In this document: piece by piece, positions 1 through 64,000 of the stretch
Numbering within the stretch: position 1 is the stretch's first letter
How the letters are laid out: the number at the start of each line of letters is the position of its first letter
Assembly (NCBI GenBank): GCA_016840085.1
Contig: JAEOTA010000004.1
Location: forward strand, 15,809 to 79,808
Direction: 5' to 3'
Length of the DNA: 64,000 nucleotides
From: Promethearchaeota archaeon
Lineage (GTDB): Archaea; Asgardarchaeota; Lokiarchaeia; Sigyniarchaeales; SOKP01
Notes under the pieces: generated by a model
The model's input: the letters and a program-made list of their open reading frames with translations, nothing else
What the model was told of the DNA's origin: nothing
Databases searched by the model: none
Position numbers and translations under genes: made by a program

Positions 1-82
1 TAGAAAATCCACGTTATACTCTACATTTCAAGCAAACAACTTACCATCTCCAAAATCACAGTTAAATCTATTCTTATTATAT

Positions 83-985
83 ATGAAATACTATTTTGGG
101 AGTGGCCTTGAAGCACTAGAAGTAAGTGATTTACTTTTCTTACCAAAAATTTTTAAAACTACGTTAGATCAACATAATAAGAACGTAGATGATGTAATTG
201 GAGCTAATTTCATTAATGAAATAAACAATTTTCTGAAATTTATTTCTGCTTTATCTAATATTGAGAACATTAATATTTTCTTCCAAAAAGTCTTTAAAAA
301 AAACATTTCGCAATTAAATTATGGTTTTTTCAAAACATTCTTAAAAAGTTTTAATTCAAATTTTGCTAACGAAATCGATCAAGAAAATATTCTTCTTTCC
401 GAAAATTCTAATAATACTCCTTTTACTTTTAATATTATTGTAGACCACATATGTAGGATGCTTTACGTACTAATTGATAAGATCTTCCTTAGAAATACAC
501 CAGATGAAGCATCTGTAAATTTCATTGACCCTCGAGGTCGATATATTGGTAAAAATATAGCCTTACGAGTTTTAGAACTATATGTTTTTCAAGATATTAA
601 CTATTCTGATGATGTTTGGCCAGATTACATAATCAGTTTAAATAAAGAATATTTTAAAGAGGAGTTAAAGAGATTTGATGTTAAAATCCCTGATACGCAT
701 TTCTATACTGATGAAGAATTAATTCAAATTATGCTTACTTATAATATTCAATCATTCTCTGATCAGCCTTTTTTCGAGGAATGGATAATTTATGAGATTA
801 TTATACCTTTGCATAATCTAATATCGAATATACATAGATCTGTGAGAGACCCATCAAATGAAATTGAAGTTTATGAGAAATTAAGTGAATTTTTCCTTTC
901 AGATATTGAAGATAAAGAAACCATAAAGGATTTTAAAGTTATCTGTCAACAACTTGCTCCTTTTTGGAAACAATTTAAGTTTTAA
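83..985 (+). CDS. hypothetical protein
   Basis: 300-aa ATG ORF with composition like its neighbours. No motif recognised. Confidence 0.4.
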   Translation: MKYYFGSGLEALEVSDLLFLPKIFKTTLDQHNKNVDDVIGANFINEINNFLKFISALSNIENINIFFQKVFKKNISQLNYGFFKTFLKSFNSNFANEIDQENILLSENSNNTPFTFNIIVDHICRMLYVLIDKIFLRNTPDEASVNFIDPRGRYIGKNIALRVLELYVFQDINYSDDVWPDYIISLNKEYFKEELKRFDVKIPDTHFYTDEELIQIMLTYNIQSFSDQPFFEEWIIYEIIIPLHNLISNIHRSVRDPSNEIEVYEKLSEFFLSDIEDKETIKDFKVICQQLAPFWKQFKF

Positions 986-1001
986 ATATAAGCTAATTTT
1001 A

Positions 1002-1508
1002 TTATTCAATATTAAAAATTTTTAAAAATTTCTGAAAATCTTTTTCTATATCAATTATTGGTGTATTTGAAAAGCGTTCTAACTTGAGGTTTGATAAACA
1101 AATTATTCCAGAAATCATTTTTATATTTCCAGTTAATTGCTCATCAATCTCCTCAAATTTTTTGATACATAGAACAGTTGGATTGTTTAGATTCCTAAAT
1201 CCTTCAGTTAAACATATATCTATTTTGTAAGGCCCATTTTGAAGCCAATTTATAGTCTCATCTATAAATTTATCACTAAATTTTGAAAATACAGCGATCT
1301 CTCTATTCTCATTTTCAATGACCGAATAAGTTGCTCCAGCTTCAGTAAATTTATAAGAATCTTTTCCTTCCTTATCAACTTGGTGATCTTTTACATTTTT
1401 AATAACTGCAACATTATAATTTAAGTATTCTTTAAGTAGTTTTATTGCTTTTACTATAAAATTTGTTTTACCTGAACCAGAATATCCTACAATACCTATT
1501 ATTTTAAT
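1002..1508 (-). CDS. mobB: MobB-like P-loop protein (molybdopterin-guanine dinucleotide biosynthesis adapter family), apparent ATT start
   Basis: Absent from the ORF track. The minus-strand frame is open from TAA (1514..1512) to TAA (1004..1002). It reads (I)KIIGIVGYSGSGKTNFIVKAIKLL...DKEGKDSYKFTEAGA...CLTEGFRN, matching the MobB Walker A at the extreme N-terminus, the KDSY..AGA motif and the EGF motif. There is no ATG/GTG/TTG before the P-loop. ATT at 1508..1506 sits where Met is expected. Confidence 0.75.
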   Translation of the reverse strand: MKIIGIVGYSGSGKTNFIVKAIKLLKEYLNYNVAVIKNVKDHQVDKEGKDSYKFTEAGATYSVIENENREIAVFSKFSDKFIDETINWLQNGPYKIDICLTEGFRNLNNPTVLCIKKFEEIDEQLTGNIKMISGIICLSNLKLERFSNTPIIDIEKDFQKFLKIFNIE

Positions 1509-1732
1509 GAGTTACTCACTCTTTTAGACTATATCACTAACATATACACTTATTAAAGAAAAAAAAATATCTAAGTTTTCTTAAATAATAAAACTTTTAA
1601 AATTAGTTTGTTCTAAACAAATATTTGTTTTTTCATCGGATAATATTAAAATAAAAATATTATAATATCTTCCGATTTAATATTTATTTAAATAAGACTT
1701 TTCTAAAGTACTGAAAATATTAATATAAATTA

Positions 1733-3724
1733 ATGTCTACTAAAAAAGAAAGGATTGTATTTGACGCAAATTTCTTTATTTGCATGTTGCGAATAAAAGC
1801 GCGAAGTATATTAAAAAATTTAGAAAAAGCTGGAGAAGATTTAAAGTACGAGTACTATATCTCTGAAGTTGTATTTGATGAGATTAGAGCACCACCAACG
1901 TACAAAGAGAAGTTAAAGACCATCATAAATGTAAAAAAAGTATCTAATGTTGAAGTTGATGCTGTTAAAGATGATCTTAGTCAATATAACATTAAATTTC
2001 CTGCTCAAGATCCTGATCTCTCATTAATTTATATTGGAAAGAGACTATTAACTGAAGATGAGTCACTACCAGTTCATCTTGTTACTGACGATTTTAAATT
2101 AGTAAAAAACGCAGGTTTTCTCTATAAAGGTAAAATCAATATTTTATCTCTTTCTAGCTTTCTTCTAAAATTACAGAAATCAACAAACAACTCCCAAATG
2201 AGAACTTATTTCAAAGATATTTGGAAACGAAGCTTAAACTATACTTTATCTTATATGATTGAGCGTTCTAAGATTTATCCTGCTGAACAAAAAATAACTT
2301 GGATAATTGAGAGAGCTGTGGCTGTTACGGAGGATTCAGTTATATCTAGCGATATTGAATTAGAAAATCCAGATGTGGGTGTAAAGTTTGAAGTAGGAAC
2401 TTCAAAATATGCTGAAGAGATTAAAATTGCTGAGAAATATATTGCTAATCAGGATCTTCCTCAGAGCGAAGAAGAGAAGGTAGTAGGTATTTTGAAATTT
2501 CTTGAAAACTTGAAAATATCACGAGAGTATGTAATTCGAGCTCGTGAAGCAATAATTAAAAGTGTACCAAAAGAAGCAGTTAAATCCTTAAAAAAAGGTA
2601 ATGGATTTTTGGTCTCTTTACTTCAAGTAGCCTCAGGGCAATTAACTGATTTAAAGGATTATAAAATTGTTGAACAATTAATATGCTCTGAAATAAGTAA
2701 AATGGAATTTTTACGAGCATTTTTATTAGTTTCTCTTGGTAGAGTAAATGATGCAATTGATTCACTTGAAAGAGCAGCTCTTTTTTCAACAATTATTTAT
2801 AATTATAAAACTTGTTTAACTCTAAATTACGTAAAAGCATTAATCCTTCTTTTTCATGGATTGTACGAAAATGCTATAAGGCAATATAATTTTACAGAGG
2901 AGTTAGCTGATATATATGAAGATAGTATGTTAAAATTAAAATGCTTAATAGGTAAAGCTATAGCTCTTTATATACAAGGTGAAGATAAGAAAGCAGCAAT
3001 TACGATAATGGAGGAAATATCAACTATGGATTTAGATGAAAATTTCCTAGATGCAATTATTGTGTTTAGTGAGCTTGGTGATTATTTCTTGGCAATGGGG
3101 CATTCTCAAATCGCTGCTAATTTATATAATCAAGCTTTAGAGATATCTATTGACTATAAATTAGGATTTAAAAGTGAGATTTTGATAGGGAAATTAAAAA
3201 GAGCTTATATAGCAACCGTACTAGAAGGTTATAGCACAGAATATATGATTGATAAATTGGATCTTTTATTAGATAAAGCTTATGCCGTTAAGGATGTAGA
3301 AAAATATAATGAACAAATAAAAAAGATATCTAGCTTTAATATGCTTTTTTATACCCCTTTTGAATACATCTCAGGAAAGAATAAGATAATACCTTACTTT
3401 AAACTTCCAAAAGAACTTAAAGAAGATTACTTAGAAGTTGTATATTTTGAAAAAAATAAGCAAAAAGAAGATGTAATTTTTTTCATCGTTTCTCATTATG
3501 AATTAGGTTTACTAGGGATTAGATTAAAAACAAGTGAAAATGTTTCTGGAATAGCAGAAAATTATTCTTTAAAAATAAAGCCAACAGCTAAAGTAAAGAT
3601 TTATAAACCAGACGAAAATTTAAGAGAAAGTTACCTAATACGGGCTATTATTGAAATAACAGCTAAGGATCAGGTTTTAATTGAATATACTCTTCCTTCC
3701 TTTTTTAAACAATTAAATTTATGA
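1733..3724 (+). CDS. PIN-domain protein with a long helical-repeat (TPR-like) region
   Basis: The N-terminus RIVFDANFFI...HLVTDDFKLV has the acidic-residue pattern of PIN nucleases. The middle of the protein looks like helical repeats. The C-terminal ~120 aa are unassigned. Confidence 0.5.
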   Translation: MSTKKERIVFDANFFICMLRIKARSILKNLEKAGEDLKYEYYISEVVFDEIRAPPTYKEKLKTIINVKKVSNVEVDAVKDDLSQYNIKFPAQDPDLSLIYIGKRLLTEDESLPVHLVTDDFKLVKNAGFLYKGKINILSLSSFLLKLQKSTNNSQMRTYFKDIWKRSLNYTLSYMIERSKIYPAEQKITWIIERAVAVTEDSVISSDIELENPDVGVKFEVGTSKYAEEIKIAEKYIANQDLPQSEEEKVVGILKFLENLKISREYVIRAREAIIKSVPKEAVKSLKKGNGFLVSLLQVASGQLTDLKDYKIVEQLICSEISKMEFLRAFLLVSLGRVNDAIDSLERAALFSTIIYNYKTCLTLNYVKALILLFHGLYENAIRQYNFTEELADIYEDSMLKLKCLIGKAIALYIQGEDKKAAITIMEEISTMDLDENFLDAIIVFSELGDYFLAMGHSQIAANLYNQALEISIDYKLGFKSEILIGKLKRAYIATVLEGYSTEYMIDKLDLLLDKAYAVKDVEKYNEQIKKISSFNMLFYTPFEYISGKNKIIPYFKLPKELKEDYLEVVYFEKNKQKEDVIFFIVSHYELGLLGIRLKTSENVSGIAENYSLKIKPTAKVKIYKPDENLRESYLIRAIIEITAKDQVLIEYTLPSFFKQLNL

Positions 3725-3728
3725 TGTT

Positions 3729-4001
3729 TTATTCTCTCCTTAAACTTTTATCTCTTTGACTTATTTGATGAGAATGAATCGCACAGCTTATACAGTAATA
3801 TTTGGTCTTAGTTGGAGCCTGAATTATTGTACCTGCTTTTTTCAATTCAGCATACATCCTTCCATCAACTAAAGAAACTCTCCTTGTTACGGCTTTCGCT
3901 TTACTTCGGGCGACAAAGCGACCACATTTACTACATTGAACTTTATTATATTGACCTTTTCTAGAACCACTTTTACCGCCACTTTTTCTTTTTTTCGGAA
4001 T
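3729..4001 (-). CDS. rps26e: 30S ribosomal protein eS26, apparent ATT start
   Basis: Absent from the ORF track. The minus-strand frame reads (I)PKKRKSGGKSGSRKGQYNKVQCSKCGRFV...YYCISCAIHSHQ, which is the eS26 MPKKR N-terminus plus two CxxC pairs. An in-frame TAG lies at 4013..4011, followed only by CTG ATC TTT ATT. Confidence 0.85.
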   Translation of the reverse strand: MPKKRKSGGKSGSRKGQYNKVQCSKCGRFVARSKAKAVTRRVSLVDGRMYAELKKAGTIIQAPTKTKYYCISCAIHSHQISQRDKSLRRE

Positions 4002-4148
4002 AAAGATCAGCTAGTTTTAATTTTTGTTTATTAATTATATAATTTCTAAAGAAATTGAATTGGACAAAACTTAAAAAATTTATTCTTTCATTTAGATTAT
4101 TAAGAGAATCAATAAATTTCTAAAAATACTTGACTTCATTAATTGGAA

Positions 4149-4865
4149 TTAGCTTTTTTGGGTTTCTGCTTTACTTAAAGACTTGAATGTATATATTAAA
4201 CGCTGAACAATAGTTATAATCAATAGAATTATAAAACCCAAGATGAAAAATAAAAAAAACCAAGTAACTGGTGTTGATGATATGATGGGGTTAAATACAA
4301 TCCAGGGTGTTCCAATAATAAGTGCTGAAAAATGATATATCCATGTTTCAACGCTTAGAGCAACCATAATTAATATTATTCTTTCAGCCCGCTCCATGAA
4401 ACCAACACCTCTCATATCAATACCCTCATTTTCAGCTCTAGCTCGAATATATGAAATCATTATAATTAAAAACATTATCAAATAACCTAACAAAAAATTA
4501 ACAAAACCTCCATAAACTAATCCGAGAATCAATAGGGCATCTGATAATCTATCCAAATTTGAGTCAAGAAATGCACCTGTTTTAGTCATTTTGCCAGTTT
4601 TTCTTGCTACAGCACCATCAAAAACGTCAAATGCCCCCGCCCAGAAAATTAGGAAGGGTACAAGCCAAGCAAACCAAAATAAATTATGAATAAAGTTTAA
4701 AGCTATTAGAAAAGTTGCTCCTAATGATAATAAAAACCCTATCAATGAGAGAATATTAGGAGAAAATTTATGTTTAATTAAAAAAGTTATAGGGCGATCT
4801 ATAAATTTACTAAGGAGTTGTTTTTGATTTACTCTTTTTTTATTCAGATTTTCGAGATCGCTCAA
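4149..4865 (-). CDS. CDP-alcohol phosphatidyltransferase family (archaeal polar-lipid synthase)
   Basis: Exact D-G-x2-A-R-x8-G-x3-D-x3-D motif (FDGAVARKTGKMTKTGAFLDSNLD). Multi-pass membrane protein with a TTG start. Confidence 0.85.
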   Translation of the reverse strand: MSDLENLNKKRVNQKQLLSKFIDRPITFLIKHKFSPNILSLIGFLLSLGATFLIALNFIHNLFWFAWLVPFLIFWAGAFDVFDGAVARKTGKMTKTGAFLDSNLDRLSDALLILGLVYGGFVNFLLGYLIMFLIIMISYIRARAENEGIDMRGVGFMERAERIILIMVALSVETWIYHFSALIIGTPWIVFNPIISSTPVTWFFLFFILGFIILLIITIVQRLIYTFKSLSKAETQKS

Positions 4866-4928
4866 ATTGAATTCAAAGCCTTAATAATGTGATTATAATT
4901 TTAAAAGAACTTTATAATAAAAAATTTA

Positions 4929-5525
4929 TTATAATGCTATTAGGTATAATTTTAACAACCGAATAACGGAGGAAGCTAAATATGATTGGGTTCCTATGCT
5001 GATTTTTGGAAGCTTTAATGCTAATAATTCCTTAGAATCAATAAACTCACCCCCTTGACTTCCTACTATGAAAATAATATTTTCTCTTTCTTGCATCTTA
5101 CTTCTCAATTTGAAAAAATTTTCTCCTTTTTCATCTAAAATATATAAAGCATATTTCAAATTTCTAAAGTATTTTATAGCATCCATTATTCTCTTTTCAG
5201 ATTTTTTTATTAAACTCAAAGGATTAGAATCTAGATTTTTTTTTTCGGAATTTTTTTGGAGGAAATCAACAAAATAATCTGTTAGAAGTATTTCATTCTT
5301 AGGAAAATTCTTATAATTAAATAACTCTGGTTCAAAAATAAATGTCCCATAGTTATCTAAAAATATCCATATCTGAATATTTTTTTCGAAAGCATTCTGA
5401 TCTAATATTGCTGAAAGAATGCATCTTGAAATCACATCTAATCGACCAGAAGATCCGGGAATATCCTTAATTGTGTAGTGATCAATATTAACTGTAGCCG
5501 ATTTAATGAAAAATATTATATTCAT
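4929..5525 (-). CDS. trmY: tRNA (pseudouridine54-N1)-methyltransferase TrmY (SPOUT)
   Basis: The N-terminus FFIKSATVNIDHYTIKDIPGSSGRLDVISRCILSA matches the MJ1640/TrmY signature (LKDLPGSCGRLDLLCRC). Confidence 0.7.
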   Translation of the reverse strand: MNIIFFIKSATVNIDHYTIKDIPGSSGRLDVISRCILSAILDQNAFEKNIQIWIFLDNYGTFIFEPELFNYKNFPKNEILLTDYFVDFLQKNSEKKNLDSNPLSLIKKSEKRIMDAIKYFRNLKYALYILDEKGENFFKLRSKMQERENIIFIVGSQGGEFIDSKELLALKLPKISIGTQSYLASSVIRLLKLYLIAL

Positions 5526-5630
5526 AATTTGCTTAAGCTTAATCTTAATTATTTTTAAATTTATAAGAATTAAAATCTTATATTTAAAATAATCTTATAA
5601 TTAAAAATAAAAATGGATGTGACTATATAA

Positions 5631-6446
5631 GTGGGGTTAAAATCTAAGAAAACTAATCCCATGAGAACTGAAGATATTTTCGAACCTGATAGTAGTTATG
5701 CTATAGAAGTAAAAGAATTAAAGAAATATTTCAAAGGAAAATTTGAAACCGTCAAAGCTGTAGATGGAATTTCATTTAAAGTTAAATATGGTGAACTATT
5801 TGGGTTTTTAGGACCAAATGGCGCAGGTAAAACTACAACAATAAATATGTTAACAGGGTTATTAAAACCGACAGAAGGAACTGGAGCTGTAGGAGGTTAT
5901 GATATAACAAAAAACTTGAATAGTATTAAACAAATAATAGGTGTGTGTCCACAAGAACCAGCAACTTTTAAATTTCTTACTGGTAAAGAAAATATAGAGC
6001 TTTTTGGTAATCTGCACTTAATCGCTAAGGAAGTACTAAAAAACCGAACAAGCAAACTGTTAGAAACATTAGATTTATTAGAAGCTAGTAAACGAAAGAC
6101 AAAAGGTTATAGTGGGGGGATGGTTAGACGCTTAAATCTGATAATAGCATTAATTAATAATCCAAAAATAGCATTTCTTGACGAACCAACAGTAGGGATG
6201 GATCCCCGAGCTCGTCGATCGACATGGGAATATATTGGATCTCTCAAAAACGAAGATAAGACAATTATATTAACCACTCACTATATCGAAGAAGCTGAAG
6301 CACTTTGTGATAAAGTAGCTATTATTGATTATGGTAAATTGATAGAACTTGGTTCACCTAAAGAATTAATGGAAAAATACGAGGCTGTAAATTTGGAAAA
6401 AGTGTTTATGAAAATAACAGGTAGAAGAATCGTGGAGGGGATATAA
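5631..6446 (+). CDS. ABC transporter ATP-binding protein
   Basis: Walker A GPNGAGKTT, signature YSGGM, Walker B IAFLDEP. GTG start. Confidence 0.9.
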   Translation: MGLKSKKTNPMRTEDIFEPDSSYAIEVKELKKYFKGKFETVKAVDGISFKVKYGELFGFLGPNGAGKTTTINMLTGLLKPTEGTGAVGGYDITKNLNSIKQIIGVCPQEPATFKFLTGKENIELFGNLHLIAKEVLKNRTSKLLETLDLLEASKRKTKGYSGGMVRRLNLIIALINNPKIAFLDEPTVGMDPRARRSTWEYIGSLKNEDKTIILTTHYIEEAEALCDKVAIIDYGKLIELGSPKELMEKYEAVNLEKVFMKITGRRIVEGI

Positions 6447-6447
6447 G

Positions 6448-7188
6448 ATGAAAATACAAAGAGTTTTAGCTTTAACAAAAATGGAACTTAAAAAGGTTGT
6501 TAGAGAACCTGCTTATTTGTTTTTAATGTTATTATTTCCCGCGGTTCTTACATTAATATTTGGATTCTCTTTTGGAGATCCTGAACTTGGTATGTCTTTT
6601 GACTCTATGGTTCCTGGTCTATTTGCATATGCTTGTATTTTTATAATAATGACTGTAGCTCAATCTTTTGCTGACGAACGAGAAGAAGGACTCTTAAAAA
6701 GGATGAATACAACACCAATGACTTCGGGTGAATTCATGGGAAGTAATATAATCTCTAATATGATAATAGCCATTATACAAGTTATAATAGTCTTTTTATT
6801 ATCTCTTTTAATGGGTTTTGAGCATCATGGTGATTTTAGTGGAATTATATTGGCATTTCTTATCATAGCTTTATTTTCTTTAAGTTCTGTTGGATTAGGG
6901 CTTATAACAGCAACTATTTCAAAGACTTCTGGAATAGCCACAGGGATATCATTTATATTTATTCTTCCTCAGATGTTTTTTGGAACCTTTATACCAATTA
7001 CTTCAAATACTCGAGCTATAGCTATGTTTCTTCCAAGTTATTATGTGACTGATGCTTTAACTTCAATCTTTGCTGGTGACCCATTAACTAATATAAATAT
7101 CTTAGTCGATCTTGCTTTTATCTCAATAATTAGCGTAGTAATTGTAATTATTGGGATACAATTATTCAAAAAATTCGGGAATAAATAA
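6448..7188 (+). CDS. ABC-2 type transporter permease
   Basis: Six-TM protein starting immediately after the ATPase stop, in a coupled arrangement. Confidence 0.8.
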   Translation: MKIQRVLALTKMELKKVVREPAYLFLMLLFPAVLTLIFGFSFGDPELGMSFDSMVPGLFAYACIFIIMTVAQSFADEREEGLLKRMNTTPMTSGEFMGSNIISNMIIAIIQVIIVFLLSLLMGFEHHGDFSGIILAFLIIALFSLSSVGLGLITATISKTSGIATGISFIFILPQMFFGTFIPITSNTRAIAMFLPSYYVTDALTSIFAGDPLTNINILVDLAFISIISVVIVIIGIQLFKKFGNK

Positions 7189-7502
7189 AAAGAGTGGTAA
7201 AATTTACTTTAATAAATTTAAAATATTTATATTTATTTCTCTTTATTTGATACTTTTTTTATAATGGATAAATATAAAACCAGAATTTAGTTTAATAGCT
7301 TAAAATTTAAGTGCAAAACAAATTTTGAATCTATTATTCCATATCTGGTTTGAAAAATTGATCTCTATGTTTATCTTAAAAATAATTACACTAAATTTCA
7401 TATTATTTAAAAAAGAAATTCTTAAATTTTTTAAAAACTTACTTGATATGAAAAAATTATAATTTAGTATGAAATTAAAAAATAATCGAGTTATTAACTA
7501 AG

Positions 7503-9479
7503 ATGACTCATAAAATTGTCTATCCCTTTACAGCTATAATAGGCCAAGATTTAATGAAACTAGCTCTGATATTAAATGCAGTAAATCCAAAAATTGGAGG
7601 TGTATTAATTCGTGGAATGAAAGGAACTGCTAAATCAACTGCTGTCAGAGCTTTGGCCGAAATTTTACCTGAAATACAATATATTAAATCATGTTCATTC
7701 AATTGTAATCCCTCAGATCTAAAAGAAATGTGTCATTCTTGTCAAGAAAGATATCAAAACAATCAAATTAATGAGAATGACATCGATACTAAAAAAATGA
7801 GGGTTGTTACTCTTCCTATAAATGCAACTGAAGATAGAGTAGTTGGTACAATTGATATTAAAAGAGCATTAAAGGAAGGATTGAAATTTTTAGAACCTGG
7901 AATTTTAGCTGAAGCTCACAGAAACATTCTTTATATTGATGAGGTTAATCTTTTGGCAGATAACGTTGCAGATATTTTGTTAGATAGTGCTGCTATGGGA
8001 TTAAACATAATTGAACGTGAGGGAATTAGTTTTCATCATCCTTCTTGTTTTATTTTAGTTGGAACAATGAATCCCGAAGAGGGAAATTTAAGACCCCAAC
8101 TCCTTGATCGATTTGGATTGAGTATTGGCGTTGAAAGAATTAAAGATGTTGAGAAAAGGGTACAGATTATTAAAAATGTTGAGGAATTTCAAAACAATCC
8201 TCATTTGTTCTTTAAAAAATTTGAAAAAGAACAAAATAACTTAAGATGTAAGATTATTAATGCTAAAGATCTCTTAAACCAAGTGACTATTTCAGAGGAA
8301 TTCTTAAAAACAATTGCCAAAATCTGTATTGAATTTGAAACAGATGGCCACAGAGCAGATATAACAATCACTCGCACAGCTAAAACTTTAGCCGCATTTG
8401 AAGGAAGAAATGAAGTAACTGAAGAAGATATAAAAATTGCTGCTAAACTTGCTTTAAATCATAGACTAAAAAAATTACCTTTTGAAGATTATTCCTTAGA
8501 TGAACAGGATATTGAAAGTTTTTTTAATAAAAAAGATAATTCCAACGAACCTGAAAATGAAAAAACTATCGAAGAAAATCTTGAGAATAATCAAATTTTT
8601 AATACTCAAGAAGAGGTTTTTGGGATAGATGATTCAGTTAAAACAGAAGATTTAATTAAAGAGAAAAAATACAGGAAAAGGTTAAATGTGTCTGGTCAAA
8701 GAGTGGCACATCCCACTAACGATTCAAAAGGTAAATATATAGGGGGTATTAAGCCTAAAAAGTTCAATTTTTCTTATTCTAATAGTATTGCTATTAATGA
8801 AACCATAAATAAGGCTGCCTTAGATTCTGAAAATCAAGAATTAATCAAAAATGGGAAGAGTATCCTCATTAAGGAAGATCATATTCATTTAAAAAAAAGA
8901 AGGGGAAAATCAAGTTATTTAGTTATTTTTTGTGTTGATGCTTCTGGCTCTATGGGCGTTAATGAACGAATGAAAATTGTCAAAGGTGCAATTTTTTCCC
9001 TTCTTCAAAGTAATTATATTTATAGAGATAAAGTATCTCTTGTAGTTTTTAGAAAAGATAAAGCAGAGGTGATATTGCCGCCAACAAGGAGTACTGATTT
9101 AGCATATAAGTTATTGAAAGATATTCCAACAGGAGGGACTACTCCATTAGTCTCAGGACTAATGAAATCAGTTGAAATTGCCCTCGAAGAGATTCGTAAG
9201 AAGACTGGATATATCCCCTTAATTGTTCTTCTGACAGATGCAAGAGGTAATGTATATTTCAATGATGCAGTTGAAGATATTATTAAAGCTGGTAAATATA
9301 TCGCTAAAAATGAAATTAATATGATCATTATTGATACTGAAAGTTCAGAAATCAAATTAGAAATTAGTAAAAAACTATCAGAAGTATCAAATGCAGCTTA
9401 TTACCATATCGATAATCTAAATGAAGTCAATCTAAACCGAGTTTTATCTTTAGAGGGAATTTGTGAAGATAAGGATTAA
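7503..9479 (+). CDS. ChlI/ChlD-type chelatase subunit (AAA+ ATPase fused to a VWA domain)
   Basis: Walker [10 protein letters not shown], Walker [11 protein letters not shown], Cys-rich insert CSFNC..CHSC, and a C-terminal VWA domain with MIDAS motif DASGSM. Confidence 0.85.
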
Positions 9480-9500
9480 AACATTTTTTGTTACTTTAAA

Positions 9501-12500
9501 ATGATTGATAAGAAGATTCCAAAAATAACACTTGTTTCTGCTACTGTATTTGCTAGATGGCTAACAGAGGCAATCTCAGAAATTTACAAAGAAATGGGAA
9601 AAGTATTTGAATTTAAAATATACTTCTTGAATGATATTGAATCTGAGAAAACGAATAAAGAGGATTTTATTAAAGAGATTTATGATTCTGATATATTACT
9701 TATTGATTTAAGAGGAAATTGTTTAACTGCAGAGATAATAGTCGAAACGTATAATAAAATGGAAAATGAAGATCCTGAACTATTTAATTCGAAAATTATT
9801 ATATCTTTAGTAGGAGGAAACAGTGAAATCCGAAGATTAACTAAAATGGGATCATTTTTAGCACGAAAGATACCTTCACCCGAACAAAAGGGATACGGAA
9901 CCGATGAAATCCCTGATTTGACCAATGCTGTAAGATTTGGTAAAAGAATGAGTTCCTTTATTAAAAATCTTGGTCGATTTTTTCCTATTAAAGTATTAAG
10001 ACACGCAAGATATTGGGTTCTGATGATGGATTACTGGGTATATGGCTTGGCAGGTTTAGCAGAAAACCATAAAAATATGATCTTATTTTTGCTTAAACAT
10101 TACTTAGGATATAAGAATATAGAAGTCCAGAATCCGATTAAAATTCCATCATTTGGGATTTATGATATTAATTTAAATCGATACTTTGATGATTTAGAAG
10201 ATTATTTAAGAGTTAAACCCCTTAATGTACAAAAACAAACAATAGGTTTATTTTTTTATGGAGGATTATATTTTGAACAATCATTGCCTATTGTAGAAGA
10301 ATTTATTCAGAACCTAACAGACTTTAATATTATCCCTGTTTTTTCTGACGTCTTAACGAACTTAGAAGCTCATAAAAAGTTTTTCTTCAAAGATGGTAAG
10401 AGTATAGTTAGTGGTGTTATAAATCTTCAATATTTCCAATTGAATGGGGGACCTTTTGGGGGGGATGGATCTATTACTTTAGATCTGTTCAAAGAAATGA
10501 ATGTCCCTCACTTCAACCCCATTATTCAATTTGATATGCCTTTTGAAGAATACATTAAATCCAAAGAAGGAATTATTCCTATTAATCAAATAATTGCTGT
10601 TGTGATGCCTGAACTAGATGGAAGGTTTGAAATGAATACTGTTGGATGTATCAAAAATTTAGGATATTCTGAACAAATTCATTCTGATGTACTTGAAGTT
10701 ACACCTATAAGTGAAAATATCTTTTTAGTCTGTAATCGAATTAGAAAATGGTTAAATTTAAGACAAAAATTAAATTCAGAGAAAAAAATTGCTTTAATCA
10801 TTTATAATTATCCTCCTGGTGAAGATAAAATTGGAAACGCAGCATATTTAGATGTATGTGAATCTGTTCGCAATCTAATTAATAAACTCGTTAACGAGGG
10901 TTACAATGTAAAAAATATCCCTGAAGATAAAAACCTTGCTGATATTTTTATTGAAGGAGGATCAATTAATAAAGCAAAACATGTAGCGATTTCAAATTTT
11001 AAAGGAGTAATTTTAAATAAAGAGGATTATTTAAAGTTGATTTCCGATTTACCAGAAGAATTAAAACAAGAAATTTATGAATACTGGGACACTCCGGTTG
11101 GTAAAATAATGACCCAGAATTCAAGCATACAACTACCAATCATTAAATTAAATAATCTATATTTATGCTTACAACCCTCTCGAAGTACAGTTTCGGGGGA
11201 TTCTACTGAATACCATAATAAAAATTTGCCACCACATCATCAATATATAGCATTTTATAGATATCTTGAAAGAATACTTAATGTAGATGCTATTATTAAT
11301 ATTGGAACCCATGGAACTGAAGAATTTTTGCCAGGTAAGGAGTGCGCAGGAGGTATTAGCGATTTTCCAATTAATTTATTGGGAGATATTCCAAATCTCT
11401 ATTACTACCATATTACTAATACAAGTGAATCTGCAATAGCAAAAAGGAGAGCTAATGCATTGATCATCAATCATGCTGGCCCATCTTTTAAAAATTGTGA
11501 TTTATATGAAGAAATAGAATATTTAGAAATATTACTAAAAGAATATTTATCTGAATTCAATTTTAATATTCAAAATCCTTCAAATGGTATGAAATCTGAA
11601 AGAATTGAAGACTTAGAAAAAGAAATAAAAGATTTAGCAAAAAAGTTAGAATTAAAATATAATAACTTCTCTGAATTAGAGGATGTATTGTATCGTTATA
11701 AAACATCCATAATACCTATGGGTCTTCATATATTGGGTAAAAAATATGACCTACAAGAGAAAAAAGATATTATTAAAATGATAATATTACATTCTGTAGA
11801 AAAACCAGATGAAATCGACATATTTCTTTCAAAATTATTCGAAAATGAAAAAGAGAAGGCAGAAAAACTTGATATTTTTATAGATCAAATACTAAATCAA
11901 ATTAACTCTGCTCTGAATACAAATAATATTGATATTACAAAAATCTCTAAATCAATTGAATTATTCAACCATATTAGTGATCAAGAAATTAACTATTTTG
12001 TTAAATGGATAATTGATTTGGTAAATAGGATGGATAATTCAATGGAAATGGATAATTTAATTCATGCATTAGAAGGAGGGTATATTCAGCCAGGGTTGGG
12101 TGGAGATCCTATCAGATCTCCTCATATTTTTCCAACAGGTAGAAATTCTTATGGTTTTGATCCCAGATTAATCCCTAATAGTACCGCTTATAAAAGAGGA
12201 TCAGAAATCGCAGAAAATTTATTAAAAAGATATTATAAAGAAAATGGTACATATCCTGAAACGGTTAGTGTAGTTTTATGGGCTTTTGAAACAATGAAGA
12301 CTGGTGGAGAAACAATAGGACAAATTTTTAATTATCTAGGAGTAAGGGCTGTAAAAAATAAATCTATTTGGACAACTGAATTTGAAATCATCCCTTTAGA
12401 AGAGATGACTCATCCTAGAATTAATGTTCTTACTACAATCTGCGGAATATTTAGAGACACTTTCCCTTATTTATTAGATTTAATTAATCGTGCAATTGAA

Positions 12501-13310
12501 GCAGTAGCAGAATTAGATGAGCCTTTTAACAAAAATTTTATCAGAAAAACCTATATAGAACTCAAAAATCAAAGAGTTGAAGCGCCCATTGCAAGAGTTT
12601 TTGGTCCGCCTCCTGGTAAATACAATACAAATCTTACTGATATTATCTCTGCTGGAAAATGGAATGAAGAAAAAGAATTAGTTGATGATTATATTAATAA
12701 TATGTGTTTTGCATATATGAAAAATCAAAAAGTTAAAAAAAGCCCGAAAACTTTCACTCAAACAGTGGGTAAGGTTAATTTAATGAGTCAGATTAGAGAT
12801 TCAAGTGAATACCATATTACAGATTTAGATCATTACTATGAATTTACGGGAGGTTTAGCTAGAACACATGAACAACTTAGCGGTAAAAAAGCAAATGTAT
12901 ATATTGCTGATACTTCAAGAAAGAATATTCAAGTAGATCGTCTGGAAGACAGTATAAAAGAGGGAACAATTACACGCAACTTGAACCCTCAATGGATAAA
13001 ATCCATGTTGAAACATAAATATCATGGAGGCCAAAAAGTTGCTGAACGTTTTGAGAATGTTTTAGGACTTGCAGCAACAACTCATGATGTAGATAATTGG
13101 ATTTGGGATAAAAGCTATCAACAATATGTAGAAAACGATGAAATTCGAGAAGCACTTATCGAAAATAACAGATTCGCAATGATGGATATCATTAAAAATA
13201 TGCTGCAAGCAGATGATAGAGATTATTGGGACGCAACTGAAGAACAGACTGACAATTTAAAGAGATTATATTTAGATTTAGAAAACTGGGTTGAGTCTAT
13301 TTATCAATAA
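9501..13310 (+). CDS. cobN: CobN/ChlH-family chelatase large subunit
   Basis: 1269 aa with PPHHQYIAFYRYL and GTHGTEEFLPGK motifs typical of CobN/Mg-chelatase H. Lies directly downstream of the ChlID gene. Confidence 0.85.
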   Translation: MIDKKIPKITLVSATVFARWLTEAISEIYKEMGKVFEFKIYFLNDIESEKTNKEDFIKEIYDSDILLIDLRGNCLTAEIIVETYNKMENEDPELFNSKIIISLVGGNSEIRRLTKMGSFLARKIPSPEQKGYGTDEIPDLTNAVRFGKRMSSFIKNLGRFFPIKVLRHARYWVLMMDYWVYGLAGLAENHKNMILFLLKHYLGYKNIEVQNPIKIPSFGIYDINLNRYFDDLEDYLRVKPLNVQKQTIGLFFYGGLYFEQSLPIVEEFIQNLTDFNIIPVFSDVLTNLEAHKKFFFKDGKSIVSGVINLQYFQLNGGPFGGDGSITLDLFKEMNVPHFNPIIQFDMPFEEYIKSKEGIIPINQIIAVVMPELDGRFEMNTVGCIKNLGYSEQIHSDVLEVTPISENIFLVCNRIRKWLNLRQKLNSEKKIALIIYNYPPGEDKIGNAAYLDVCESVRNLINKLVNEGYNVKNIPEDKNLADIFIEGGSINKAKHVAISNFKGVILNKEDYLKLISDLPEELKQEIYEYWDTPVGKIMTQNSSIQLPIIKLNNLYLCLQPSRSTVSGDSTEYHNKNLPPHHQYIAFYRYLERILNVDAIINIGTHGTEEFLPGKECAGGISDFPINLLGDIPNLYYYHITNTSESAIAKRRANALIINHAGPSFKNCDLYEEIEYLEILLKEYLSEFNFNIQNPSNGMKSERIEDLEKEIKDLAKKLELKYNNFSELEDVLYRYKTSIIPMGLHILGKKYDLQEKKDIIKMIILHSVEKPDEIDIFLSKLFENEKEKAEKLDIFIDQILNQINSALNTNNIDITKISKSIELFNHISDQEINYFVKWIIDLVNRMDNSMEMDNLIHALEGGYIQPGLGGDPIRSPHIFPTGRNSYGFDPRLIPNSTAYKRGSEIAENLLKRYYKENGTYPETVSVVLWAFETMKTGGETIGQIFNYLGVRAVKNKSIWTTEFEIIPLEEMTHPRINVLTTICGIFRDTFPYLLDLINRAIEAVAELDEPFNKNFIRKTYIELKNQRVEAPIARVFGPPPGKYNTNLTDIISAGKWNEEKELVDDYINNMCFAYMKNQKVKKSPKTFTQTVGKVNLMSQIRDSSEYHITDLDHYYEFTGGLARTHEQLSGKKANVYIADTSRKNIQVDRLEDSIKEGTITRNLNPQWIKSMLKHKYHGGQKVAERFENVLGLAATTHDVDNWIWDKSYQQYVENDEIREALIENNRFAMMDIIKNMLQADDRDYWDATEEQTDNLKRLYLDLENWVESIYQ

Positions 13311-13399
13311 AAAAATGAATTTTTAAATTAATAAATTGATCCTAATCTTAATAAATTACCAGATTCTAAAAATCTTCTATTTTCCTTAGCAACAAAGAT

Positions 13400-13415
13400 T
13401 TGAATCCGGATTCAA
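13400..13415. terminator. perfect 16-nt palindrome TTGAATCCGGATTCAA in the cobN-downstream spacer (hairpin or dimeric binding site)
   Basis: Self-complementary as read. Lies 90 nt after the cobN stop and 74 nt before the next start. Confidence 0.3.
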
Positions 13416-13488
13416 GTTAATCTTTTTCTAATAAAATAACTTTAAATAAAACTAAAATATAAATTATTAAACTTCAAGCCTTTTTTAT

Positions 13489-13983
13489 ATGCATTTAGTT
13501 CTTACTTTTTTCCATCAAATTAAGGGACCAAGCGTATATCTATCTTATCCCGAAGTTGAGCTAGAAGAAGATATCATCAGCTCTCTAATTAAATTTTTTG
13601 ACCTTGAAATCAACGAAACCTTTTTCGAAATTGTTCTAATCACAAAAAGAAAGAAAATAATAAATCTTCACTTTCAAATTCCTTCTCAGTGGGCACGTGG
13701 AAAGAAAGAATTTGTAATGCTCTCTCTTTTAATGAAAAAAGAATATGAAAGTGAACAGTTTTATGCGTTTTTGGTTGATGCTTCATACAGAATTTTAAAT
13801 ACTGATAATGTTTATAAAGCCTTCTATAAATTTGATGATTTTCGAGATGATAACGATATTGAGATAGACCTTACTTTTGAGCAAATAAAGAAAATACTTA
13901 TTAATTGTTTAACCCGCTTGATAACCAGAATAGAGGATAAGATTAAAGGAGTAAACAAAAAAGAACCTTTTCCTTTTTCCTAG
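13489..13983 (+). CDS. small longin/uDENN-like protein (tentative)
   Basis: The N-terminus LTFFHQIKGPSVYLSYP resembles the FHxxKGPxxxxxYP start of uDENN/longin modules. 164 aa. Confidence 0.35.
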   Translation: MHLVLTFFHQIKGPSVYLSYPEVELEEDIISSLIKFFDLEINETFFEIVLITKRKKIINLHFQIPSQWARGKKEFVMLSLLMKKEYESEQFYAFLVDASYRILNTDNVYKAFYKFDDFRDDNDIEIDLTFEQIKKILINCLTRLITRIEDKIKGVNKKEPFPFS

Positions 13984-14025
13984 AAATAAAAATCTTTATA
14001 ATTAAATTAAACTATTAATATCTTG

Positions 14026-14232
14026 GGACATCAATGACGGAATAATTGCATATTCGAGGGCACATTGAAGCGTTCTGCTAATGATTATGTGTGCAAAGAA
14101 CTGCAGACATCCAGAGTAAAAATAATCAATAATATTTAACTGCAAATACATGGGCTCTTAACTTAGCAAAGGTAAGTACCAATGCGATGAAGATTAGGGC
14201 AGTATCCAACATGCAGATATGATTATGTCCCA
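14026..14232. ncRNA. candidate structured RNA of unknown class
   Basis: A 370-nt ORF-free convergent spacer, noticeably less AT-rich than other spacers. Its ends can pair (GGGACAT at 14026 with ATGTCCC at 14226). Stops occur in all frames. Confidence 0.25.
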
Positions 14233-14356
14233 TTCGCGCATAGAGATTATTGCCTTGCATAGAGAACATTTTTGATTTAAAGGTAATACCTTAAAATGAG
14301 AAAATAGAGTTAGTGTTTTTAGGCTAAATCTATGCGTCTAAAAAATAAAAAGAGAA

Positions 14357-14827
14357 TTATAACAATCCAATTGTATCCGATCTAAATAATTCTTTAACTT
14401 CTTTACTTATTTCTCCTTGATCTACCTGCAAATATCGATTTAAAATAGTAGATATTGCGGGAGCATATTTTTTCATAATAGCTCTAATGAATCCAATTTG
14501 AACATTCCGATCAGTACTGATACATAGTACACCTTTTCCTACTTTTATTGCAAAAATCATACCTTCATAATATTCAGTAATTTGTAAATCAATATTACCA
14601 TACCCTAAAATATGGCCTTGCTCTTCACCTGCAATAAAAACAGCTCCCCCTATAGCACCAATTTTCTTAATTGAAATATTCTGATGATCAGAAAATTTAA
14701 ACTTAGATTGACTTAATATAGTAACACCAGTATCATCTATTATAATAACGTTATTTAATCCTGGCGCGCTATTAATGATTGAAGTAAGTATTTTTTTTAA
14801 TTTAAATTCGTCATCAGAATAACTCAA
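14357..14827 (-). CDS. Roadblock/LC7 (MglB-like) domain protein
   Basis: 156 aa with NVIIIDDTGVTILSQS ... GGAVFIAGEEQG ... MIFAIKVGKGVLCIS, the pattern of Roadblock/LC7 proteins. Confidence 0.6.
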   Translation of the reverse strand: MSYSDDEFKLKKILTSIINSAPGLNNVIIIDDTGVTILSQSKFKFSDHQNISIKKIGAIGGAVFIAGEEQGHILGYGNIDLQITEYYEGMIFAIKVGKGVLCISTDRNVQIGFIRAIMKKYAPAISTILNRYLQVDQGEISKEVKELFRSDTIGLL

Positions 14828-15016
14828 ATATTTGTCAACCTATTAAAATAAATAACTAAATTAAATGGTTTTTTTTAAGTTATAAAAATATTTATTAAAA
14901 CCTAACTATATATAATTTCCTTAGACCTACTTTAGTTAATAAAGAAATTATTTTTATAAAAATTTAAGTAGGTTGTTTATTTTTCTACGGTCCGCAAGAA
15001 AAAATTATATGTAGCC

Positions 15017-15403
15017 CTAAAAAAGTTCCTGTGATTTAAGTAAACCTTTTAACGGTTTCATTCGGCTTTTATAATCTTTAGTTTTTTCTAATAAGATTAA
15101 TAATTTGTAATTTTTTGTCTTATCTAAATTTTTTTTGATCTGAACCAGTTTATTATCCTCTATAAAGTCCCGATTTTTGGTAATCGCAGATAATGCTAAA
15201 GTGTTTTCAAGGATCCATAATTTTTTAGAAATTTTTGATGCAACTGGAAATCCATGACGATCAGTAATAACTCCTGCCACAAAATTTGGAAAGTTCTTTT
15301 CTATCCTGTATAAGAAATATTTAACTTCACTTTCATTTATAATGGTATTGTTTATTGGTTTATCCAATTCTATGACACCTAAATTGTCAATTTGATCTAT
15401 CAA
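15017..15403 (-). CDS. Roadblock/LC7 domain protein
   Basis: 128 aa with VAGVITDRHGFPVASK...LALSAIT. TTG start. Confidence 0.55.
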   Translation of the reverse strand: MIDQIDNLGVIELDKPINNTIINESEVKYFLYRIEKNFPNFVAGVITDRHGFPVASKISKKLWILENTLALSAITKNRDFIEDNKLVQIKKNLDKTKNYKLLILLEKTKDYKSRMKPLKGLLKSQELF

Positions 15404-15567
15404 TTAGATCAAATTAATAGAACATTAAATGTTATAATATGAAGATAATATGATTAGAAGCAAAAAATAAATAAAATTATTTTTTTAACTGAAAAGTGAT
15501 TGATTAAATAATATTATTTATCTATTAATAAGTTCAAAAAGAAAAATCAGATTTTTAAAATCCTTGT

Positions 15568-16545
15568 TTATTTATTGTTCTTTTTCAACGAAATTCCAAT
15601 TTTCAAATTTTCCACTAACTCACTAAAGCGATTTCGAACAGTTACTTCTGTTACACAACTTACACGAGCAATACTCCTCTGTGTTCGTCGTTCATTAGAT
15701 AAAATACATGATGCATAAATTGCAGCTGCGCATACCCCTGTAGGACCTCGTCCTGAAGTTAAGCCTCGATCTTCTGCCATTCTTATAATTGTTTTTGCTA
15801 TTTTATGGCATTTTGTAGTCAAATCCAATTCAGAAATAAATCTCGTAAGAAAATCAAGTGGTTTTGTGGGATTTAAATTTAAATCAAGTTCTTTCGAAAT
15901 AAATCGAAAAGATCGACTAATCTCCTTCTTATCAACACGAGCTACATCAGCAATCTCATTTAACGTCCTTGGTACTTTATACATTCTACAAGCCGCATAT
16001 AAGCTTGCAGCAGCAACACCTTCAATACTTCTACCGCGAATTAGATGTGCTTCTACAGCATCTCGATAGATTTTAGCAGCACATTCTCTTAAGTTTTTCT
16101 GAAGATCTAAGTTGGAAGCCATTCTGTCGAGCTCACTAAGAGCAAATGTAAGATTTCTTTCTGTTGCATCTGATACTCTGATTCGACTCTGCCATTTTCG
16201 AAGACGATAGATCTGTCCCCTTAATTTAGCAGGTATTTCTTTGCCAAATATATCTCGATTTTTCCAATCAATCATGGTACTAAGTCCTTTATCATGTATC
16301 ATATAAGTCATAGGAGCACCAGTTCTAGTTCTCTTTTTTTTCTGATCCGCATCAAATGCTCTCCATTCTGGTCCCCGATCAATATGTTTTTCAGAATGAA
16401 CTAAGCCACATTCTTCACATACAAGTAATCCTCTATTTTCATCAAAGAAAATAGCTTTACCACATTCAGAGCAAATACCACTTTCTATACACAAGTTCTC
16501 ATTTGATGCAGAATTTATTTCTCTCCAACTTGAAATAGAACACAC
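15568..16545 (-). CDS. tfb: transcription initiation factor IIB (TFB)
   Basis: N-terminal Zn ribbon CSECGK..CEECG, B-linker, and two cyclin-fold repeats ([10 protein letters not shown] / AAAIYASC). Confidence 0.95.
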
Positions 16546-16589
16546 CTTTTTTAACTATATTCTTTTATTTTAAAAGAATTTTTGGAAAA

Positions 16590-16913
16590 TTATGCTATTT
16601 TAGTATATAATTTGGTATTTGGTTCAAATGGTTGATTAGGTAAAGTCTTTATCGAAATAAAAGGGAGATTAAAGGGACCAAAGATATCTTTTACATTGCC
16701 AATTTTTTCATATTTTTCATTATACACTGGTTGTTTGAAAATTTTTTCGAGACTCTTATTCCACTGTTTAGCTCTAAAGATTTGATGTTTTTTAGATTTT
16801 CCGATGTAGAAAAGATTTAATTTAACCCAGTTTTTTTTCAAAAGAGTCCCTTGCTTTAGCAATGAGATTAACATAAAAGATGGTGAGTAATATTTAAATA
16901 TAATGGTTTTCAT
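16590..16913 (-). CDS. gar1: H/ACA RNP component Gar1
   Basis: Has IGNVKDIFGPFNLPFISIK, the Gar1 signature (GxVxDxFGPxxxPYxxxK). The true start is probably internal (ATG near 16874 or TTG just downstream). Confidence 0.7.
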   Translation of the reverse strand: MKTIIFKYYSPSFMLISLLKQGTLLKKNWVKLNLFYIGKSKKHQIFRAKQWNKSLEKIFKQPVYNEKYEKIGNVKDIFGPFNLPFISIKTLPNQPFEPNTKLYTKIA

Positions 16914-16993
16914 TATTTTTTCTTACAAAAATGGAAATTAATAACTTAATAATCTAATTACAATTTAATCGAATTTTTTATTTAGAAAAAATT

Positions 16994-18094
16994 TCAGCAA
17001 TAATTTTTCTGTAGTTGATATTTTCTCTTGCAATCACATTCAAATCTATTTTGTTCCAACTCACTTAAATTTTGAGAAAGAACAAAATTCTTAAGTAATA
17101 GCTTTGCAGAATTCTCACATTCTCTTTTTAAGCAATTATGTATCCCTCTTCTCGTTCCAGCACCACTAGGATCAGACAAAATTCGAACTTTATCTAAATC
17201 TTTTTGTGTTAGTGATTTTTTTAAACATTTAAATAGGGAATAATACCACGGAGGTCTATATCTATTTTGATACCAGAGATATTCCACAAGAGTGCCTTTT
17301 TGTATGTTCAATGGATTAATCGATATTGTATTTATTTCTAGTTCAATTAGTTTTCTAATTGAATTTACACAATCATCTATAGCAGCTTGTTCATTAAGAA
17401 ATGGTGGTTTAAATAATAAATAAGCTTTTACACCTATATTATACTCTTTACATTCTTTATATACTTCTTTAAAATCTTCGAATAGAAATCCCTTATTAAT
17501 ATAATTGTTTCTAATATAATCATTCACAGTTTCAAGTCCAATAGCGATCTCAACATATTTTTCTTTTAGAAATTCTTTTATCTCAGAAAGGCTCTCTGTA
17601 GTTATATATTCTAATCTGCTTTCTATGACGAATTCTTTAATATTTTCGATTTTTGCAATTCTTTCATAAATAGTTCGCCTAACATCTTCAGTGATTTCTT
17701 TTTCATCAAAAAAACTTCCCGAATTAAATATTTTTAATATATAATTATCATGATCCTTTTCTATCTCGCTAATTTTAGTGTTAATAGCATAATTAAATTG
17801 ATTTATAACTTGAGATTGATCAACATCATCAATATTTGCATCATTTACATATCCACACATCGTACATCCACCAGTTTCACCTAATGACCAACTACATCCT
17901 TTTGTTCTCAGGATAATTGTGAATTGCTTTCCTATTTCATTAATAAGTCGATCTTTTTTTATCCAAAAAGCAATAGGTTGATTTAATTGTTCTTTTCCAT
18001 ATTTTTTCTTGTTTTTTAGAGTTTTTTCTCTAAAAAATTTAACTTTTTCTGCAATATATTCATTATATTCTTTTAAATTACTATTTTTTATCAT
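16994..18094 (-). CDS. radical SAM enzyme for archaeosine formation (RaSEA, TIGR01210-like)
   Basis: LRTKGCSWSLGETGGCTMCGY cluster motif. Overlaps the arcS stop by 14 nt. Confidence 0.7.
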   Translation of the reverse strand: MIKNSNLKEYNEYIAEKVKFFREKTLKNKKKYGKEQLNQPIAFWIKKDRLINEIGKQFTIILRTKGCSWSLGETGGCTMCGYVNDANIDDVDQSQVINQFNYAINTKISEIEKDHDNYILKIFNSGSFFDEKEITEDVRRTIYERIAKIENIKEFVIESRLEYITTESLSEIKEFLKEKYVEIAIGLETVNDYIRNNYINKGFLFEDFKEVYKECKEYNIGVKAYLLFKPPFLNEQAAIDDCVNSIRKLIELEINTISINPLNIQKGTLVEYLWYQNRYRPPWYYSLFKCLKKSLTQKDLDKVRILSDPSGAGTRRGIHNCLKRECENSAKLLLKNFVLSQNLSELEQNRFECDCKRKYQLQKNYC

Positions 18095-20171
18095 TGATTT
18101 TAACTATTCTCCCAGTTTTTGAATTCCTTATAAAATTCGAACCAACTATTAAATTTCCGGTTCCTATTACATCGTTTTTTTCCTTATTTATAATGAACGT
18201 AAAATTGTTTGGGATTAAATCTTGACTGAAATCTATGATCCCCTTTCGAAATAATGTATTACCTTTAATGTGATCTGCATCAAAGACAATCGTATTTGAA
18301 TCTATAGAATAGGGTACTTGAATTAATCGATTAATTCCCTTAAGTGTTAAATCTATTTGGCCTGTAGAGGATTTAAAAACTCCCAATCTTTCCTTGCTTT
18401 TTAAATCTATTAAATTAATATTACCATTAGACTTAAGTTTGATTTGTATTAATTCTTGTGAAATTACTCTCATTCCTGAACCGACACCAAACTGATAATC
18501 TAATATTTTAATAAATTTTCGAATCCACGATTTTGTTAAAAAATCTCCTTTCTTTAACTGTTGTTTAGGGTTATACTTATCCTTGTATTCACTAATTAAA
18601 TATTCTAATGATTGAAGGGATTCTTTTGATGTTAATTTATCTGAAATTTTTGTAAAAAAGAATTTATGAGGTAATTTAGATTTAGCTCTCTCAACAATCT
18701 CATGATATTCATTTTTAAGATGACAAACAATCGGAATATCCTTATCATATTTTTCTAGCATTTTTACGAGCATTTTAGCAGCGATATTCAATTCTTCATT
18801 ATTCCAATCTCCTGTAACTGAAATATCATACGAATTAACAGGATAAATATTTTCAAATTGTCTTGGAATAACTCCTAAAGGTGAAGTCAGAATAAATTCT
18901 TGGAAATTTGGAAATTCTGAAAATTTTCTTATTCTTTCATAAAATAATTTATGAGATTTAGATTCAGAATAAGGCTTTTTAGCTGAGCATGGAAGTAATA
19001 TGATTAAAGTGGTCCATGGTTCAGGTTCAAAATTTATTATTGCTCTTTCTCTAAATTCTTTAAAATCTGGTCGATTATATGAAGATGGTCCAAGGCATCT
19101 AATTTTTCTATTTTTTATAGTTATAGGTGTTTCATATCTCATTAGATTAAAATATTCTTTATCTAACATTTTCAAAATTGAGATTAAATTAGTATCATCA
19201 CACGTAGATTTTTCGACAAAGGCTCTATAATCTTCATAATTTAAATATTGGTTAATTTTATTCATGTAATTAGTTGCCGATATTATATTATGGAGACATA
19301 ATAAATCTATTTTCTCAGAAGAATATTTAATATCAAAAAGATTCATTAATTTTCCTTTACAAGCAACACAAGTACAAGGTAAATACCTCACTTTATATAT
19401 TGGAAGAAGATACTCTATCGTGTCATAGAAATTTTCAGCTGACAAATATAATAAATAAGAACTGTCAATTAGATCCACGCCTAAATATATTAAAATAGGA
19501 TAAAATTTAGGGATTATCCTACCTGAAGCCATTACAACGAGATTGTTGTCCAATTCAGTTTTAATCTCAGAAATAACCCTTGAAATACCTCTAAAATTAC
19601 TAAAATTATCAAAAACATCAGATAAGTTTAACAATTTAATATTTTCATTCTGAATTATAATTGGGATATAGAGTTTAAACAATTCAGAATAATCAAAAAC
19701 TTTAATCGTTATGCCAAAATTAAGATTTGGATATTTTTTTAAGATATATTTGATCTTTTTAAGATATTCTTTTATTTCTTTTTCTGCAAAATCTTTGTTA
19801 ATAGATGTTGTAGGAATATTAAAAGGTAATATTGATATTATCTTGTCTTCAGAGAAGATTTCTAAATTTCTTATTAAAAGATCTTCAAAATTCTCCAAAG
19901 TTCCATTAGAAGAAAAAATAAATCCTGTATCCTTGAATTTTTCACGAAGAAATCCAATTTTTAAAAATATCTCTTTTGAAATAATGAAGAGCTTGTGATT
20001 TTCAAATTCTTGTATAAAACTAAATTGTTTCATTAATGAATTTTTTATAGGAATAATTATATTTGGAGTGTTTATATATAGCTTCCGATCTCTAGATAAT
20101 GATATCCGCCCTATTCTTGAATAACCTATCCTACTGGCTTTTAATTCAAAAAAATAATTCATACTTTTCAA
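18081..20171 (-). CDS. arcS: archaeosine synthase ArcS (TgtA2)
   Basis: Exact ArcS motif PC-x3-KPY-x2-S-x2-H (PCSAKKPYSESKSH), TGT-like Zn site CTCVAC, and a C-terminal PUA-like domain. The likely ATG start is at 20162. Confidence 0.85.
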   Translation of the reverse strand: MKSMNYFFELKASRIGYSRIGRISLSRDRKLYINTPNIIIPIKNSLMKQFSFIQEFENHKLFIISKEIFLKIGFLREKFKDTGFIFSSNGTLENFEDLLIRNLEIFSEDKIISILPFNIPTTSINKDFAEKEIKEYLKKIKYILKKYPNLNFGITIKVFDYSELFKLYIPIIIQNENIKLLNLSDVFDNFSNFRGISRVISEIKTELDNNLVVMASGRIIPKFYPILIYLGVDLIDSSYLLYLSAENFYDTIEYLLPIYKVRYLPCTCVACKGKLMNLFDIKYSSEKIDLLCLHNIISATNYMNKINQYLNYEDYRAFVEKSTCDDTNLISILKMLDKEYFNLMRYETPITIKNRKIRCLGPSSYNRPDFKEFRERAIINFEPEPWTTLIILLPCSAKKPYSESKSHKLFYERIRKFSEFPNFQEFILTSPLGVIPRQFENIYPVNSYDISVTGDWNNEELNIAAKMLVKMLEKYDKDIPIVCHLKNEYHEIVERAKSKLPHKFFFTKISDKLTSKESLQSLEYLISEYKDKYNPKQQLKKGDFLTKSWIRKFIKILDYQFGVGSGMRVISQELIQIKLKSNGNINLIDLKSKERLGVFKSSTGQIDLTLKGINRLIQVPYSIDSNTIVFDADHIKGNTLFRKGIIDFSQDLIPNNFTFIINKEKNDVIGTGNLIVGSNFIRNSKTGRIVKINDKK

Positions 20172-20284
20172 TAAATACGACTAAATTACTGAATTAATTT
20201 TTTTCTATTTAATTTATTGAAATATTCTAAAATTATTAAGAATTCACTCATTGGAAATTAATATATCTTTAAAGTCTTATTTTT

Positions 20285-21607
20285 TTAAAAAATCAGAAAA
20301 TTTGTATATAATTTTAACTCATCTAGGACAAAATGAGTAAAAGTGTCTTCGATTTCTTCTGTTAGATAAAGTTGTCTTATGAAATTTCCATATTCCTCTA
20401 TTTTCTTTACACGAACAATAGCTAATAAACCATATTGTTCGCCTATCCGAAAAAGATCAGTAATGTTTTTGTTATTTTCTAATTTGAAGGCAAGTTCATT
20501 GTATTTGGATGGATCTTTTGGTTTAATTCGGAGTATATACTTACCTTTAAAACCTATTTCTTTCGGAGAGAAATCAACTGTGTAATTTAGAATTACACCT
20601 TGACGTTCAAGTTTTTTAATTCTATTATGTATCGTTGATTGTGATATTTCATCATTATGTTGTTCCTTAAAGATTTTTTTTATTTCGTATGTTGATATTG
20701 GTTTAAGTCCTTGCCCATCCCGCAAAATTTTTAATATTTTATAATCAATATTGTCTATTTTAAGATTTAGATCGATGTTTTTCTTATCTATTTTTATCCC
20801 AATCTTCCTTATAGCTTTAATTATCTTATTTATTACGTGTTCAGCGTCTGTAGTCTCTCTTAAACCGCTTACAATTATTTTACCATTTGAAGAAATTAAA
20901 ATGGTTGTGTTAATTTTTTCAAGCTTCATAACAATACCCGGAAATTTCTTGGGATTATATTTAATATCCATATGATTTCGACCGATCAGATTTAAATCAA
21001 TTTTCTCTGCAAGTTCTACCTCTGCATTCTCAATTATATAATCTGAATTAGTATCATAATCTTTTTTCTTTTTCAATATGAAATTTAATTGTTCTACGAG
21101 CTCCTCTTCAAAAGTCATATTTAAGCTCCTTAAGCTAATTCCATTTGTTTTAAACACCTTAATGGTTTCAATGATCTGATATTTTTTAAAATATGATCGC
21201 GCCATAATTTTATCAATTGTATTTAATATCTGATAATATTCCTCGGGGGATTTAAAGATAAATAAGGCGAATAGAGAAAATTCTCCAAAAATACCATCTA
21301 ACATTTTTATCTGGGGGATATTCAGCAATTCCTCAACAAGTTCAGGCTCTTTTGGGTTAGTTTTAATTTCAAGCATGACATATTTTAGATTATTCGGCCT
21401 AAGATTTGGATTAATATTAATTGTAAAATTAGTAATTATTTTTCGATCCCTTAAATTATCAAGCTTGTTTTGATATGTTTGTCTAGAGATACCTATCGCA
21501 CGGGAATTTTTTGAAATAATAAATTTGGTTTTTCCACTTAAATTTTTTATAAAACGCTGGACTTCTACTCGATCTTTATTATTGTTCATAATATAACAGT
21601 TTTGCAT
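20285..21607 (-). CDS. chimeric regulator: Lrp/AsnC module, single TBP-fold repeat, Lrp/AsnC module
   Basis: The N- and C-terminal thirds each have an HTH plus RAM-like domain. The middle reads IENAEVELAEKIDLNLIGRNHMDIKYNPKKFPGIVMKLEKINTTILISSNGKIIVSGLRETTDAEHVINKII. This aligns with one TBP repeat (IENIVAS..KYNPEEFPGIICHL..LLIFSSGKLVVTGAKS). Confidence 0.7.
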   Translation of the reverse strand: MQNCYIMNNNKDRVEVQRFIKNLSGKTKFIISKNSRAIGISRQTYQNKLDNLRDRKIITNFTININPNLRPNNLKYVMLEIKTNPKEPELVEELLNIPQIKMLDGIFGEFSLFALFIFKSPEEYYQILNTIDKIMARSYFKKYQIIETIKVFKTNGISLRSLNMTFEEELVEQLNFILKKKKDYDTNSDYIIENAEVELAEKIDLNLIGRNHMDIKYNPKKFPGIVMKLEKINTTILISSNGKIIVSGLRETTDAEHVINKIIKAIRKIGIKIDKKNIDLNLKIDNIDYKILKILRDGQGLKPISTYEIKKIFKEQHNDEISQSTIHNRIKKLERQGVILNYTVDFSPKEIGFKGKYILRIKPKDPSKYNELAFKLENNKNITDLFRIGEQYGLLAIVRVKKIEEYGNFIRQLYLTEEIEDTFTHFVLDELKLYTNFLIF

Positions 21608-21727
21608 TTTCTTTTAGAAATATTAATTATATGTAAAACCTATTATAAAAATATTTGCACTTAACCAAAAATAGCTTTATTAATTAATTAAAATTATAAA
21701 GTTTATAACAATAAAAGTGAATTTTAA

Positions 21728-22996
21728 ATGGTAAATTATAAAGTTGCCGATGAAAGTTTAGCAGAAAAAGGAAAGGAAGCACTATATATTGCAGAAAATA
21801 AAATGCCTGTAACCGCGAAAGTTCTGAGAGATCGTTTTGCTAAAGAAAAACCATTGGAAGGTATCACAATAGCAGGCTGCCTTCATGTAACAAAAGAAAC
21901 AGGTAATTTGGCTCGCACTTTAAAAGCTGGAGGTGCTGAAGTATATTTATGTGGGAGTAATCCTCTCTCAACTCAAGATGATGTTACGGCTGCTCTGGTT
22001 CAGGAAGGAATAAATGTATTCGCATGGCATGGTAATACAGATGAGGAATTCTATTGGTGTATTCGTGAGTGTCTTAAGGCTAAACCCAATATCCTAATTG
22101 ATGATGGTGCCGATATGATTGTTACTGCGCATCAAGAGTTTGAAGATTTGATAAAATCGGGCACTATTATAGCATGCCAAGAGGAAACTACTACGGGTGT
22201 TAAAAGATTTAGAGCGATGGAAAAGCAAGGAAAATTGAAGATACCTTTATTTCCTGTCAATGATGCTAGATGTAAGAATCAATTTGATAACGAGCTTGGA
22301 ACGGGACAAGGAATTGTTTCTGCGATTTATGGAATGCATATTCTTTTTGCGGGTAAGGTTTGTGTGATTAGTGGATATGGACACTGTTCATCTGGAATGG
22401 CACTAAGAGCAAGGGGTCTTGGTGCTAACGTGGTTGTCACTGAAGTTGATCCGATTAAAGCACTTCAAGCTAAATTTGCAGGATATCAAGTTATGCCTAT
22501 AGCAGAAGCTCTACCAATTGCTGATATAATCCTAACAGCGACAGGGTGCAAACACGTGATTGCTCCGACAAAAGAGATGTTCAATAAGTTAAAAGACGGA
22601 GTAATTCTTGGTAATCTTGGACATTTTGACATTGAAATTCCAACCAAGGAATTATACGAATACGCAAAATGGATAAAACCTATTCGTTCTAATGTGGAAG
22701 AATTGACCTTTCCTGATGGCAAAAGAGTTTATCTACTCGCCAAAGGGAGATTAGCTAACCTTGTTTTATCTGAGGGACACCCCAGTGAGATCATGGATAT
22801 GTCTTTTGCCCTTCAATCCTTAATGTCGGAATATATTGTAAAAAATAAAGATTCCCTAAAACCAGGTATGCTTGAGGTTCCAACTGATATTGATGATAAA
22901 GTTGGTTTTCTAAAACTTAAAGCTATGGGTGTTGAGATTGATACCTTAACAACGGAACAATATAATTACATACACGGTTATGAAGAAGGAACTTAA
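21728..22996 (+). CDS. ahcY: adenosylhomocysteinase (archaeal type)
   Basis: 422 aa with CLHVTKETGNLARTLKAGGAEV and the NAD-binding GYGHCSSG motif. Confidence 0.95.
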   Translation: MVNYKVADESLAEKGKEALYIAENKMPVTAKVLRDRFAKEKPLEGITIAGCLHVTKETGNLARTLKAGGAEVYLCGSNPLSTQDDVTAALVQEGINVFAWHGNTDEEFYWCIRECLKAKPNILIDDGADMIVTAHQEFEDLIKSGTIIACQEETTTGVKRFRAMEKQGKLKIPLFPVNDARCKNQFDNELGTGQGIVSAIYGMHILFAGKVCVISGYGHCSSGMALRARGLGANVVVTEVDPIKALQAKFAGYQVMPIAEALPIADIILTATGCKHVIAPTKEMFNKLKDGVILGNLGHFDIEIPTKELYEYAKWIKPIRSNVEELTFPDGKRVYLLAKGRLANLVLSEGHPSEIMDMSFALQSLMSEYIVKNKDSLKPGMLEVPTDIDDKVGFLKLKAMGVEIDTLTTEQYNYIHGYEEGT

Positions 22997-23225
22997 TTTT
23001 TATTTTATTTTTTTTTTACCTGCTGTTCACCCTGATCAATATGAAGGATCTGGTCTTTAAATCTCCCATTCACTACACCATTTTTTAACATAACCAGTTG
23101 ATTTATTTTACATTTTGGTAATATTATTTAATGGCATATTCCATACTCAAATAAAAAATCAGAATAAAATTTTAAGTCTTTACCTTTCTTTCAATTACCT
23201 CTTCTTTTTTAAAGGTAATATTGTC

Positions 23226-23366
23226 TTAAACAAGACTTAATTCTTTACGTAAGTTATCGGCCAGGTCTCCTAATCTATTAGCTGTAGCTTTAACCTCTTC
23301 CATTGATGCACTTTGTTGTTCTGTAGCAGAATTTATTTTCTTTATTGAAGAATGAGACGCTTTAAA
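23226..23366 (-). pseudogene. C-terminal relic of a methyl-accepting chemotaxis protein signalling domain
   Basis: The minus frame reads ASHSSIKKINSATEQQSASMEEVKATANRLGDLADNLRKELSLV*, matching the conserved MCP end (..EQSAS.EEV.A..EEL..LA..L). It has no start codon and no upstream domain. Confidence 0.55.
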
Positions 23367-23401
23367 TAAATAACTAAAAAAAGTATTAAAAAAGTTATTC
23401 T

Positions 23402-25018
23402 TTATTCAATTCTTTTAAGTTTTCTTAACCCGAATATAAAGATGGGAATAGCTATTAATGCTTGAATACCATTAAACCCTGCTAAGAATTCATAAATCGC
23501 CCAATTTGAAGTAGGGGGTTCCGTAAATAGTGCGGCGATTAAAAAGATAAAACCTATGAACTGTCCCATTTGAATTGCTACGGTTATAAACATATTCCCT
23601 CCCATATTTTTTCCTTTTTCTTCAAACGCAGGACGAAAACATTGTACTCCAATTGTTATAACGATTGCAAATATAGCAGAAAATAAAAAAGCGACAAAAG
23701 AAGATAGTATATCTATGAATTCAAATTCTAAAATGATACTGAGCGCAATTGTGAGTCCTATATCCATTAGAATTATTAATATTACCAGCGAAAACAAATA
23801 AGAATAGACCAGCCCGTTGACAGACCTAGGGGATTTCTTATATACCCAAAGTAGATCCTTAGAACCTACAAAGATATAACTCCCAAATATAATACTCAAT
23901 ATAAATCCACCCATAAAGGTTCTTATTAATCTATATACTGCTGTAGTTATAAATTGACCACCCCCCATTTCAGGCACTATTAAGGGATACACAATACCGA
24001 AAAAAGCAATGATTCCTATTGCGTAGACGAGTTTAGAAATATTTTCTTTTTTACGAAAGAATCCTTTAAATTGAACGATGACTAATCCTTCCCATTTTTT
24101 CCCGATAAACATCCTAAAAAATCCATATAGTTTACTCTCTTCTTCGATAATCGTAGCACCTTTTTCAGTACCCCCTTCTAGGCTATAAAAAGTATTTGCT
24201 TTCTTATATGAAAGATATAATACAAATAATGTTATGATAATAACTAATCCAATATTCATCCAAATATTTAGTATATAAGATTCCAAAAGCGATGGCTCTA
24301 AGATATAAACAGCTATACTTGAAAACCAATATGCTGGATAAATAGAAAGCCAATTCTTAAGTTCTGGATGCTCTAGCAAATATTTAAAGAAATATTGTAA
24401 ACTATAGATAAGGGCGACCATTCCTATAGATATTATCATGAGCAGAACCTTGGCAAGATCTCGATATTTTTCCGAATCGGCGATTTTATGTTCGATCCAA
24501 GAAGATAGTATAGACCCTAACAACAATGCAAATAAACACATTCCAAAAACGTCAGTATAAATTACCAAAGTTTGTATGAAGGTTAGATCTATAAGGGGAT
24601 TGATGAGACCTACAATGGCAGGAGTAAGCCCAAGAACAAACAATAGCATAAACGGTAATTTTCCCACAAATTCTCCAAAAAAGATATCTCCCGCGGTTAT
24701 AGGGGCTGCTAAAATCATCTCTTTATGACCAATCTCTGTTTGCCTATAGATAAAATTAAGCGGGTAGAGTATTATAATTATAAAGAATATCATAAGCATA
24801 TACTCAATGATTAACGCAACCGCAGGAACAATAATTGGTTTAAACTCCTCACTTTGAGCTAAAGTCGGCATAAAAGAATCAAATAATAATGGTGCTAAAA
24901 TAAATCCCCATATCAATAACACACCATAGAGAATTACAAAAAAAAGCAGGCGATGTCTTCGAAATTTACTAGTTCTCCTTTTAAGTTCATTTTTTGCAAT
25001 TACTTTCCATAAACCCAT
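23402..25018 (-). CDS. multi-pass membrane protein, putative ABC-2-like permease
   Basis: 538 aa with about 12 hydrophobic segments. Lies directly downstream of an ABC ATPase gene. Confidence 0.6.
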   Translation of the reverse strand: MGLWKVIAKNELKRRTSKFRRHRLLFFVILYGVLLIWGFILAPLLFDSFMPTLAQSEEFKPIIVPAVALIIEYMLMIFFIIIILYPLNFIYRQTEIGHKEMILAAPITAGDIFFGEFVGKLPFMLLFVLGLTPAIVGLINPLIDLTFIQTLVIYTDVFGMCLFALLLGSILSSWIEHKIADSEKYRDLAKVLLMIISIGMVALIYSLQYFFKYLLEHPELKNWLSIYPAYWFSSIAVYILEPSLLESYILNIWMNIGLVIIITLFVLYLSYKKANTFYSLEGGTEKGATIIEEESKLYGFFRMFIGKKWEGLVIVQFKGFFRKKENISKLVYAIGIIAFFGIVYPLIVPEMGGGQFITTAVYRLIRTFMGGFILSIIFGSYIFVGSKDLLWVYKKSPRSVNGLVYSYLFSLVILIILMDIGLTIALSIILEFEFIDILSSFVAFLFSAIFAIVITIGVQCFRPAFEEKGKNMGGNMFITVAIQMGQFIGFIFLIAALFTEPPTSNWAIYEFLAGFNGIQALIAIPIFIFGLRKLKRIE

Positions 25019-25041
25019 TGTGAGAAATACCTCTTTTTATC

Positions 25042-25854
25042 TTATTTTTTCTGCTTTTTTTTTTTAGGAATATGGTTATTCATGTTTTTCTCGTCTCGCC
25101 ACGCAAGTAGATCATCAATATGAGTTGCCCCAATTATTTTTAGATACGCATCTTCTAAATCTTTTGCACTCTGGGACTCAATGATCTCTTTAGGTTTTCC
25201 TTGTACCTTGAGCGCACCCTTATCGATTATACCAATTTTGTCGCACAATTCTTCCGCAGCATCTAATAAGTGCGTGCAAATGAAGATTGTCTTATCTGCT
25301 TTTTTCGCAAGCACAGAAATGAGGTCTTTTACCATTCTTGCTGCTGCAGGATCTAAATTCGAGGTAGGTTCATCGAGAAATATTATTTTAGGGTCTTGAA
25401 TCAATGCCGCACATAGACATACTTTCTGTTTCATCCCCCGTGAATACCCCTCTAATAGGTCATTTTCACGCCCTTCCAAATCAAAAATATCCAGTAGTTC
25501 GTTAACTCTAGACGCAATCCTGTCTTCAGGAAGATAATATAATTCTCCTATAAATTCTAAGAATTCCTTTGCGGTTAGCTTCTGGTATAATCCAGGTGAT
25601 TCTGGCAAGAATCCGCAGATCATTTTCACATCGCGACTTTGGGTTATAATATCAAAACCTCCCACCGTTGCGGTTCCCGCAGTAGGTCTTATGATTGCGT
25701 TCAACATCCTAACAGTAGTCGTTTTCCCTGCTCCATTAGGTCCTAATAGTCCATAAGTCTGACCAAATGGAATCTCTAAATTTAATTCATCCACAGCCAC
25801 CACATTTCCAAAAACTTTTACAAGATTCGTGGTTTTTACCGCAAAATTATTCAT
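25042..25854 (-). CDS. ABC transporter ATP-binding protein
   Basis: GPNGAGKTT, YSRGMKQK, IIFLDEPT. I prefer the ATG at 25854, which is preceded by GGAGGAG, over the track's TTG at 25914. Confidence 0.85.
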   Translation of the reverse strand: MNNFAVKTTNLVKVFGNVVAVDELNLEIPFGQTYGLLGPNGAGKTTTVRMLNAIIRPTAGTATVGGFDIITQSRDVKMICGFLPESPGLYQKLTAKEFLEFIGELYYLPEDRIASRVNELLDIFDLEGRENDLLEGYSRGMKQKVCLCAALIQDPKIIFLDEPTSNLDPAAARMVKDLISVLAKKADKTIFICTHLLDAAEELCDKIGIIDKGALKVQGKPKEIIESQSAKDLEDAYLKIIGATHIDDLLAWRDEKNMNNHIPKKKKQKK

Positions 25855-26044
25855 TTTTGTTTTTTCTCCTCCTCTTTCAATATTATTATCTTCTTTGATT
25901 ACTATTAACCACAATTAACATTTACTAATCACAACTTTATTCTTTAAAATTTAAAGTTAAGCCTTAAAAATTTAGGTAAAGATTAATTTTCTCGTTATAA
26001 AATACGGACAATTCTAGAAAAAATTAATTATCATTTTGAGCAAG

Positions 26045-26417
26045 GGCATTATTCGGTGATTTTGGAGCACAATAAGTCCTGTTTACTATCCATTCAAGCA
26101 CTTGTCCAAAAACGCTACTTAAAACAACATTTAATCCAATTCGTATTATATGTTTGTTAGCTAAGGGAAGATTAGCAAATTTAGTTTTATCCGAAGGACA
26201 TCCTAGTGAAGTTATGGATATGTCATTCGCTCTTCAATCTTTAATGTCTGAATATATAGTCAAAAATAAAGATTTATTAAAACCAGGCATTATTGAAGTA
26301 CCTGCTGATATTGATAACAAGGTTGGCTTTTTAAAACTTCAATCCATGGGTATAGAAATTGATGCCTTAACTGAAGAGCAATATAATTATATCCACGGGT
26401 ACGAGGAAGGTACTTAA
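26045..26417 (+). pseudogene. diverged 3' relic of a second adenosylhomocysteinase gene
   Basis: 26154..26417 encodes the last 86 aa of AhcY, with about 75/86 residues identical to 22739..22996 by hand alignment and many synonymous differences. Weaker frameshifted similarity (GIIxGxxG, NPIR) extends back to about 26045. Confidence 0.8.
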
Positions 26418-26484
26418 TTACAAAAATACCTAATTTCAATTTTTTTTTTGTCTAGTTTTTAAAATTAGCAAATAGATTTTTCTT

Positions 26485-27516
26485 TTATATTTTTGGATAT
26501 AGAATATCTTTAACATTTACTTCTCCGTATATTTCAAAGGCAAGTTTTCTTAAACCCTCTAATCCAATCGGTTCCTCGATAAGTTTATCAGATTGCCAAA
26601 TTTTGATCTGTTGAAATTCATTTTTAATTTCTTTTAAATAATTTTTTTGTAAAGAGTGTATTTTTCCACAGAAATTACACGTCTTAGCATGTTCTTTGGG
26701 AATTAACATGTTTATATGAACTGCCTCTAAATTAATATACCGCTTTGTTAAATCTCTAGCTCTTTTAATTTCTTCAAAACTTGGTTTTTCAGCAATAGTT
26801 ACAAGTCTAAGTGAACCTATATTGTGAATTAATTCAGAAATTCGTTCTCCTCGTTTTTCGAGATCTACTATCATATTGAATATTTCTCTTCCTAATTCCT
26901 TTCTTTCTTTATAATCATCAAAAGGTTTCGTAATATTTCTCCACATCTTTGAAACATTTCTAATAGCTCCTTTAATAGAGTTATAAAAGTTCAAGGAATA
27001 TTTCAATACAACCTTAACTTGATCTTCTGGAATTTCAAAAAGTGTAATCATATTAGCAGTAGGAGGAAAATCAGCTATGATAATATCAAATTGCACATTT
27101 TGACTGTTCGTTTCTTCTGCATCTAAAATTTTCTGAAAAAACATAGCGTTCTTAAGTGCTAATGGAATAGAATCTGCTGTAAAAGTTGTGTCTATAAATT
27201 TCTCAACTTGAGGAATTAAACCTACAATTGGCATTTTCTTCATTAAAGTTTTCATTTTATCTATTAAATCAGTTGTATATTCTTCAGCATAGATATTAGC
27301 ATCTGGTTCAATACCCCAAAGATTATTTGTGAGAGGTGTTAATTTGTTTCCAATCTCCTGTTCAAATAGATCACTAAGATTATGTGCCATATCAAATGAA
27401 ATAAGAAGAAAGTTTTTATCTGGAAGGAGATCTGATAATCTTACAGCTGTTGCTGCACTTATTGTGCTCTTTCCTACCCCTCCTTTTCCCCCAAGGACTA
27501 ATATAGCTTCTAACAC
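26485..27516 (-). CDS. ArsA/Get3-family P-loop ATPase
   Basis: Deviant Walker A GGKGGVGKST, DMAHNLSD (equivalent to the DPAHSL switch motif), and CNFCGK near the C-terminus. Confidence 0.75.
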   Translation of the reverse strand: MLEAILVLGGKGGVGKSTISAATAVRLSDLLPDKNFLLISFDMAHNLSDLFEQEIGNKLTPLTNNLWGIEPDANIYAEEYTTDLIDKMKTLMKKMPIVGLIPQVEKFIDTTFTADSIPLALKNAMFFQKILDAEETNSQNVQFDIIIADFPPTANMITLFEIPEDQVKVVLKYSLNFYNSIKGAIRNVSKMWRNITKPFDDYKERKELGREIFNMIVDLEKRGERISELIHNIGSLRLVTIAEKPSFEEIKRARDLTKRYINLEAVHINMLIPKEHAKTCNFCGKIHSLQKNYLKEIKNEFQQIKIWQSDKLIEEPIGLEGLRKLAFEIYGEVNVKDILYPKI

Positions 27517-28019
27517 AAATAATCAAAACATAAAATTAAAATTTATATATCAAAGATAAATATGAAATAAAAAACTAATCAAATATTTAATATTGTTTCG
27601 TATGAATTTGTCTTTTTGTCATGAAATTCGAAAATTAGCAAAAAATAAATTGAAGAATTAATTAAATTAATTAATAAATATTTTGTACAATTTCATGAAT
27701 ATATTATAATAAAAATTATTAATATCATTCATTAAATTATCAATCAAATTAATCAATCATATTAACACATCAAAAATATAAAACTTACAAATAAAGTTAT
27801 TAAAGAATTTTATCAATTAAATAAATTAAAATTATTATTCAGACTTATAAAACAAATAAGAAGTAGGTTCATAATTCAAGCTTAATAAAAATTCATAATC
27901 TTATCTCAATAGATTTAATATTTAAGATAGTAATTAGAAATAATTAGTTTAACGTTATTTCTACTTCAAATGGTTATTTACTACTTCTATTATATAGGTC
28001 TGCCTTAGATTTTAATTTA

Positions 28020-29243
28020 ATGAACAAATCAAAAAGGTATAATATAATAAAAAAGGAAGTGATAAAGATTACAGATCAATCAGATTTTACTACGAAATAT
28101 ATTATAGAAGTTAAATTCAACATTAAAGGTGTTGTTGAGAAATCAGATATAGTTGGAGCAATTTTTGGGCAAACTGAGGGGCTCCTCTTAGACCTTGATT
28201 TGAGAGACTTACAAAAGTCAGGACGAATAGGAAGAATAGAAGTAGAAAATGAAGCACAAGAAGGAATTTCTACGGGAATTATTAAAATCCCCTCTAGCCT
28301 TACGCGACGTGAAACAGCATTATTAGCTGCGACTGTAGAAACTGTTTCCCGCGTTGGTCCATGTGAAGCTGAGCTTACTCTTATTGAAATTCGTGATGTT
28401 CGTGAAAGAAAACGAAAAAAGATAATAGAAAGAGCAGCTGAGCTTTTAAAAGAATGGGATCAAAAATCTTTAGAACAGAGTGAAATAGAAGAAAAAATAG
28501 ATACAGATATTAAACTAGGTGAAATAATTTCATGGGGTTCTGAAAAACTCCCAGCAGGTCCCGAAGTAGAAAGTGATCAAGATCTTATCATTGTTGAGGG
28601 ACGCGCTGATGTGTTAAACTTACTACGGATAGGTATTAAAAATACTATAGCAGTTCAAGGAACTCAAATTCCTAAGTCAGTTATTAAATTAACTAAGAAT
28701 AAAGACACGGTTACTGCCTTTTTAGATGGTGATAGAGGAGGTACAATTATTCTAAAAGAACTCATGCAAGTTGCAAAAATTGACTATGTTGCTAGGGCTC
28801 CCAATGGGTATGAAGTAGAAGAATTAACAAGAAAACAAATGATTAAAGCTTTACAAAACAAGAGACCCGCAAAAACATATAAAGAATCGGAAGGAGACTA
28901 CTTAGATAAAAAAAGATATGATAAAATGGAGGATAAACTACAAAAAACTTTAAAGAAGTTTAAAATAAAGAATGAATCTGAACTAATTGAAATAATTAAT
29001 ACTATTGAAACAGGGCATGGTATTGGATTAAATAAAAATCTAGAGAAATTGTTTGATATCCCCGTTGGTGAAATTTTCGAAAAAATTAGAAATTATAAAG
29101 AGGTACAGTTTCTAATAATTGATGGGATATTAACTAAACGTCTTCTTTCACTTTCTATGAATCTGAAAGTAAAATTTATAGCATGTAAAAATAAAGAAGA
29201 TAAGTTAATTGTTCCTGAAAATATAATTGTTTATTTATTCTAA
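28020..29243 (+). CDS. dnaG: archaeal DnaG primase (Toprim)
   Basis: YIIEVKFNIKGVVEKSDIVGAIFGQTEGLL N-terminal domain plus the Toprim segment IIVEGRADVLNLL...DGDRGG. Confidence 0.9.
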   Translation: MNKSKRYNIIKKEVIKITDQSDFTTKYIIEVKFNIKGVVEKSDIVGAIFGQTEGLLLDLDLRDLQKSGRIGRIEVENEAQEGISTGIIKIPSSLTRRETALLAATVETVSRVGPCEAELTLIEIRDVRERKRKKIIERAAELLKEWDQKSLEQSEIEEKIDTDIKLGEIISWGSEKLPAGPEVESDQDLIIVEGRADVLNLLRIGIKNTIAVQGTQIPKSVIKLTKNKDTVTAFLDGDRGGTIILKELMQVAKIDYVARAPNGYEVEELTRKQMIKALQNKRPAKTYKESEGDYLDKKRYDKMEDKLQKTLKKFKIKNESELIEIINTIETGHGIGLNKNLEKLFDIPVGEIFEKIRNYKEVQFLIIDGILTKRLLSLSMNLKVKFIACKNKEDKLIVPENIIVYLF

Positions 29244-29281
29244 GTTTGAATGCTCTTTATTATTGTTCTTCACTATTAATA

Positions 29282-29521
29282 TTAACCAATTGGAAGGGCA
29301 ACAGAAAAGATAAGCTGTATTACATAAGAAAGAGCGCCTAAAAGTAGGATTCCGATTCCACAAATCTTAAAAACCAAAAAATATTCTTTTTTATCGGGCT
29401 TGTTCGCAATTTTCATAATTCTTTTTGAATTCTGGTAAAACAGACTTAATCTTTCATAAAGAGTTAGTTTCTTACTTTTTCCTTTTCTTTGGTATTTTTC
29501 ATATTTCGGATAGCTTGACAT
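29282..29521 (-). CDS. secE: preprotein translocase SecE / Sec61 gamma
   Basis: NKPDKKEYFLVFKICGIGILLLGALSYVIQ matches the archaeal SecE KKPTKDEY...GxxGYxI pattern, with a single C-terminal TM segment. Confidence 0.7.
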   Translation of the reverse strand: MSSYPKYEKYQRKGKSKKLTLYERLSLFYQNSKRIMKIANKPDKKEYFLVFKICGIGILLLGALSYVIQLIFSVALPIG

Positions 29522-29681
29522 CCTTTTGAATTCTCACTAACAATATAATCTTTATATATAAAATTAAGGAACTTTTTTTAAATTATCGTTATAAAAATAT
29601 TGATTATATAATATCAAGTATCTTTGATACAAATAATTCTCTATCAAACGTTTAAAGATCAATAAATCTATAAATTATAAT

Positions 29682-30581
29682 CTAATTGATGTCAAGAATA
29701 TTAGAAAGAAATAAATTTAGATCAAATGGTTTTAAATCGTCATAACCTTGACCTACACCTAGAAAAATGATTGGTTTCTTTGTTTCAAATGAAATTGATA
29801 AAGCAGCACCTCCTTTAGCATCAGCATCAAGCTTAGTTAGGATATTAGCATCAATTCCAACATGTTTTTTAAATTCTTTTGCTTGATACAACGCATCATT
29901 TCCAGCAAGACTATCTCCTACAAACACAATTAAATCTGGTTGACTAACTCTACAGATTTTTTGCATTTCTTTCATTAAATTTTTGTCAGAAACCTGGCGT
30001 CCGGCTGTATCTACCAAGACAACATCTATATTTTTAGCTTTCGCATGCTCTATTGTATCGTAGACGACAGAGGCAGGATCAGATTTATATTCATGTTTAA
30101 TAGTATTTATCCCCACATTATTCATGTGATACGTCAATTGTTCTATAGCTGCAGCTCGGAATGTGTCTGCAGCTGCGGCTACAATTGACAATTGATTTTT
30201 CTTTAAATAATGTGCAATCTTTGCCATTGTGGTTGTTTTACCCGTTCCATTTACACCAAGAAAAACGATAATATATGGTGAATTTTGAGCTATCTTTTTG
30301 TTTATTTCTTCTAATAGGTTTATTTCTTTATCAGGAGTCAAGATATTTATAATAATCTCTTTTAAAGTCTCAAATAATAAATTTTTAGTAGAGGTTAATC
30401 GACTAATTTGTTGTCCTTTAAACGATTCGATCATTTGATTACAAATTTCATCAGCTGTGTCAATAGCAACATCATTACTAATGAGTAATAGCTTTAAGTC
30501 GTTAATAGAGTTATCCATCTTCTCCTCGGTTAAACTTTTTTTAACAAAAGTCGAAAATACATTCTTTAATTTTTCAAGCAT
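29682..30581 (-). CDS. ftsY: signal recognition particle receptor FtsY
   Basis: SRP GTPase motifs GVNGTGKTT, DTAGR, TKLD. Confidence 0.95.
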   Translation of the reverse strand: MLEKLKNVFSTFVKKSLTEEKMDNSINDLKLLLISNDVAIDTADEICNQMIESFKGQQISRLTSTKNLLFETLKEIIINILTPDKEINLLEEINKKIAQNSPYIIVFLGVNGTGKTTTMAKIAHYLKKNQLSIVAAAADTFRAAAIEQLTYHMNNVGINTIKHEYKSDPASVVYDTIEHAKAKNIDVVLVDTAGRQVSDKNLMKEMQKICRVSQPDLIVFVGDSLAGNDALYQAKEFKKHVGIDANILTKLDADAKGGAALSISFETKKPIIFLGVGQGYDDLKPFDLNLFLSNILDIN

Positions 30582-30644
30582 TTACTTTTTCACAAGAATT
30601 AGCAAATATATAAATAGTTATAACAATGACAAATATCAAAAAAA

Positions 30645-31061
30645 TTACTTTTGACCAATAACTCCTTGTATGAGATTTGAAGTCTCTTGTAAATTTATAT
30701 CTAAATTTTGTAATTGAGTTCTTAAGAATTGAATCTGCTTATTATGTTGTTCAATCAGTTTATCAAGAAATTCAATACTACCATTTAAATCTCTTTCAAT
30801 TACAACATCTTGAGTTACAGAAAGTAGTATTTTCTCGGGATTTTTAATGGATGCCTTGATACTAGCCAATCCACCAATTGGAACTAATATCTCATCTCCA
30901 TCTTTTACACCCTCCTTCAAATTTTCTACCGTAGTTTTAGTGTTTAATATATTTCCAAGAGAAGCATTAATAATCTCTAACTGACCTTGATACATACCTC
31001 GTTGCTCTTTTAAATATCTGAATTTTAACAATTGTTCCTGATAATTTTTAGAGGACTCCAA
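30645..31061 (-). CDS. pfdA: prefoldin alpha subunit
   Basis: Coiled coil, then beta hairpins (ILVPIGGLASIKA), then coiled coil. Conserved position next to ftsY and rplX. Confidence 0.8.
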   Translation of the reverse strand: MESSKNYQEQLLKFRYLKEQRGMYQGQLEIINASLGNILNTKTTVENLKEGVKDGDEILVPIGGLASIKASIKNPEKILLSVTQDVVIERDLNGSIEFLDKLIEQHNKQIQFLRTQLQNLDINLQETSNLIQGVIGQK

Positions 31062-31088
31062 TTTTATAACACCCGTTTAAATGATTAA

Positions 31089-31316
31089 TTAATCTGATAA
31101 TTCTCTTATAACATAATCTTGAGCTTCATCTAAAGTAATTTCTTTAATTTCTTGTATAGTGATCTGACGTCTATAAATACCTATCGATGTAATTTGAGAT
31201 AATACCTTTTCAATAGCATCTTCTTCTCTCAAAGCACGCACTTCTTTACGGAATAAATATTTTTTATGATTCTTTTTGTAGCTCCCAATAATTCTATATA
31301 TTTTTATCTTTGACAT
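31089..31316 (-). CDS. rplX: 50S ribosomal protein LX (eL20/L18Ae family)
   Basis: 75 aa (IYRIIGSYKK..FRKEVRALREEDAIEKV) in the conserved position. Confidence 0.8.
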   Translation of the reverse strand: MSKIKIYRIIGSYKKNHKKYLFRKEVRALREEDAIEKVLSQITSIGIYRRQITIQEIKEITLDEAQDYVIRELSD

Positions 31317-31415
31317 AGCTATTATAAATCTTTGTATCGTAGTTTATAGAAAAAGATAATACTTTAAAAATATTAAATTTTTCTTTTTATCTCTTGCTAA
31401 ATTAAGTCTATGGTT

Positions 31416-32096
31416 TCATAAATTAAGAATAGAAGTAAGTCTCATGAGCTCAGGACCGGTTGAATCACTCCCAAATATTCCGCTTTTATCATTTACAATT
31501 GCTCCTGAACTAAGATATGGTATCCCGCGATTAATTGTTGAAACATCAACCTCATTAACTTTCAAAATTGAACAAATATATTCAATTTCCTCATCAGTAG
31601 CAAGTGGATGCACTAAACATCCATTATTATTAGCTAACGAAATTGAACCTGGAAGATAATTATCAGCAAATTCATAAACTACGGTCTCAACATTTAAGAC
31701 ATCTTCAATTTCAGTTTTATAATCTTCTAAAAATGCACTAATTATAGCGCCCTTATCATTGCAAAGTATTAAATTCCCAAAGGCGTTATCGATGGATTTT
31801 AATATAGCAATTTGTGAAGAATCATTTACTTCTTTCAAAATATCTTTTAATTTATTTAGCTCATCATCTTTAATAAGGTGTGGGACAATTATACCATATT
31901 TATTTGATGCTATATACACCCCTAATAAAATGGAATCGTTAATAGTAAGAGGATAAAAAGATTCCTGAAAAATAGTTTTAAATTTTTTTAACTGTTGTAT
32001 TAATAATGTAGGAGGATAAAGAATGTATGAATTATTAGCAGATAAATATACACCAATTAGACTTTTACCAAATATTTGAGATCTTAAAATTGCCAT
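31416..32096 (-). CDS. eif6: translation initiation factor 6 (aIF6)
   Basis: Pentein-repeat protein with SLIGVY..NN, GNLILCND, GCLVHP and GAIVND. Confidence 0.9.
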   Translation of the reverse strand: MAILRSQIFGKSLIGVYLSANNSYILYPPTLLIQQLKKFKTIFQESFYPLTINDSILLGVYIASNKYGIIVPHLIKDDELNKLKDILKEVNDSSQIAILKSIDNAFGNLILCNDKGAIISAFLEDYKTEIEDVLNVETVVYEFADNYLPGSISLANNNGCLVHPLATDEEIEYICSILKVNEVDVSTINRGIPYLSSGAIVNDKSGIFGSDSTGPELMRLTSILNL

Positions 32097-32105
32097 TTTT
32101 AGTTC

Positions 32106-32546
32106 CTAAGCTAAATATACCACACAAAGTCCATCAATATTCTTTGTAACTCTCACTTTTAACTTTCGTGGAGGTTTTTGAATTCCTTGTTTCCAGATTC
32201 GTTCGTTTACTTCTTGAGAAATAATTAAAGATTCTGGTTTAAAGTGACGAGTCATGAAATCTCTAAGATATCTTATTGATTTTTTAGCCCATTTGTTTCT
32301 TGGGCCTTTTCTTGCTTTAGCAAGAGGGATTATATATATTCTTTCATCAATAATTTCTTCTTTAGGAACCTCTTCTTCCTCTTCTAGAATTTCAGCTTCT
32401 TCTTCAAAAACTTCACTTATTTCTTCCTCTTCAGTAATCTCATCTAAACTAAACTCTTCAATTTCTTCTATTTCTTCTTCGAGTTCGGATTCTTCTAGTT
32501 CTTCTTCCAAATCATCTAAACTAATTTCCTTTTCTTTCTTTGCCAT
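32106..32546 (-). CDS. rpl31e: 50S ribosomal protein eL31 with an acidic ~65-aa N-terminal extension as drawn
   Basis: The core ERIYIIPLAKARKGPRNKWAKKSIRYLRDFMTRH matches eL31. The upstream part of the ORF is almost pure E/D/I/L. Confidence 0.85.
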   Translation of the reverse strand: MAKKEKEISLDDLEEELEESELEEEIEEIEEFSLDEITEEEEISEVFEEEAEILEEEEEVPKEEIIDERIYIIPLAKARKGPRNKWAKKSIRYLRDFMTRHFKPESLIISQEVNERIWKQGIQKPPRKLKVRVTKNIDGLCVVYLA

Positions 32547-32580
32547 TTTTACTCAGAATACTTACATTTATAAATTATAT

Positions 32581-32742
32581 TTAATCTCTCTTTAATCTTG
32601 TATTCCTCCAGGATCTTCGAGTATATGGACTAGTTCTAAACTTCCCACCTGTCCTCATTGTCACCCAACTAGGTATTGATTTACTTTGTTTCATACTTTT
32701 TGCTCTTCTTAATTTAGAAGGCAAATTTTTATTACGAGCCAT
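32581..32742 (-). CDS. rpl39e: 50S ribosomal protein eL39
   Basis: MARNKNLPSKLRRAKSMKQSKSIPSWVTMRTGGKFRTSPYTRRSWRNTRLKRD from the internal ATG at 32742. The longer track ORF overlaps the upstream gene. Confidence 0.9.
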   Translation of the reverse strand: MARNKNLPSKLRRAKSMKQSKSIPSWVTMRTGGKFRTSPYTRRSWRNTRLKRD

Positions 32743-32758
32743 TCTATTTTCCTTCTTT

Positions 32759-33100
32759 TTACTTTTTAATATTAAATTCTTTTTTTTTCCCCATAGAGGA
32801 TATTTGTTCAAGCAACTTTTTAAATGCTTTATCTGATAATGGAATAGAACCACTTAATCTTCCTGATTGAAGAAGCTGTATTAATTGTAATTCTATCTGC
32901 TCAGCAAATTGTGGTTTTACCATTCGAATATTTTCTAACCTTTGTCTTCCCTCTACGCTTAATATCTTCCTCATTAGTTGATATTTTTGGTCTTGATATT
33001 CTTTTTGCTGAGCTGCAGCAATTTGCTGCTGGACCGCTTGTTGTTTTAATTCTTCTAACTTTTTCCTTCTTATGCTCTCTAATTCTTCATCGTCACTCAT
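32759..33100 (-). CDS. PDCD5/TFAR19-family DNA-binding protein
   Basis: EELESIRRKKLEEL...ILSVEGRQRLENIRMVKP...AEQIELQLIQL. Sits in the conserved position between rps19e and rpl39e. Confidence 0.8.
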   Translation of the reverse strand: MSDDEELESIRRKKLEELKQQAVQQQIAAAQQKEYQDQKYQLMRKILSVEGRQRLENIRMVKPQFAEQIELQLIQLLQSGRLSGSIPLSDKAFKKLLEQISSMGKKKEFNIKK

Positions 33101-33133
33101 AACAGCTCACTCAAAATCATTAATCCAATATTT

Positions 33134-33559
33134 TTAACTTTTCTGCCTTAGAATCGTATATGCCGTCCTTTCTAGCAAACTTAACCCTTCAGGAGATACA
33201 ACTCTTCCCAACCTTTCTTTATTTTCGATTAAATTTGCTTTTTCTAACTGTTGTAAGGCAACTCTTATAATTTTACCACCTGCTTTAGCAGAATGCTTTA
33301 ATCCCTTACCTTTTTTATTTTTTCCACCATAGAATTTTCTAAGTTTATTCACTCCTATAGGTTCAAATTTCTTAACTTTTCTAAGCAATGATGCACATCG
33401 AATATACCAGAAGTTTTCTGAGTCAGCAGGAGCTAATTCTTTAAAAAATGCTGTCTTCCAAAATTCAGAACCTTGAGGCGGATTAATTTCAGGAAATTCT
33501 TTTAATTTCTCTGCTATTTCTTTTATTAATTTATCTGGCTGGACAACGTAGATCGACAT
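33134..33559 (-). CDS. rps19e: 30S ribosomal protein eS19
   Basis: WYIRCASLLRKV..GG..KGKGLKHSAKAGGKIIR..LQQLEKANLI. Confidence 0.9.
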   Translation of the reverse strand: MSIYVVQPDKLIKEIAEKLKEFPEINPPQGSEFWKTAFFKELAPADSENFWYIRCASLLRKVKKFEPIGVNKLRKFYGGKNKKGKGLKHSAKAGGKIIRVALQQLEKANLIENKERLGRVVSPEGLSLLERTAYTILRQKS

Positions 33560-33663
33560 ATCAAATCAAATGCTCTTTAATATTTTCTAAGATATTAATC
33601 TTTAATTCAATCGTTCTTTATTATATTTGATACGTTTTAAAAGTTAGAATAAATTAAAAATTT

Positions 33664-33957
33664 TTGTATTTTATGAGTTCTAGGACGATGGATTATCAAA
33701 AAGAATTTAAAAAAGTGGTATTATCACAACCACATTGCATTTTAGGTAAAAAAGGAATTACTAATGACTTTATCAATCATGTAACTAAATTGTTAAAAAG
33801 ATATAAAATAATTAAAATCAAAGCATTAAAGTCAGTTGCGACAAAATCGAATATAAAAGAATTGGCAAACCAAATTTCTCACTTAACTCAATCTTTTTTG
33901 GTAGATATCAGAGGAAAAATATTTATTCTTTCTTTACAGAAGATAAATAAAATTTAA
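33664..33957 (+). CDS. YhbY/CRM-domain RNA-binding protein
   Basis: ILGKKGITNDFINHV...YKIIKIK pattern, about 90 aa. Confidence 0.7.
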   Translation: MYFMSSRTMDYQKEFKKVVLSQPHCILGKKGITNDFINHVTKLLKRYKIIKIKALKSVATKSNIKELANQISHLTQSFLVDIRGKIFILSLQKINKI

Positions 33958-33987
33958 TTAATTAGTATTGACCCCTTGAGCTATTAA

Positions 33988-34341
33988 ATGCCAAAAAAAA
34001 ACAAAAAGTCTAAATATCTTATAAAAAGAATAGCAAATTCTCGTATGCTTTATTTACTTCAAAGAGCTCATGAAATATTTCCTCAGAAAAAGGAATTAGC
34101 GAATAGATATGCCTATTTAGCTAGACGATATGCTCAAAGAGCAAAAATTAAGATCCCTGCTGAGTGGAAAAAACGTATATGTAATAAATGTAAAAATTTC
34201 TTATACCCTGGATTGAACTGTAGGGTAAGACTGCATTCACATAGAGGAAAAGGTTCTCACGTTTCTTTAACTTGTTTCGATTGCGATAAAACTACTCGGT
34301 ACTTCATTAAATTAAAAAATAATTCTGATAATAAGAATTAA
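33988..34341 (+). CDS. rnp4: RNase P protein component 4 (Rpp21/Rpr2)
   Basis: Helical N-terminus (ANRYAYLARRYAQRAKIKIP) plus Zn ribbon CNKCKNFL...LTCFDCD. Confidence 0.85.
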   Translation: MPKKNKKSKYLIKRIANSRMLYLLQRAHEIFPQKKELANRYAYLARRYAQRAKIKIPAEWKKRICNKCKNFLYPGLNCRVRLHSHRGKGSHVSLTCFDCDKTTRYFIKLKNNSDNKN

Positions 34342-34366
34342 TAAAAAATAGAGATTGAAGTAATAT

Positions 34367-35041
34367 ATGCCTTTAATTATTATTCTTGTGGAATGTGGAC
34401 TGGAATTAATCCCTAAAAAAATAAGAAATCATTCTGCTGTCAGAAAAAATATCTCATCAAATATCTATTCTTCACAACTATTAGATAATGCTTTACATCA
34501 TAGTGCTATGAAAGATTTAGAAAATCTAAAAAAAAGAGGGCGACCTGACATCGCTCATTTGTGTTTACTCAATGCTTTAGGCTCTCCATTAAATAAAACT
34601 GGTAATTTAAGTCTATTTGTCCATACTATACACAATAAAATCTTTAGATTTAACCCTGAAATTAGAATCGCGAGAAATTTTAATCGATTTAAAGGATTAA
34701 TGGCAAAACTATTGATTGATGGCAATATAAATTCAGATGGTATAGAATTGATTTCTGAGGTTGAAGGAGATTTACAAAATTTAATTGGTTCATTTAATAA
34801 TCCAGAAATTATTCTATTTTCAAGTAAAGGAAAATTAATTTATGACTATAAGAACTTATTTTTAGAAGATTTATCGAAAAATGTGGTAGCTATTATTGGT
34901 GCATTTCAGAAGAGCACGTTCTCACAAAAACTTTTAAAACTCTCTACTAATTTAATTTCCATATCAAAGTATTCATTAGACGCATGGATTGTAACTAATA
35001 AGATTATTACATACTATGAGTTAAGTCATAAAATTCAATAA
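34367..35041 (+). CDS. nep1: rRNA small-subunit pseudouridine methyltransferase Nep1/Emg1
   Basis: LIIILVECGLELIP ... RGRPDIAHLCLLNALGSPLNK, a SPOUT fold signature. Confidence 0.85.
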   Translation: MPLIIILVECGLELIPKKIRNHSAVRKNISSNIYSSQLLDNALHHSAMKDLENLKKRGRPDIAHLCLLNALGSPLNKTGNLSLFVHTIHNKIFRFNPEIRIARNFNRFKGLMAKLLIDGNINSDGIELISEVEGDLQNLIGSFNNPEIILFSSKGKLIYDYKNLFLEDLSKNVVAIIGAFQKSTFSQKLLKLSTNLISISKYSLDAWIVTNKIITYYELSHKIQ

Positions 35042-35083
35042 AATCACTAAAGTTATAAGAAATGGTGATTTTTATAATTATAA

Positions 35084-35155
35084 GCGCCGCTAGTCTAGGG
35101 GTTATGATTCTGGCCTTCCAAGCCAGTGACCCGGGTTCGATTCCCGGGCGGCGCA
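35084..35155 (+). tRNA. tRNA-Gly(UCC), intronless, no encoded CCA
   Basis: GCGCCGC/GCGGCGC acceptor stem, anticodon arm CTGGC-CTTCCAA-GCCAG, T-arm CCGGG-TTCGATT-CCCGG, discriminator A. Confidence 0.95.
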
Positions 35156-35558
35156 TATTCTGATTTCAAATTTATCTGTTAATTTTTCTTTTTTTACTCA
35201 TATTTAAATCTTTTTTTTATGATTATCTATTTTGTCTCTTATTCTCAAAAGTGGAATTATTCCCAACTCTTACTATATCGAATTTCTATTTTTATTTATA
35301 TTAAAAATTTGATGATTTTTTGATAAAGAAATAAGCCGGTTTATATTTCAAAAGGCATAAAGTTAAATTTACAAACTTGTATGTTTTAATAGAAAAAACG
35401 TCATCTGAATATATACCATTTCCATATTGAATATTAGATCACTTTTTTATTTATTATAAATGGCGTTTTTTCATCTTTTTCCATTTTTTAATAGCATATT
35501 TCAATAATCTTATATTTTTATCATAATTATTGAGTTTACAAATTCAATTCTTTTTAAA

Positions 35559-36686
35559 ATGGTTAAATATATTTATAAAGAATTCAAAAGTGTATTAAAC
35601 AAATTAAAATATCCAGATTCTTGGTTTTGGGCGCGCTATACCTTAAATGCATATTTTGGATGTGCCCACGCATGCATATATTGTGATGCCCGAAGCCAAC
35701 GATATTATTTAAAAGATTTTGAGAATGAAGTCATTATCAAAACTGATTTTGATAAAAAATTAGATCTCAGACTTAAAAGAGCTCGAACATTGTTGCCTGA
35801 TGTAATAGCTCCAGGTGGTGTAAATGATGCATATCAACCTATTGAAAAAAAAGTTAAACAAACAAGAAAGGTCTTGCAAGTTATAGCAAAACATAAATTT
35901 CCAATAAATATCGCTACTAAATCAAAATTAATTACTCGAGATATTGATATTCTTAAAAAAATCGCAGCTGATACTTGGTGTACTATAGGATTCTCGATAT
36001 CTACCACGAATGTAGAATTAGCGAAATTTTTGGAACCATATTCTTCCCCTCCTTCAGAACGCCTTGAAGCATTAAAAATTATAAAAAAAGAAGCACCTAA
36101 AATCCAAGTTGGCACCTACTTTATTCCAATCATTCCCTTTTTAGAAGATGATGAAAATAATTTAGAAGATGTAATTAAAAAGACAAAAGAAACTGGAGCA
36201 GATTTTATATTAATTAGTCCTGGTTTGACGTTAAGGGATTTACAAGCAGAATATTTCATTAAAAAACTAAAAAAAAGTAAATATCAACATGTTGTTAAAC
36301 TACTTTTAAACTTATACAAAGGTCAAATGCATCCTCCTGCTGATTATGTCCACAAGATGCATTTAAAACTATTTAGTTTATCTCAAAAATATAATCTACC
36401 TCTTCGTGCGAAAAGATGGATCCCAAAGGATTATAGGAAATGGAATTATAAAATTTCTGAAATTTTGTTGAACAAAGAATACATTGATCTCATAAAAACA
36501 GGTATATCAAATACAACCATGAAATGGGCTGGTTTAAAATTGAATAATCTGAAAGAATCGATAATCGATGTATATAAAAATGGTAGAATTGACCAGTTAG
36601 AAGGTTTTTATAAAAAAGAAATCAATATTATTAAACCCTATGTAGAAAAATTTGATAAAAAAACAAATTTAGATAAATTTTTATGA
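35559..36686 (+). CDS. radical SAM protein (SplB/COG1533-like DNA-repair lyase family)
   Basis: CAHACIYC is a CX3CX2C motif in the expected N-terminal context. Confidence 0.65.
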   Translation: MVKYIYKEFKSVLNKLKYPDSWFWARYTLNAYFGCAHACIYCDARSQRYYLKDFENEVIIKTDFDKKLDLRLKRARTLLPDVIAPGGVNDAYQPIEKKVKQTRKVLQVIAKHKFPINIATKSKLITRDIDILKKIAADTWCTIGFSISTTNVELAKFLEPYSSPPSERLEALKIIKKEAPKIQVGTYFIPIIPFLEDDENNLEDVIKKTKETGADFILISPGLTLRDLQAEYFIKKLKKSKYQHVVKLLLNLYKGQMHPPADYVHKMHLKLFSLSQKYNLPLRAKRWIPKDYRKWNYKISEILLNKEYIDLIKTGISNTTMKWAGLKLNNLKESIIDVYKNGRIDQLEGFYKKEINIIKPYVEKFDKKTNLDKFL

Positions 36687-37429
36687 CGATTTCTGATATT
36701 ATCACAAGCATAATAAAAGATAACCTCAAAAAAACAGCTCCTTCCTTAACTAACGACCAAATTAGACGAAGAGATAGGGTTTTAAATTCAGATAATCCTA
36801 ATTTTATAGGATATGGACATACACTCTCAGAAATAGAAAAAATCGTAAGGTTAATTCATAAAGATTACCCTTGTAGTTATGAGGAAGCTATTACTGTTTT
36901 CAAGAATTTGGTTAGCTCCAACGTTCATGAAGAGAAATTTGCAGGAATTTTCTTTCTTAATCGATTTAAAAACAGTTTTAATGATGATACTATTGATATG
37001 TTAGAACAACAGATTTCTAAACACTGTGATACATGGGCTTTCTGTGATAGTAGCTGTATTAGAGTAATTGCCCCATTTCTCGGAAAAAAAACCAATCAAA
37101 AACTAGCTAAGAAGACTATTGAGAAATGGTCAAATTCAGAAAATCTATGGATTAGAAGAGCATCTCTAGTTATTTCGCTTAAGATTGTAATGATTAAAAA
37201 AGAATTCGATGAGACGCATGTGTTCGATTTTGTTGAAAAAATGATTACAATACCAGAAGATTATATCCAAAAAGCAATTGGCTGGCTTCTCAAAACCTGT
37301 TCAAAATTTAATCTAGAATCAATTTTCAATTACTTGATGAAAAATAAAATGAAGCTTCCCCGTTTAATTCTTAGATACGCAAGTGAAAAACTGTCTCAAG
37401 AAAAGAGGGAGCAAGTGCTAAAGAAATAA
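36683..37429 (+). CDS. DNA alkylation repair protein (AlkD-like HEAT repeat family)
   Basis: The ATGA start/stop overlaps the previous gene. WIRRASLV and AIGWLLK motifs are typical of PF08713-type proteins. Confidence 0.55.
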   Translation: MTISDIITSIIKDNLKKTAPSLTNDQIRRRDRVLNSDNPNFIGYGHTLSEIEKIVRLIHKDYPCSYEEAITVFKNLVSSNVHEEKFAGIFFLNRFKNSFNDDTIDMLEQQISKHCDTWAFCDSSCIRVIAPFLGKKTNQKLAKKTIEKWSNSENLWIRRASLVISLKIVMIKKEFDETHVFDFVEKMITIPEDYIQKAIGWLLKTCSKFNLESIFNYLMKNKMKLPRLILRYASEKLSQEKREQVLKK

Positions 37430-37848
37430 GAGAACATGTTTTAATATAGGATTTTTTTGAAAAATAGAATATCCCCTATCTTCTTATTCAAAAGTATTAA
37501 ATACTGTCTTGTCAAAGTTATACTTAATCCAATTAATATTGGGTGAAGAAACATGAAATCTAATTTAAAGAAAATAATACTATTGATTATATTTGGAGTA
37601 ATTTTATCATTTTGATAAATACAAATTTTTTTTTAAGTACTTTTTACTCCCAAGTTCTTTTAATTTTTGACAAAACTATAAAAATGCTTAACTCTTAAAC
37701 TACTATGACATAAAAATGTCGACATCGAAATTTCAATGATTATTCATTTTCAGCCAAAATTACATCTGGAAGTAAAGTAATTACAATATTTATTGTAAAT
37801 AAAAGAGTTGAATTAAAAATAAAATACAAAGTAAGATCTATATCAATT

Positions 37849-40248
37849 TTGATATATCTAATATTTGTTTTTGGTGTTTTTTCAATAGTTAAATTTGATG
37901 AATCGAAACCTACTTACAATTATAGCATTTTTGGTGAAAACTTTACAATTAAATCAAGTTCTTCTAAGTATACTAATGCTACGGTAATTTCGGATGACTA
38001 TACTAATTGGAATAATGATAATAGCTATGATCCTTCAATTGCTGTAGATGATGGTGGAAACCTTCATGTGGTGTGGCATGATCATACTAATGGTCCATGG
38101 GGTTCTGATACTGAGATAATGTATGTGAATTATTCTTCTTCAGCCGGATGGTCTAATGCTATTGTAATTTCGGATAACGGTACTAATTGGAATAATGGAA
38201 TTAGTGAAAATCCCTCAATTGCTGTAGATGATGGTGGAAACATTCATGTGGTGTGGCATGATCATACTGATGGTCCATGGGGGACTGATATTGAGATAAT
38301 GTATGTGAATCATTCTTCCTCAGCCGGATGGTCTAATGCTATTGTAATTTCGGATGATGGTACTAATTGGAATAATGATAATAGTAGGAACCCTTCAATT
38401 GCTTTAGATAGTGATGGAAACATTCATGTGGCATGGCATGATCTTACTGATGGTCCATGGGGAACTGATACTGAGATAATGTATGTGAATCATTCTTCCT
38501 CAGCCGGATGGTCTAATGCTACAGTAATTTCGGATGATGGCACTAATTGGAATAATGATGAGAGTATATCGCCTTCAATTGCCATAGATAATGGTGGAAA
38601 CATTCATGTGGTGTGGCATGATCTTACTGATGGTCCATGGGGAACTGATGGTGAGATAATGTATGTGAATCATTCTTCCTCAGCCGGATGGTCTAATGCT
38701 ATTGTAATTTCGGATGATGGTACTAATTGGAATAATGGTGATAGTAGGAACCCTTCAATTGCTGTAGATAATGGTGGAAACGTTCATGTGGTGTGGCATG
38801 ATTTTACTGATGGTTCATGGGGTACTGATATTGAGATAATGTATGTGAATCATTCTTCTTCAGCCGGATGGTCTAATGTTATTGTAATATCGGATGACGG
38901 TACTACTTGGAATGATGGGGCGAGTTATGAGCCTTCAATTACTGTAGATAATGGTGGAAACATCCATGTGGTATGGTATGATTCTACTTATGGTCCATGG
39001 ACAAGTGGTGCGGATACTGAAATAATGTATGTGAAATATTCTTCATTAGCTGGATGGTCTAATGCTACAGTGATTTCGGATGGATCTGGGGGTATCTATT
39101 GGAATGATGATGACAGTGAGTACCCTTCTATTGCTGTAGATAATGGTGGAAACGCTCATGTGGTGTGGCATGATTTTACTGATGGTCCATGGGGAACTGA
39201 TAGTGAGATAATGTATACATTCATCGGTGATATAGTACCAGTTATTATAATAAATTCTCCTACTCCAAATGAATATATTGGAAGTGTTGCTCCACACTTC
39301 AATATTTCCATTGTTGGACTGTTTTTAAACACTACATGGTATACTTTAGATGACGGAAAAACCAATATAACATTCAGCGGATTAACTGGAACAATCAATC
39401 AAACAGAATGGGCCAAGAAAGGAAATGGTACAGTGACTATTAGATTCTATGCGAATAATACCGCAGGTAAAGAGGGATATGATGAAGTAACTGTCTACAA
39501 AGATACCATTGCGCCAATTTCATCAATATCCTACATTGTCCATAAAGAACCAAATATGGTGAATATATCAACAACTTTTACATTAACTGCCGATAATGCG
39601 AGTGGATCTGGGGTTTCTGTGATTAGATATAAAATTAATGATTCCGGCTGGTTAGATTATAATTCCCCCTTTGACTTAGATTTATATGCGTATGGTGATC
39701 TTCTTATCTCGTATCAAGCAATCGATGAAGTTGGTAATATTGAAACAGTAAACACAGAACTGGTGGAATTGATGGGACCTCCTTCTGAACCATGTGAACT
39801 TGTTAAACTTTTGCAAGTGGAGATAACTGAAAATTCTTATTCGACTGAACACTTCAATTTCACGTTCTTAGTATTTAACGAGCTTGGACAAGCGATTGAT
39901 TTCGCAACAATTCAGATCTGGTGGAATGGAAATGATGTTTCTGATGATGTTGTTAATCTCGGAAATGGACTATATTTTGTATCTTTAGAACCCAAAACAG
40001 TAGCACCTGGAGAAGATCCAATCCTACTTAAAATGATAATCTCTGCTTCTGGATATGAAGATAAACTGTTTGAAACGTATCTTGCTGTTGATCCTGAAAC
40101 TTTAGAAAAAGAAGTAGGAAAAGGAGCTGAAGGAGTTCCTCTCGTAACAATCATTATCGCAATTATATCAACTGTAAGTGGAATATCAGTAGCCGCAGCA
40201 GCAGTAGTCCTATTGCGTAAAAGGAAACGAGCTAGTGAAGTTATATAA
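37849..40248 (+). CDS. surface protein: seven BNR/Asp-box-like propeller repeats, Ig-like modules and a C-terminal membrane anchor
   Basis: Seven copies of ~60 aa (SIAVDNGGNIHVVWHDxTDGPWGTDxEIMYVNHSSSAGWSNAxVISDDGTNWNN; SDDGTNW fits the Asp-box SxDxGxxW). C-terminal hydrophobic helix followed by RKRKR. Confidence 0.75.
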   Translation: MIYLIFVFGVFSIVKFDESKPTYNYSIFGENFTIKSSSSKYTNATVISDDYTNWNNDNSYDPSIAVDDGGNLHVVWHDHTNGPWGSDTEIMYVNYSSSAGWSNAIVISDNGTNWNNGISENPSIAVDDGGNIHVVWHDHTDGPWGTDIEIMYVNHSSSAGWSNAIVISDDGTNWNNDNSRNPSIALDSDGNIHVAWHDLTDGPWGTDTEIMYVNHSSSAGWSNATVISDDGTNWNNDESISPSIAIDNGGNIHVVWHDLTDGPWGTDGEIMYVNHSSSAGWSNAIVISDDGTNWNNGDSRNPSIAVDNGGNVHVVWHDFTDGSWGTDIEIMYVNHSSSAGWSNVIVISDDGTTWNDGASYEPSITVDNGGNIHVVWYDSTYGPWTSGADTEIMYVKYSSLAGWSNATVISDGSGGIYWNDDDSEYPSIAVDNGGNAHVVWHDFTDGPWGTDSEIMYTFIGDIVPVIIINSPTPNEYIGSVAPHFNISIVGLFLNTTWYTLDDGKTNITFSGLTGTINQTEWAKKGNGTVTIRFYANNTAGKEGYDEVTVYKDTIAPISSISYIVHKEPNMVNISTTFTLTADNASGSGVSVIRYKINDSGWLDYNSPFDLDLYAYGDLLISYQAIDEVGNIETVNTELVELMGPPSEPCELVKLLQVEITENSYSTEHFNFTFLVFNELGQAIDFATIQIWWNGNDVSDDVVNLGNGLYFVSLEPKTVAPGEDPILLKMIISASGYEDKLFETYLAVDPETLEKEVGKGAEGVPLVTIIIAIISTVSGISVAAAAVVLLRKRKRASEVI
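37969..39230 (+). repeat. tandem 180-bp coding repeat, seven units
   Basis: The GCTGTAGAT(G/A)ATGGTGGAAAC-type anchor recurs at 38041, 38221, 38401, 38581, 38761, 38941 and 39133. Units are highly similar at the DNA level. Confidence 0.9.
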
Positions 40249-40525
40249 TTTCTATTACTAATTTTTCTTTTTTAATTACTTTTTCTTCCCACGATCTTTT
40301 GTATTGCATAGTTATTGTAGCCTTCCCGCGCGTAAGAGATAAAAAACTGAAATGTTCTGTGCCGCCTCCACCCAGTTTTGGACTTAATGGCATATAGGAT
40401 TTTTCCTTAAGCTCTACAAAACTAGTATCAAAATCTGCATCCCAACGATAACCTGTACTCGGATTGGAACCTAAAGAAACCTTAAAAACATCTCCAAGCT
40501 TTACTTTAATTATCTTTTGATTCAT
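40241..40525 (-). CDS. chagasin-family (I42) cysteine peptidase inhibitor
   Basis: SNPSTGYRWD, GGGGTEHFSF and QYKRSWE match the three chagasin loop motifs (NPTTGYxW, GxGG, RPW-like). Confidence 0.8.
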   Translation of the reverse strand: MNQKIIKVKLGDVFKVSLGSNPSTGYRWDADFDTSFVELKEKSYMPLSPKLGGGGTEHFSFLSLTRGKATITMQYKRSWEEKVIKKEKLVIEII

Positions 40526-40646
40526 ACTTAATTTCTATATAAAAATTATCAAATTTTAATTTGAAGACTAAAAAAATTTTTATGAGAATCTATACTTTAT
40601 TCCAAAATTCGATTAACTAAAAAGACAGATATAATAGTAGAATCCT

Positions 40647-41327
40647 ATGAAATATAAGGCTATTATTTTTGATCTATTCGGTACTCTTGTCGATAATTAT
40701 TCAGTTCAGGGATACAACAGATTATTAACAGATATGGCTTCAGCTCTCGAATTACCTGGTAAAGATTTTTCAAAACTTTGGCGTGATACAACTTATGAGC
40801 GCGGAATTGGGACTTTTAAAACCACCGAAGAAAGTATAAGATATATTTGTAATATACTTGAAGTATCTGTAAGTGATGAAAAAATGAGGAAATGTGAACA
40901 GATCAGAATAGAAAGCATCCGCAAAGCTTTAACTCCTAAAAATGGAGCTATTGAAATTTTAAAAGGTCTAAGGGGATTAGGATATAAGATTGGATTAATA
41001 ACTAATTGCTCTGCTGATGTACCTCTTTTTTGGAAAAATACAGAATTCTCTCATTTCTTTGATGTTACAATATTCTCCGCTTCAGTAGGTTTGAAAAAAC
41101 CGGACTCTCAAATATATAATTTAGCATGTGAACAATTAGGAGTCGAACCAGACACATGCCTTTACATTGGAGATGGTGATAGCAATGAACTCTCGGGAGC
41201 TTCTCAGTTTGGTATGGATGCTGTTATGATCCGTGATCCAAATGAGATAGATCCCTATCATTTAGTTGAGATAAATTGGAATGGTCGAATAATTGAATCT
41301 TTCATGGAGATAATGGATCTGATTTAA
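40647..41327 (+). CDS. HAD-superfamily hydrolase
   Basis: Motif I IIFDLFGTLVD, motif II ITNCS, motif III K, motif IV GDGDSNEL. Confidence 0.85.
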   Translation: MKYKAIIFDLFGTLVDNYSVQGYNRLLTDMASALELPGKDFSKLWRDTTYERGIGTFKTTEESIRYICNILEVSVSDEKMRKCEQIRIESIRKALTPKNGAIEILKGLRGLGYKIGLITNCSADVPLFWKNTEFSHFFDVTIFSASVGLKKPDSQIYNLACEQLGVEPDTCLYIGDGDSNELSGASQFGMDAVMIRDPNEIDPYHLVEINWNGRIIESFMEIMDLI

Positions 41328-41423
41328 AGACTAAAAATATTTTTATGAGATTCTATACTTTATTTTTTATCTTATTCGGGATTAAATTTAATTTTTAATT
41401 ACGAATTAAGATTAATCATCTCA

Positions 41424-41617
41424 GCCAAGGTGGCGTAGCCCGGTATGCATTGGAGCTTTTCCACTGATGGGTAAGAACGCACCAGATCCATCGGATTTAC
41501 CGAGAAAGGTGATACTGAAGATCTGGGTATCGAGAACTCTGGTTGTTTCAACCATTTTCGATAAGGTTCAAAGAAAAAGCCCAATTTTGAGTTTTTTTGG
41601 GACTCCCTCCCTTGGCA
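41424..41617 (+). tRNA. tRNA-Phe(GAA) interrupted by four introns (best model)
   Basis: Exons are 41424-41449, 41482-41486, 41515-41534, 41565-41572 and 41604-41617. They assemble into GCCAAGG TG GCGT AGCCCGGT ATGC A CCAGA CTGAAGA TCTGG GTATC GAGGG TTCAAAT CCCTC CCTTGGC A. This is 73 nt with all stems paired, U8/A14/G18G19, a CUGAAGA anticodon loop and A73. T-runs follow. Confidence 0.8.
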
Positions 41618-41619
41618 AG

Positions 41620-41637
41620 TTTTTTTCTCTTTTTTTA
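41620..41637 (+). terminator. oligo-T termination tract after tRNA-Phe
   Basis: TTTTTTTCTCTTTTTTT lies immediately 3' of the discriminator region. Confidence 0.5.
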
Positions 41638-41816
41638 ATAAAGTATGTAAAAATAAATGTCATCATAAAAGAAAAAAAGGATATCCTAATCGAAGATTAG
41701 TATCTTATTGATTTTAATTGTATAATTTTGGTCCTCATACATTATATTTACGAAGATATTAAATTATTAAAAACACTTAGAATGTTGTTCTAATAAATTT
41801 TTTAAGTGAATATTCA

Positions 41817-44800
41817 ATGAAATCCAAATTAAAACAAATAATAGCTTTAATAGCTATAATATTGCTTATAACTTTTTCTTCAACAATTTATATAAATTTA
41901 TATGCTTATATCGATAACACCAATAATAAATCGTCTACAAATCCAGATGAGAATATGTCCACATTAAGCAGTAGTTCAAAAAGTCTCATCTATCATGAAG
42001 ATTTTAACGATACGTCGAGTTTTTGGGATCTGTATGATGTACCAAAGAGAACAATGGCTTTATCTTACCTTCCGAGTGATGATGCCTATACAAGTTCAGC
42101 AGATCCTTATGAGTATTACGGATCACAATCTCAATGTAAAGTAACTAATGAACCAGAATGGACTTTTTCTGGAGAATCATGGTTCATAGGTTCTCATTGG
42201 ACATTTCCTCTCGATATTTTCTGGGATGGAAGTAATTGGTGGTTGCTAGATATTAATTATCGCATAGTAAAAAAATATTCTTCTTCATGGGGTTATACTG
42301 GGGTACATTATGATCTTAGTCCTCAAAATGATGCACCAGCAGATATTTTTTGGGATGGAGCTAATTGGTGGATGCTTTCATTCGATAATATTGTTTATAA
42401 GTATGATGCTTCTTGGGGTTATACTGGGATTTCTCATGATCTCAGTTCTGAAGAAGATAATGCCCAAACTTTCTTTTGGGACGGGAATAATTGGTGGACA
42501 GCAGGAGGCGGTAATCAAAGAATTTATAAATATGATTCTTCTTGGAGCTATACAGGAATTTCTTATGATATTAGCATCTTAGGTATAATACCCCAAGATA
42601 TTTTTTGGTGGGATGGAGGTTATTGGTGGGTACTTGATAGTTCTATTTCCTATATATACTTGTTCGATTCTGATTGGGTCTATACTGCGATTTCTCATGA
42701 TCTCAGCTCTCAAGATAATCACCCATTAAGTATATTTTGGGAAGGAACTAATTGGTGGATGGTTGGATCTAATGATATTATGGTCTATAAATACGATTAT
42801 ACACCATGGGACAATCATGAATGGATTTACACGGGAATTTCTTATGATTTTAATCCTATTTTTTATGAACCAATCGATGTTTTTTGGGGGTATGGGGATT
42901 GGTGGATACTTGGACTCGATAGCCAAAGTTATAACTGGAGAGCGTATAAATATTCTTCTTCATGGGAATTTACAGGAGATCAAATCAATCTTACTCCTAT
43001 AGTTGAAGAGCCAATTGACTTTTTTTTTCATGATAGTGCTGTGATATATGTGATTGGATATAATAATTCACCCACTCCTGCAATTACCAGATTTTCATCC
43101 GACTGGGACGTATTTGATATTTCTTTTGAACTTTACGAAGATGGAGACCCAGAAAGTATATGTTGGGATGGAACTCATTGGTGGATGTTAGGAAGTGAGA
43201 ATGATAGGGTTTATCAATATGAAGATCATTTTGATTATTGGATGTATACTGAAGTTACATATGACATAGGCACTCAAAATAGCAATCCAAGAGATATATT
43301 CTGGGATGGAACTAATTGGTGGATGTTAGGAGGCAATGGAAAAATTTATAAATATACATCTTCTTGGGATTATACTGGAATCTCTTTTCCTCTTAGTTCT
43401 CAAGATAGTGATCCAACAAGTATATGTTGGGATAATTGGTATAATCATTGGTGGATGCTTGGTGCTGATCAAGGTATGATGTTTAAATATTTGGAACCAA
43501 GGGGGGAAGAGTATAGTTTTATTAAAAAGGAATTTCCCTATCTCTATACGAATTATACACAAAATTCCAACTTACGATGTTACGTGAATGATGGTGTTTT
43601 TCCTTCAACTATTTACTCTTTTTCTACCTCAAATTTTAACGAAGCATCTATCATTTGGGATAATCAACCATCAGAAGTAGATTCTTTAGCAAGTTCAGTG
43701 GTTACAGGAACTGGTTGGGCTACAATAAATCTAAGCCACCCCTTTTATTATTATCTACTTAAATGTGATTCAAATTCTATAGAGTTTAGTTCTTCAGAAG
43801 CCTCCAGTAATCATCCCACGATAAATTACTATCTCAGCAAACATTACCAAGGAGGAGGAATATTGTATTGTCAGACAAATGAATCGGAGGTCTTAACTTT
43901 AAGAAGTCCAAATAGTTATAATTTTAATTTAAAAAAAGGAGATAGTATAGAAATTACATTTAACACGACTTCTTCAAATAAAATAGATTTTAATCTGAGA
44001 TACACAGGAATAGAACAAAAGAGTTTTACGTTTTCAGAAATGGGAAATATAGATTTTACTACTCGAACAGTTGAGTTAATACTTGATGAAGATATGACTA
44101 TTGATCAATTTGAAATTAGTGGATTGTTTGATGTGACAAAGAACTTGATTATCGATGAAATCAGAATATATACTCCTTCAATTTATATTGTCACTCCAGA
44201 AAATAAGACTTATACTGGACCGATAGATGGATATTATCCTGCTACTTATTCGTTTGATGAGGGTGCTCTAGGTGAAGACCCGATTAATTGGATAGTAGAT
44301 GAGACAGGCGGAACTTGCAATGTTATAGGGGACATCGCTGGTCATAAGAGTGTAATTGAGCTTAATGATAAATCAGATCCTAATCAAGTTAGAGTAAGTA
44401 ATTATTTCAATCCTCAGATTTCAGGAATCCTTGAATTTTGGTGGATGACCAATAATGTAACAAAAAATTCTTACTTCAGGTTAAATCAGGATAATATTAT
44501 TGGAGTGAATTTGAGAATCTCTGATGGTTATTTCGGTTATTATGATTCAAGTCTGCATCAAATAAAAATAATTGAAAACAATAAATGGTATCATCATCAA
44601 GTTATATTTAACGCTTCAAAAGACAAGTATGATTGGTACATTGATGGGATCCTTGAAGTAAATGACGCTAATTTTGATAATCCAATAAATCTTCCAAATA
44701 GACTCTTATTTGAATCACATACTACTATGAATGATTATTGTACTTATTATGATGCGATTGGGTATTCATGGGACCCTAATTACAATATTGGCGATAATTT

Positions 44801-45941
44801 AATCGAGGGATTATTACTTAATTTTAAAAATTTAACTGCTTTAGAATGGATGGGATATTCATTGGACGGACAAGCCAATAAGACAATTTTAGGAAATGTT
44901 ACCATTCCCTTACCCCACGATGGAATCCATACACTTCAGGTATTCGGGAATGATTCGATAGGAAATATACATGAATCAATAATAAGATATTTCACGGTTG
45001 ATATTAATCCTCCTAAGATATTCATTAATCTCCCATATGAGAATGCTTTAATCAGTAGTAAATCTCCTAATTTTAACTTATCTATAGAGGGACTATACAT
45101 TAATACAACATGGTATACATTAGATAATGGCATCACAAATATTCCATTTAAAGGGTTAGCAGGACCAATCAACCAAACAGAGTGGAGTAAAAGACCAGAT
45201 GGCCCTGTTACTATTAAATTTTATGCAAATAATACATATGGGAAAGAAAACTCTTCAGAGGTTATAGTTAATAAAGATACAAGTATCCCAATAGTTACTA
45301 TTATTTCACCAGAAATCGATGAATTCTTTGGGAGCGCTCCACCTACTTTTAATCTTTCAATTACAGAATTGAATCTAAACAAGACATGGTATACAATAGA
45401 TAACGGAATTACTAACATCACTTTTAGTGGATTAACGGGAACTATTAATCAAGATGAATGGGATGGTAAAGTAGATGGACCAGTTACAATAAAATTCTAT
45501 GCTAATGATTCTTTTGGATTTAAAGGATATGCAGAAAGAATTATTTATAAGGATACTACTAAACCAACTTCGCTAATATCTTTTATACCTCATAGCGAAA
45601 CAATAAAAGTGAATAAATCAACGCTTTTTACAATAACAGTTGATGATGGATTAGGATCAGGGATTTCTTTAATTAGATATAAAATTAATGATTCTGCTTG
45701 GATAGATTATAGTGATCCCTTTGACTTATCTAACTATGAACCTGGTTATTATCTTATCACGTATTATTCTATTGATGTGGTAGGTAATATTGAAGCAGAA
45801 AATACAATTCTAGTAAAATTGGTGGGACTGCCTTCAAAAGAAGCGCCAGGAGGTATTCCAGGATATAACATTTATATCTTAATAAGTGTTTTTGGAGTTT
45901 CAATAATTCTACTTATAAAGCGTTATAGAAATTTTAAATAA
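41817..45941 (+). CDS. giant surface protein: signal peptide, about ten FWDGxNWW repeats, ConA/LamG-like domain, three Ig-like modules and a C-terminal anchor
   Basis: N-terminal MKSKLKQIIALIAIILLITF. Repeats are DIFWDG(S/A/T)NWWML..YKY.SSW.YTG.S.DLS. The LamG-like segment is WYHHQVIFNASKDKYDWYIDG. The C-terminus is PGYNIYILISVFGVSIILLIKRYRNFK. Confidence 0.75.
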   Translation: MKSKLKQIIALIAIILLITFSSTIYINLYAYIDNTNNKSSTNPDENMSTLSSSSKSLIYHEDFNDTSSFWDLYDVPKRTMALSYLPSDDAYTSSADPYEYYGSQSQCKVTNEPEWTFSGESWFIGSHWTFPLDIFWDGSNWWLLDINYRIVKKYSSSWGYTGVHYDLSPQNDAPADIFWDGANWWMLSFDNIVYKYDASWGYTGISHDLSSEEDNAQTFFWDGNNWWTAGGGNQRIYKYDSSWSYTGISYDISILGIIPQDIFWWDGGYWWVLDSSISYIYLFDSDWVYTAISHDLSSQDNHPLSIFWEGTNWWMVGSNDIMVYKYDYTPWDNHEWIYTGISYDFNPIFYEPIDVFWGYGDWWILGLDSQSYNWRAYKYSSSWEFTGDQINLTPIVEEPIDFFFHDSAVIYVIGYNNSPTPAITRFSSDWDVFDISFELYEDGDPESICWDGTHWWMLGSENDRVYQYEDHFDYWMYTEVTYDIGTQNSNPRDIFWDGTNWWMLGGNGKIYKYTSSWDYTGISFPLSSQDSDPTSICWDNWYNHWWMLGADQGMMFKYLEPRGEEYSFIKKEFPYLYTNYTQNSNLRCYVNDGVFPSTIYSFSTSNFNEASIIWDNQPSEVDSLASSVVTGTGWATINLSHPFYYYLLKCDSNSIEFSSSEASSNHPTINYYLSKHYQGGGILYCQTNESEVLTLRSPNSYNFNLKKGDSIEITFNTTSSNKIDFNLRYTGIEQKSFTFSEMGNIDFTTRTVELILDEDMTIDQFEISGLFDVTKNLIIDEIRIYTPSIYIVTPENKTYTGPIDGYYPATYSFDEGALGEDPINWIVDETGGTCNVIGDIAGHKSVIELNDKSDPNQVRVSNYFNPQISGILEFWWMTNNVTKNSYFRLNQDNIIGVNLRISDGYFGYYDSSLHQIKIIENNKWYHHQVIFNASKDKYDWYIDGILEVNDANFDNPINLPNRLLFESHTTMNDYCTYYDAIGYSWDPNYNIGDNLIEGLLLNFKNLTALEWMGYSLDGQANKTILGNVTIPLPHDGIHTLQVFGNDSIGNIHESIIRYFTVDINPPKIFINLPYENALISSKSPNFNLSIEGLYINTTWYTLDNGITNIPFKGLAGPINQTEWSKRPDGPVTIKFYANNTYGKENSSEVIVNKDTSIPIVTIISPEIDEFFGSAPPTFNLSITELNLNKTWYTIDNGITNITFSGLTGTINQDEWDGKVDGPVTIKFYANDSFGFKGYAERIIYKDTTKPTSLISFIPHSETIKVNKSTLFTITVDDGLGSGISLIRYKINDSAWIDYSDPFDLSNYEPGYYLITYYSIDVVGNIEAENTILVKLVGLPSKEAPGGIPGYNIYILISVFGVSIILLIKRYRNFK

Positions 45942-45967
45942 TTACTACTTTTTTTTATATTTAACAT

Positions 45968-46561
45968 TTATAAGCTCTCTGAATTGTATCCCTTTTCCTT
46001 TCTTCTTGGATCTCTTATTATGAACTCGCGAAATACTTCGTTGTCATCATCAATAAACTCCCAAAACTCATTATATATATCTTGAAGGGTCATTTTCTTA
46101 TTTTTTGAATTATTTTCTTTGCTTTGGTGTTGATTTTCTTGTTCTGATTTATTATATACTCTATAACTATTTTGCTGATTATTGATATTAGAATTTGCTT
46201 GTCGAGGTCTATATTCAAGATAATTACCTTCTAAAATTAAATTTTCGAATAGGTCTTTATCACTATTTTTGAAATTCTCGGAGTTAAGTTCGTTTCTTCT
46301 TGTTGTTGAATTCTCAAATTCGAAGTCTACTCGTTGATAGCCACGAACTGCGCAATTTTTATCAACAAATGCTTGAAATTGATGTTCACATACTAAACCT
46401 TTGGCAATTGACATTGTAGTTAGACCTTTTGCTTGAGTAATAACTGATCTTGGAAAATGTAGTATTTTCTCAGCTTTACAAACTGGACAGATGAACCTAA
46501 TTTGAGTAGAATCATTCAAAGAAGTTGTATCTGCATTTTGAGTAGGTTTAGTAATAGCCAT
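45968..46561 (-). CDS. hypothetical protein with an N-terminal Zn-ribbon-like CPVC...C motif and a low-complexity N/Q-rich tail
   Basis: FICPVCKAEKILHFP...GLVCEHQFQAF. No family recognised. Confidence 0.4.
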   Translation of the reverse strand: MAITKPTQNADTTSLNDSTQIRFICPVCKAEKILHFPRSVITQAKGLTTMSIAKGLVCEHQFQAFVDKNCAVRGYQRVDFEFENSTTRRNELNSENFKNSDKDLFENLILEGNYLEYRPRQANSNINNQQNSYRVYNKSEQENQHQSKENNSKNKKMTLQDIYNEFWEFIDDDNEVFREFIIRDPRRKEKGYNSESL

Positions 46562-46667
46562 AATGACACCTTCTTTTAGTATTCAGAAATTACAAATAAA
46601 AACCCCTTTATAAATATGAAGAGACTGAAATGATAAGTAAAACGCTGATCGGGAGAAAATTTAGAAA

Positions 46668-47216
46668 CTACGTGTTTTTGGGATCAAATTTTAAATTCAT
46701 ATTGGTTTTATCCAATTCAAAATTAATAATAAGATTAGATATCGAATCACTTTCTATCTTGAAAGAATGTTTACCTTTAGATAATAAATTAAGATTCTCT
46801 TCGTCTAACTTTATTAAAACACTAACTCTATCTCCTAATGCTATAGTTCTCCCGCTGAACTTACCCTTAAGGATATCATCCAATTTAAATGATTCTTCCT
46901 TATGGTAAATGGTGAAATGATCTTTAATCATTTCTAAATTTATAGATTCTTTAGAAATTTTAATTTGGATCTCATCTAGAAATAATTTTGTGTGTTCAGA
47001 TAAATCAAAATTATCGATATCAAAGCTTTTTATATCAAAATCTCCAATTTCAATGTTTTCAGGGACTACAAAAGGGATCAGTAAATTAATCACTTTTATT
47101 TGTATCGAATCTACTTTTCCATCACCGGTGGTGTCGACGGTAAATACACATTTTTTAGGCGGGAAAAGTTTTTTAATTAATACTTTAAAAGAAGTTAAAT
47201 CATATGGTATAAGCAA
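46668..47216 (-). CDS. hypothetical protein
   Basis: 182-aa ORF that looks beta-rich. No motif recognised. Confidence 0.4.
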   Translation of the reverse strand: MLIPYDLTSFKVLIKKLFPPKKCVFTVDTTGDGKVDSIQIKVINLLIPFVVPENIEIGDFDIKSFDIDNFDLSEHTKLFLDEIQIKISKESINLEMIKDHFTIYHKEESFKLDDILKGKFSGRTIALGDRVSVLIKLDEENLNLLSKGKHSFKIESDSISNLIINFELDKTNMNLKFDPKNT

Positions 47217-47242
47217 TCACCCCGATGATTTTTTTTATTTAA

Positions 47243-48265
47243 TTATATATCTACTTCAGAAATTTTTACAGGGCGATTATCTTCATATGATTTTTGAGCA
47301 GCTTTAGCTACGAGAACATCTTGCAGACCATCTTCCCCGTTTGGTAAAGGTTCTATATTTTTACGCAAGCATTCAAAGAAACTTTTCAATTCAGTTGCGT
47401 AAGATTCCATATATCTTTCTAAGAAAAAGTATGGAATCTTGTCTATATTGGTGCATTCTGCTGTGTAAATCCGAACGGTGTTAGTAGCCTCATTATCTGC
47501 TACTACGCATCCTTTAGATCCAAACACTTCAACCCGTTGATCGTATCCATAAACTGCTTGACGAGTATTATCAATTATTCCTATAGCGCCATTTTTAAAT
47601 TTTAGAAGGGCAACAGCGGTATCTATATCTCCTACCTTACCAATTTCCGGATCAATAAGTACTGCACCAGTTGCATAGATTTCTTCTACCTCACTCCCGG
47701 CTTGAAATCGTGCCATATCCCAATCATGAATCGTCATATCTAAAAACATCCCACCCGAGACCTTTATATATTCTATTGGAGGGGGAGCAGGATCTCGAGA
47801 AGTAATTTTAACGATATGAGGTTCACCTATTTGACCAGAGGCAACTGATTCATGACACCTTATAAAATTACGATCAAAGCGTCGGTTAAACCCAACCATG
47901 AGTTTTATTCCCGATTTTTCAACAATTGAAAGTGTTTTTTTAATCCGTTTTATATCTGTATCGATAGGTTTCTCACAAAAGACATGTTTTTTTGCCTTGG
48001 CAGCTTCTTGAATAAATTTTGTATGTGTGTCTGTAGAAGAACAAATCACTACAACCTCAATTTTAGGATCATCAAAGATTTCATTTGGGTCCGAAGTGAG
48101 TTTTATCACACCCATTTCAGCCGCCCATTGTTTTAAGTCATCGTTTATTTTAATATCAGCTACAATTTTTAAATTAATATCAGATATCTTATGTAACAGA
48201 TTTTCAGTATGTATTTTTCCGATTCTACCTGCTCCAATTACTCCAACGGTAAATTTTTTTACCAT
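47243..48265 (-). CDS. Gfo/Idh/MocA oxidoreductase, inositol 2-dehydrogenase-like
   Basis: VGVIGAGRIGKIHTENL Rossmann N-terminus and VFCEKP motif. Confidence 0.7.
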   Translation of the reverse strand: MVKKFTVGVIGAGRIGKIHTENLLHKISDINLKIVADIKINDDLKQWAAEMGVIKLTSDPNEIFDDPKIEVVVICSSTDTHTKFIQEAAKAKKHVFCEKPIDTDIKRIKKTLSIVEKSGIKLMVGFNRRFDRNFIRCHESVASGQIGEPHIVKITSRDPAPPPIEYIKVSGGMFLDMTIHDWDMARFQAGSEVEEIYATGAVLIDPEIGKVGDIDTAVALLKFKNGAIGIIDNTRQAVYGYDQRVEVFGSKGCVVADNEATNTVRIYTAECTNIDKIPYFFLERYMESYATELKSFFECLRKNIEPLPNGEDGLQDVLVAKAAQKSYEDNRPVKISEVDI

Positions 48266-48426
48266 AATATATCACTTAAAAACCTTGAATAATTTGATTT
48301 CAGATTATTAGAGGAGATTACTAAACCTCAAATTTCTGATCAAAAATAATAGATTTATATTTATTTAAGTCTAAATTGATTTAATTAATTAAAAATTTAC
48401 TATCAAATAATAAAAGTGTTAGCGTA

Positions 48427-49860
48427 ATGACTGAAAAACCGTCTTTGGAAGAATCTCAAAAAATCTCACTAAAAAAGAAAATTGCTTTTGCATTTGGAGA
48501 AGTAGGAGATAATACCGCAATGCAAACATTTTCATTTCTGATTTTTACATTCTATTTTGCAATTGTAGGGTTACCCGTATTATGGATTGCTGCTGGTTTT
48601 ATCCTATGGAGTGTGTGGAATAGTATAAATGATCCATTAATAGGATATCTATCTGATCGAACTAAAAGTAGGTGGGGGCGACGAATACCCTGGATGGTAG
48701 GCGCCACTATACCATTAGCAATTGTAATGATATTACTTTTTACACCTCCAATTGATCTTGACTCATCCTCAATTAACTTCATATATTTCTTTGTAATCCT
48801 CGTACTATTCGACACTACTTACACCGCATTTAATCTTAATTATAATGCTATTTTTTCAGAAATGTATGTCTCAATGAAAGCTCGTAGCTCTGTAGGAAAA
48901 ATAAGGATAAGTTTTGTAATGCTTGCATTAATTTTTGCGTTTCTTCTTCCTACACTTATTATTAATAATATTCTAGGTGTTATACCAGATACAGATCCCC
49001 CCATATCAGATCCAAATACGCTAGGACAATATCAATTAACCGGAATTATAGCAGCAGTTATTATTGTTGTATCATATTTCATTATCTTGAAATGGGGAGT
49101 AAAAGAACCAAAGCATATTTCAAAAGACGCTGAAACTGCTATGTCCTTTACTAATACAATCAAATACACCTTTAAGAATAAATCATTTCAATGGTTTTTG
49201 ATACCTGCATTAGGTACATGGATTGTTATTAATATTTTACCAACCTTAGCACCTCTTTTTATGACTCATGCCCTTGAAATTGAAGATACAGAATTAATTG
49301 GCCTTCTACTTGCGTTACAATTCATTGTAGCGGCACTCTCTACGCCACTGTGGGAAAAAATCCGAATTATGAAAGGAGCTCGTGCTGCAGGATTAATAGG
49401 AATACTAGTATGGATATTTCCTATTATAATTTTTGCTTTTTCGAGCAGTATTGAAATGGCTTTTATTGTGCAAATATTTAATGGTATCGGATTAGGAGGT
49501 GGGCTGTATTTTTATGATCAATGCATCGCGGAAATTATTGATGAGGATGAAATTACACACGGTACACGACGATCTGGTATATATTACGCAGTTCTTAATT
49601 TTCTAATTAGGATCTCAGCGATTATCAATTTCTTCATAATTGCTATTGTGTTTACTACAACAGATTGGTATACTTACTCACCAAATCCTGACGTAAATAC
49701 AATTTTAGGGCTCCAAATTTTAATGGGTGTTTATCCTGCTATTGTTCTAGTAATTTCATGGATCGGAATGTATTTCTACCCTATTAAAGGAGAAAAATTA
49801 ATAGAAAATAGAAAGAAATTGACAGAATTACATGAAAAAAAGCAAAAAATGCATAAATGA
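48427..49860 (+). CDS. glycoside-pentoside-hexuronide (GPH):cation symporter family transporter
   Basis: DPLIGYLSDRTKSRWGRRIPWM is the GPH/MelB signature. 12 TM segments. Confidence 0.8.
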   Translation: MTEKPSLEESQKISLKKKIAFAFGEVGDNTAMQTFSFLIFTFYFAIVGLPVLWIAAGFILWSVWNSINDPLIGYLSDRTKSRWGRRIPWMVGATIPLAIVMILLFTPPIDLDSSSINFIYFFVILVLFDTTYTAFNLNYNAIFSEMYVSMKARSSVGKIRISFVMLALIFAFLLPTLIINNILGVIPDTDPPISDPNTLGQYQLTGIIAAVIIVVSYFIILKWGVKEPKHISKDAETAMSFTNTIKYTFKNKSFQWFLIPALGTWIVINILPTLAPLFMTHALEIEDTELIGLLLALQFIVAALSTPLWEKIRIMKGARAAGLIGILVWIFPIIIFAFSSSIEMAFIVQIFNGIGLGGGLYFYDQCIAEIIDEDEITHGTRRSGIYYAVLNFLIRISAIINFFIIAIVFTTTDWYTYSPNPDVNTILGLQILMGVYPAIVLVISWIGMYFYPIKGEKLIENRKKLTELHEKKQKMHK

Positions 49861-49976
49861 AATTAATTAATCACTTTTTTTTCTAATTTACAGAATTCAT
49901 TAGATTTTCAATATTTAGTAAAACTTTATTTTCAAAATAGACTATTTTATTTAGATAAATATAAGGGTACAATCAT

Positions 49977-51155
49977 ATGAAAGCTGTAGAATTATCTGCA
50001 AAATGGGATCCAAAACCAGATTTTAAACTTGGATCCAAAGATATAGAAGGAAAATTAACTTATTTAGGTTCTCAAGTATGGCGTAATCCTGTCGTTAAGG
50101 TACGAGAAAAAGATAAACCTCAAATTAAACCAAATGAAGTATTGGTTAAAGTAAAAAGGTGCGGAATTTGTGGCTCAGATGTCCATATGGCTCAAACATA
50201 TGAAGATGGTTACATTTATTACCCTGGTTTGACAGCTTTTCCTGTCACTCTTGGACATGAGTTTGCTGGGGAGATTATAGAAGTTGGAAAAAAAGCAATT
50301 AATAAGAGAACTGGAAAACTTTATAAAACAGGAGAACCAGTCACAGTAGAAGAGATGGTTTGGTGTGGCGAATGTAAACCTTGTTGTGATGGGTTTCCAA
50401 ATCACTGTGAAAGATTACAAGAAATAGGATTTTCTATTGATGGTGCATACGCTGAATTTATTGCTGTTCCAGCAAAATTATGTTGGAGTTTGAAGAAGTT
50501 AGAACAGAAATATGAAGATGTTTTTAAAATTGGCAGTTTAGTAGAACCAACTTCAGTAGCATATAACGCAGTTATAGAAAGAGGTGGTGGAATTCGACCT
50601 GGTGAAAATGTCATTATATTAGGTGGAGGACCCATTGGCTTAGCAGCAACGAAGATTTTAAAAACTGCAGGAGCTGCTGTATGTATCGTTTCAGAACCAG
50701 AGGAGACTAGAGCTTCAATAGCTAAAAAATTAGGTGCTGACTATGTAATTAATCCCATTAAGGAAGATTTTGTTGAAAAAGTAAAAGAATATACTGATAA
50801 CGAAGGAGCTACTCTCTATCTTGAAGCAACTGGATTACCAGATATTGTAACAGATGATATACAAAATACAATATGGGAATGTAAAACTGTTAATAGTACA
50901 GTAGTTATTGTAGCAAGAGCAGAACAAAGAATGCCCGTTTGTGGAGAATATTTCCAAGTTAGGAGAGCTCGCATCGTTGGTTCTCAAGGGCATTCTGGCC
51001 ATGGTAATTTTCCAAACGTCATTAGTTGTATGGCCGCTGGCATGGATCTTATTCCGATGATTACAAAAGAGATAAGTCTTGATGAAGTCCCTGAAAATTT
51101 GAAATTATTACTATCCGATCGAGAAAATTGTAAAATATCTTCAGTAATAGGTTAA
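49977..51155 (+). CDS. zinc-dependent alcohol/polyol dehydrogenase (MDR family)
   Basis: GICGSDVHM, GHEFAGEI, structural-Zn cysteines CGECKPCC..C, and GGGPIGL. Confidence 0.85.
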   Translation: MKAVELSAKWDPKPDFKLGSKDIEGKLTYLGSQVWRNPVVKVREKDKPQIKPNEVLVKVKRCGICGSDVHMAQTYEDGYIYYPGLTAFPVTLGHEFAGEIIEVGKKAINKRTGKLYKTGEPVTVEEMVWCGECKPCCDGFPNHCERLQEIGFSIDGAYAEFIAVPAKLCWSLKKLEQKYEDVFKIGSLVEPTSVAYNAVIERGGGIRPGENVIILGGGPIGLAATKILKTAGAAVCIVSEPEETRASIAKKLGADYVINPIKEDFVEKVKEYTDNEGATLYLEATGLPDIVTDDIQNTIWECKTVNSTVVIVARAEQRMPVCGEYFQVRRARIVGSQGHSGHGNFPNVISCMAAGMDLIPMITKEISLDEVPENLKLLLSDRENCKISSVIG

Positions 51156-51207
51156 AAATGTAGTCAATAAAAATATTATATTTTTTTTTTAATTTTTTAA
51201 ATAAAAC

Positions 51208-52623
51208 TTAAATCCTAGATCTTTTTAAAGAATTTCTCTTATTAAAGGGAGGAACCGAATTAATACAATTTTTAAAAACTTCTTTCATTAAATTTTCACC
51301 TAAAGAGAGCATGAATGCTAGACCTTTACTACCATCTTTTCTAATAGTTTCTTTTTGACGAATTTCATATTTGATATCAAATTTTCCTTTAATATCCTCT
51401 AAGAATTTTTTGCTCCCACTTGTTATAAGAGTTTTTCCTTTCGACCCATCTCCGTCCCAATAACCAAGTAAAAACCCTAAATATATATTTAAGCTTGCTT
51501 TTAACTCTGGTAATCTTATATTAGAAGATTTGTTTTTCCCAACTATAAAACCAAGATTTTTCAAGTGTTGTACAAATTTTTTGCTTTTAAATTGAATCCT
51601 AATAGTGTCTTTAAATTCGAAATGCTCATCATAATTAAAATTAGAATCAATTATAGATACAATTCTAAAATGCGTAATTTTGTTAATTTTATGTATATCA
51701 AAACCAATATCCTTAGCAAACTTCAGTATGAGGTCTTGTGCATCATTGGACATTTCAATACCGAATATAACTTGATTAGAGTTTTTATCTAGAGTCATAT
51801 ATCCATCAGCGAAGATTAGTCCTAACCAATAACCTTTTAGTACAGAATTAATATTTTTAAAGTAATCCTCATTAAATTCTGATTGATGTCTTAAAATACC
51901 TTGGTTTGATTTTGGTAAGTCATTGAATTCACGATAACGGCTAAAAATATCTATTATAGTTGTTAAATCTAAATCCTGAAGCTTTCTTATTAAATTGTTT
52001 TCAAATTCTTGTAAAACATTTTCTGAAAACAGATAATGAGGATTATTATGAATATCGTATATACGGTCAGTTATATATGCGTTATATTTTCCAATTAGTC
52101 TACTCAGTGAATAATTTGTAATTTCAATTGATGCCTCTCTAAAAGTGATTATCTTTGTAATTTTTCGTTTTAGTTGCTCAATAAATTTCAACTGTTTACG
52201 AGGTGTAGTAAGTGTATTAAATAAATCTAAGCTATTCTTATAACTATAAGTTTCAATGAGATAGAAAATATTTTGACTTAATATTCCAAATCTTTGTTCT
52301 AAAGTTTTTTTCCATTTTTTTATTATTTTTTTTGAAATTTGAAAACTAGGATCATTATTAATTTTTAATTTTATATTTTGTGTAATATATTGATCAGAAT
52401 ATCCCAATATTCGACTTAATTCTTTATCAGTTAATTTAATAGACACCAAGGAGAGATGTACTATTCTTTCGATTTCGTGTTTTAAATCGTATATAAAATC
52501 TATCGTATTATAGCTAATATGTCTAATAGGCTTCTCAGAAAATTTACTGCTGCCAAAATATTTCCATTTAGAATGAAATACAAAAAAATCGGGATCTTCT
52601 TGATTGGCAATAATCTTTAACAT
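51208..52623 (-). mobile_element. free-standing double-motif LAGLIDADG homing-endonuclease-like gene with N-terminal duplicated HTH-like segments
   Basis: Two LAGLIDADG motifs, YWLGLIFADGYM and YLGFLLGYWDGDGSKG, about 110 aa apart. It is wedged between an intact gene and a relic of that gene's 3' end. Confidence 0.7.
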
Positions 52624-52824
52624 TTTCTCTTAAAACTTTTTAAATTTTTTTCAATTATCTCTAAAACTATAGATTTTTAACCTAAAAAGCCGTGATTTAA
52701 TTTTACAATCTCTCTCTTTTTATTAGATTCATTTTCGTGTATTATTAGTTATAATTTGCTTATGAATTTAAAAGAAAAGACTGTAAAATATTAGTAAAAA
52801 ATAAAATATTAGTAAAACGATCAC

Positions 52825-52964
52825 AAATTTGCCCCTATAGTGATAAAAGAAATAACATGACCCCAATGATAACAAAAGAAATCTCACTTGACAAAGTTCC
52901 CGAAAATCTTATACTTTTACAAATCGATAAGGAACAATGTAAAATTTCAATCAAACTTAGTTAA
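52825..52964 (+). pseudogene. diverged relic of the 3' end of the Zn-dehydrogenase gene
   Basis: 52857..52964 reads MTPMITKEISLDKVPENLILLQIDKEQCKISIKLS*. The ADH C-terminus is LIPMITKEISLDEVPENLKLLLSDRENCKISSVIG*. Confidence 0.75.
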
Positions 52965-53093
52965 AAAATTAAGAATAATAATCTTCTATTAATTTTTAAA
53001 GATAAAGTAACTCTTAAGAATCATAACTTTTTTATATCATTTTCATCTATTTTTGTTATTCATAAATAATAAATTAGGAAGAGATCTGATAAT

Positions 53094-53687
53094 ATGAATG
53101 AAAATCATAATGAGGAAGAAGATATTGAATTAAATGAAGAAGTTGAAAGCGATAAACAAATTCTTGAAAATAAAAAAAAACAAGAAGAAATTGCTATAAA
53201 AAGAAGAGAGGTTTCTGATTTTAAAACTGAACATCCAGAATCTCTCGAAATTAGCGAAAGTGAACCTTTTTATAGAGCTCCATTAACTAATATTATAGAA
53301 GGCGAAGATGTATATTATATTCTCGTTGAATTACCAGGATTAAATAAAAAAAATGTAAAAATTTCTTTACAAGAAGGAATCTTAGAACTAGTTGGAGAAA
53401 AAGCAATAAAAGAGAAAGAAAAAAAAGACGAGAAGAAGGAGAAAGATAAAAAAGAAAAAAAAGATGAAAAGAAAGAAAAAGACAAGAAAAAAGAAAAAAT
53501 AAAGGAAATTAAAGGGGACTTTTTAAGGAGAGAATTTCGAGTAGCTAACTTCTATAGATGCTTTCAGTTACCTGAAGATGTATCCACTGAAGATATTGAT
53601 GCAAATTTTAAAAATGGTGTTCTACAATTAAAAATGATTAAAAAGACTGCTAAATTAAGAGAAAAGAAACTGATAGAAATCAAATAA
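53094..53687 (+). CDS. small heat-shock protein (Hsp20/alpha-crystallin) with a K/E-rich insertion
   Basis: VYYILVELPGLNKKNVKISL...FRVANFYRCFQLPEDV...ANFKNGVLQLKM, with KEKEKKDEKKEKDKKEKKDEKKEKDKKKEK inserted between them. Confidence 0.8.
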   Translation: MNENHNEEEDIELNEEVESDKQILENKKKQEEIAIKRREVSDFKTEHPESLEISESEPFYRAPLTNIIEGEDVYYILVELPGLNKKNVKISLQEGILELVGEKAIKEKEKKDEKKEKDKKEKKDEKKEKDKKKEKIKEIKGDFLRREFRVANFYRCFQLPEDVSTEDIDANFKNGVLQLKMIKKTAKLREKKLIEIK

Positions 53688-53734
53688 CTTCTATTTTTTA
53701 TCGCAATTTTATATTTTATTCATTTAGTTCATTT

Positions 53735-54586
53735 TTATAAAACTGACCTTAGATATTCAGACGATTCTTGGGCAACTTCTTCAAAAGAAGGTTTCATGAT
53801 AGTTTCTAATGAGGCAAAACCATTATAGCCTGATCTTTTAAAAATATTTAGAAATGTTCTGAAATCGAAATGTCCTGTTCCTGGAGCCCTTCGTGTGCAA
53901 TCTGCTAAATGCAGATGAGAAACATAATGAGTTATTTCTTCTAAGTAGTCCCAAATAAACCCAGGATCTTCTTCTAAATAAGTGTGATAAGTATCAATTA
54001 ATAGTTTTAAATTTTCATAGCCAATTTCTTCTATCAATTCTATTGATTCTGAGATTGTATTATAAGAATCAATTTCAAATCGGTTAATAGGTTCAAATAG
54101 TAATTCAACATTATAGTTTTCTGCTAATCTGCAACATTCTTTCAATGATGACTTGATGTTCATCTTCTCTTTTTTTTGATTACTCTCGAAATCATATCGA
54201 CCCCTAATTAAACCTATAATAACTTTCGATTTAACCTTAGTAGCAAATTCTATATATTTTTCTATTCTCTCAATAGCTTTTTTTCTTATAGTTTCACTAA
54301 TATGCCCTAATGAACAACCAAATCGTATAAAGGTGTTTCCTGTTCCTAATGCGGGGATTTCCATTTCATAAGAATCTTGAATTTCTTCAATCCTTTTCGC
54401 GTTAATTTTTTCTGGTTCTAATAAACTTAATTCAATTCCTTTATAATTTAGCGGTTTTAAAAACTCACATAGGGAAGTAAACTTTTTTATTACATCTTCT
54501 TGATTACGGTTGGATTCATCGAGAGCAGATACAATACTCAATCGCATATAATTCTTAATATCTAGGATTATTAAAAAGTTTAACAT
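53735..54586 (-). CDS. xylose-isomerase-like TIM-barrel protein (sugar phosphate isomerase/epimerase family)
   Basis: HLHLADCTRRAPGTGHFDF and ELSL/EPIN patterns. The likely ATG start is at 54547. Confidence 0.65.
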   Translation of the reverse strand: MLNFLIILDIKNYMRLSIVSALDESNRNQEDVIKKFTSLCEFLKPLNYKGIELSLLEPEKINAKRIEEIQDSYEMEIPALGTGNTFIRFGCSLGHISETIRKKAIERIEKYIEFATKVKSKVIIGLIRGRYDFESNQKKEKMNIKSSLKECCRLAENYNVELLFEPINRFEIDSYNTISESIELIEEIGYENLKLLIDTYHTYLEEDPGFIWDYLEEITHYVSHLHLADCTRRAPGTGHFDFRTFLNIFKRSGYNGFASLETIMKPSFEEVAQESSEYLRSVL

Positions 54587-54641
54587 ATATGACTAACTTT
54601 TATAATTAATACAACTTAATTTTAGAGGTTAAAATGAAAAA

Positions 54642-55610
54642 ATGAGCAAATGGAATCTACCACCTAAAGATGTGGGACATATGGATAAACCAAATGGAAT
54701 ATACCTTCAAACAATGTCAATCCTTGAGATTAATGAACGTCTAAAAGAGAATGATGTGATTATAATACCAATAGGTTCTACAGAGAATCATGGATCAGCA
54801 GCATGTATAGGAGAAGATACTTTTTTAGTAACACGAATGGCAGAATTAATCGCTCAAAAAACAGGTTGCACTGTTGCGGAGCCAATTTGGTATGGGAGTC
54901 ATCCTTATCATCATGTTGGAATGCCAGGTTCTATAATTGTTCCCGAAAAAATCTTTAAAGGTATAGTAAGAGCAGTTATTGCCGGATTGTGGAATATGGG
55001 TTTCAGAAAGCAAATATTACTAAATGGACACGGACAAGAATATGTAATTCCCTCAGCAATTCATGAGTGGGCTAAGAACTACCAACTCCCGGCATTGCTA
55101 TGTAATGTTAACTGGTACCATGCCATTCCAAATCATTGTATGGATAAAGAACATGGAGGGCCATTTGAAACACCTTTTATTCATGCGGATGAGGCAGAAA
55201 CCTCATTTTCGATGGCATTATTTCCTGAAATGATAAAATTAGAAAAAGCATGTGACAATGAGCCTGTTGGATGGATGCCAGAAGGTCATGTTGATAAGGC
55301 AGGGAATATATATCAAAGACCAATCAAATGGTATGGTCAAGTAGGATTTGGTCCAATAGAGGTTGCTGCTTATCCAGAAGGAAATGTTGGATGCCCAAGT
55401 AAGGCATCTTTAGAAAAAGGGTTACCAGGTATAGAAGCACTCTTAGATTATTTGGAAAAATTAGTTAATGACATACTAAAAACCTTCCCTCCTGGAAAAT
55501 TACCACCAGTTGAAGGTATTACTCAACGAGATCCTAAAGAAGTTGAAAAGTATATCAAAGGAGCTCTTAAAGGTGGGAAGAGCATTTACGAATTAAGATA
55601 TCCACCTTAA
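54642..55610 (+). CDS. creatininase-family amidohydrolase
   Basis: IIIPIGSTENHG and LNGHGQE motifs. Confidence 0.75.
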   Translation: MSKWNLPPKDVGHMDKPNGIYLQTMSILEINERLKENDVIIIPIGSTENHGSAACIGEDTFLVTRMAELIAQKTGCTVAEPIWYGSHPYHHVGMPGSIIVPEKIFKGIVRAVIAGLWNMGFRKQILLNGHGQEYVIPSAIHEWAKNYQLPALLCNVNWYHAIPNHCMDKEHGGPFETPFIHADEAETSFSMALFPEMIKLEKACDNEPVGWMPEGHVDKAGNIYQRPIKWYGQVGFGPIEVAAYPEGNVGCPSKASLEKGLPGIEALLDYLEKLVNDILKTFPPGKLPPVEGITQRDPKEVEKYIKGALKGGKSIYELRYPP

Positions 55611-55688
55611 ACTTTTATTTTTTGTTTTTTTATGAGAGTTTTAAGATTGAATAAAGCTTAATTTAAAATTGAAAAAAGAAAAAAAAAA

Positions 55689-56171
55689 TTATATTTTCGC
55701 ACCACAATAGGTACAATATTGAGCAGACTCTTTACTTATTGGTGTTCCACAATTAAAACAATATTTTCCACGTTCTTCAGTATTTACAGGCTCTTCTGGG
55801 ATAGTTAAATGTTTAATTTGTCCTGTTTTTGTCGAAAACTTTCCTACCAGCTGACCAGAAGCTTTTAAATCTAAAATAATGGCTTGAACATCCTTTTCTG
55901 TTATTCCTGTACTCATACTCACATCTTCTATTGAAGCTTCAGGATTTGTTTGGAACTCTTGCAACACAACATTCCGTAATTTACTCCTATTAGCTATTGC
56001 TACGATTTGACTGGATAAAATAGCAGCACCAATCCCTATTGCTATAAATCCCCACCATGACCACCTATCCCACGGTATAAAACTTGTTATACCCCACCAG
56101 AAAAAAGCACCAGCTATTATAAAAGTACAAACTGAAACACTATCAGAATATTGATTTTTTTCATATTTCAT
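55689..56171 (-). CDS. membrane protein with a cytoplasmic winged-helix-like segment and a C-terminal zinc ribbon
   Basis: Two N-terminal TM helices and a C-terminal CFNCG...CTYCG. Confidence 0.45.
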   Translation of the reverse strand: MKYEKNQYSDSVSVCTFIIAGAFFWWGITSFIPWDRWSWWGFIAIGIGAAILSSQIVAIANRSKLRNVVLQEFQTNPEASIEDVSMSTGITEKDVQAIILDLKASGQLVGKFSTKTGQIKHLTIPEEPVNTEERGKYCFNCGTPISKESAQYCTYCGAKI

Positions 56172-56297
56172 CTAAATTACCTCACTTAGAGTGATATTTA
56201 ATTGGAATATTAAATCAATATTTAAATGTTTTTAAGAGTCCAATTTCTAATTTGTTAAAAAAAAATACAAGCAGTCAGTGGATGAATAAAAAACCAT

Positions 56298-56717
56298 TCA
56301 ATTTGTGATTATACACTTATTTATTACTCCAAAGACCGATGAGAAATCAATTTGATCTTCCATTAACACGACAATGATTTTTCCTAAAATTTTAACTGAG
56401 AGAATGTAGAAATTGTCTGTGTGTATTAATGTGAAATCAGGGTTATGAACTCCTATTTCTGCTGCTATTTCTTCAGCTAACTCATATAACTGCGACATAT
56501 TTAAACCTATTGAAGTTTTATTGAACTCTTGACTAATATATGACTTAATTACAACGCCATTCTCAGAAGTAATTAAAATAAAATATAATCCAGATTGTCC
56601 GAATTCTTTTATTAATCTATCTATGACTAAGTTAACTTCTAAAGTCGCAGTCATTATGTTATAATTAAACATCACTCTATTTAAGAATTTATGGTAAAAC
56701 CTTTTATCTTGGTTCAA
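56298..56717 (-). CDS. Roadblock/LC7-like protein
   Basis: 139 aa with GLYFILITSENGVVIKSY ... YILSVKILGKIIVVLM. Confidence 0.5.
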   Translation of the reverse strand: MNQDKRFYHKFLNRVMFNYNIMTATLEVNLVIDRLIKEFGQSGLYFILITSENGVVIKSYISQEFNKTSIGLNMSQLYELAEEIAAEIGVHNPDFTLIHTDNFYILSVKILGKIIVVLMEDQIDFSSVFGVINKCIITN

Positions 56718-56772
56718 AATCCTGGATTATCTAAATAATTATAATTTATAAAGTGTTAGCAAATAATGGAAA

Positions 56773-57237
56773 TCAATCAAAAGAAAAATACTGATCAATC
56801 ACATTTTCAAAACTATGGAAAGGTGTTAAATCTCCCTTAAAATCTTTTACATACGATTCATAATATTTTTCTAAAAAATCGTTAAAAATAATATGGATAT
56901 ACTTATTTGTATCTTCTGTATAATTTTCTTTTTCGATAAAATAAGCAAAAATTACGCCATTTTTAGTATCGATATGCAGATCAACATTTTTTAGCTTTAA
57001 TTCTATTTCTCTACTTCCAATAAAATCTTTCGAATAAATCATAATCGCTGATAAAAAACCAGCTATTTGAAAAATATTTTTAGTGATATTTGTTCTCTTC
57101 TTAGCTACTTTCGAGAAGAATAATAATCCTGTTTCATTTAATATTAAAATACCGACTAATTGACCTTTAACCCGAGGAATATCAACAACTCGACTACAAA
57201 TGCTATTAATTTCTGTATTAGTAGTATCTAATCCCAT
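56773..57237 (-). CDS. Roadblock/longin-like protein
   Basis: 154 aa with LVGILILNETGLLFFSK ... GVIFAYFIEK ... IIFNDFLEKY. Confidence 0.4.
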   Translation of the reverse strand: MGLDTTNTEINSICSRVVDIPRVKGQLVGILILNETGLLFFSKVAKKRTNITKNIFQIAGFLSAIMIYSKDFIGSREIELKLKNVDLHIDTKNGVIFAYFIEKENYTEDTNKYIHIIFNDFLEKYYESYVKDFKGDLTPFHSFENVIDQYFSFD

Positions 57238-57415
57238 TTTAAAAATAATCTTTTTGTGTTAAAAATTCTAATTTGTGTTAATAAAATAATCGAAATACAA
57301 ATATTTAAATATGTTTTTGATAATAATTGTTTCTTTTTGACAACAAACAACAATCTATATATGTTGATTGTTGATAATTGAATATGATAAATTAATAAAA
57401 GGAAGAATTTTATAG

Positions 57416-57519
57416 TGGGCCTGGCAGGATTCGAACCTGCGACATCCCAGTCCGAAGCCGGGCACCCTTTCTGTTTTTTTCCTTATTGGAAAAAAATATC
57501 CAGACTAGATTACAGGCCC
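57416..57519 (-). tRNA. tRNA-Arg(UCG) with a ~29-nt intron in the D-arm
   Basis: Minus-strand read: GGGCCTG TA ATCT AGTCTGGATA [TTTTTTTCCAATAAGGAAAAAAACAGAAA] GGGT G CCCGG CTTCGGA CTGGG ATGTC GCAGG TTCGAAT CCTGC CAGGCCC A. Confidence 0.85.
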
Positions 57520-57791
57520 AATAAAAATTGGGATTGTAAATTATAATAACTATAATAGAATAAGCAAATTAAATTTTAACTATTTTGTTTTAGTGGTGTC
57601 ATTCCTTAAATAATAATTATTATTATAATTTTTATCTTAAATTTAACGTCTCAAGTGATACATACCCATTAATACATAGGATTAAAAATAAATAGTGATA
57701 ATATTTTTATCCTTTATTTCAAAAAAAGTTTTACAACAAGAATACTAATGAGTATTGTAAATTCAAACTAAATAGGAAAATCAATAGTAGT

Positions 57792-58241
57792 TTACTCTAT
57801 TTTTTTAAAACCATTATTTATATATTTTAGAATTAACCTTAATAGTTTAATGAATCTTAAACCCTGAGTAAGATCACCATCAACTTTAATTATACCTTTC
57901 ATATATGCTTCACTTCCACGCATTTCTCGCTTAAGAACTTTGATTATTATATCCTTTGTAAATTTCACCTGAAATGACGCATCTCTGTTAACTCCCTTTT
58001 TATAAATTATTGATTCCTTAGACACCTTAATCCAAAAATTAAATTTTATGTCTGTTATAAAAATCTGATAAATATAGTTATAATCATTGATTTCTTCTAA
58101 GAGTTCCTCTGTATTCATGACAATATTTATTCCCAAGTTTATAATCTTGCCTAAATTAGTAATAAACTCTTGGTTCTTATCCTCTAAATCGCTAATTACC
58201 GAATTGAAACTTTTTGAATCAAGCATATTAATTTGGGTCAT
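57792..58241 (-). CDS. SCP2 (sterol/lipid carrier) domain protein
   Basis: The C-terminal RGSEAYMKGIIKVDGDLTQGLRFIKLL matches the SCP2 signature (A.m.Gklki.GDm..a.kl..lf). Confidence 0.7.
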   Translation of the reverse strand: MTQINMLDSKSFNSVISDLEDKNQEFITNLGKIINLGINIVMNTEELLEEINDYNYIYQIFITDIKFNFWIKVSKESIIYKKGVNRDASFQVKFTKDIIIKVLKREMRGSEAYMKGIIKVDGDLTQGLRFIKLLRLILKYINNGFKKIE

Positions 58242-58400
58242 ATGCCACTATAAAAAATATTATTATACCTAAGTATTCCTTATTATCTACATCATCATAA
58301 AACAATATAAATCTTTCTATGAGGATGTATTAACATCCTATTCAGAATAAAATTTTTATATTTTCCTTTATTTCTTTGATTATATACTTATTTTTCTAAA

Positions 58401-58508
58401 GCCCACATAGTGTAGCCCGGTCCAGCATTCGGGACTGTCACTCCTGCGACGCGGGTTCAAAAAAAATATGGTTTCTCCGTGTTTTGGAACATCCCGCTGT
58501 GGGCGCCA
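58401..58508 (+). tRNA. tRNA-Asp(GUC) with a ~31-nt intron in the T-loop and an encoded CCA
   Basis: GCCCACA TA GTGT AGCCCGGTCCA GCAT T CGGGA CTGTCAC TCCTG CGAC GCGGG TTCAA[...intron...]AT CCCGC TGTGGGC G CCA. Confidence 0.9.
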
Positions 58509-58637
58509 TTATAAATTTAGATTAACTCATTTTAATTGAATTTCTTATAAAAACTGTAATAAAAGTGTCAAATTTTTAGTTTCTGCAACATTATTACTAT
58601 TAATTTAAGATTTAATTACTTAATATCTAAATTTAAA

Positions 58638-59897
58638 ATGAGTAATCATTCAGATAATAAAGTTGAATTAATGGCACCTTTAAAGAATTTTAAATCTTTA
58701 AATGCCGCATTAAAAAATGCTAATGCGGTCTATTTTGGTGTTGAATCGCTAAATATGCGAATGTTTAGTGACAATTTTAAATTAGAGGATTTGAATAAAA
58801 TTGTTTCATTATGCCATGAAAATAATGTGAAAGCGTATTTGACTACAAACGTAGTAATTTATGATAATGAAATTGAATTAACAGAAAAAATATTAAATAA
58901 GGCTTCTGAAGCAGAAATTGATGCTGTTATAATACATGATATTGGAGCAATAGAATTAGCAAAAAGTAAAGGATTAAAGTTCCATATTTCTACTCAAGCT
59001 AATGTATCTAATGCTCTGTCAGCTAAATTTTATGAAAACTTAGGAGCTGAAAGATTAATTCTAGCAAGGGAATTATCACTTGAGCAAATTAAAGAGATAA
59101 GAAAAAAAGTAAGTAAATGTGAACTTGAAATATTTATTCATGGAGCACAATGCACTTCTATTTCGGGCAGATGCTATTTTTCAGCTGAAATTTGTGAATC
59201 ACAGGATTATTCAGCAAATCGAGGGAAGTGTATTCAACCATGTCGGAGAAGATGGAAAGTATATGATGATGAAAATAATGAATTCATTTATGACGGCGTT
59301 TTTTTTATAAACACTAAAGATCTTTGTATGATTGAACATATTCCTCTATTAATTCAAGCAAATATAGATGCTTTTAAGATAGAAGGGAGAATGAGAGACC
59401 CTATTTATATTGAGGAAGTTACTAAATGTTATCGTGAAGCTATAGATGCATATTACGAAAATACATTTACAAATCAAAAAGTTCAAGAATGGCTTACTCG
59501 CTTGAAAAGAGTATACAATCGAGGTTTTTCTACTGGATTTTATTTTGGATTTCCTAAAGGTAGCGAAATTGAAGGAGAACGAGAAGGAAATATTTCAGAT
59601 TTCAGAAAAATTGAAATTGGGAAAGTAATATCTTATTTCCCCGAAAAATCCGCAGCAAAAATTATTTTAACTAAAGGAAAATTAAAATTGGGAGATGAAG
59701 TTTTTATTATTGGGACTCACACAGATACTTACTTGCATCAAAAAATTCAATCAATTCAAATTAAACAAAAAAAGAATCTAACTGAAACACCCATCGTGTC
59801 AAAAGGTAAACCAATAACAGTTGGGATACTAGTCGATAAACCTGTTAAAAAGAATGATAGAATTTTCAAATTAGAATCTATGAATAAAAATAATTAA
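58638..59897 (+). CDS. peptidase U32 family protein (Fe-S type; RlhA/TrhP/UbiU-like)
   Basis: ELMAPLKNFKSLNAALKNANAVYFGV N-terminus and the cysteine cluster HGAQCTSISGRCYFS...RGKCIQPCRRRW. Confidence 0.8.
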   Translation: MSNHSDNKVELMAPLKNFKSLNAALKNANAVYFGVESLNMRMFSDNFKLEDLNKIVSLCHENNVKAYLTTNVVIYDNEIELTEKILNKASEAEIDAVIIHDIGAIELAKSKGLKFHISTQANVSNALSAKFYENLGAERLILARELSLEQIKEIRKKVSKCELEIFIHGAQCTSISGRCYFSAEICESQDYSANRGKCIQPCRRRWKVYDDENNEFIYDGVFFINTKDLCMIEHIPLLIQANIDAFKIEGRMRDPIYIEEVTKCYREAIDAYYENTFTNQKVQEWLTRLKRVYNRGFSTGFYFGFPKGSEIEGEREGNISDFRKIEIGKVISYFPEKSAAKIILTKGKLKLGDEVFIIGTHTDTYLHQKIQSIQIKQKKNLTETPIVSKGKPITVGILVDKPVKKNDRIFKLESMNKNN

Positions 59898-59971
59898 ATT
59901 AAACTTATAAAAAATTTAAAGAAAAAAAAAGAAATGATTATATAGAATGGGTTGATTTTAATGAGAACCTT

Positions 59972-60418
59972 TTATAAATCTTCAACTAAATCTTCATATG
60001 CTTCTAATGCTAATTCAATAATTTCCTGGAAAGCCATAGCATCTTGAAGATTTCCTTCTACAGTGATATCTCCTGCCATATATGCACTTGTTGCATCAAC
60101 TTCGCCCATTAGAATTCCAGCACCAACTTCTAAAGTTGAAGACATAGTGAATGAAGGATTATCTACATCTCCATCACCAAAATCTAAATCGCCCTCTTTC
60201 ACAGTTAGCCAAAATTTCTTGTCTGCGTCTGAAATTACCATTTGAATAGCGATATCCATGTCTTCAAGCTCTTCTTTAAGATCTTCATTCTCAGTTGAGA
60301 TTTCTTTAATGAACGCAAAAACCTTCATCATATCGTCAACCACAGCTGCTCCAGCTCCCTTTTCCTGGGCCGCTTTTAAATCTTTTAATAATGATTCGTC
60401 AACCATTTTAATTTTCAA
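59972..60418 (-). CDS. SCP2 domain protein (acidic paralog)
   Basis: DATSAYMAGDITVEGNLQDAMAFQEI signature, with the same overall layout as 57792..58241. Confidence 0.7.
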   Translation of the reverse strand: MKIKMVDESLLKDLKAAQEKGAGAAVVDDMMKVFAFIKEISTENEDLKEELEDMDIAIQMVISDADKKFWLTVKEGDLDFGDGDVDNPSFTMSSTLEVGAGILMGEVDATSAYMAGDITVEGNLQDAMAFQEIIELALEAYEDLVEDL

Positions 60419-60812
60419 CCTTCTTTTTTAGTTTTATACTATATTTTCAAAATTAATTGATTAATTAAATGTATAAAATTGCAATTAGTATTAAACCTTA
60501 ATATTATAAAAAGGTTTTATTTCTTTTTTACGTCGTTAAGTTTTAAAACAAATAAAAAAGAATAGATAACAAATAATTATTTTTTTTTAAAAGGCTAAGA
60601 ACAAAAGAAAATTGTCGTGATAAGCTTCAAGGAATTTATAAAATACTTAGGAGTATTTAAACTATCATTTCTTCGTCATTAAATAATACTCTTATATTAT
60701 TGAGTCTTATTACCTAATTTAGTTAATTTTTCCTTGATAATGCCAAAAATTAAATCAGTGAACTTTTATTAATTTGTAAGAGATAAACGACTAATAATTA
60801 TTATCAATAATT

Positions 60813-61442
60813 TTGCCAAGAAAAATGATGTTAGAACAGTTATATAATGCTACTGATAATTTAATTAACCAACAGTTTTATAAAGAAGGTCGCGATATTA
60901 TCATAGGCAGAACACCTGAAGTTTCAGTAAAAATTAGCAATTCAGGGCAAATTATAAGAAGATTTAAAGATTTATTTAACCAGAATTTACATTTATTTTT
61001 AGAAGGTAAATATTTCAAATTTTTAAATCTTTTTAAGAAAATTAAGGGAGTAGATGATAATTATATTGGAGAAATTTATCAGGATCTTCAACTTAAATTA
61101 GAAAATTTAAAAGATACAGAAAATATTAATGTAATTGTTCTATATGCAATCGTATTAAACTCTATAATTTCAACAATAAGAGATCTTAACTTTGCAACAA
61201 CCCTTAGAGAAATTAAGCTACGTGTGAACTATAGAATAACTATAAGTGAGAGGAAAATTCAAGATGAATTAGATAAACTATTTATGAGAAATGATAATAA
61301 TGTTTCAATTTTATATAACATTTCATATCTTGACACATTAGCAGAATCATTTCATTATAAAAAAGTAGCTAGAACCTGCAAAATACAAAGAGGTAAATAT
61401 ATAAATCGTATTGTTAATTTAATTGTTGCTTCTAATAATTAG
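60813..61442 (+). CDS. hypothetical protein
   Basis: 209-aa ORF with a TTG start. No motif recognised. Confidence 0.35.
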   Translation: MPRKMMLEQLYNATDNLINQQFYKEGRDIIIGRTPEVSVKISNSGQIIRRFKDLFNQNLHLFLEGKYFKFLNLFKKIKGVDDNYIGEIYQDLQLKLENLKDTENINVIVLYAIVLNSIISTIRDLNFATTLREIKLRVNYRITISERKIQDELDKLFMRNDNNVSILYNISYLDTLAESFHYKKVARTCKIQRGKYINRIVNLIVASNN

Positions 61443-61458
61443 AGATAAAATAATAAAT

Positions 61459-62208
61459 CTATATAACTTTACTTTTTATCATATTTTCAAGTAGAATTTT
61501 AGCTAGATTTTCCAATACTATAGTTCTCAAATTCTCATCAATCACTCGTATTCTATCTGAGAATTCGATTTGTATTGACTGTGAATTGTTAATTTGGGAT
61601 GCACCATATTGTTCTGTTATATACCCCCCAGTTAAGACATATTCTTTTCTTCTCGGGTGACCTGGTGCAATCGGTATATTTAACTTTATAAATTTTTTTA
61701 TAATGTCTCCGCGAATATTTTTATCCCAATCTTTCCTTGGGATTGGATGAGGGAAAAATGAATAAAGATTATTTGTTCCTAAAATTATATCAACATCTCT
61801 AAATCCTGAAGGTCGGTTATTTGCTTCAAATCCATGAATATCAATCAATAGGGAATAATTATATATTCTTAAATTATTCAAAATTAGATCTCTGATTTTA
61901 TTATGATAAAACGTGTAAATCTCTCTAGCAAATAAAGAATTTTGGTTATAAGCATCATCTTTACCTCTATTTAAATCAATTTTACTTCGATGTATTTTTG
62001 AAATAATATAAGATGGGCTTTTAGAATCTAAAATTTCAAACTTTTCAATTAAATCTATAGTAAATTGTATTGTACCTTTATCTATCCCAAATATTCCACT
62101 TGACCTTTTAGGGATAAATGAGCACTTTGAAGTTCCCCCATGAGGTACAGATATGATTAAAGGAATATTACCTTGTTTAAATTCTATGTATTCCTTTGAA
62201 TCAAACAT
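61459..62208 (-). CDS. N-formylglutamate amidohydrolase family protein
   Basis: PLIISVPHGGT, KIDLNR, LIDIHGF. Confidence 0.7.
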   Translation of the reverse strand: MFDSKEYIEFKQGNIPLIISVPHGGTSKCSFIPKRSSGIFGIDKGTIQFTIDLIEKFEILDSKSPSYIISKIHRSKIDLNRGKDDAYNQNSLFAREIYTFYHNKIRDLILNNLRIYNYSLLIDIHGFEANNRPSGFRDVDIILGTNNLYSFFPHPIPRKDWDKNIRGDIIKKFIKLNIPIAPGHPRRKEYVLTGGYITEQYGASQINNSQSIQIEFSDRIRVIDENLRTIVLENLAKILLENMIKSKVI

Positions 62209-62276
62209 TATATCTTTATATAAACATCCCTAAGTTATAAAATATTAATAAAAAGAGAATATAAAATAATGAGAAT

Positions 62277-62732
62277 TTAAATTTGAAGGACTAAGTAAAT
62301 AACATAAAATAAAATGAATGTCAGGGAATCAAATATATAAAACAATACAAACTCATATTTCTTAATTTTTTCATAAAGTAAATAAGCACATCCTAAACAC
62401 ATTAAACCCCCTAAACCAACCAAAATTATATCAAAAATGGCATTAACAATGCTATCTTGTCGATTCTGATACTTTAAGCCCCACTCATAAACGAGAGTAT
62501 TTTCAATAAGTTCCCAAAATATTCCAAATATTATCGTACCAATGAGAAAGGCGAACCAATGGGACATTTTTACTTTAAAATTATTTGGGTCAATTAAATT
62601 TCTTAATGTTGATATTAGCGAGAGTAAAGCAAAAACCACAATTCCCATACAAATATGACCAAAACTGAAAAAATCAAATATAGATCGATTTATTTCACTT
62701 GGAAGCGTTGCCCATAGCCAGTTAAATAACAT
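62277..62732 (-). CDS. small integral membrane protein
   Basis: 151 aa with four hydrophobic segments. Confidence 0.5.
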   Translation of the reverse strand: MLFNWLWATLPSEINRSIFDFFSFGHICMGIVVFALLSLISTLRNLIDPNNFKVKMSHWFAFLIGTIIFGIFWELIENTLVYEWGLKYQNRQDSIVNAIFDIILVGLGGLMCLGCAYLLYEKIKKYEFVLFYIFDSLTFILFYVIYLVLQI

Positions 62733-62889
62733 ATTTCTCTCCTTTTGATAATTTATATATAATTTAAAATAATTTATTATAAATTTAATTTAGAAAGTAA
62801 TGTAATTAGGTTATCATTTTTATTAAAACCGTTAAATAATATTAACGATTTTTATTAAAAAATGTTTACATGAAGTTTACGTTCAATGC

Positions 62890-63060
62890 CGTTTATTCAT
62901 GAGGGCTAAAACCCGTAGCCTCTATCCGATGGCCAAAAGGCATCTCGGACTACTTAATCTTCTGAAAGATTATCATTCTAGTGCTATACTAGATGGGCTT
63001 TCAGCTACATGTCCTCCCGATTCGGGAGCAATTTTCTAAAAATGAGGGAAGTCCTCTGAG
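62890..63060. ncRNA. candidate structured RNA of unknown class
   Basis: An ORF-free, locally GC-enriched block carrying several strong hairpins: GAGGGCT..AGCCTC, TCCGATGGCC-AAAA-GGCATCTCGGA, CTAGT-GCTAT-ACTAG, CTCCCG-ATT-CGGGAG and GAGG-GAAGT-CCTC. Confidence 0.35.
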
Positions 63061-63348
63061 AATACAACTATAGTTCCAATGCAATGATACTATAAAAATA
63101 AATAATTCTTTCTTGGTTCACCTTTTATTTAAAACATTTAATTATTTTATTTCAATTAAAAAGAGATTCCTATTTAAATTGAATGAGTCATATGAATTTT
63201 GATATAATAATTGGATGTCTTGAGACATTAAAGCTAACAATAAACAAATTATATTAAAATTTTTTAATATGAATTAAGATTTTTAATATATTTTATGATT
63301 ATATATAATCAGGATAATAATACTATCAAATTTATTTTGTGTTAATCT

Positions 63349-64000
63349 TTGCAGAAGAAAATTGCATTTGTTCTTTATTATAATAAAGATAATATTTATA
63401 GCTTAAACTCTATAGCTGCAGCTCTTGAGACTGGAGAATATTTTGAGGGTATAGAATTTTATTTTATTTTAAAAGAAAATGATCTTATACGAAATCTCCA
63501 GAATATTATTGATAATCATGATACTATTTTGGTAGGGATATCTTTTTTTACAACTCAACTATTTGATACTCATGATTTAATAAGAAGCCTTAAATCTAAA
63601 TATGGAGATAAATGCTTATTCGTTGCCGGAGGACCCCATCCTACTGGGGATCCAATAGGAACTCTTGAAATGGGATTTGATTTAGTAGTAGTTGGCGAAG
63701 GAGAAGAAACAATTAAAGAGCTTATGAAGAACCTATTTCTTAATAAAAAATTAGATAATATTAAAGGAATAGCTTATTTGAATGAAAAAAATAATTATAT
63801 TTATACAGGAAAAAGAGCACCAATTAACCTAGATGAATATCCTCCTTTTCCAATAAAAAATACTAGATTTGGAGCAATTGAAATAACAAGAGGTTGCCCA
63901 TATGTATGCTACTTTTGTCAGATCCCTTATATTTCAGGAACAATCCCAAGGCATAGAAATATAGAGTCTATCTGTAAATCTGTAAAAATTTTACATGATT
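63349..64000 (+). CDS. B12-binding-domain radical SAM protein (5' part; runs off the window)
   Basis: The frame is open from TTG at 63349 to the window end. It reads KIAFVLYYNKDN...LFVAGGPHPTGDP...VVVGEGEETIKEL...EITRGCPYVCYFCQ. Confidence 0.75.
   Translation, partial: MQKKIAFVLYYNKDNIYSLNSIAAALETGEYFEGIEFYFILKENDLIRNLQNIIDNHDTILVGISFFTTQLFDTHDLIRSLKSKYGDKCLFVAGGPHPTGDPIGTLEMGFDLVVVGEGEETIKELMKNLFLNKKLDNIKGIAYLNEKNNYIYTGKRAPINLDEYPPFPIKNTRFGAIEITRGCPYVCYFCQIPYISGTIPRHRNIESICKSVKILHD

Follow-up and report, generated by a model that had tools for sequence, protein, structure and literature searches.

Where does translation of the eS26 gene begin in this Promethearchaeota genome? The gene lies on the minus strand of the window, by which we mean the whole 64,000-nucleotide stretch of DNA analysed here, and lacks a canonical start codon. 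Read 5′ to 3′ on that strand, an in-frame TAG (4013–4011) closes the frame upstream of eS26 and is followed by CTG (4010–4008), ATC (4007–4005), TTT (4004–4002), ATT (4001–3999) and CCG AAA AAA AGA, with PKKRKSGG translated directly after the ATT. The stop-to-stop open reading frame (ORF) covers positions 3729–4010 (93 codons) and has its first ATG, GTG or TTG at ORF codon 52 (MYAEL); downstream of the TAG, none of these three codons occurs in frame until protein codon 49. The initial annotation had noted that ATT stands in place of the Met of the conserved MPKKR, and the letters are as it described them. On the evidence set out below, translation very probably starts at this AUU (4001–3999), which would be read by initiator Met-tRNA. 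From the Pfam and PDB matches, the cysteines and the pN/pS values we delimit the coding sequence as 3729–4001 (minus strand), comprising 90 codons, the first of them ATT, plus the TAA stop (3731–3729).

Comparison with known eS26 proteins places the residue encoded by the ATT at position 1. The translation matches the Pfam family PF01283 (S26e) with E = 3.4e-14 and 53.6 bits (cut-off 27), residues 1–89 aligning to profile positions 1–93 of 108, and profile position 1 is the residue encoded by the ATT. A phmmer search of the PDB matched 71 distinct eS26 sequences at E ≤ 0.001, and the ATT residue is aligned with Met1 of the archaeal S26e 9fs6_b (MPKKRENRG). Both zinc-ribbon CxxC pairs are present (QCSKCG and YCISCA). 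The protein resembles eukaryotic and archaeal eS26 (PF01283; PDB 9fs6_b, 3j7a_3) in its full-length match from residue 1, its zinc ribbon and its MPKKR-type N-terminus, and differs from them in the initiation codon alone. A profile match finds one copy of the gene in the assembly, a metagenome bin of 4.68 Mb in 89 contigs that is 98.8% complete with 7.6% estimated contamination.

Upstream of the ATT lies an imperfect Shine–Dalgarno (SD) element, AGCTGATC in place of the perfect AGGTGATC (4005–4012, minus strand), in which GCTGA is followed by 5 nt and then by ATT. The 3′ end of the 16S rRNA of the same genome is ...GGATCACCTCCT, which identifies the eS26 element as an SD sequence (AGGTGATC) with one internal mismatch; over 4012–4005 the element reads AGCUGAUC, the SD-repaired form being AGGUGAUC. 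The eS26 core ends 5 nt before the ATT, and the cores of canonical starts in this genome lie 4–8 nt upstream. Across 60 orthologues of ATH type (ATT, ATA or ATC), GCTGAT at −10 to −5 is 88–97% conserved. The idea that AGCTGAT is a general SD sequence of the genome was rejected: 11 of its 578 copies precede a plausible start, near the level of control motifs, compared with 74 of 1,755 for GGTGAT. A weak start behind a weak SD element is odd for an abundant ribosomal protein.

About 65–77 nt 5′ of the ATT is a T-rich TATA-like block, TTTTTTAAGTTTT (4066–4078, minus strand), that is partly kept in the genus; a 'ttttt.a..ttt' block is conserved in the consensus of 60 eS26 upstream regions. This block is a possible promoter, and a leadered eS26 mRNA would follow from it. 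RNAalifold applied to 47 eS26 leaders detected no conserved RNA structure around the start.

We gathered orthologous eS26 loci from 40 related genomes, 80 public contigs and ten further sister-family genomes, the gene being found in 40 of 41 relatives. At the codon aligned to Met1, the 87 non-duplicate Promethearchaeota loci have ATT (60 loci), ATG (13), TTG (6), ATA (5), ATC (2) or CTG (1), and every one of these codons is a one-base neighbour of ATG. TTA, CTT and GTT, with which this AT-rich genome commonly encodes Leu and Val, never occur at this position in the 87 loci. The comparison of starts across relatives that had been suggested with the initial annotation therefore bears out its reading, with a near-cognate codon held at the same aligned position and ATT the usual choice. 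An SD-like motif lies a few bases 5′ of the Met1-position codon in nearly all of the 87 loci. In many ATG-type relatives AAGGAGGT replaces the GCTGAT-type element, and in a few loci (L062, L106 and L110) AAGGAGGT occurs together with an ATT start; L024-type loci have GAGGTCAT, without the CTG. Three loci (L019, L093 and L101) carry a 1-nt indel in the spacer between the SD-like element and the ATT, indicating that the element is non-coding.

Among the 60 ATH-type orthologues, identity at the three positions of the start codon is 1.0, 1.0 and 0.95, compared with 0.58 at the third position of the codon that follows; the synonymous sites of the codons adjoining the start vary freely (CCG, CCA, CCT, CCC). 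In the same orthologues pN/pS is 0.16 for codons 2–48 versus 0.17 for codons 49–90, at pS values of 0.64–0.77 that place synonymous sites near saturation. Codons 2–48 are thus as constrained as codons 49–90, implying translation of the stretch that precedes the first ATG.

A maximum-likelihood tree of 83 eS26 coding sequences, built without the start codon and unrooted, has at least 12 changes of start-codon state. It contains a clade of 65 sequences (SH-aLRT 97) with ATT in 55, ATA in 5, TTG in 2, ATC in 2, CTG in 1 and ATG in none. At the Met1 position, 16 genomes sampled from the order's three other families have ATG (12), GTG (2), TTG (1) or ATT (1). Most likely, then, ATG was the ancestral eS26 start and ATT was derived and afterwards retained, a direction read from an unrooted tree. 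That the switch from AUG to AUU has been held across the genus despite saturated synonymous divergence argues that the weak start is selected.

Initiation might instead occur two or three codons upstream, at ATC (4007–4005) or CTG (4010–4008), giving MFIPKK or MIFIPKK and leaving the aligned ATT as a plain Ile codon. In this genome both upstream codons are in-frame near-cognates, most relatives read CTG ATT TTT ATT, and some public records carry 93-residue MIFIPKK forms. Against this, the 1-nt indel in L019, L093 and L101 makes an in-frame TGA, so that the aligned ATT alone remains; L083 has a TAA immediately 5′ of its CTG start; and L024-type loci, L062, L106 and L110 are without such upstream codons. 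Outgroup genomes, moreover, have their ATG exactly at the aligned ATT position, and the ATC and CTG lie inside the SD-like element, hence with zero spacer. We regard an upstream start as improbable. Less probable again, to the point that we would be surprised by it, is exclusive use of the downstream ATG at codon 49 (MYAEL), or an AUG absent from the DNA that is created by RNA editing or splicing. An RNA-level event gains some credit from a 29-nt hairpin insertion within the eS26 genes of three related metagenome-assembled genomes (MAGs), which needs to be removed from the RNA or bypassed. However, the codons before Met49 are under the same constraint as those after it and hold the first zinc-ribbon CxxC, the match to Pfam and to the PDB is complete from position 1 onwards and leaves nothing for splicing to supply, and editing would require different changes for the ATT, ATA, ATC, TTG and CTG alleles.

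There is only the slightest chance that the gene is a pseudogene or that an error of sequencing or assembly turned ATG into ATT, as the missing canonical start and the estimated contamination of a metagenome bin might lead one to suspect. Sixty independent assemblies, generated by many projects, share the ATT, and the gene is single-copy here and present in nearly all relatives. Its low pN/pS reflects strong purifying selection, and its zinc-ribbon cysteines are intact. All of this agrees with the view in the initial annotation that an essential ribosomal protein gene of this kind is unlikely to be a pseudogene. Taken together, the series of codons at the Met1 position, the SD element, the indels and the pN/pS values exclude sequencing error, a pseudogene, a Met49 start and an upstream CTG start as working explanations. 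Initiation at the aligned AUU of an intact gene that is predicted to be expressed is the best explanation.

The 29-nt insertion is of interest in its own right. It breaks the frame after ...CGRFVAR in three other Promethearchaeota MAGs (L104:1596–1624, L106:1055–1083 and L110:1596–1624, approximate coordinates), and its removal restores ...VARSKAKAV. The insert forms a hairpin, the stems of which differ between copies by compensatory changes (AGTG/CACT, AGTAAT/ATTACT and AGTAAAAA/TTTTTGCT), and the exon sequences on either side of it are complementary. We regard the insertion as a candidate bulge–helix–bulge mini-intron in a protein-coding gene; folding z-scores of the insert in the three MAGs were not significant.

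Does the eS26 start reflect a wider habit of the organism? Confident canonical starts in the genome comprise 883 ATG, 160 TTG and 56 GTG codons and show a G-rich SD signal between −14 and −8. We applied a strict test that took GGTGA followed after 4–8 nt by a codon that opens a coding-like ORF 100 or more codons long, with an upstream stop close by. This returned 64 canonical codons and 45 non-canonical codons without a canonical start within 15 codons; 28 of the 45 are ATA, ATT or ATC, and most of the others lie next to such a codon in the same frame. With the most frequent spacing after GGTGA, 6 nt, ATH accounts for 16 of about 24 non-canonical codons. The reversed control motif AGTGG gave 10 canonical and 2 non-canonical codons.

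Of 2,969 coding-like ORFs, 259 lack any canonical start over the first 25 codons. Among the first ten codons of these 259 ORFs, ATH makes up 40 of the 88 codons (45%) preceded by SD, defined here as an SD 5-mer at 4–8 nt, versus 331 of 2,502 (13%) elsewhere (odds ratio 5.5, p = 7e-13). For control motifs made by permutation, ATH makes up 7 of 41 codons. Across the genome 33 distinct ORFs fit the strict SD and ATH pattern, versus 182 SD-led canonical starts. These 33 ORFs put the share of genes with ATH starts at about 1% as a lower bound, and the excess of ORFs with long leads suggests a share of up to about 5%. AUU initiation therefore emerges as a genuine habit of the organism, as the initial annotation had supposed, with the correction that AUA, AUC and occasionally CUG are included. 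In a 1.2-Mb sample of a complete sister-family genome (G032), 4 ORFs combine SD with ATH and 42 combine SD with a canonical start, indicating that the habit is not confined to the genus. Two cruder approaches were set aside. An earlier genome-wide SD test, run on every lead codon in ORFs of 120 codons or more, gave ATT at only 6.2% against a background of 3.8%, the signal being diluted by antisense shadow ORFs; tests with a coding-potential filter took its place. Scoring of leads by codon log-odds ranked many antisense ORFs high and eS26 only 462nd, and was kept as a source of candidates.

Ten candidates with SD and a non-canonical start were scanned against Pfam. In eight genes other than eS26, the Pfam domain begins 2–20 residues after the proposed ATT, ATA, ATC or CTG: a PIG-L deacetylase (CTG), a Ras-like GTPase (ATA), a ThiF/E1-like protein (ATC), an SMC/Rad50-like ATPase (ATC), a GFO/IDH/MocA oxidoreductase (ATT), an ornithine cyclodeaminase (ATC), an E2-like UQ_con protein (ATT) and NeuB (ATA), the last being the weakest of the eight with its Pfam domain from residue 36. 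The next canonical start in the scanned candidates is 17–71 codons downstream, past P-loop, Rossmann or catalytic motifs. The E1-like ThiF gene (L144:304–1041, equivalent to G000:C25:15531–16268 of this genome, minus strand) has an ATC start with the TGA of GGTGA in frame 6 nt before it, making an upstream start impossible. Its arrangement of A(G/A)GTGA, 6 nt and ATT, ATC or ATA recurs in 21 of 21 genus genomes, and 7 of 8 outgroups have ATG. Orthologues of the PIG-L gene start with CTG, TTG, ATG, ATT or ATC. We rejected the idea that the pattern is common to small-subunit proteins specific to the TACK and Asgard archaea, since eS25 (TTG) and eS30 (ATG) start normally in this genome.

The initial annotation had treated eS26 as the second independent case within 3 kb. 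The other is a MobB-like P-loop gene (1002–1508, minus strand), with a probable ATT start at 1508–1506 behind GTGAG. Its ORF (1002–1511) opens TAA CTC ATT AAA ATA ATA GGT, the first canonical start is codon 132, and Pfam PF03205 matches with E = 1.6e-22 and profile position 1 at ORF residue 4. Four relatives have TGA directly before ATT xTT ATT and no canonical start, whereas others have an in-frame GTG or ATG, and in at least nine relatives an in-frame GTG lies two codons upstream that could be either the start or part of the SD. The lack of a canonical start up to codon 132 thus stands, but the case is less clean than that of eS26. The suggestion that eL31 is a further ATT case falls away: the ORF at 32106–32552 (minus strand) has an ATG at its third codon. 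Read from this canonical ATG, eL31 has an acidic stretch of about 65 residues (MAKKEKEISLDDLEEELEES...) as an N-terminal extension to its conserved core. Equivocal, finally, is the surface-protein gene flagged at 37849, a large, repeat-rich ORF (37714–40248, plus strand); the TTG at that position is canonical, which counts against the claim, but it falls inside the hydrophobic core of the signal peptide. A possible start is the ATA at 37819, which would give MKYKVRSIS followed by the hydrophobic core and has GTTGA 7 nt upstream. Among the roughly 45 genes of the window we count two sure cases (MobB and eS26) and one possible case (the surface protein).

The same kind of start is found in the gene for aIF1 (SUI1, PF01253; L262:1420–1743, equivalent to G000:C81:64195–64518, plus strand), which is single-copy and starts with ATT. 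No ATG, GTG or TTG occurs before the SUI1 domain in this genome, where the sequence reads TGA TAA GAG AGT ATT AAA GAC. All 22 genus genomes examined have AGGTTGTGA, two more codons and ATT AAA GAC GAC; the TGA is followed directly by a second in-frame stop, TAA, in 21 of the 22 and stands alone in one. In sister families the aIF1 start is ATA, GTG or TTG, with a clear ATG in none of seven sampled. The initiator tRNA was rejected as the cause of relaxed start selection: the only CAU tRNA found by pattern (G000:C22, minus strand, about 51652–51786) has three G–C anticodon-stem pairs and two apparent introns, and looks like a normal initiator. Aragorn reported 13 tRNAs in the 4.68-Mb assembly, most tRNA genes probably being hidden by introns or unassembled.

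We propose that pairing of the imperfect SD element of eS26 with the 16S rRNA 3′ end sets the AUU in the P site, where initiator Met-tRNA would read it with a third-position mismatch and yield Met-Pro-Lys-Lys-Arg, as in other archaea and in eukaryotes. The ancestor of the order would have had AUG in eS26, and the genus lineage would have switched to AUU and kept it, with occasional drift to AUA, AUC, UUG and CUG. eS26 is one instance of a lineage-wide habit that takes in a few percent of genes, nearly always SD-led and on AUU, AUA or AUC, aIF1 among them. We infer the insertion of Met at the AUU, the weakness of the start and the dependence of output on the aIF1 level. By analogy with the systems considered next, aIF1 may hold down its own production, and expression of every AUH gene, including eS26, may follow the aIF1 level.

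AUU-type starts are rare in bacteria (infC), and near-cognate starts exist in eukaryotes, in which eIF1 gates near-cognate initiation and is itself autoregulated through a weak context. AUG, GUG and UUG are the starts usually attributed to archaea, and Sulfolobus 30S complexes bind AUU mRNA without aIF1 and reject it with aIF1 (PMC4705826). The AUU start of bacterial infC gives IF3 translational autocontrol (Butler et al. 1987, as described in PMC4705826). The eS26 case is like infC in being an essential translation gene on a conserved weak near-cognate start behind an SD element, and the parallel extends to a fidelity factor on such a start, here aIF1 with its invariant ATT across the genus. 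Unlike infC, the archaeal system has aIF1, aIF1A and aIF2 instead of IF3, eS26 is a ribosomal protein and not a fidelity factor, the habit spans an estimated 1–5% of genes compared with two or three per genome, and autoregulation is a proposal. The likeness to eukaryotic near-cognate initiation lies in the homology of aIF1 to eIF1, in the use of Met-tRNAi at one-base neighbours of AUG and in stringency set by factor level. Here, however, SD pairing selects the start in place of scanning and Kozak context, and AUU, AUA and AUC dominate, whereas CUG is the strongest near-cognate in eukaryotes (PMC11706245).

A more specific reading, which we put forward tentatively and consider unlikely on present evidence, is that AUU, AUA and AUC starts form an aIF1-titrated regulon in Loki-type Asgard archaea, in which aIF1 would limit itself through its invariant AUU and eS26 would be a member. 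Eukaryotic eS26 sits in the mRNA exit channel, touches and stabilises the message 5′ of the start codon, and has a reported link to Kozak recognition; the role of archaeal eS26 beside the SD duplex is unstudied (PMC7531240). If the regulon reading were true, ribosome composition at the site that reads the start context would be coupled to start-codon stringency, and the genus-wide third-position U of the eS26 start and the single SD mismatch would be tuning and not drift.

Non-AUG initiation is already known; what would be new, judging from the genomes compared here, is its systematic use by an archaeal lineage and its fixation in a ribosomal protein. A full-text literature search found no paper on ATT or ATA starts in Asgard archaea, and AUU goes unmentioned in a 2020 review of archaeal initiation. 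At NCBI, the 90-residue S26e entries of the eS26 clade begin MPKKRK, that is, with ATT read as Met. Public N-termini within the clade nevertheless disagree, giving proteins of 90 (MPKKRK), 93 (MIFIPKK), 98, 111 and 62 (MVARSKAK) residues (P0002, P0010, P0013, P0020 and P0098). Public annotation of the AUU start is thus ahead of the literature but inconsistent. Near-identical eS26 proteins also carry differing taxon labels (Hod-, Hermod-, Thor-, Odin- and Lokiarchaeota).

Gene finders limited to ATG, GTG and TTG truncate or miss genes with ATH starts, and mis-annotated starts affect marker-gene completeness as well as structural work on Asgard E2 and E1-like enzymes and small GTPases. With third-position near-cognates in use in a lineage close to eukaryotes, it becomes testable whether stringency control by eIF1/aIF1 predates eukaryotes.

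Conserved sequence reaching an upstream in-frame stop was also seen in two HdrA-like ORFs elsewhere in the genome, at G000:C24:114103–114483 and G000:C82:84118–86076 (both minus strand). The stop is TGA in the former and TAA in the latter, and the TGA of the C24 ORF could be a selenocysteine codon.

What the first reader, a model, noticed from the sequence alone, without database searches (positions are those of the whole stretch)
20285..21607. Chimeric protein: two Lrp/AsnC modules flanking a single TBP repeat
The middle ~85 residues align convincingly with one repeat of the TATA-binding protein (KYNPKKFPGIVMKL, ILISSNGKIIVSG, and an acidic-helix segment after it). Both flanks are complete HTH plus RAM (Lrp/AsnC) units. 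Canonical TBP needs two repeats to form the DNA saddle. A half-TBP embedded in an oligomerising Lrp scaffold could rebuild a saddle by dimerisation, or could act as a decoy for TFB/TFE. I do not know of a characterised protein with this architecture.
Basis: partly seen in the sequence, partly recalled or inferred. Interest (0 to 1): 0.65.

Follow-up and report, generated by a model that had tools for sequence, protein, structure and literature searches.

The report
Lrp regulator carrying one TBP repeat
This real, conserved Asgard-archaeal gene encodes a two-module Lrp/AsnC-type transcription regulator with a single repeat of the TATA-binding protein inserted into its inter-module linker; the architecture appears undescribed and shows that half of the TBP "saddle" can be reused as a stand-alone module.

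Summary
ORF 20285-21607 (-) encodes HTH+RAM, one TBP repeat, then HTH+RAM. The TBP match is strong: Pfam E=2e-16, P. woesei TBP E=3e-21, and all 44 best fold matches of the isolated insert are TBPs.

It is not an assembly artefact. Four independent metagenome assemblies reproduce both junctions. About 36 species-level Asgard (Lokiarchaeia-type) genomes carry the same architecture in the same gene neighbourhood.

New findings:
- About 39 other species carry an orthologous 318-aa gene lacking exactly aa 166-281.
- A tree built from the flanks indicates one gain and three independent losses of the insert.
- The insert derives from the N-terminal TBP repeat.
- It is under purifying but relaxed selection (omega 0.39, against 0.11 for the flanks).
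- It keeps the outer concave-face DNA-contact residues, including both intercalating Phe in the family (the second is Ser in this protein). It has lost the central ones on strand S1.

Most likely it is a single-chain pseudo-dimeric Lrp regulator with an accessory minor-groove or TATA-contacting half-saddle. That function is inferred, not shown. A TFB-decoy role is disfavoured. No paper in the library searched describes this architecture.

The parts
20285..21607 (-). Whole ORF as listed (440 aa, stop codon included). The probable true CDS is 20285..21589 (434 aa, start at M7).
   Evidence: The family consensus starts at M7, and the first ATG lies in the conserved non-coding block TTTGCAAAAyTGTAAT.
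21428..21580 (-). N-module helix-turn-helix (about aa 10-60). The recognition helix 'SRQTYQNKLD' is nearly invariant in the family.
   Evidence: (R42 and Q43 invariant).
21134..21394 (-). N-module RAM (Lrp/AsnC ligand-binding/oligomerisation) domain, about aa 72-158. It is the most conserved part of the protein.
   Evidence: Pfam PF01037 gives two stretches. Mean column entropy is 0.45 bits. Homologous to the C-module.
20765..21112 (-). Insert, aa 166-281. It is exactly absent from the 318-aa orthologues.
   Evidence: gap 166-281 in short forms. (same synteny). (gain and losses).
21059..21112 (-). Acidic amphipathic linker helix (aa 166-183; 'FEEELVEQL...' here, 'FEEELLDQL...' in the family consensus). 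It is absent from the earliest-branching insert-bearing forms.
   Evidence: (helix 7-24 of the 126-aa model).
20798..21025 (-). Single TBP repeat (aa 195-270) with order S1-H1-S2-S3-S4-H2. It is of the N-terminal-repeat type ('SGLR' here, like 'TGLR' in Asgard TBP N-repeats). F222 is retained. Position 239 (nt 20891-20893) is Ser here but Phe in 89 of 97 family members.
20588..20755 (-). C-module helix-turn-helix (about aa 285-340). The recognition helix 'SQSTIHNRIKKLE' is nearly invariant and differs from that of the N-module.
   Evidence: HTH_24; FL11/PH1519.
20312..20545 (-). C-module RAM domain (about aa 355-432).
   Evidence: Pfam PF01037 best stretch 364-429. PDB Lrp matches.
21590..21727 (.). 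Divergent promoter region shared with the AdoHcy hydrolase gene. It is highly conserved in 46 species, equally upstream of insert-bearing and insert-free genes. Just before the start codon it contains a 14-bp imperfect inverted repeat with an AT-rich centre (family consensus TTGCA-AAAT-TGTAA), which is a candidate operator.
   Evidence: 83 of 220 columns at 90% identity or more. No Rfam match and no significant RNA fold. The operator role is inferred.
15568..20171 (-). Conserved co-directional neighbours: ArcS-like archaeosine synthase alpha (18081..20171), RaSEA radical-SAM protein (16994..18094), Gar1 (16590..16913), TFB (15568..16545).
21728..22996 (+). Divergently transcribed S-adenosyl-L-homocysteine hydrolase gene, a conserved neighbour.

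Best explanation
The gene encodes a single-chain, pseudo-dimeric Lrp/AsnC-type (feast/famine) transcription regulator. It is specific to Lokiarchaeia-type Asgard archaea.

Shown:
- Two diverged HTH+RAM modules sit in one polypeptide.
- One TBP repeat, derived from the N-terminal repeat of an Asgard-like TBP, was inserted once into the short linker that joins RAM-1 to HTH-2.
- The insert was later lost precisely in three lineages.
- It is under purifying but relaxed selection.

Inferred:
- The two different, nearly invariant recognition helices read an asymmetric operator. This probably includes sites in the gene's own very conserved promoter, which it shares with ahcY.
- The RAM domains mediate effector sensing and higher oligomerisation, as in other Lrp proteins.
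- The half-saddle is an accessory module. Its conserved concave face (Phe222, Phe239 in most members, Lys/Arg 221/228/243, Val/Leu) contacts the minor groove of AT-rich or TATA-like DNA next to the HTH sites. This would add affinity or bending, or would occlude the TATA box from the genuine TBP.
- It tunes the regulator but is not essential to it.
For: Domain assignment.

Real and conserved: 488 homologues; 91 species-level genomes, all Asgard, one copy each among the 79 loci read; four independent assemblies span both junctions with no differences.

Orthology of insert-bearing and insert-free forms: identical synteny, AdoHcyase <- | gene -> ArcS-like -> RaSEA -> Gar1 -> TFB.

One gain and three losses: NJ tree on the flanks only. 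Bootstrap support is 90% for the crown clade and 0% for monophyly of the long forms, and each nested insert-free group nests among long forms in 93-97% of replicates. Nested short forms keep the long-form-specific N-side junction, with three different deletion outcomes.

N-repeat origin: every insert matches the N-repeat of TBP P0121 better than the C-repeat (60-95 bits against 37-58). The family HMM prefers the N-repeat in 77 of 98 TBPs.

Selection: median omega is 0.107 for the flanks and 0.388 for the TBP core, over 425 pairs.

Concave face retained: F222 in 97/97, F239 in 89/97, K/R221 in 93/97, K/R228 in 83/97, K/R243 in 91/97, and V/I226, L/I237 and V/I245 conserved. The stirrup and the outer helix faces are variable.

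Background from PMC2995911: Lrp dimers present themselves to the minor groove of an AT-rich centre, usually bind at or next to promoters, and archaeal Lrp activators act through TBP.
Against: - No DNA-binding, oligomerisation or expression data exist, and no RNA runs were found.
- The full-length model is poor (pLDDT 60.5, pTM 0.36) and no coordinates are available, so the position of the half-saddle relative to the HTHs is unknown.
- The window's own protein has Ser in place of the second intercalating Phe.
- The central DNA contacts of TBP on S1 (Asn, Val) are not kept, and Glu occupies DNA-facing S1 positions.
- Three lineages lost the insert with no visible change in the scaffold or in the promoter blocks. 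Any contribution to binding at the gene's own promoter is therefore dispensable.
- Conserved exposed hydrophobic residues could equally serve a protein partner or an intramolecular contact.
Confidence: 0.45

Rival explanations
1. Saddle reconstitution. Lrp-type oligomerisation brings two copies of the half-saddle together through S1-S1 pairing. This forms a symmetric N-N pseudo-TBP on an effector-controlled scaffold, which binds and bends TATA-like DNA as a full saddle. It could then either repress or nucleate initiation.
For: - Lrp proteins oligomerise through RAM domains (PMC2995911).
- S1 is present in all members with a strand-like alternating pattern.
- Both Phe positions and the basic residues are conserved in the family.
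- TBP itself is a duplicated repeat (PMC3597702).
Against: - The S1 residues that make the central DNA contacts in TBP are lost, and Glu sits at DNA-facing positions, as expected for a solvent-exposed edge strand.
- S1 and the preceding linker are the most variable part of the insert.
- The insert is N-repeat-like, so an N-N saddle would lack the C-terminal stirrup that TFB uses (established knowledge).
Confidence: 0.15
2. Protein-interaction module. The half-TBP does not touch DNA. Instead it binds a partner through its concave or convex surface. Candidates are the genuine TBP, TFB/TFE, a histone, or the protein's own acidic linker helix acting as an autoinhibitory latch of the TAND1/Mot1 type. 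This would hard-wire the Lrp-TBP cross-talk known from Ptr2.
For: - Archaeal Lrp activators act by direct contact with TBP (PMC2995911).
- TBP-like domains in other contexts mediate protein-protein contacts (PMC3597702).
- A conserved acidic amphipathic helix precedes the repeat in about three quarters of members.
- TFB is a conserved neighbour.
Against: - The stirrup and outer helix faces, which are the usual partner surfaces of TBP, are variable.
- The N-repeat origin argues against TFB binding.
- The TFB linkage is the same in insert-free orthologues.
- The earliest-branching insert-bearing forms lack the acidic helix, so a latch cannot be the original function.
Confidence: 0.2
3. Largely passive passenger or spacer. 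The repeat was captured by chance in a permissive linker. It is kept mainly because it folds autonomously and does no harm, contributing at most spacing between RAM-1 and HTH-2.
For: - Three independent precise losses.
- 3.5-fold more relaxed constraint than the flanks.
- The scaffold sequence and promoter blocks are unchanged with or without the insert.
- The second Phe is lost in the window protein.
Against: - Omega of about 0.39 over hundreds of pairs indicates real purifying selection.
- The insert is retained in about 36 species-level lineages.
- Solvent-exposed concave-face hydrophobic and basic residues are the best-conserved positions, which a mere spacer would not require.
- A second Asgard protein family independently carries a single TBP repeat.
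Confidence: 0.18
4. Assembly or frameshift artefact that fuses separate Lrp and TBP genes.
For: None found.
Against: - The same architecture occurs in 93 of the 120 listed protein clusters and in about 36 species-representative genomes from many studies.
- Four independent run assemblies cover both junctions with no differences.
- The reading frame is continuous, and the flanks are orthologous to an uninterrupted 318-aa gene.
Confidence: 0.01

Closest known systems
TATA-binding protein (archaeal TBP, e.g. Pyrococcus woesei 1PCZ/1AIS; nearest relative found: P0121, a 218-aa two-repeat TBP from marine sediment whose cluster member P0275 lies on an Asgard-type contig)
   Same: The same repeat fold and order of elements (S1-H1-S2-S3-S4-H2). 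Identity is 29-33% to solved TBPs and 40-48% to the P0121 N-repeat. The YNPxxFPG motif, the first intercalating Phe, the basic phosphate-contact residues and (in most family members) the second Phe are conserved.
   Different: There is one repeat, not two, and it is embedded in another protein. The central S1 DNA contacts are lost, the stirrup is variable, and there is no C-terminal repeat and so no canonical TFB-binding stirrup. It is not a general transcription factor by architecture.
Lrp/AsnC (feast/famine) regulators, closest FL11/PH1519 (1RI7, 2E1C) and LysM
   Same: An HTH plus RAM module. The best characterised matches are the lysine-responsive FL11 (E=2.5e-14) and the LysM model (E=4.5e-17). 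It is promoter-proximal and divergently arranged next to metabolic genes.
   Different: Two diverged modules are fused in one chain (a pseudo-dimer with two different recognition helices) instead of a homodimer, and a foreign TBP repeat sits in the linker. All equivalog models score far below their cut-offs, so it is not LysM, FL11 or Lrp proper.
Ptr2 / LysM / Ss-LrpB type activation by TBP recruitment
   Same: A functional coupling between an Lrp-family regulator and TBP at archaeal promoters (PMC2995911).
   Different: In those systems the coupling is a non-covalent contact between the RAM surface and a complete TBP. Here half a TBP is part of the regulator itself. Whether it relates to recruitment is unknown.
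Monopartite TBP-domain proteins (halobacterial TbpA; about 95-aa Thermococcales proteins) and TBP-like domains of RNase HIII and DNA glycosylases (Brindefalk et al. 2013, PMC3597702)
   Same: A single TBP-type domain functioning outside the two-repeat context. RNase HIII shows that one such domain can serve within a multidomain nucleic-acid-binding protein.
   Different: Those are stand-alone proteins or very diverged domains. This insert is a recent, clearly TBP-derived repeat (Pfam TBP above its cut-off), inserted internally in a transcription regulator, and restricted to Asgard archaea.

Membership tests
Lrp/AsnC (feast/famine regulatory protein) family | N-terminal helix-turn-helix DNA-binding domain | tested here: met
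   C-module: HTH_24 scores 23.7 bits against a cut-off of 21.9, and the full-length alignment to FL11 gives E=2.5e-14. N-module: it is seen only through homology to the C-module (E=3e-7), a weak PH0061 match (E=0.016) and modelled helices.
Lrp/AsnC (feast/famine regulatory protein) family | C-terminal RAM (alpha-beta sandwich) effector-binding/oligomerisation domain, PF01037 | tested here: met
   PF01037 scores 53 bits against a cut-off of 25, with two stretches. Foldseek finds Lrp structures at E down to 3e-8.
Lrp/AsnC (feast/famine regulatory protein) family | Dimer or higher oligomer as the DNA-binding unit; binds 13-17 bp imperfect inverted repeats with an AT-rich centre | not testable with these tools
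   Only a candidate site was found (consensus TTGCA-AAAT-TGTAA, just upstream of the start) in a very conserved promoter. No multimer modelling or binding assay was possible.
Lrp/AsnC (feast/famine regulatory protein) family | Small-molecule (usually amino-acid) effector | not testable with these tools
   The nearest characterised relatives respond to lysine (LysM, FL11). The neighbours use lysine and SAM (ArcS-like, RaSEA, AdoHcy hydrolase). This is a hint only.
TATA-binding protein (general transcription factor) | Two tandem TBP repeats in one chain forming the ten-stranded saddle | tested here: not met
   One Pfam TBP stretch only. tblastn of the insert against the window finds no second repeat and no canonical TBP gene.
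TATA-binding protein (general transcription factor) | TBP-repeat fold | tested here: met
   Pfam E=2e-16. PDB E=3e-21. The isolated-insert model has pTM 0.70, and its 44 top fold matches are all TBPs at RMSD 2.6-3.0 A.
TATA-binding protein (general transcription factor) | Pair of DNA-intercalating Phe per repeat plus the central Asn/Val minor-groove contacts on S1 | tested here: inconclusive
   F222 is invariant. The second Phe is present in 89/97 family members but is Ser in this protein. The S1 Asn/Val are not conserved, and Glu sits at DNA-facing S1 positions. The mapping of contact residues rests on established TBP-DNA structures (own knowledge).
TATA-binding protein (general transcription factor) | TFB/TFIIB binding through the C-terminal repeat stirrup | tested here: not met
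   The insert is of the N-terminal-repeat type and its stirrup is variable. Binding itself was not assayed.
Monopartite TBP-domain proteins (PMC3597702) | Stand-alone protein of fewer than 150 aa consisting of one TBP domain | tested here: not met
   The repeat is internal to a 434/440-aa protein. The apparently single-repeat hits in the representative library were mostly truncated TBPs.
Siroheme decarboxylase AhbA/AhbB / NirDL (Lrp-like enzymes, some fused in tandem) | Match to AhbA/AhbB models or to the AsnC_trans_reg2 domain | tested here: not met
   AhbB scores E=0.012 and 15 bits against a cut-off of 125. PF17805 scores E=0.1. The regulator models LysM and Lrp score 1e-15 to 1e-17.

The most novel reading that the evidence does not exclude
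Asgard archaea use single TBP repeats as portable promoter-targeting modules. On the oligomerising, effector-sensing tandem-Lrp scaffold, two half-saddles would assemble into a metabolite-gated alternative TATA-binding factor. This would be a living example of the homodimeric half-TBP stage postulated for the origin of TBP, and it would directly couple metabolic state to the choice or blockade of core promoters. The second, unrelated single-repeat fusion (P0180/P0289) would be another instance of the same principle.
Probability: 0.12. Interest if true: 0.85.

Novelty: new variant of a known kind. Interest (0 to 1): 0.6.

Why it matters
TBP is the universal promoter-recognition factor of archaea and eukaryotes, and its two-repeat saddle is assumed to have arisen from a single-repeat ancestor. 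A clearly TBP-derived single repeat under purifying selection, sitting inside a bacterial-type regulator in the closest archaeal relatives of eukaryotes, offers two things.

First, it is a natural test of what half a saddle can do: bind DNA alone, pair up, or bind partners.

Second, it is a new way of wiring specific regulators to core-promoter DNA.

Nature has also supplied the controls. Orthologues differ essentially only by the presence of the insert, there are three independent deletions, and early forms lack the acidic linker helix. Simple comparative biochemistry could therefore be decisive. Current databases label the family only as 'Lrp/AsnC ligand binding domain-containing protein'.

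Tried and rejected
1. Artefact hypothesis: rejected.

2. Canonical TBP or a second repeat in the window: none found. None was found in the 84 related loci held at that point, other than the inserts themselves.

3. Full-length AlphaFold2 model: too uncertain for inter-domain geometry (pLDDT 60.5, pTM 0.36). Model coordinates are not exposed.

4. Regulon search: the two most distinctive conserved promoter blocks do not recur in the window above chance.

5. Riboswitch or structured-RNA explanation for the conserved intergenic region: no Rfam match and no significant fold (z = 0.77 and -1.04).

6. Expression evidence: no RNA runs hold the gene.

7. My first count suggesting that about a quarter of members lack strand S1 was an extraction artefact. 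Rechecking showed that S1 is always present and that only the linker helix is missing in short-linker forms.

8. 'True' single-domain TBP proteins among the best hits (P0125, P0128, P0149, P0187, P0213) look like truncated or frameshifted two-repeat TBPs.

9. Siroheme-decarboxylase-like enzyme reading: rejected on scores.

10. Literature: six searches aimed at this architecture found no description; one search returned only the 2013 TBP-domain survey, which predates Asgard genomes. The library is incomplete, so prior mention elsewhere cannot be excluded.

11. Co-transcription with ArcS: the downstream spacer is variable (55-163 nt) and has its own conserved TATA-like block. The genes are probably separate transcription units.
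Full report
**1.

The window has about 29% G+C. It carries a 440-aa ORF at 20285..21607 on the minus strand.

- Pfam assigns aa 195-268 to the TBP repeat family (PF00352, E=2.1e-16, 59.9 bits against a gathering cut-off of 22.9).
- Pfam also finds the Lrp/AsnC RAM domain (PF01037, 53 bits, two stretches) and an HTH_24 motif.
- NCBIfam gives the same picture. TBP models match one repeat only, and LysM/Lrp/AsnC models match aa 280-435, all far below equivalog cut-offs.
- Against solved structures the best hit is Pyrococcus woesei TBP (E=3.2e-21). The one query segment aligns to both repeats of TBP. The C-terminal 150 residues align end-to-end with the Lrp-family protein FL11/PH1519 (E=2.5e-14).
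- The N-terminal 165 residues are only weakly recognised by external models (PH0061, E=0.016). They are nevertheless homologous to the C-terminal module (30% identity over 89 aa, E=3e-7) and model as three helices plus a beta-alpha-beta-beta-alpha-beta domain.

An AlphaFold2 model of the isolated insert (aa 160-285) has pTM 0.70. All 44 of its best PDB fold matches are TATA-binding proteins, with 75-81 aligned residues, RMSD 2.6-3.0 A and about 30% identity. No other fold appears.

**2. It is not an artefact.**

- The large protein collection holds 488 relatives. Of the 120 listed, 93 are 400-443 aa with the same Pfam pair. They come from many independent metagenomes and MAGs labelled Promethearchaeota, Lokiarchaeia, Thor-, Hermod- or Heimdallarchaeota.
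- A scan of one genome per species found relatives in 91 genomes, all Asgard. Among the 79 loci read, each genome carries one copy.
- Four marine-sediment metagenome runs hold the locus. In each, a single independently assembled contig spans both insert junctions with no differences.

**3. The insert is a lineage-specific accessory of a highly conserved tandem-Lrp protein.**

About half of the relatives are 311-334 aa and lack exactly aa 166-281 of the window protein. They are otherwise 72-84% identical to it.

Both forms occupy the same genomic position: AdoHcy hydrolase (divergent) | this gene | ArcS-like archaeosine synthase | RaSEA radical-SAM protein | Gar1 | TFB. They are therefore orthologues.

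A neighbour-joining tree built from the Lrp flanks alone gives the following:
- All insert-bearing genes fall in one crown clade (90% bootstrap).
- All 27 basal sequences lack the insert.
- Three small insert-free groups nest among insert-bearing genes (93-97% of replicates).
- Insert-bearing genes alone are never monophyletic (0%).

The linkers agree with this. The nested insert-free genes retain the long-form-specific N-side junction ('ISL[RK]KSxxSF...') joined directly to '...DxDY', with three different deletion outcomes. The basal genes have a different linker ('IELDDNKIDPNFEID').

The simplest history is one insertion followed by three independent, in-frame losses. The earliest-branching insert-bearing genes carry a bare repeat of about 85 aa. 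The 25-aa acidic amphipathic helix ('FEEELLDQL...') that precedes the repeat in most members, including this one, was added later.

**4. Origin of the insert.**

Searching 1.8 billion representative proteins with the insert alone returns canonical two-repeat TBPs. The best is a 218-aa TBP (P0121). A member of its cluster (P0275) lies on a contig with an Arf/Ras-family GTPase and archaeal ThrRS, which is Asgard-like.

Every family member's insert matches the N-terminal repeat of that TBP better than the C-terminal one (60-95 bits against 37-58). An HMM of 97 inserts prefers the N-repeat in 77 of 98 TBPs. The 'TGL[RK]' signature of the N-repeat is shared.

**5. Constraint and surfaces.**

The flanks are very conserved: column entropy is 0.45-0.9 bits and pairwise omega is about 0.11. 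The insert is more variable (1.6-1.9 bits) but still under purifying selection, with omega of about 0.39 over 425 pairs.

Within the repeat, the best-conserved positions are those that face DNA in TBP on strands S2-S4:
- the first intercalating Phe (F222, 97/97);
- the second (position 239, Phe in 89/97, but Ser in this window's protein);
- Lys/Arg at 221, 228 and 243;
- Val/Ile/Leu at 226, 237 and 245;
- Thr/Ser/Asn at 247.

The stirrup and the outer helix faces vary. By contrast, strand S1 forms the seam between the two repeats in TBP and carries the central Asn/Val contacts. Here it has lost those residues and shows an I-E-I-E-I pattern with Glu on the DNA-facing side. The mapping of contact residues rests on the published TBP-DNA structures (own knowledge).

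**6. Regulatory context.**

The 125-bp region between this gene and the divergent AdoHcy hydrolase gene is strikingly conserved in 46 species (83 alignment columns at 90% identity or more). It is equally conserved upstream of insert-bearing and insert-free genes.

It holds AT-rich palindromic blocks and a TATA-like block. Immediately before the start codon there is a 14-bp imperfect inverted repeat with an AT-rich centre (consensus TTGCA-AAAT-TGTAA). That is the format of Lrp operators described in PMC2995911.

The window ORF's first ATG lies inside this block and is not an ATG in other species, so M7 is the likely start.

The region matches no Rfam family and does not fold better than shuffles. 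The blocks do not recur elsewhere in the window above chance.

The ArcS-like gene downstream has a variable spacer with its own conserved TATA-like block, so the genes are probably separately transcribed.

Both recognition helices ('SRQTYQNKLD' and 'SQSTIHNRIKKLE') are nearly invariant and differ from each other. This predicts an asymmetric operator.

**7. Interpretation.**

Shown: a single-chain tandem Lrp/AsnC protein with a genuine, N-repeat-derived TBP half-saddle in the RAM-1 to HTH-2 linker. It is Asgard-specific, was gained once and lost three times, and is selectively maintained but less constrained than the scaffold.

Inferred: the scaffold works as a pseudo-dimeric feast/famine-type regulator, probably autoregulating at its conserved promoter. 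The half-saddle is an accessory module.

I favour minor-groove contact with AT-rich or TATA-like DNA adjacent to the HTH sites, either aiding binding and bending or occluding the TATA box (confidence about 0.45). The reasons are:
- the solvent-exposed concave-face residues are what selection preserves;
- Lrp proteins already face the minor groove of AT-rich DNA at promoters.

Rivals:
- Saddle reconstitution by oligomerisation (0.15). It is weakened by the degenerate, acidic S1.
- A protein-interaction or autoinhibitory-latch role (0.2). It is weakened by the variable stirrup and helices, and by the absence of the acidic helix in early forms.
- A near-passive spacer (0.18). It is supported by the repeated loss and weakened by omega of 0.39 and the conserved exposed surface.

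A link to lysine or SAM metabolism is suggested by the nearest characterised relatives (LysM, FL11) and by the neighbours (ArcS uses lysine, PMC11298593; RaSEA is a radical-SAM enzyme; AdoHcy hydrolase). It is only a hint.

**8. Comparison and novelty.**

By architecture the protein is not a TBP. It has one repeat and no C-terminal stirrup. It is also not any named Lrp equivalog.

The 2013 survey of the TBP-domain superfamily lists stand-alone single-domain proteins and very diverged TBP-like domains, but no Lrp fusion, and it predates Asgard genomes (PMC3597702). Six literature searches aimed at this architecture found no description. Databases call the family only 'Lrp/AsnC ligand binding domain-containing protein'.

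I rate it a new variant of a known kind. It is interesting to specialists in archaeal transcription and in TBP evolution, above all because natural insert-free orthologues provide ready controls.

**9. Also seen.**

A second, unrelated Asgard family (P0180/P0289, 320 aa) carries a single C-terminal TBP repeat (Pfam E=1.9e-23) fused to a domain homologous to window ORF 13489..13983 (E=3e-9). One such gene lies in the same assembly as L081, which has the insert-free tandem Lrp. Single TBP repeats thus seem to have been co-opted more than once in this lineage.

Noticed in passing
window 13489-13983 (+); proteins P0180/P0289; locus L086 3054-4016: A second single-TBP-repeat fusion family exists in Asgard metagenomes. 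It is 320 aa, with an N-terminal domain of about 220 aa without a Pfam match plus a C-terminal TBP repeat (Pfam E=1.9e-23). Its 13-member cluster comes from independent contigs. The N-domain is homologous to the unannotated 164-aa window ORF 13489..13983 (tblastn E=3e-9), which itself has no TBP repeat. P0289 lies in GCA_030615145.1, the same assembly whose tandem-Lrp gene (L081) lacks the insert.
   Followed up: partly
window 22739-22998 and 26160-26419 (with 23402-25914 between): A 260-nt direct repeat (79% identity, 3421 nt apart) duplicates the 3' end of the AdoHcy hydrolase gene as an 87-aa ORF fragment (26154..26417). Between the copies lies an ABC transporter pair (a 538-aa membrane protein without a Pfam hit, plus a 290-aa ATPase) with higher G+C (0.34 against 0.27). 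Related genomes have different genes in this slot. It looks like a cassette insertion that duplicated the target gene's end. No integrase was seen.
   Followed up: partly
window 21590-21727: The divergent ahcY/regulator promoter region is unusually conserved for non-coding DNA across 46 species: 83 of 220 alignment columns at 90% identity or more. The blocks are TAATTTTAATTAATTAATAAA, TTTTTGGTyAArTGCAAATATTTATATA, TTAACATTTAATTAATAAT and TTTGCAAAATTGTAATAAT-ATG. The ORF's annotated first ATG (21605-21607) is part of the last block.
   Followed up: yes
window about 20228-20250 (upstream of the ArcS-like gene): A conserved block CTAAATTCTTAATAA lies about 60-70 nt upstream of the ArcS-like start, inside an otherwise variable spacer of 55-163 nt. 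It is probably that gene's own promoter element.
   Followed up: partly
proteins P0217, P0131, P0192 (representative library): Other unusual TBP architectures turned up among the insert's relatives: a 466-aa TFB-core plus two-repeat TBP fusion (P0217), a TBP with an insertion of about 160 aa between its repeats (P0131), and a 702-aa protein with four TBP repeats followed by a hydrophobic segment and a long tail (P0192). Their organisms are unknown.
   Followed up: no
window 14357-14827 (-), 15017-15403 (-), 26485-27516 (-): Conserved members of the same gene neighbourhood include a roadblock/LAMTOR3-like protein (PF08923 MAPKK1_Int, E=8e-6), an unannotated 128-aa protein, and a GET3/TRC40/ArsA-family ATPase (TIGR00345, 159.6 bits against a cut-off of 135). 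These eukaryote-like components are typical of Asgard genomes.
   Followed up: no
loci L020, L025-L027, L032, L038, L042, L049 and others: MAGs labelled Hermod-, Thor-, Hod- or Odinarchaeota (mostly from one study) interleave at very short distances with 'Promethearchaeota' MAGs in the flank tree. The family may really be confined to Lokiarchaeia-type genomes, with the labels being inconsistent. This was not resolved.
   Followed up: no

Follow-up and report, generated by a model that had tools for sequence, protein, structure and literature searches.

The tRNAscan-SE 2.0 paper gives three as the highest number of introns in an archaeal tRNA gene (PMC8450103). In two Asgard groups, Atabeyarchaeia and Freyarchaeia, 92-95% of the tRNA genes are interrupted, more than half carry several introns and many of the sites are non-canonical, according to Valentin-Alvarado et al. 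2024 (PMC11291895). The paper's Supplementary Data 4 has columns for an "intron 4": Freyarchaeia Arg-TCT and Ile2-CAT are given four introns by both tRNAscan-SE and R2DT, and Freyarchaeia Leu-GAG and Atabeyarchaeia-2 Trp-CCA by R2DT (PMC11291895). The tRNA-Phe(GAA) of Atabeyarchaeia and Freyarchaeia is listed with three introns and a gene length of about 170 nt (PMC11291895). The four-intron genes appear in the supplementary table only; in its available sections, the main text holds no maximum number of introns per gene and no BHB-level or cross-genome analysis of single genes (PMC11291895).

The locus analysed here, 41424-41617 on the forward strand of a 64-kb stretch of DNA (the window), is very probably a tRNA-Phe(GAA) gene of a Loki-type Asgard archaeon, with four introns and a 76-nt product. 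The GC content of the block was about 46% compared with 29.5% across the window. Its 5' end reads GCCAAGG-TG-GCGT-AGCCCGGT and its 3' end CCCTC-CCTTGGC-A, followed by T-runs. An earlier, sequence-only reading had described the same 194-nt GC-enriched block with tRNA-like ends, and its coordinates, GC enrichment, GCCAAGG/CCTTGGC pairing with the following A and T-runs were all reproduced. The CCA 3' end is not encoded in the gene. A/T-rich TATA-like elements resembling the one in Table 1 were located equally far upstream in the orthologues.

The standard searches did not recognise the gene. ARAGORN, used with and without the intron options, gave no tRNA call at the locus in the window, and no tRNA was recognised at 41424-41617 by Rfam, either at the gathering threshold or with E<=10 at the locus. 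The weak Rfam matches obtained there (rimP leader, mir-484 and snoRNAs, with E values of 0.4-8) were regarded as noise. A 77-aa ORF at 41467-41700 overlaps the tRNA gene and was rejected as a mechanical reading frame running across it. The GAUGA and CUGA strings in intron 1 were considered as a C/D-like or K-turn motif and set aside; a guide RNA would not fit into introns of this length, and the motif does not occur consistently.

The other tRNA genes of the window are included in Table 1. Two of them, tRNA-Arg(UCG) and tRNA-Asp(GUC), are the further genes with non-canonical introns that had been noticed in the sequence-only reading, and both were confirmed. With the -i option, ARAGORN miscalls tRNA-Arg(UCG) as a tRNA-Trp. 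The window encodes proteins typical of archaea and of the Asgard group: archaeosine synthase, archaeal DnaG, a TBP-domain protein, TFB, eIF-6, Nep1, FtsY and a roadblock-like protein. An exact-protein look-up of the neighbouring HAD gene resulted in a single match, a 1.4-kb Logan contig with no flanking context.

Table 1. Features of the tRNA-Phe(GAA) locus and other tRNA genes of the window. The promoter and stop elements are sequence readings and the bulge-helix-bulge (BHB) motifs are predicted; H is the central helix, and the hyphen within a bulge marks the predicted cleavage site.
Feature	Positions	Strand	Length	Content or site	BHB motif
TATA-box-like element TTTTTAATTA	41392-41401	+		putative archaeal promoter, -32 to -23 relative to the tRNA 5' end	
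tRNA-Phe(GAA) gene (very probable)	41424-41617	+	194 nt	interrupted by four introns	
Exon 1	41424-41444	+	21 nt	tRNA 1-20: acceptor 5' strand, U8-G9, D-stem 5' strand GCGT, D-loop AGCCCGGT	
Intron 1	41445-41473	+	29 nt	assigned to D-loop 20/20a	outer helix = D-stem; H CCCG/UGGG; bulges GU-A, UA-A
Exon 2, AGAACGCACCAG	41474-41485	+	12 nt	D-loop 20a-21, D-stem 3' strand ACGC, A26, anticodon stem 27-30	
Intron 2	41486-41513	+	28 nt	anticodon-stem 5' strand 30/31; 31/32 gives an identical product	H CACC/GGUG; bulges AG-A, AU-A
Exon 3, ACTGAAGATCTGGGTATCGAG	41514-41534	+	21 nt	A31, anticodon loop CUGAAGA (GAA), stem 3' strand, variable loop, T-stem 49-51	
Intron 3	41535-41564	+	30 nt	T-stem 5' strand 51/52	relaxed; H AUCG/CGAU; bulges AG-A, AA-G
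Exon 4 (micro-exon), GGTTCAAA	41565-41572	+	8 nt	T-stem 52-53, T-loop 54-59	
Intron 4	41573-41603	+	31 nt	T-loop 59/60	full hBHBh'; h = T-stem GAGGG/CCCUC; H UUCA/UGGG; h' AAAAA/UUUUU; bulges AA-G, AC-U
Exon 5, TCCCTCCCTTGGCA	41604-41617	+	14 nt	U60, T-stem 3' strand, acceptor 3' strand, discriminator A73	
Two T7 runs (41620-41626 and 41630-41636)	41620-41636	+		likely, putative transcription stop	
tRNA-Gly(UCC)	35084-35155			no intron	
tRNA-Arg(UCG)	57416-57519	-		D-loop intron of 31 nt at 57468-57498	H UCUG/CAGA; h' = 9-bp U/A-rich hairpin
tRNA-Asp(GUC)	58401-58505	+		one 30-nt intron, 58462-58491, at 59/60, the site of tRNA-Phe intron 4	

The spliced product of the model in Table 1 was called by ARAGORN as tRNA-Phe(gaa), and none of the four introns occupies the canonical 37/38 site. 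The predicted joins read ...CCCGGU-AGAACGCACCAG-ACUGAAG...CGAG-GGUUCAAA-UCCCUC. In the ARAGORN fold, the 76-mer has a perfect 4-bp D-stem, GCGU/ACGC, and an 11-nt D-loop with A21. U8, A14, G18G19, A21, U33, the UUCAAAU T-loop and A73 are kept. The tRNA has a class I body, and its GAA anticodon in a CUGAAGA loop and its discriminator A73 are shared by the 22 genes compared below. The five exons are colinear within 194 nt and are neither split between loci nor permuted as in Nanoarchaeum, Caldivirga or C. merolae.

The orthologues were searched for in one genome per GTDB species with the 21-nt exon-1 pattern GCCNNGGTGGCGTAGCCYGGT (two N, one Y), which resulted in 38 loci. The conservation of exon 1 in this set is partly built in by the search pattern itself. 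Asgard MAGs with 27-32% GC accounted for 21 of the 38 loci (Promethearchaeota, Promethearchaeia, Loki, Hermod-, Hod- and Odinarchaeota; L016, L027 and L032 are named "uncultured archaeon"). From the remainder, 16-17 high-GC bacterial matches inside coding sequence were discarded as chance matches, and one low-GC match, L038 (Aenigmatarchaeota), belongs to another tRNA that has no intron. On either side of the tRNA lie homologues of the window genes found at 35.3-37.4 kb and 46.0-48.4 kb, and because these flanking genes are syntenic the loci are orthologues and not paralogues. The closest relative is L032 with 87-90% nucleotide identity.

The window gene and the 21 orthologues share one set of exons, which is interrupted at common sites by one to four introns, and all the products are 76 nt long. 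Intron 1 alone was found in L004 and L007. It is combined with intron 2 in L009, L018, L025 and L035, with intron 4 in L003, L016, L023, L027 and L034, and with both in L013, L024, L031 and L039; L017 has introns 1 and 2 and an intron at 53/54. All four introns are present in the window and in four other assemblies, L008, L014, L032 and L037. Thus, intron 1 occurs in 21/21 orthologues, intron 2 in 13 (missing from 8) and intron 4 in 14 of the 22 genes, and intron 3 is confined to the five four-intron genes. The spliced product of the window is identical to those of L008, L013 and L014. The orthologues with one or two introns were detected by the Rfam tRNA model with 31-39 bits.

The product differences among the orthologues are compensatory and the mature tRNA is under selection. 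The anticodon stem covaries between C28:G42 and U28:A42. The T-stem appears as GAGGG/CCCTC, GAGAG/CTCTC, GCGAG/CTCGC, GTGGG/CCCAC, GGGAG/CTCCC or AGGGG/CCCCT; the pairing of the exon T-stem is 100% among the orthologues and three pairs show double changes.

The boundaries of introns 2, 3 and 4 were fixed without any folding rule, because relatives hold the same segments uninterrupted. The orthologues without each intron set the boundaries of intron 2 within one base and those of intron 3 uniquely. Intron 2 can be slid by one base (A-...A), and the BHB rule places it at 30/31. The claim of the sequence-only reading that a tRNA-Phe(GAA) requires the removal of four introns, none of them at 37/38, is upheld by 21 syntenic orthologues. 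Its 51/52 and 59/60 sites proved to be exact, as judged from the orthologues lacking these introns, and its 31/32 site gives the same product as the better placed 30/31; its 26/27 site did not stand. As four freely chosen deletions can force many sequences into a tRNA-like form, the cloverleaf could in principle be a chance product of such deletions in 194 nt, and the misplaced intron 1 at 26/27 is an example of a false solution of this kind. The contiguous versions of the interrupted segments in the 21 syntenic orthologues argue against it, and so does the covariation seen in exons and BHB helices alike.

For intron 1, the GTDB scan and a dedicated metagenome scan revealed no orthologue without the intron; the matches of the latter were a bacterial tRNA-Pro and a chance match. 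The D-loop 20/20a position is thus assigned from the BHB rule and conservation. The sequence GAACGCAC, which precedes the anticodon stem, is unchanged throughout the 22 genes, and the five bases after ...CCCGGT are variable. The interior of intron 1 varies among the 21 orthologues and its 3' end, ...NGGGTA, is conserved. An identical D-arm was found uninterrupted in a bacterial tRNA-Pro, and the tRNA-Asp of the window has an equivalent 11-nt D-loop.

In the sequence-only reading, intron 1 was located at 41450-41481 (26/27) and the others at 31/32, 51/52 and 59/60, giving a 73-nt tRNA with the D-stem GCGU/AUGC and an 8-nt D-loop. This 73-nt product is accepted by ARAGORN as tRNA-Phe(GAA); introns 3 and 4 are the same as in the corrected model and the removal of intron 2 gives the same product. 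However, the intron placed at 26/27 discards GAACGCA, which is invariant, and retains ATGCA (41445-41449), which varies in every orthologue and is kept in none, while ACGCA at 41477-41481 is invariant in 22/22 genes. The ATGCA exon segment is a coincidence, since it is variable in the orthologues while GAACGCAC is invariant. The repeated GCA allows the 26/27 site to be slid through four registers, and none of these permits a 4-bp helix with 3-nt bulges, whereas the D-loop site does. A21 is also missing from the 73-nt product, whose D-stem includes a G-U pair; its length, D-stem and 8-nt D-loop are replaced in the corrected model by 76 nt and the perfect GCGT/ACGC D-stem. This exact version of the gene is highly improbable. 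The mature tRNA of the 73-nt version would read ...CCCGGUAUGCACCAGA....

The junctions of the corrected model were folded and scored as BHB motifs, defined by a 4-bp central helix, two opposed 3-nt bulges and cleavage after the second bulge base. In this geometry the last six exon bases consist of a 4-nt H strand and two bulge bases, and the last six intron bases likewise, with the complementary H strand. All four introns of the window gave 4/4 central-helix pairs with 3-nt bulges on each side. Among the predicted motifs, those of introns 1 and 4 are strict, and introns 2 and 3 have relaxed ones with weak outer helices. A random junction pair reaches 4/4 with p = 0.025 in the window and 0.035 inside the locus. 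The joint 4/4 pairing at the three orthologue-fixed junctions has a probability of about 2e-5 to 9e-5, which speaks strongly against a cloverleaf produced by chance deletions; that explanation is considered practically negligible.

The BHB helices are also kept by selection across the homologues, with 81-92% pairing for introns 1, 2 and 4 versus 25-70% in the slid controls, and with compensatory h' changes. In the case of intron 1, 81% of the cells were paired and 95% of those of H; the first h' pair covaries (AU:8/UA:7/CG:1) and 0/500 shuffles matched the score. For intron 2, 88% of the cells were paired, H was paired to 100% with one pair appearing as CG/UG/UA, and an h' pair changes from GC to AU; the score was reached by 0/500 shuffles and the slid controls gave 25-51%. 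The highest value, 92% of paired cells, was determined for intron 4, with seven pairs showing double-sided changes, no shuffle of 500 reaching the score and 41-70% in the slid controls. For intron 3, the window shows 4/4 central-helix pairs; the four further genomes carrying this intron show 3/4, a point against the model.

The fold of the whole precursor was unusually stable, with an energy of -69.4 kcal/mol and z = -4.2. The cost of imposing the BHB over the MFE was about 2 kcal/mol for intron 1, 4 kcal/mol for intron 4, 7-8 kcal/mol for intron 3 and 8-12 kcal/mol for intron 2. The competitor of the intron 3 BHB is a 9-bp helix. When the other introns were removed, the constrained fold of the intron 4 precursor resulted in a cloverleaf with a textbook hBHBh'. 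The BHB conformers of introns 2 and 3 were 7-12 kcal/mol less stable than the extended helices, and this counts against the four-intron model.

The exon-intron helices quoted in the sequence-only reading exist as sequences, and TATCGAGAA/TTTTCGATA and CCAGATC/GATCTGG are part of the MFE fold; they are competing helices and not the BHB helices. The competing helices CCAGAUC/GAUCUGG and UAUCGAGAA/UUUUCGAUA are real but not conserved in the orthologues. These earlier noticed helices are not splicing determinants. A further quoted helix, GGTTCAAA/TTTGAGTT, was absent from both the MFE fold and the BHB model.

The relaxed and thermodynamically disfavoured BHBs of introns 2 and 3, together with the failure of the standard detectors, would also suit a decaying pseudogene, a non-functional relic with insertions whose working counterpart is located elsewhere, and as the analysis spans 64 kb a second, intronless tRNA-Phe outside it is conceivable. 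However, orthologues with fewer introns have identical exons, the stems remain paired across genomes through compensatory changes and the promoter-like and terminator-like signals are kept. The four-intron layout recurs in five assemblies whose intron interiors are strongly diverged, yet the BHB pairing is retained. Moreover, the exon-1 pattern detected exactly one such gene per genome in 21 genomes, including the complete chromosome L024 (CP070831.1). A pseudogene was therefore considered very unlikely.

As an intron-containing functional gene, the locus would be transcribed from the TATA-like promoter about 27 nt upstream, with the transcript ending at the T-runs. The precursor would fold into a BHB at each junction, and EndA would cut in each 3-nt bulge. 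The enzyme would be of the broad-specificity (alpha-beta)2 type with an L1 loop; such an EndA is known from Asgard archaea (PMC5829648). The exons would then be joined by an RtcB-type ligase and CCA would be added, giving a standard 76-nt tRNA-Phe. Neither an EndA nor an RtcB gene was found within the 64-kb window.

The modelled structures suggest that the splicing is probably stepwise, for three reasons. The outer helix of intron 4, the T-stem, becomes complete only after the removal of intron 3. The central helix of intron 2 uses C25, which is also needed in the D-stem, the outer helix of intron 1. In addition, the 12-nt exon 2 and the 8-nt exon 4 would be poorly anchored if the introns on both sides were removed together. 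Sequential removal is known for closely spaced archaeal introns (PMC8450103).

The series of orthologues may record an ongoing gain, loss and copying of BHB introns between neighbouring sites, although from sequence comparison this reading is tentative and rather doubtful. Introns 3 and 4 of L008 and L014 can be aligned over nearly their full length, and the hairpin core TTGCGATYCGCAAC is common to the 53/54 intron of L017 and the 59/60 intron of L031. The 59/60 site is occupied by unrelated sequence classes in different genomes. The cross-site similarity scores were 19-23, about the 99.9th percentile of the shuffles, in a set of 1194 non-independent comparisons, and this similarity is suggestive, a hint of copying and not a proof of transposition. 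Fujishima and co-workers reportedly described, in 2010, a transposition-like spread of introns between sites. If such copying does take place here, these lineages would be a living example of how BHB introns move in the archaea most closely related to eukaryotes, and micro-exons of only 8 nt would in addition impose a strict order on cutting and ligation.

Neither ARAGORN nor the Rfam tRNA model sees the gene, and therefore a genome of this lineage would seem to be without a tRNA-Phe. Incomplete tRNA sets of this kind have been noted in Asgard genomes (Hirata et al. 2018, PMC5829648). No paper on the tRNA intron loads of Loki-type genomes or on a four-intron tRNA-Phe was found in the full-text literature outside subscription journals. 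The sequence-only reading had considered four introns to be at or beyond the described limit; four-intron Asgard tRNA genes were already tabulated (PMC11291895), and the "up to three" of the tRNAscan-SE 2.0 paper was probably the source of that limit. The commonly quoted maximum of three introns per gene is out of date, and loads of up to four introns per gene reach past Atabeyarchaeia and Freyarchaeia to Loki-type genomes. The locus reveals no new mechanism. Its main value is in the orthologous series of one to four introns in a single syntenic gene, which provides dated presence/absence characters for the gain and loss of BHB introns and for the substrate range of the Asgard EndA.

In comparison with known systems, the Thermoproteales (Sugahara et al. 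2008; Fujishima et al. 2010; via PMC8450103) share the short, non-canonically placed BHB introns, among them those at 59/60, in the D-loop and in the stems; their removal is sometimes necessarily sequential and their (alpha-beta)2 endonuclease has a specific loop. In contrast to the four introns of the AT-rich Asgard window with its U/A-rich h', these GC-rich hyperthermophilic TACK archaea have at most three introns per gene. In the highly disrupted tRNA genes of Cyanidioschyzon merolae (Soma et al. 2013, PMC3728597), the D-arm, the T-stem and the T-loop likewise contain ectopic BHB introns; RT-PCR revealed that they are removed in an order correlated with BHB stability (PMC3728597). However, that system is a red-algal nucleus with some permuted genes and a maximum of three introns. 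A similar system is that of Atabeyarchaeia and Freyarchaeia, which are likewise Asgard archaea with mostly interrupted tRNA genes, non-canonical sites and multiple introns; the likeness is drawn from intron counts. The window differs in belonging to a low-GC Loki-type lineage in which tRNA-Phe itself has four introns. Four introns are at, and not beyond, the documented maximum, and the gene of the window is a further example of a kind already known in Asgard archaea.

Likeness between introns at different sites was detected among the tRNA-Phe orthologues of other Asgard genomes. The hairpin core TTGCGATYCGCAAC was common to the 53/54 intron of L017 (I3b) and the 59/60 intron of L031 (I4). Within each of the four-intron loci L008 and L014, introns 3 and 4 (51/52 and 59/60 sites) could be aligned over about 18–28 nt. 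The between-site similarity scores were at approximately the 99.9th percentile of shuffles, in comparisons that were many and non-independent. Taken at the level of sequence, these similarities hint at duplication or transposition of introns between sites in the tRNA-Phe orthologues.

Two other intron-containing tRNA genes of the window are listed in the table. The intron of tRNA-Asp(GUC) ends at its 3' side with TTTTGGAAC, and in L032, the closest relative, the tRNA-Phe intron at site 59/60 has a matching 3' end; the match may be due to a common constraint or a common origin. In the tRNA-Arg(UCG) intron, a UCUG/CAGA helix adjoins a 9-bp U/A hairpin. With its intron search, ARAGORN wrongly called a tRNA-Trp(CCA) carrying a 13-nt intron at this locus. 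The 3' CCA was encoded (…GGCACCA) in some tRNA-Phe orthologues (L009, L018, L027, L008) and was not encoded in the tRNA-Phe of the window and the majority of orthologues.

Features of the window
Feature	Position	Strand
Direct repeat, ~43 nt, 93% identical copies	40559-40601 and 41322-41364	
HAD-hydrolase gene, between the two repeat copies	40647-41327	
Very large repeat-rich secreted or surface-protein ORF, 799 aa	37849-40248	+
Very large repeat-rich secreted or surface-protein ORF, 1374 aa	41817-45941	+
tRNA-Asp(GUC), one 30-nt intron at 59/60 (58462-58491)	58401-58505	+
tRNA-Arg(UCG), one 31-nt D-loop intron (57468-57498)	57416-57519	-
440-aa ORF, TBP-like domain and Lrp/AsnC-type regulator domain	20285-21607	-
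GC-rich island, 195 nt, >45% GC	62869-63063	

The direct repeat on both sides of the HAD-hydrolase gene suggests that this gene was inserted beside tRNA-Phe and its flank duplicated. Consistent with this, the sequence upstream of tRNA-Phe in L032 and L014 continues directly into the homologue of 40552-40601, the HAD gene being absent between them. The tRNA-Phe gene is also bracketed by the 799-aa and 1374-aa ORFs, which have C-terminal TM segments and share C-terminal modules. Most of the orthologous loci lack these ORFs at the syntenic position, and both appear to be lineage-specific insertions adjoining tRNA-Phe.

The GC-rich island contains several hairpins and lies outside long ORFs; its fold z-score was just -1.7 and no Rfam match was obtained at E<=1. 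In the 440-aa ORF, the TBP-like domain covers residues ~190-287 and the Lrp/AsnC-type domain residues ~280-435. Judged by these predicted domains, the protein joins a TATA-binding-protein fold to a transcription regulator of the ligand-sensing type, which is an unusual combination.

Follow-up and report, generated by a model that had tools for sequence, protein, structure and literature searches.

In a Promethearchaeota (Asgard) archaeon, a chromosomal Zn-dehydrogenase (Zn-ADH) gene has probably had a mobile cassette of ~1.8 kb inserted at its 3′ end. Extending from about 51038 to 52856 in the window (the whole 64-kb stretch of DNA analysed), this cassette would consist of a substitute 3′ end for the ADH, a spacer of 52 nt, a free-standing LAGLIDADG gene on the opposite strand and the upstream region of that gene (Table 1). 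The original last 35 ADH codons would have been pushed 1.8 kb downstream, persisting as a decaying relic joined to the native intergenic region. A first-pass annotation had recognised the footprint of a free-standing homing endonuclease cassette in the 3′ part of the gene, and this reading is supported by empty sites in related genomes, the mosaic ADH gene, a foreign gene end and a native relic. The ADH stop, the opposite-strand gene and the 35-codon relic that it had listed were all found at the same coordinates.

Table 1. Features of the dehydrogenase locus, in window coordinates (cassette, imported and native assignments as proposed here)
Feature	Coordinates	Strand	Details
Zn-ADH ORF	49977–51155	+	392 aa; Pfam ADH_N + ADH_zinc_N
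Native ADH portion	49977–51037	+	92–98% DNA identity to L001 in 90-nt windows
Putative imported substitute ADH 3′ end	51038–51155	+	In frame; ~35–39 codons + stop
Part of imported end duplicated in relic	~51049–51155	+	
Spacer between convergent stops	51156–51207	.	52 nt, AT-rich; part of proposed cassette
Double-motif LAGLIDADG gene, free-standing	51208–52623	-	471 aa; Pfam LAGLIDADG_3
LAGLIDADG core	51259–51873	-	aa ~251–455
Second motif, LGYWDGDGS	51448–51450 (D392)	-	Seen in sequence
First motif, LGLIFADGY	51805–51807 (D273)	-	Seen in sequence
N-terminal helical region	51874–52623	-	aa 1–250; two ~50-aa repeats
Endonuclease upstream region	52624–52856	.	233 nt; right-hand part of proposed cassette
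Relic, displaced native ADH 3′ end	52857–52964	+	Open ORF, 35 codons + stop
Native ADH-HSP20 intergenic region	52965–53093	.	Contiguous with relic; 88.5% identical to 128-nt L001 spacer
HSP20 gene	53094–53687	+	Pfam HSP20; conserved downstream neighbour, right edge of disturbed region

Genomic context and empty sites

The related Promethearchaeota contigs L001, L002 and L003 were found to be syntenic with the window and free of the endonuclease gene, the expected outcome of the comparison with insert-free orthologous loci that the first-pass annotation had proposed. All three keep the gene order MocA oxidoreductase, MFS transporter, Zn-ADH, HSP20, TIM-barrel gene and creatininase, with a gap of about 100–130 nt between the ADH and HSP20 genes. 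Homology to L001 restarts on the right at about 52857 and runs on through the intergenic region, and at precisely this site the element is present in the window and absent from the homologous genes of L001–L003. The endonuclease-free ADH 3′ region of L001 (coordinates 3120–3220) contains GCAGGAATGGATATAACGCCTATGATAACAAAAGAAATC. A search for transposon signatures returned only AT-rich inverted repeats at chance level and no transposase domain.

The window is chromosomal Promethearchaeota DNA, being syntenic with contigs of up to 160 kb from Asgard metagenome-assembled genomes (MAGs), and its source contig is 316 kb long. As this contig is itself assembled from a metagenome, the apparent duplication could in principle reflect a chimera of two strains or species. 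However, this is extremely improbable. An independent Logan assembly of SRR14699980 (L004, 2156 nt), recorded for three samples, matches window coordinates 50899–53054 at 100% identity, a stretch that runs from the ADH end through the endonuclease gene and past the relic. The clean junctions and the collinearity of both flanks with related genomes also speak against a chimera.

Mosaic structure of the dehydrogenase gene and origin of its two ends

Orthologues of the ADH carry the NCBI name 'scyllo-inosose 3-dehydrogenase'. The resident ADH gene is a mosaic with a breakpoint at ~51037/51038, its DNA identity to the closest relative, L001, being 92–98% up to 51037 and 69% beyond this point. A breakpoint check on the ADH end had been proposed earlier, and a max-chi² analysis placed the break after 51037, with differences of 5.9% before and 31.4% after (permutation p<=0.001). 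The hybrid ORF has the 392-aa length of the orthologues, and a full-length product is still encoded because the substitute end is joined in frame. The hybrid enzyme would still work, though it may be impaired because the imported end alters a residue (to L) that is Q in 116/116 orthologues. The resident end, which reads ...LLLSDRENCKISSVIG, also has S in place of T at a position where none of the 116 orthologues has S.

A tandem duplication of the ADH 3′ end within this genome, followed by insertion of the endonuclease gene between the copies and fast divergence of the resident copy, could produce the same layout; it has been discussed for some mitochondrial hybrids (PMC3630166) and would fit with the lack of a donor sequence among the orthologues. 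However, it is very unlikely here. Relative to L001, the synonymous sites of the resident end are saturated, with a pS of 0.74 as compared with 0.19 in the adjoining gene body (Fisher p=6e-7), where pN is 0.024, and the saturation rules out selection on the protein as the cause of the divergence. The change in divergence is moreover abrupt, a Ser codon has switched from AGT to TCA, and the resident end has R23, N25 and E11 in common with distant lineages. By these sequence comparisons, the last ~35 resident codons are foreign in origin.

Within the cassette explanation, and with the same good likelihood as the whole, the imported end would have been taken from a divergent ADH allele. It was compared with C-terminal sequences from 116 orthologues and 10 cluster members, and no donor lineage was found among about 135 orthologues. 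The best C-terminal match (28/32 aa) was to lineages with 85–87% body identity, L172 and L173; as their DNA is only 72–77% identical to the imported end, these were rejected and no donor was identified. Some ADH orthologue genes are interrupted by 30-nt insertions, and short ORFs that matched a 42-aa query from the resident C-terminus, at first taken for further relics, proved to be ADH genes of this kind.

The relic was recovered when the whole window was searched with the ADH using tblastn (E=1.7e-8, 72% identity over 32 aa), and a repeat finder detected an 86-nt direct repeat (51054–51139 and 52863–52948) that is 71% identical. A hand alignment had previously given 23/34 identical residues, and the recount is 23/32 in the core. 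The relic is, on these matches, no chance similarity. It shares 87% identity with the L001 3′ end over 111 nt and 89.6% over 96 nt, as against 64–66% with the resident end; its pS of 0.32 does not differ from that of the ADH body, and the rare states K11 and Q25 are common to the relic and the nearest relatives, P0009 and P0010. Judged on this pattern, it is the native ADH end. The relic carries two substitutions at otherwise conserved positions, T to I, found in 0/116 orthologues, and K to I, found in just 4/116 (P0037, P0047), and it probably lies outside any expressed protein.

The endonuclease gene and its relatives

In the 471-aa product, the Pfam LAGLIDADG_3 match covers the second motif only (E 3.4e-9). 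An AlphaFold model, built on a shallow 8-sequence alignment, gave a pLDDT of 80–90 for the core (aa 250–450) and <50 for the N-terminal 250 aa. Foldseek searches matched the core to PDB structures of the bI3 maturase, I-SceI, I-WcaI and PI-SceI with a probability of 1.0 and E values of 2e-6 to 2e-4, at target TM-scores of 0.35–0.46, and the core is predicted to adopt a pseudo-dimeric alpha-beta-beta-alpha-beta-beta-alpha fold. Under the cassette explanation, the protein would have nuclease activity. The internal repeat in the N-terminal region has 33% identity over 49 aa; a RuvC_1 Pfam match in the same region was rejected, scoring 16 bits against a cutoff of 26.

The spacer between the convergent stops has T-runs on both strands, and no homology links it to the ADH-HSP20 spacer of L001. 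The region upstream of the endonuclease gene likewise has no homology to the endonuclease-free loci, and presumably holds the promoter of this gene.

If the cassette is mobile as proposed, the endonuclease would cleave endonuclease-free alleles close to ADH codon ~357, and repair would be templated by a cassette-bearing allele, with homology supplied on the left by the ADH body and on the right by the relic together with the intergenic region. The cassette would be copied in, its heavily recoded end preserving the host gene, and the recoded end together with the insertion itself would abolish the target site. This target site and homing as the route of spread are putative, and the foreign 3′ end is indirect evidence of transfer.

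Homologues of the endonuclease were found mostly in Asgard MAGs, and the closest is only 33–38% identical. Searches of the protein database, species-representative genomes, metagenome contigs and viral contigs yielded neither a homologue above 38% identity nor another ADH locus with the element, and none of the other lineages searched had a further ADH allele with this endonuclease gene. Viral contigs gave just core-level LAGLIDADG matches (aa ~245–412, ~30% identity) and no evidence for a viral reservoir of the family.

Flanking duplications were detected at 10 of 51 family loci, not all of them Asgard, as against 2 of 65 virtual-insert controls (p=0.005), the 10 including a tRNA-like repeat that is not a gene end. 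The latter, in L110 (a metagenome contig), translates tRNA-like and was not taken as a gene-end duplication because it sits in a tRNA gene array. Duplicated host-gene ends were seen in at least five host genes besides the ADH. The layout of full gene, convergent endonuclease gene and 3′ relic is found with a D12 methyltransferase gene (L008, L010), a gene for an AMP-binding enzyme (L012) and a radical-SAM gene (L102).

These loci bear on a further explanation, in which a single event brought in the element, through ordinary horizontal transfer or through a homologous recombination paired with an illegitimate one, with the endonuclease uninvolved and now either inactive or reused for DNA binding or regulation via its large N-terminal domain. 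Confinement of the element to one genome lineage would fit with this explanation, as would the unusual N-terminal 250 aa with its two repeated helical modules. However, this explanation is unlikely. The 471-aa ORF is intact, and the catalytic acidic residues, the absence of which would according to the first-pass annotation have spoken against its reading, are present as D273 and D392, neither of which varies in the family alignment (A2). Linkage between the imported end and the endonuclease gene is also close, with 52 nt separating their stops in the window, and the stops are 23–44 nt apart or the genes overlap in L012, L102 and L008. Finally, other family members have left the same footprint at other genes far more often than seen in the controls, which points to the endonuclease driving insertion.

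Each of P0002, P0005 and P0006 has a convergent D12 (Dam-like) methyltransferase gene beside it, which would be expected if the LAGLIDADG gene were part of a restriction-modification-like or defence/addiction module. There is little to recommend this possibility, which can be given only a very small likelihood, as no methyltransferase gene adjoins the endonuclease gene in the window and the methyltransferase gene itself bears the host-gene footprint in L008 and L010. As both loci have the full gene together with a displaced 130–140-aa C-terminal relic (60–63% identity), the methyltransferase is a target and not a partner.

The chances are about even that the cassette belongs to a hitherto undescribed family of LAGLIDADG homing endonuclease genes that are free-standing, have their main concentration in the Asgard archaea, colonise chromosomal gene ends via carried replacement ends and move short coding segments between species. 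The hosts of such a family would include dehydrogenase, Dam-like methyltransferase, acyl-CoA-synthetase-like, radical-SAM, DUF1848 and aldolase-like genes, and the carried replacement would be the 3′ end or, in some loci, the 5′ end. If this is true, the family would be an archaeal chromosomal counterpart of mitochondrial mobile ORFs, leaving displaced gene-end relics. It would provide a concrete route for the exchange of short coding segments between archaeal species, and would account for the small orphan ORFs of Asgard genomes that duplicate gene ends, a convergent LAGLIDADG gene with a displaced gene-end copy then serving as a diagnostic in annotation. Such genes would also be a source of natural endonucleases with targets readable from empty-site alleles, which are directly testable and potential rare-cutting enzymes.

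Relationship to known mobile endonuclease genes

The closest precedent is provided by the mobile endonuclease ORFs (mORFs) of fungal mitochondria, and the first-pass annotation was correct that such behaviour is known in organelles. Hybrid genes have been reported for atp6 in Allomyces macrogynus and for atp6, atp9, cox2 and nad3 in Glomus sp., where native ends are 91–98% and inserted ends 64–81% identical to relatives (PMC3630166). In Endoconidiophora resinifera, partial C-terminal duplications of cob and atp6 lie beside endonuclease ORFs (PMC6279837). As in the mORF hybrids, a foreign C-terminal segment is in frame and adjacent to an endonuclease ORF (LAGLIDADG or GIY-YIG in the fungi), this ORF lies between the inserted (51155) and native (52857) C-termini, and the displaced native C-terminus is nearer to relatives (here 87–90%) than the inserted end (here 69%). 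However, the fungal ORFs are co-transcribed and some are fused in phase, whereas the endonuclease gene in the window is encoded on the opposite strand and has an upstream region of its own. The window also differs in being archaeal chromosome rather than organelle DNA, in the host being a sugar-metabolism dehydrogenase, in the 250-aa N-terminal extension, and in the concentration of the family in Asgard genomes.

The first-pass annotation knew of no description of this behaviour for archaeal chromosomal metabolic genes, which agrees with the literature searched on archaeal chromosomes, a body that excludes most subscription journals, in which nothing was found on LAGLIDADG genes of Asgard archaea or Lokiarchaeota or on comparable free-standing homing endonuclease genes (HEGs) of archaea. 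The locus would thus extend the intron- and intein-free homing endonuclease lifestyle, with a carried gene end, to Asgard chromosomes from fungal mitochondria and, loosely, phages.

The seg and mob genes of T-even phages encode free-standing homing endonucleases that carry out intronless homing. Like these genes, the gene in the window is free-standing and lies between conserved genes or at their edge, and spread by double-strand-break repair, co-conversion of flanks and immunity of carriers through sequence differences would be shared features, though inferred here. Phage intronless homing is mentioned for F-CphI at the psbA intron site where PMC6279837 cites its refs 64–66. Phage HEGs are usually intergenic, are mostly of the GIY-YIG or HNH type, and usually lack a displaced duplicated gene end, in contrast to the window, where a cellular archaeal chromosome acts as host.

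Archaeal LAGLIDADG endonucleases such as I-DmoI and PI-PfuI reside in rRNA introns or inteins. The gene in the window has the same superfamily, monomeric two-motif architecture and archaeal host in common with them. Group I intron endonuclease genes have also been described in archaea (PMC6125680). However, while a self-splicing element keeps the host gene whole in the intron and intein systems, the window has no intron or intein at this locus, and a carried replacement end would take that role instead.

Layout of the dehydrogenase locus

The three elements reported at this locus by the first-pass annotation, a Zn-dependent dehydrogenase (ADH) gene, an ORF on the opposite strand and a copy of the ADH end (the relic), were found where that annotation had placed them, in a window of 29.5% G+C from a 316 kb contig. 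The relic was recovered when the ADH was searched against the whole 64-kb window using tblastn (E=1.7e-8; 72% identity, 32 aa), and a repeat finder identified an 86-nt direct repeat with 71% identity. The similarity between relic and ADH ends at ~52857, with none farther upstream. Window positions 50899-53054 are matched at 100% identity by a Logan contig from a separate assembly (SRR14699980) that is recorded for three samples, indicating that the arrangement is not confined to a single assembly. Hundreds of ADH orthologues, 82-93% identical and named scyllo-inosose 3-dehydrogenase by NCBI, were found in Promethearchaeota, Lokiarchaeia and other Asgard MAGs.

Features of the window and of compared loci (L numbers; unprefixed positions refer to the window)
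Feature	Position	Strand	Details
ADH ORF	49977-51155	+	392 aa; Pfam ADH_N and ADH_zinc_N
ADH insertion sites	~50178; 50987/50988		projected from other Asgard genomes
Cassette	~51038 to ~52856		~1.8 kb foreign tract
Cassette part 1			substitute ADH 3' end
Cassette part 2			52-nt AT-rich spacer
Cassette part 3, endonuclease ORF	51208-52623	-	471 aa; convergent with ADH
Endonuclease residues 1-250	51874-52623	-	predicted helical
Cassette part 4			233 nt upstream of endonuclease gene
22-nt repeat, copy 1	52832-52853		CCCCTATAGTGATAAAAGAAAT
22-nt repeat, copy 2	52861-52882		CCCCAATGATAACAAAAGAAAT
Relic	52857-52964	+	35-codon open frame repeating the ADH C-terminus
HSP20 gene	53094-53687	+	long Lys/Glu/Asp-rich low-complexity insert KEKEKKDEKKEKDKKEKKDEKKEKDKKKEK within alpha-crystallin domain match
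ADH insertions	L254:5140-5180, 5975-6010; L257, same; L259:1100-1140
Methyltransferase-like pieces	L008:9092-9160, 5112-5600	-	23-aa N-terminus-like piece and C-terminal relic
Aldolase-like host gene	L040:4906-5615		frame shift at ~5460-5472
Repeats flanking endonuclease gene	L110:5243-5398, 6910-7065		translate like tRNA-derived sequence (GVEPTRP)

Three related contigs, L001 (JGI Ga0326314_1000155), L002 (GCA_048940925.1) and L003 (GCA_048937845.1), share with the window the gene order GFO/IDH/MocA oxidoreductase, MFS transporter, ADH, HSP20, xylose-isomerase-like TIM barrel and creatininase. The endonuclease gene was absent from the syntenic locus in all three, where the ADH stop is only ~100-130 nt from the HSP20 start. 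In the window, 129 nt separate the relic stop from the HSP20 start, and this spacer is 88.5% identical to that in L001.

Origin of the two ADH ends

In 90-nt windows, the ADH sequence from nt 1 to ~1050 was 92-98% identical to L001, and the last 90 nt were 69% identical; L001 and L002 share 86-91% identity over the same terminal stretch. A maximum chi-squared analysis against L001 placed a breakpoint after 51037 (differences 5.9% vs 31.4%; permutation p≤0.001). The proportion of synonymous differences (pS) from L001 was 0.19 in the ADH body and 0.74, which is saturated, in the last 32 codons of the resident end (Fisher p=6e-7). The pS of the relic was 0.32 and did not differ from that of the body (p=0.23), and overall identity to L001 was 89.6% for the relic and 88.5-90.9% for the intergenic DNA beside it.

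Among 116 orthologous C-termini, the rare states K11 (13/116) and Q25 (4/116) are common to the relic and to the nearest relatives, P0009 and P0010. The relic also carries a T to I change seen in none of the 116 and a K to I change seen in only four (P0037, P0047), both at otherwise conserved positions, as expected for a segment free of selection. The resident end has L where all 116 orthologues have Q, and S at a position where none has S, and otherwise resembles lineages with a body only 85-87% identical. From these sequence comparisons we conclude that the relic is the native ADH end, and the resident end an import from a divergent allele. The mosaic breakpoint, pS contrast, residue states and endonuclease-free loci agree on this point, bearing out the earlier proposal that the native end was displaced by a foreign one. 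In-place divergence after a tandem duplication cannot account for the saturated synonymous sites of the resident end. No donor was found among the ADH orthologues compared, and searches of proteins, genomes and metagenome contigs identified no second ADH allele with the cassette.

Repeat and domain searches of the cassette revealed no terminal inverted repeats or transposase signatures. One copy of a 22-nt imperfect direct repeat (77% identical) is barely within the right edge of the cassette and the other is at the relic start; it could be a scar left by an earlier junction, or AT-rich DNA may have produced the match by chance.

The syntenic ADH in several Asgard genomes was found to carry one or two 29-30-nt insertions with in-frame stops or a frameshift, the first between CGICGSD and VHMAQTY and the second between RIVGAQ and GHSGHG. 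The second includes a hairpin with a stem that co-varies across genomes (GACAG/CTGTC, TTAAATAG/CTATTTAA, TTAAGA/TCTTAA) and a conserved 3' GTGYAT, and pairing is also possible between the exon sequences on either side. Judged by sequence, these insertions resemble mini-introns of the bulge-helix-bulge type, here within a protein-coding gene. In the window, the cassette junction follows the second site by only ~60 nt.

The endonuclease family and its footprint

Both LAGLIDADG motifs are present in the endonuclease, with D273 and D392; these Asp residues and the Gly residues around them do not vary across an alignment that includes seven homologues. Residues ~250-450 were modelled by AlphaFold with a pLDDT of 80-90, and the predicted core matches bI3 maturase, I-SceI, I-WcaI and PI-SceI (PDB; E 2e-6 to 2e-4). 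Structural confidence was low for residues 1-250, and no Pfam family matched the N-terminal half. Within this region, two helical modules of ~50 aa lie in tandem (aa ~62-110 and ~165-212; 33% identical); they are candidate accessory DNA-binding modules and, as homologues each have a single module, the pair may represent duplication of such a domain.

A protein search retrieved few, distant homologues (28-35% identity). Pattern scans identified ~40 family loci (24-38% identity) in Promethearchaeota, Thor-, Hel-, Hermod- and Heimdall-type MAGs and metagenome contigs, with matches frequently reaching into the N-terminal region; phage contigs match the generic LAGLIDADG core only. At 10 of 51 family loci, the sequences on either side of the endonuclease gene share coding similarity; for virtual inserts positioned elsewhere within these loci, the count was 2 of 65 (Fisher p=0.005). 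The ten include L110, a tRNA array with a tRNA-like repeat, which is left out as a gene-end duplication. The window's layout, in which a full host gene and the endonuclease gene converge and a 3' relic lies past the start of the latter, was found at L012 (AMP-binding enzyme; 39-aa relic, 87% identical), L102 (radical-SAM gene; 35-aa relic, 57% identical), and L008 and L010 (D12 methyltransferase; 130-140-aa relic, 60-63% identical). L035 and L040 have a C-terminal duplication of an aldolase-like gene and a co-oriented endonuclease gene, and N-terminal duplications are present at L042 and L047 (DUF1848) and L024 (D12 methyltransferase). As other family loci have the same layout, the window is one case of a repeated pattern; among the footprint loci, copies were assigned as native or imported at the window only.

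At L008, a 23-aa piece resembling the methyltransferase N-terminus (70% identical) is located past an adjoining 295-aa gene of unknown function, and this sequence suggests a second rearrangement at the opposite end of the D12 methyltransferase gene. The endonuclease gene in L005-L007 (the P0002 loci) is convergent with a D12 methyltransferase gene and adjoins a PFL-like glycyl-radical enzyme gene. No relic was detected at these three loci, which could reflect its deletion or a different kind of insertion. In L040, the host gene shifts frame at the exact start of the duplicated C-terminal segment, reflecting either an out-of-frame junction with a disrupted gene or a sequencing error. The endonuclease gene in L110 is inside an array of six tRNA genes and may have inserted into or beside a tRNA gene, rather than a protein-coding gene.

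Proposed homing model and precedents

These observations are consistent with homing by a free-standing endonuclease gene carrying a replacement gene end, a model in which cleavage, target sequence and the homing step are all proposed. The enzyme would cut an endonuclease-free allele near the insertion point, and repair would be templated by a cassette-carrying allele, with the ADH body as left homology arm and the relic plus intergenic region as right arm. The cassette would be copied in, the recoded substitute end keeping the reading frame, and the target would be lost through this end and the insertion together. Such homing would explain why the relic stays beside the cassette, and why it looks no more aged than neutral divergence among close relatives would imply. 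The first-pass reading of the locus as an endonuclease invasion is supported by the endonuclease-free loci, the mosaic ADH and the recurrence of the footprint. The main interest of the finding lies in the repetition of the footprint across a whole family of endonucleases in Asgard archaea, the targets of which are directly testable.

Among known systems, the mobile endonuclease ORFs found in fungal mitochondria come closest. A foreign C-terminus and an endonuclease ORF displace the native C-terminus in atp6 of Allomyces macrogynus and in atp6, atp9, cox2 and nad3 of Glomus; in these hybrids, the native piece is 91-98% identical to a relative and the inserted piece 64-81% (PMC3630166). Partial C-terminal duplications are found beside degenerate endonuclease ORFs in Endoconidiophora cob and atp6 (PMC6279837). 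Within the incomplete coverage of the full-text literature, no description of the pattern was found for Asgard/Lokiarchaeota LAGLIDADG genes or free-standing archaeal endonuclease genes. In contrast to the mitochondrial ORFs, the genome here is an archaeal chromosome and the host a metabolic gene; the endonuclease gene is on the opposite strand with a separate upstream region, and encodes a protein with a large N-terminal extension from a family concentrated in Asgard genomes.
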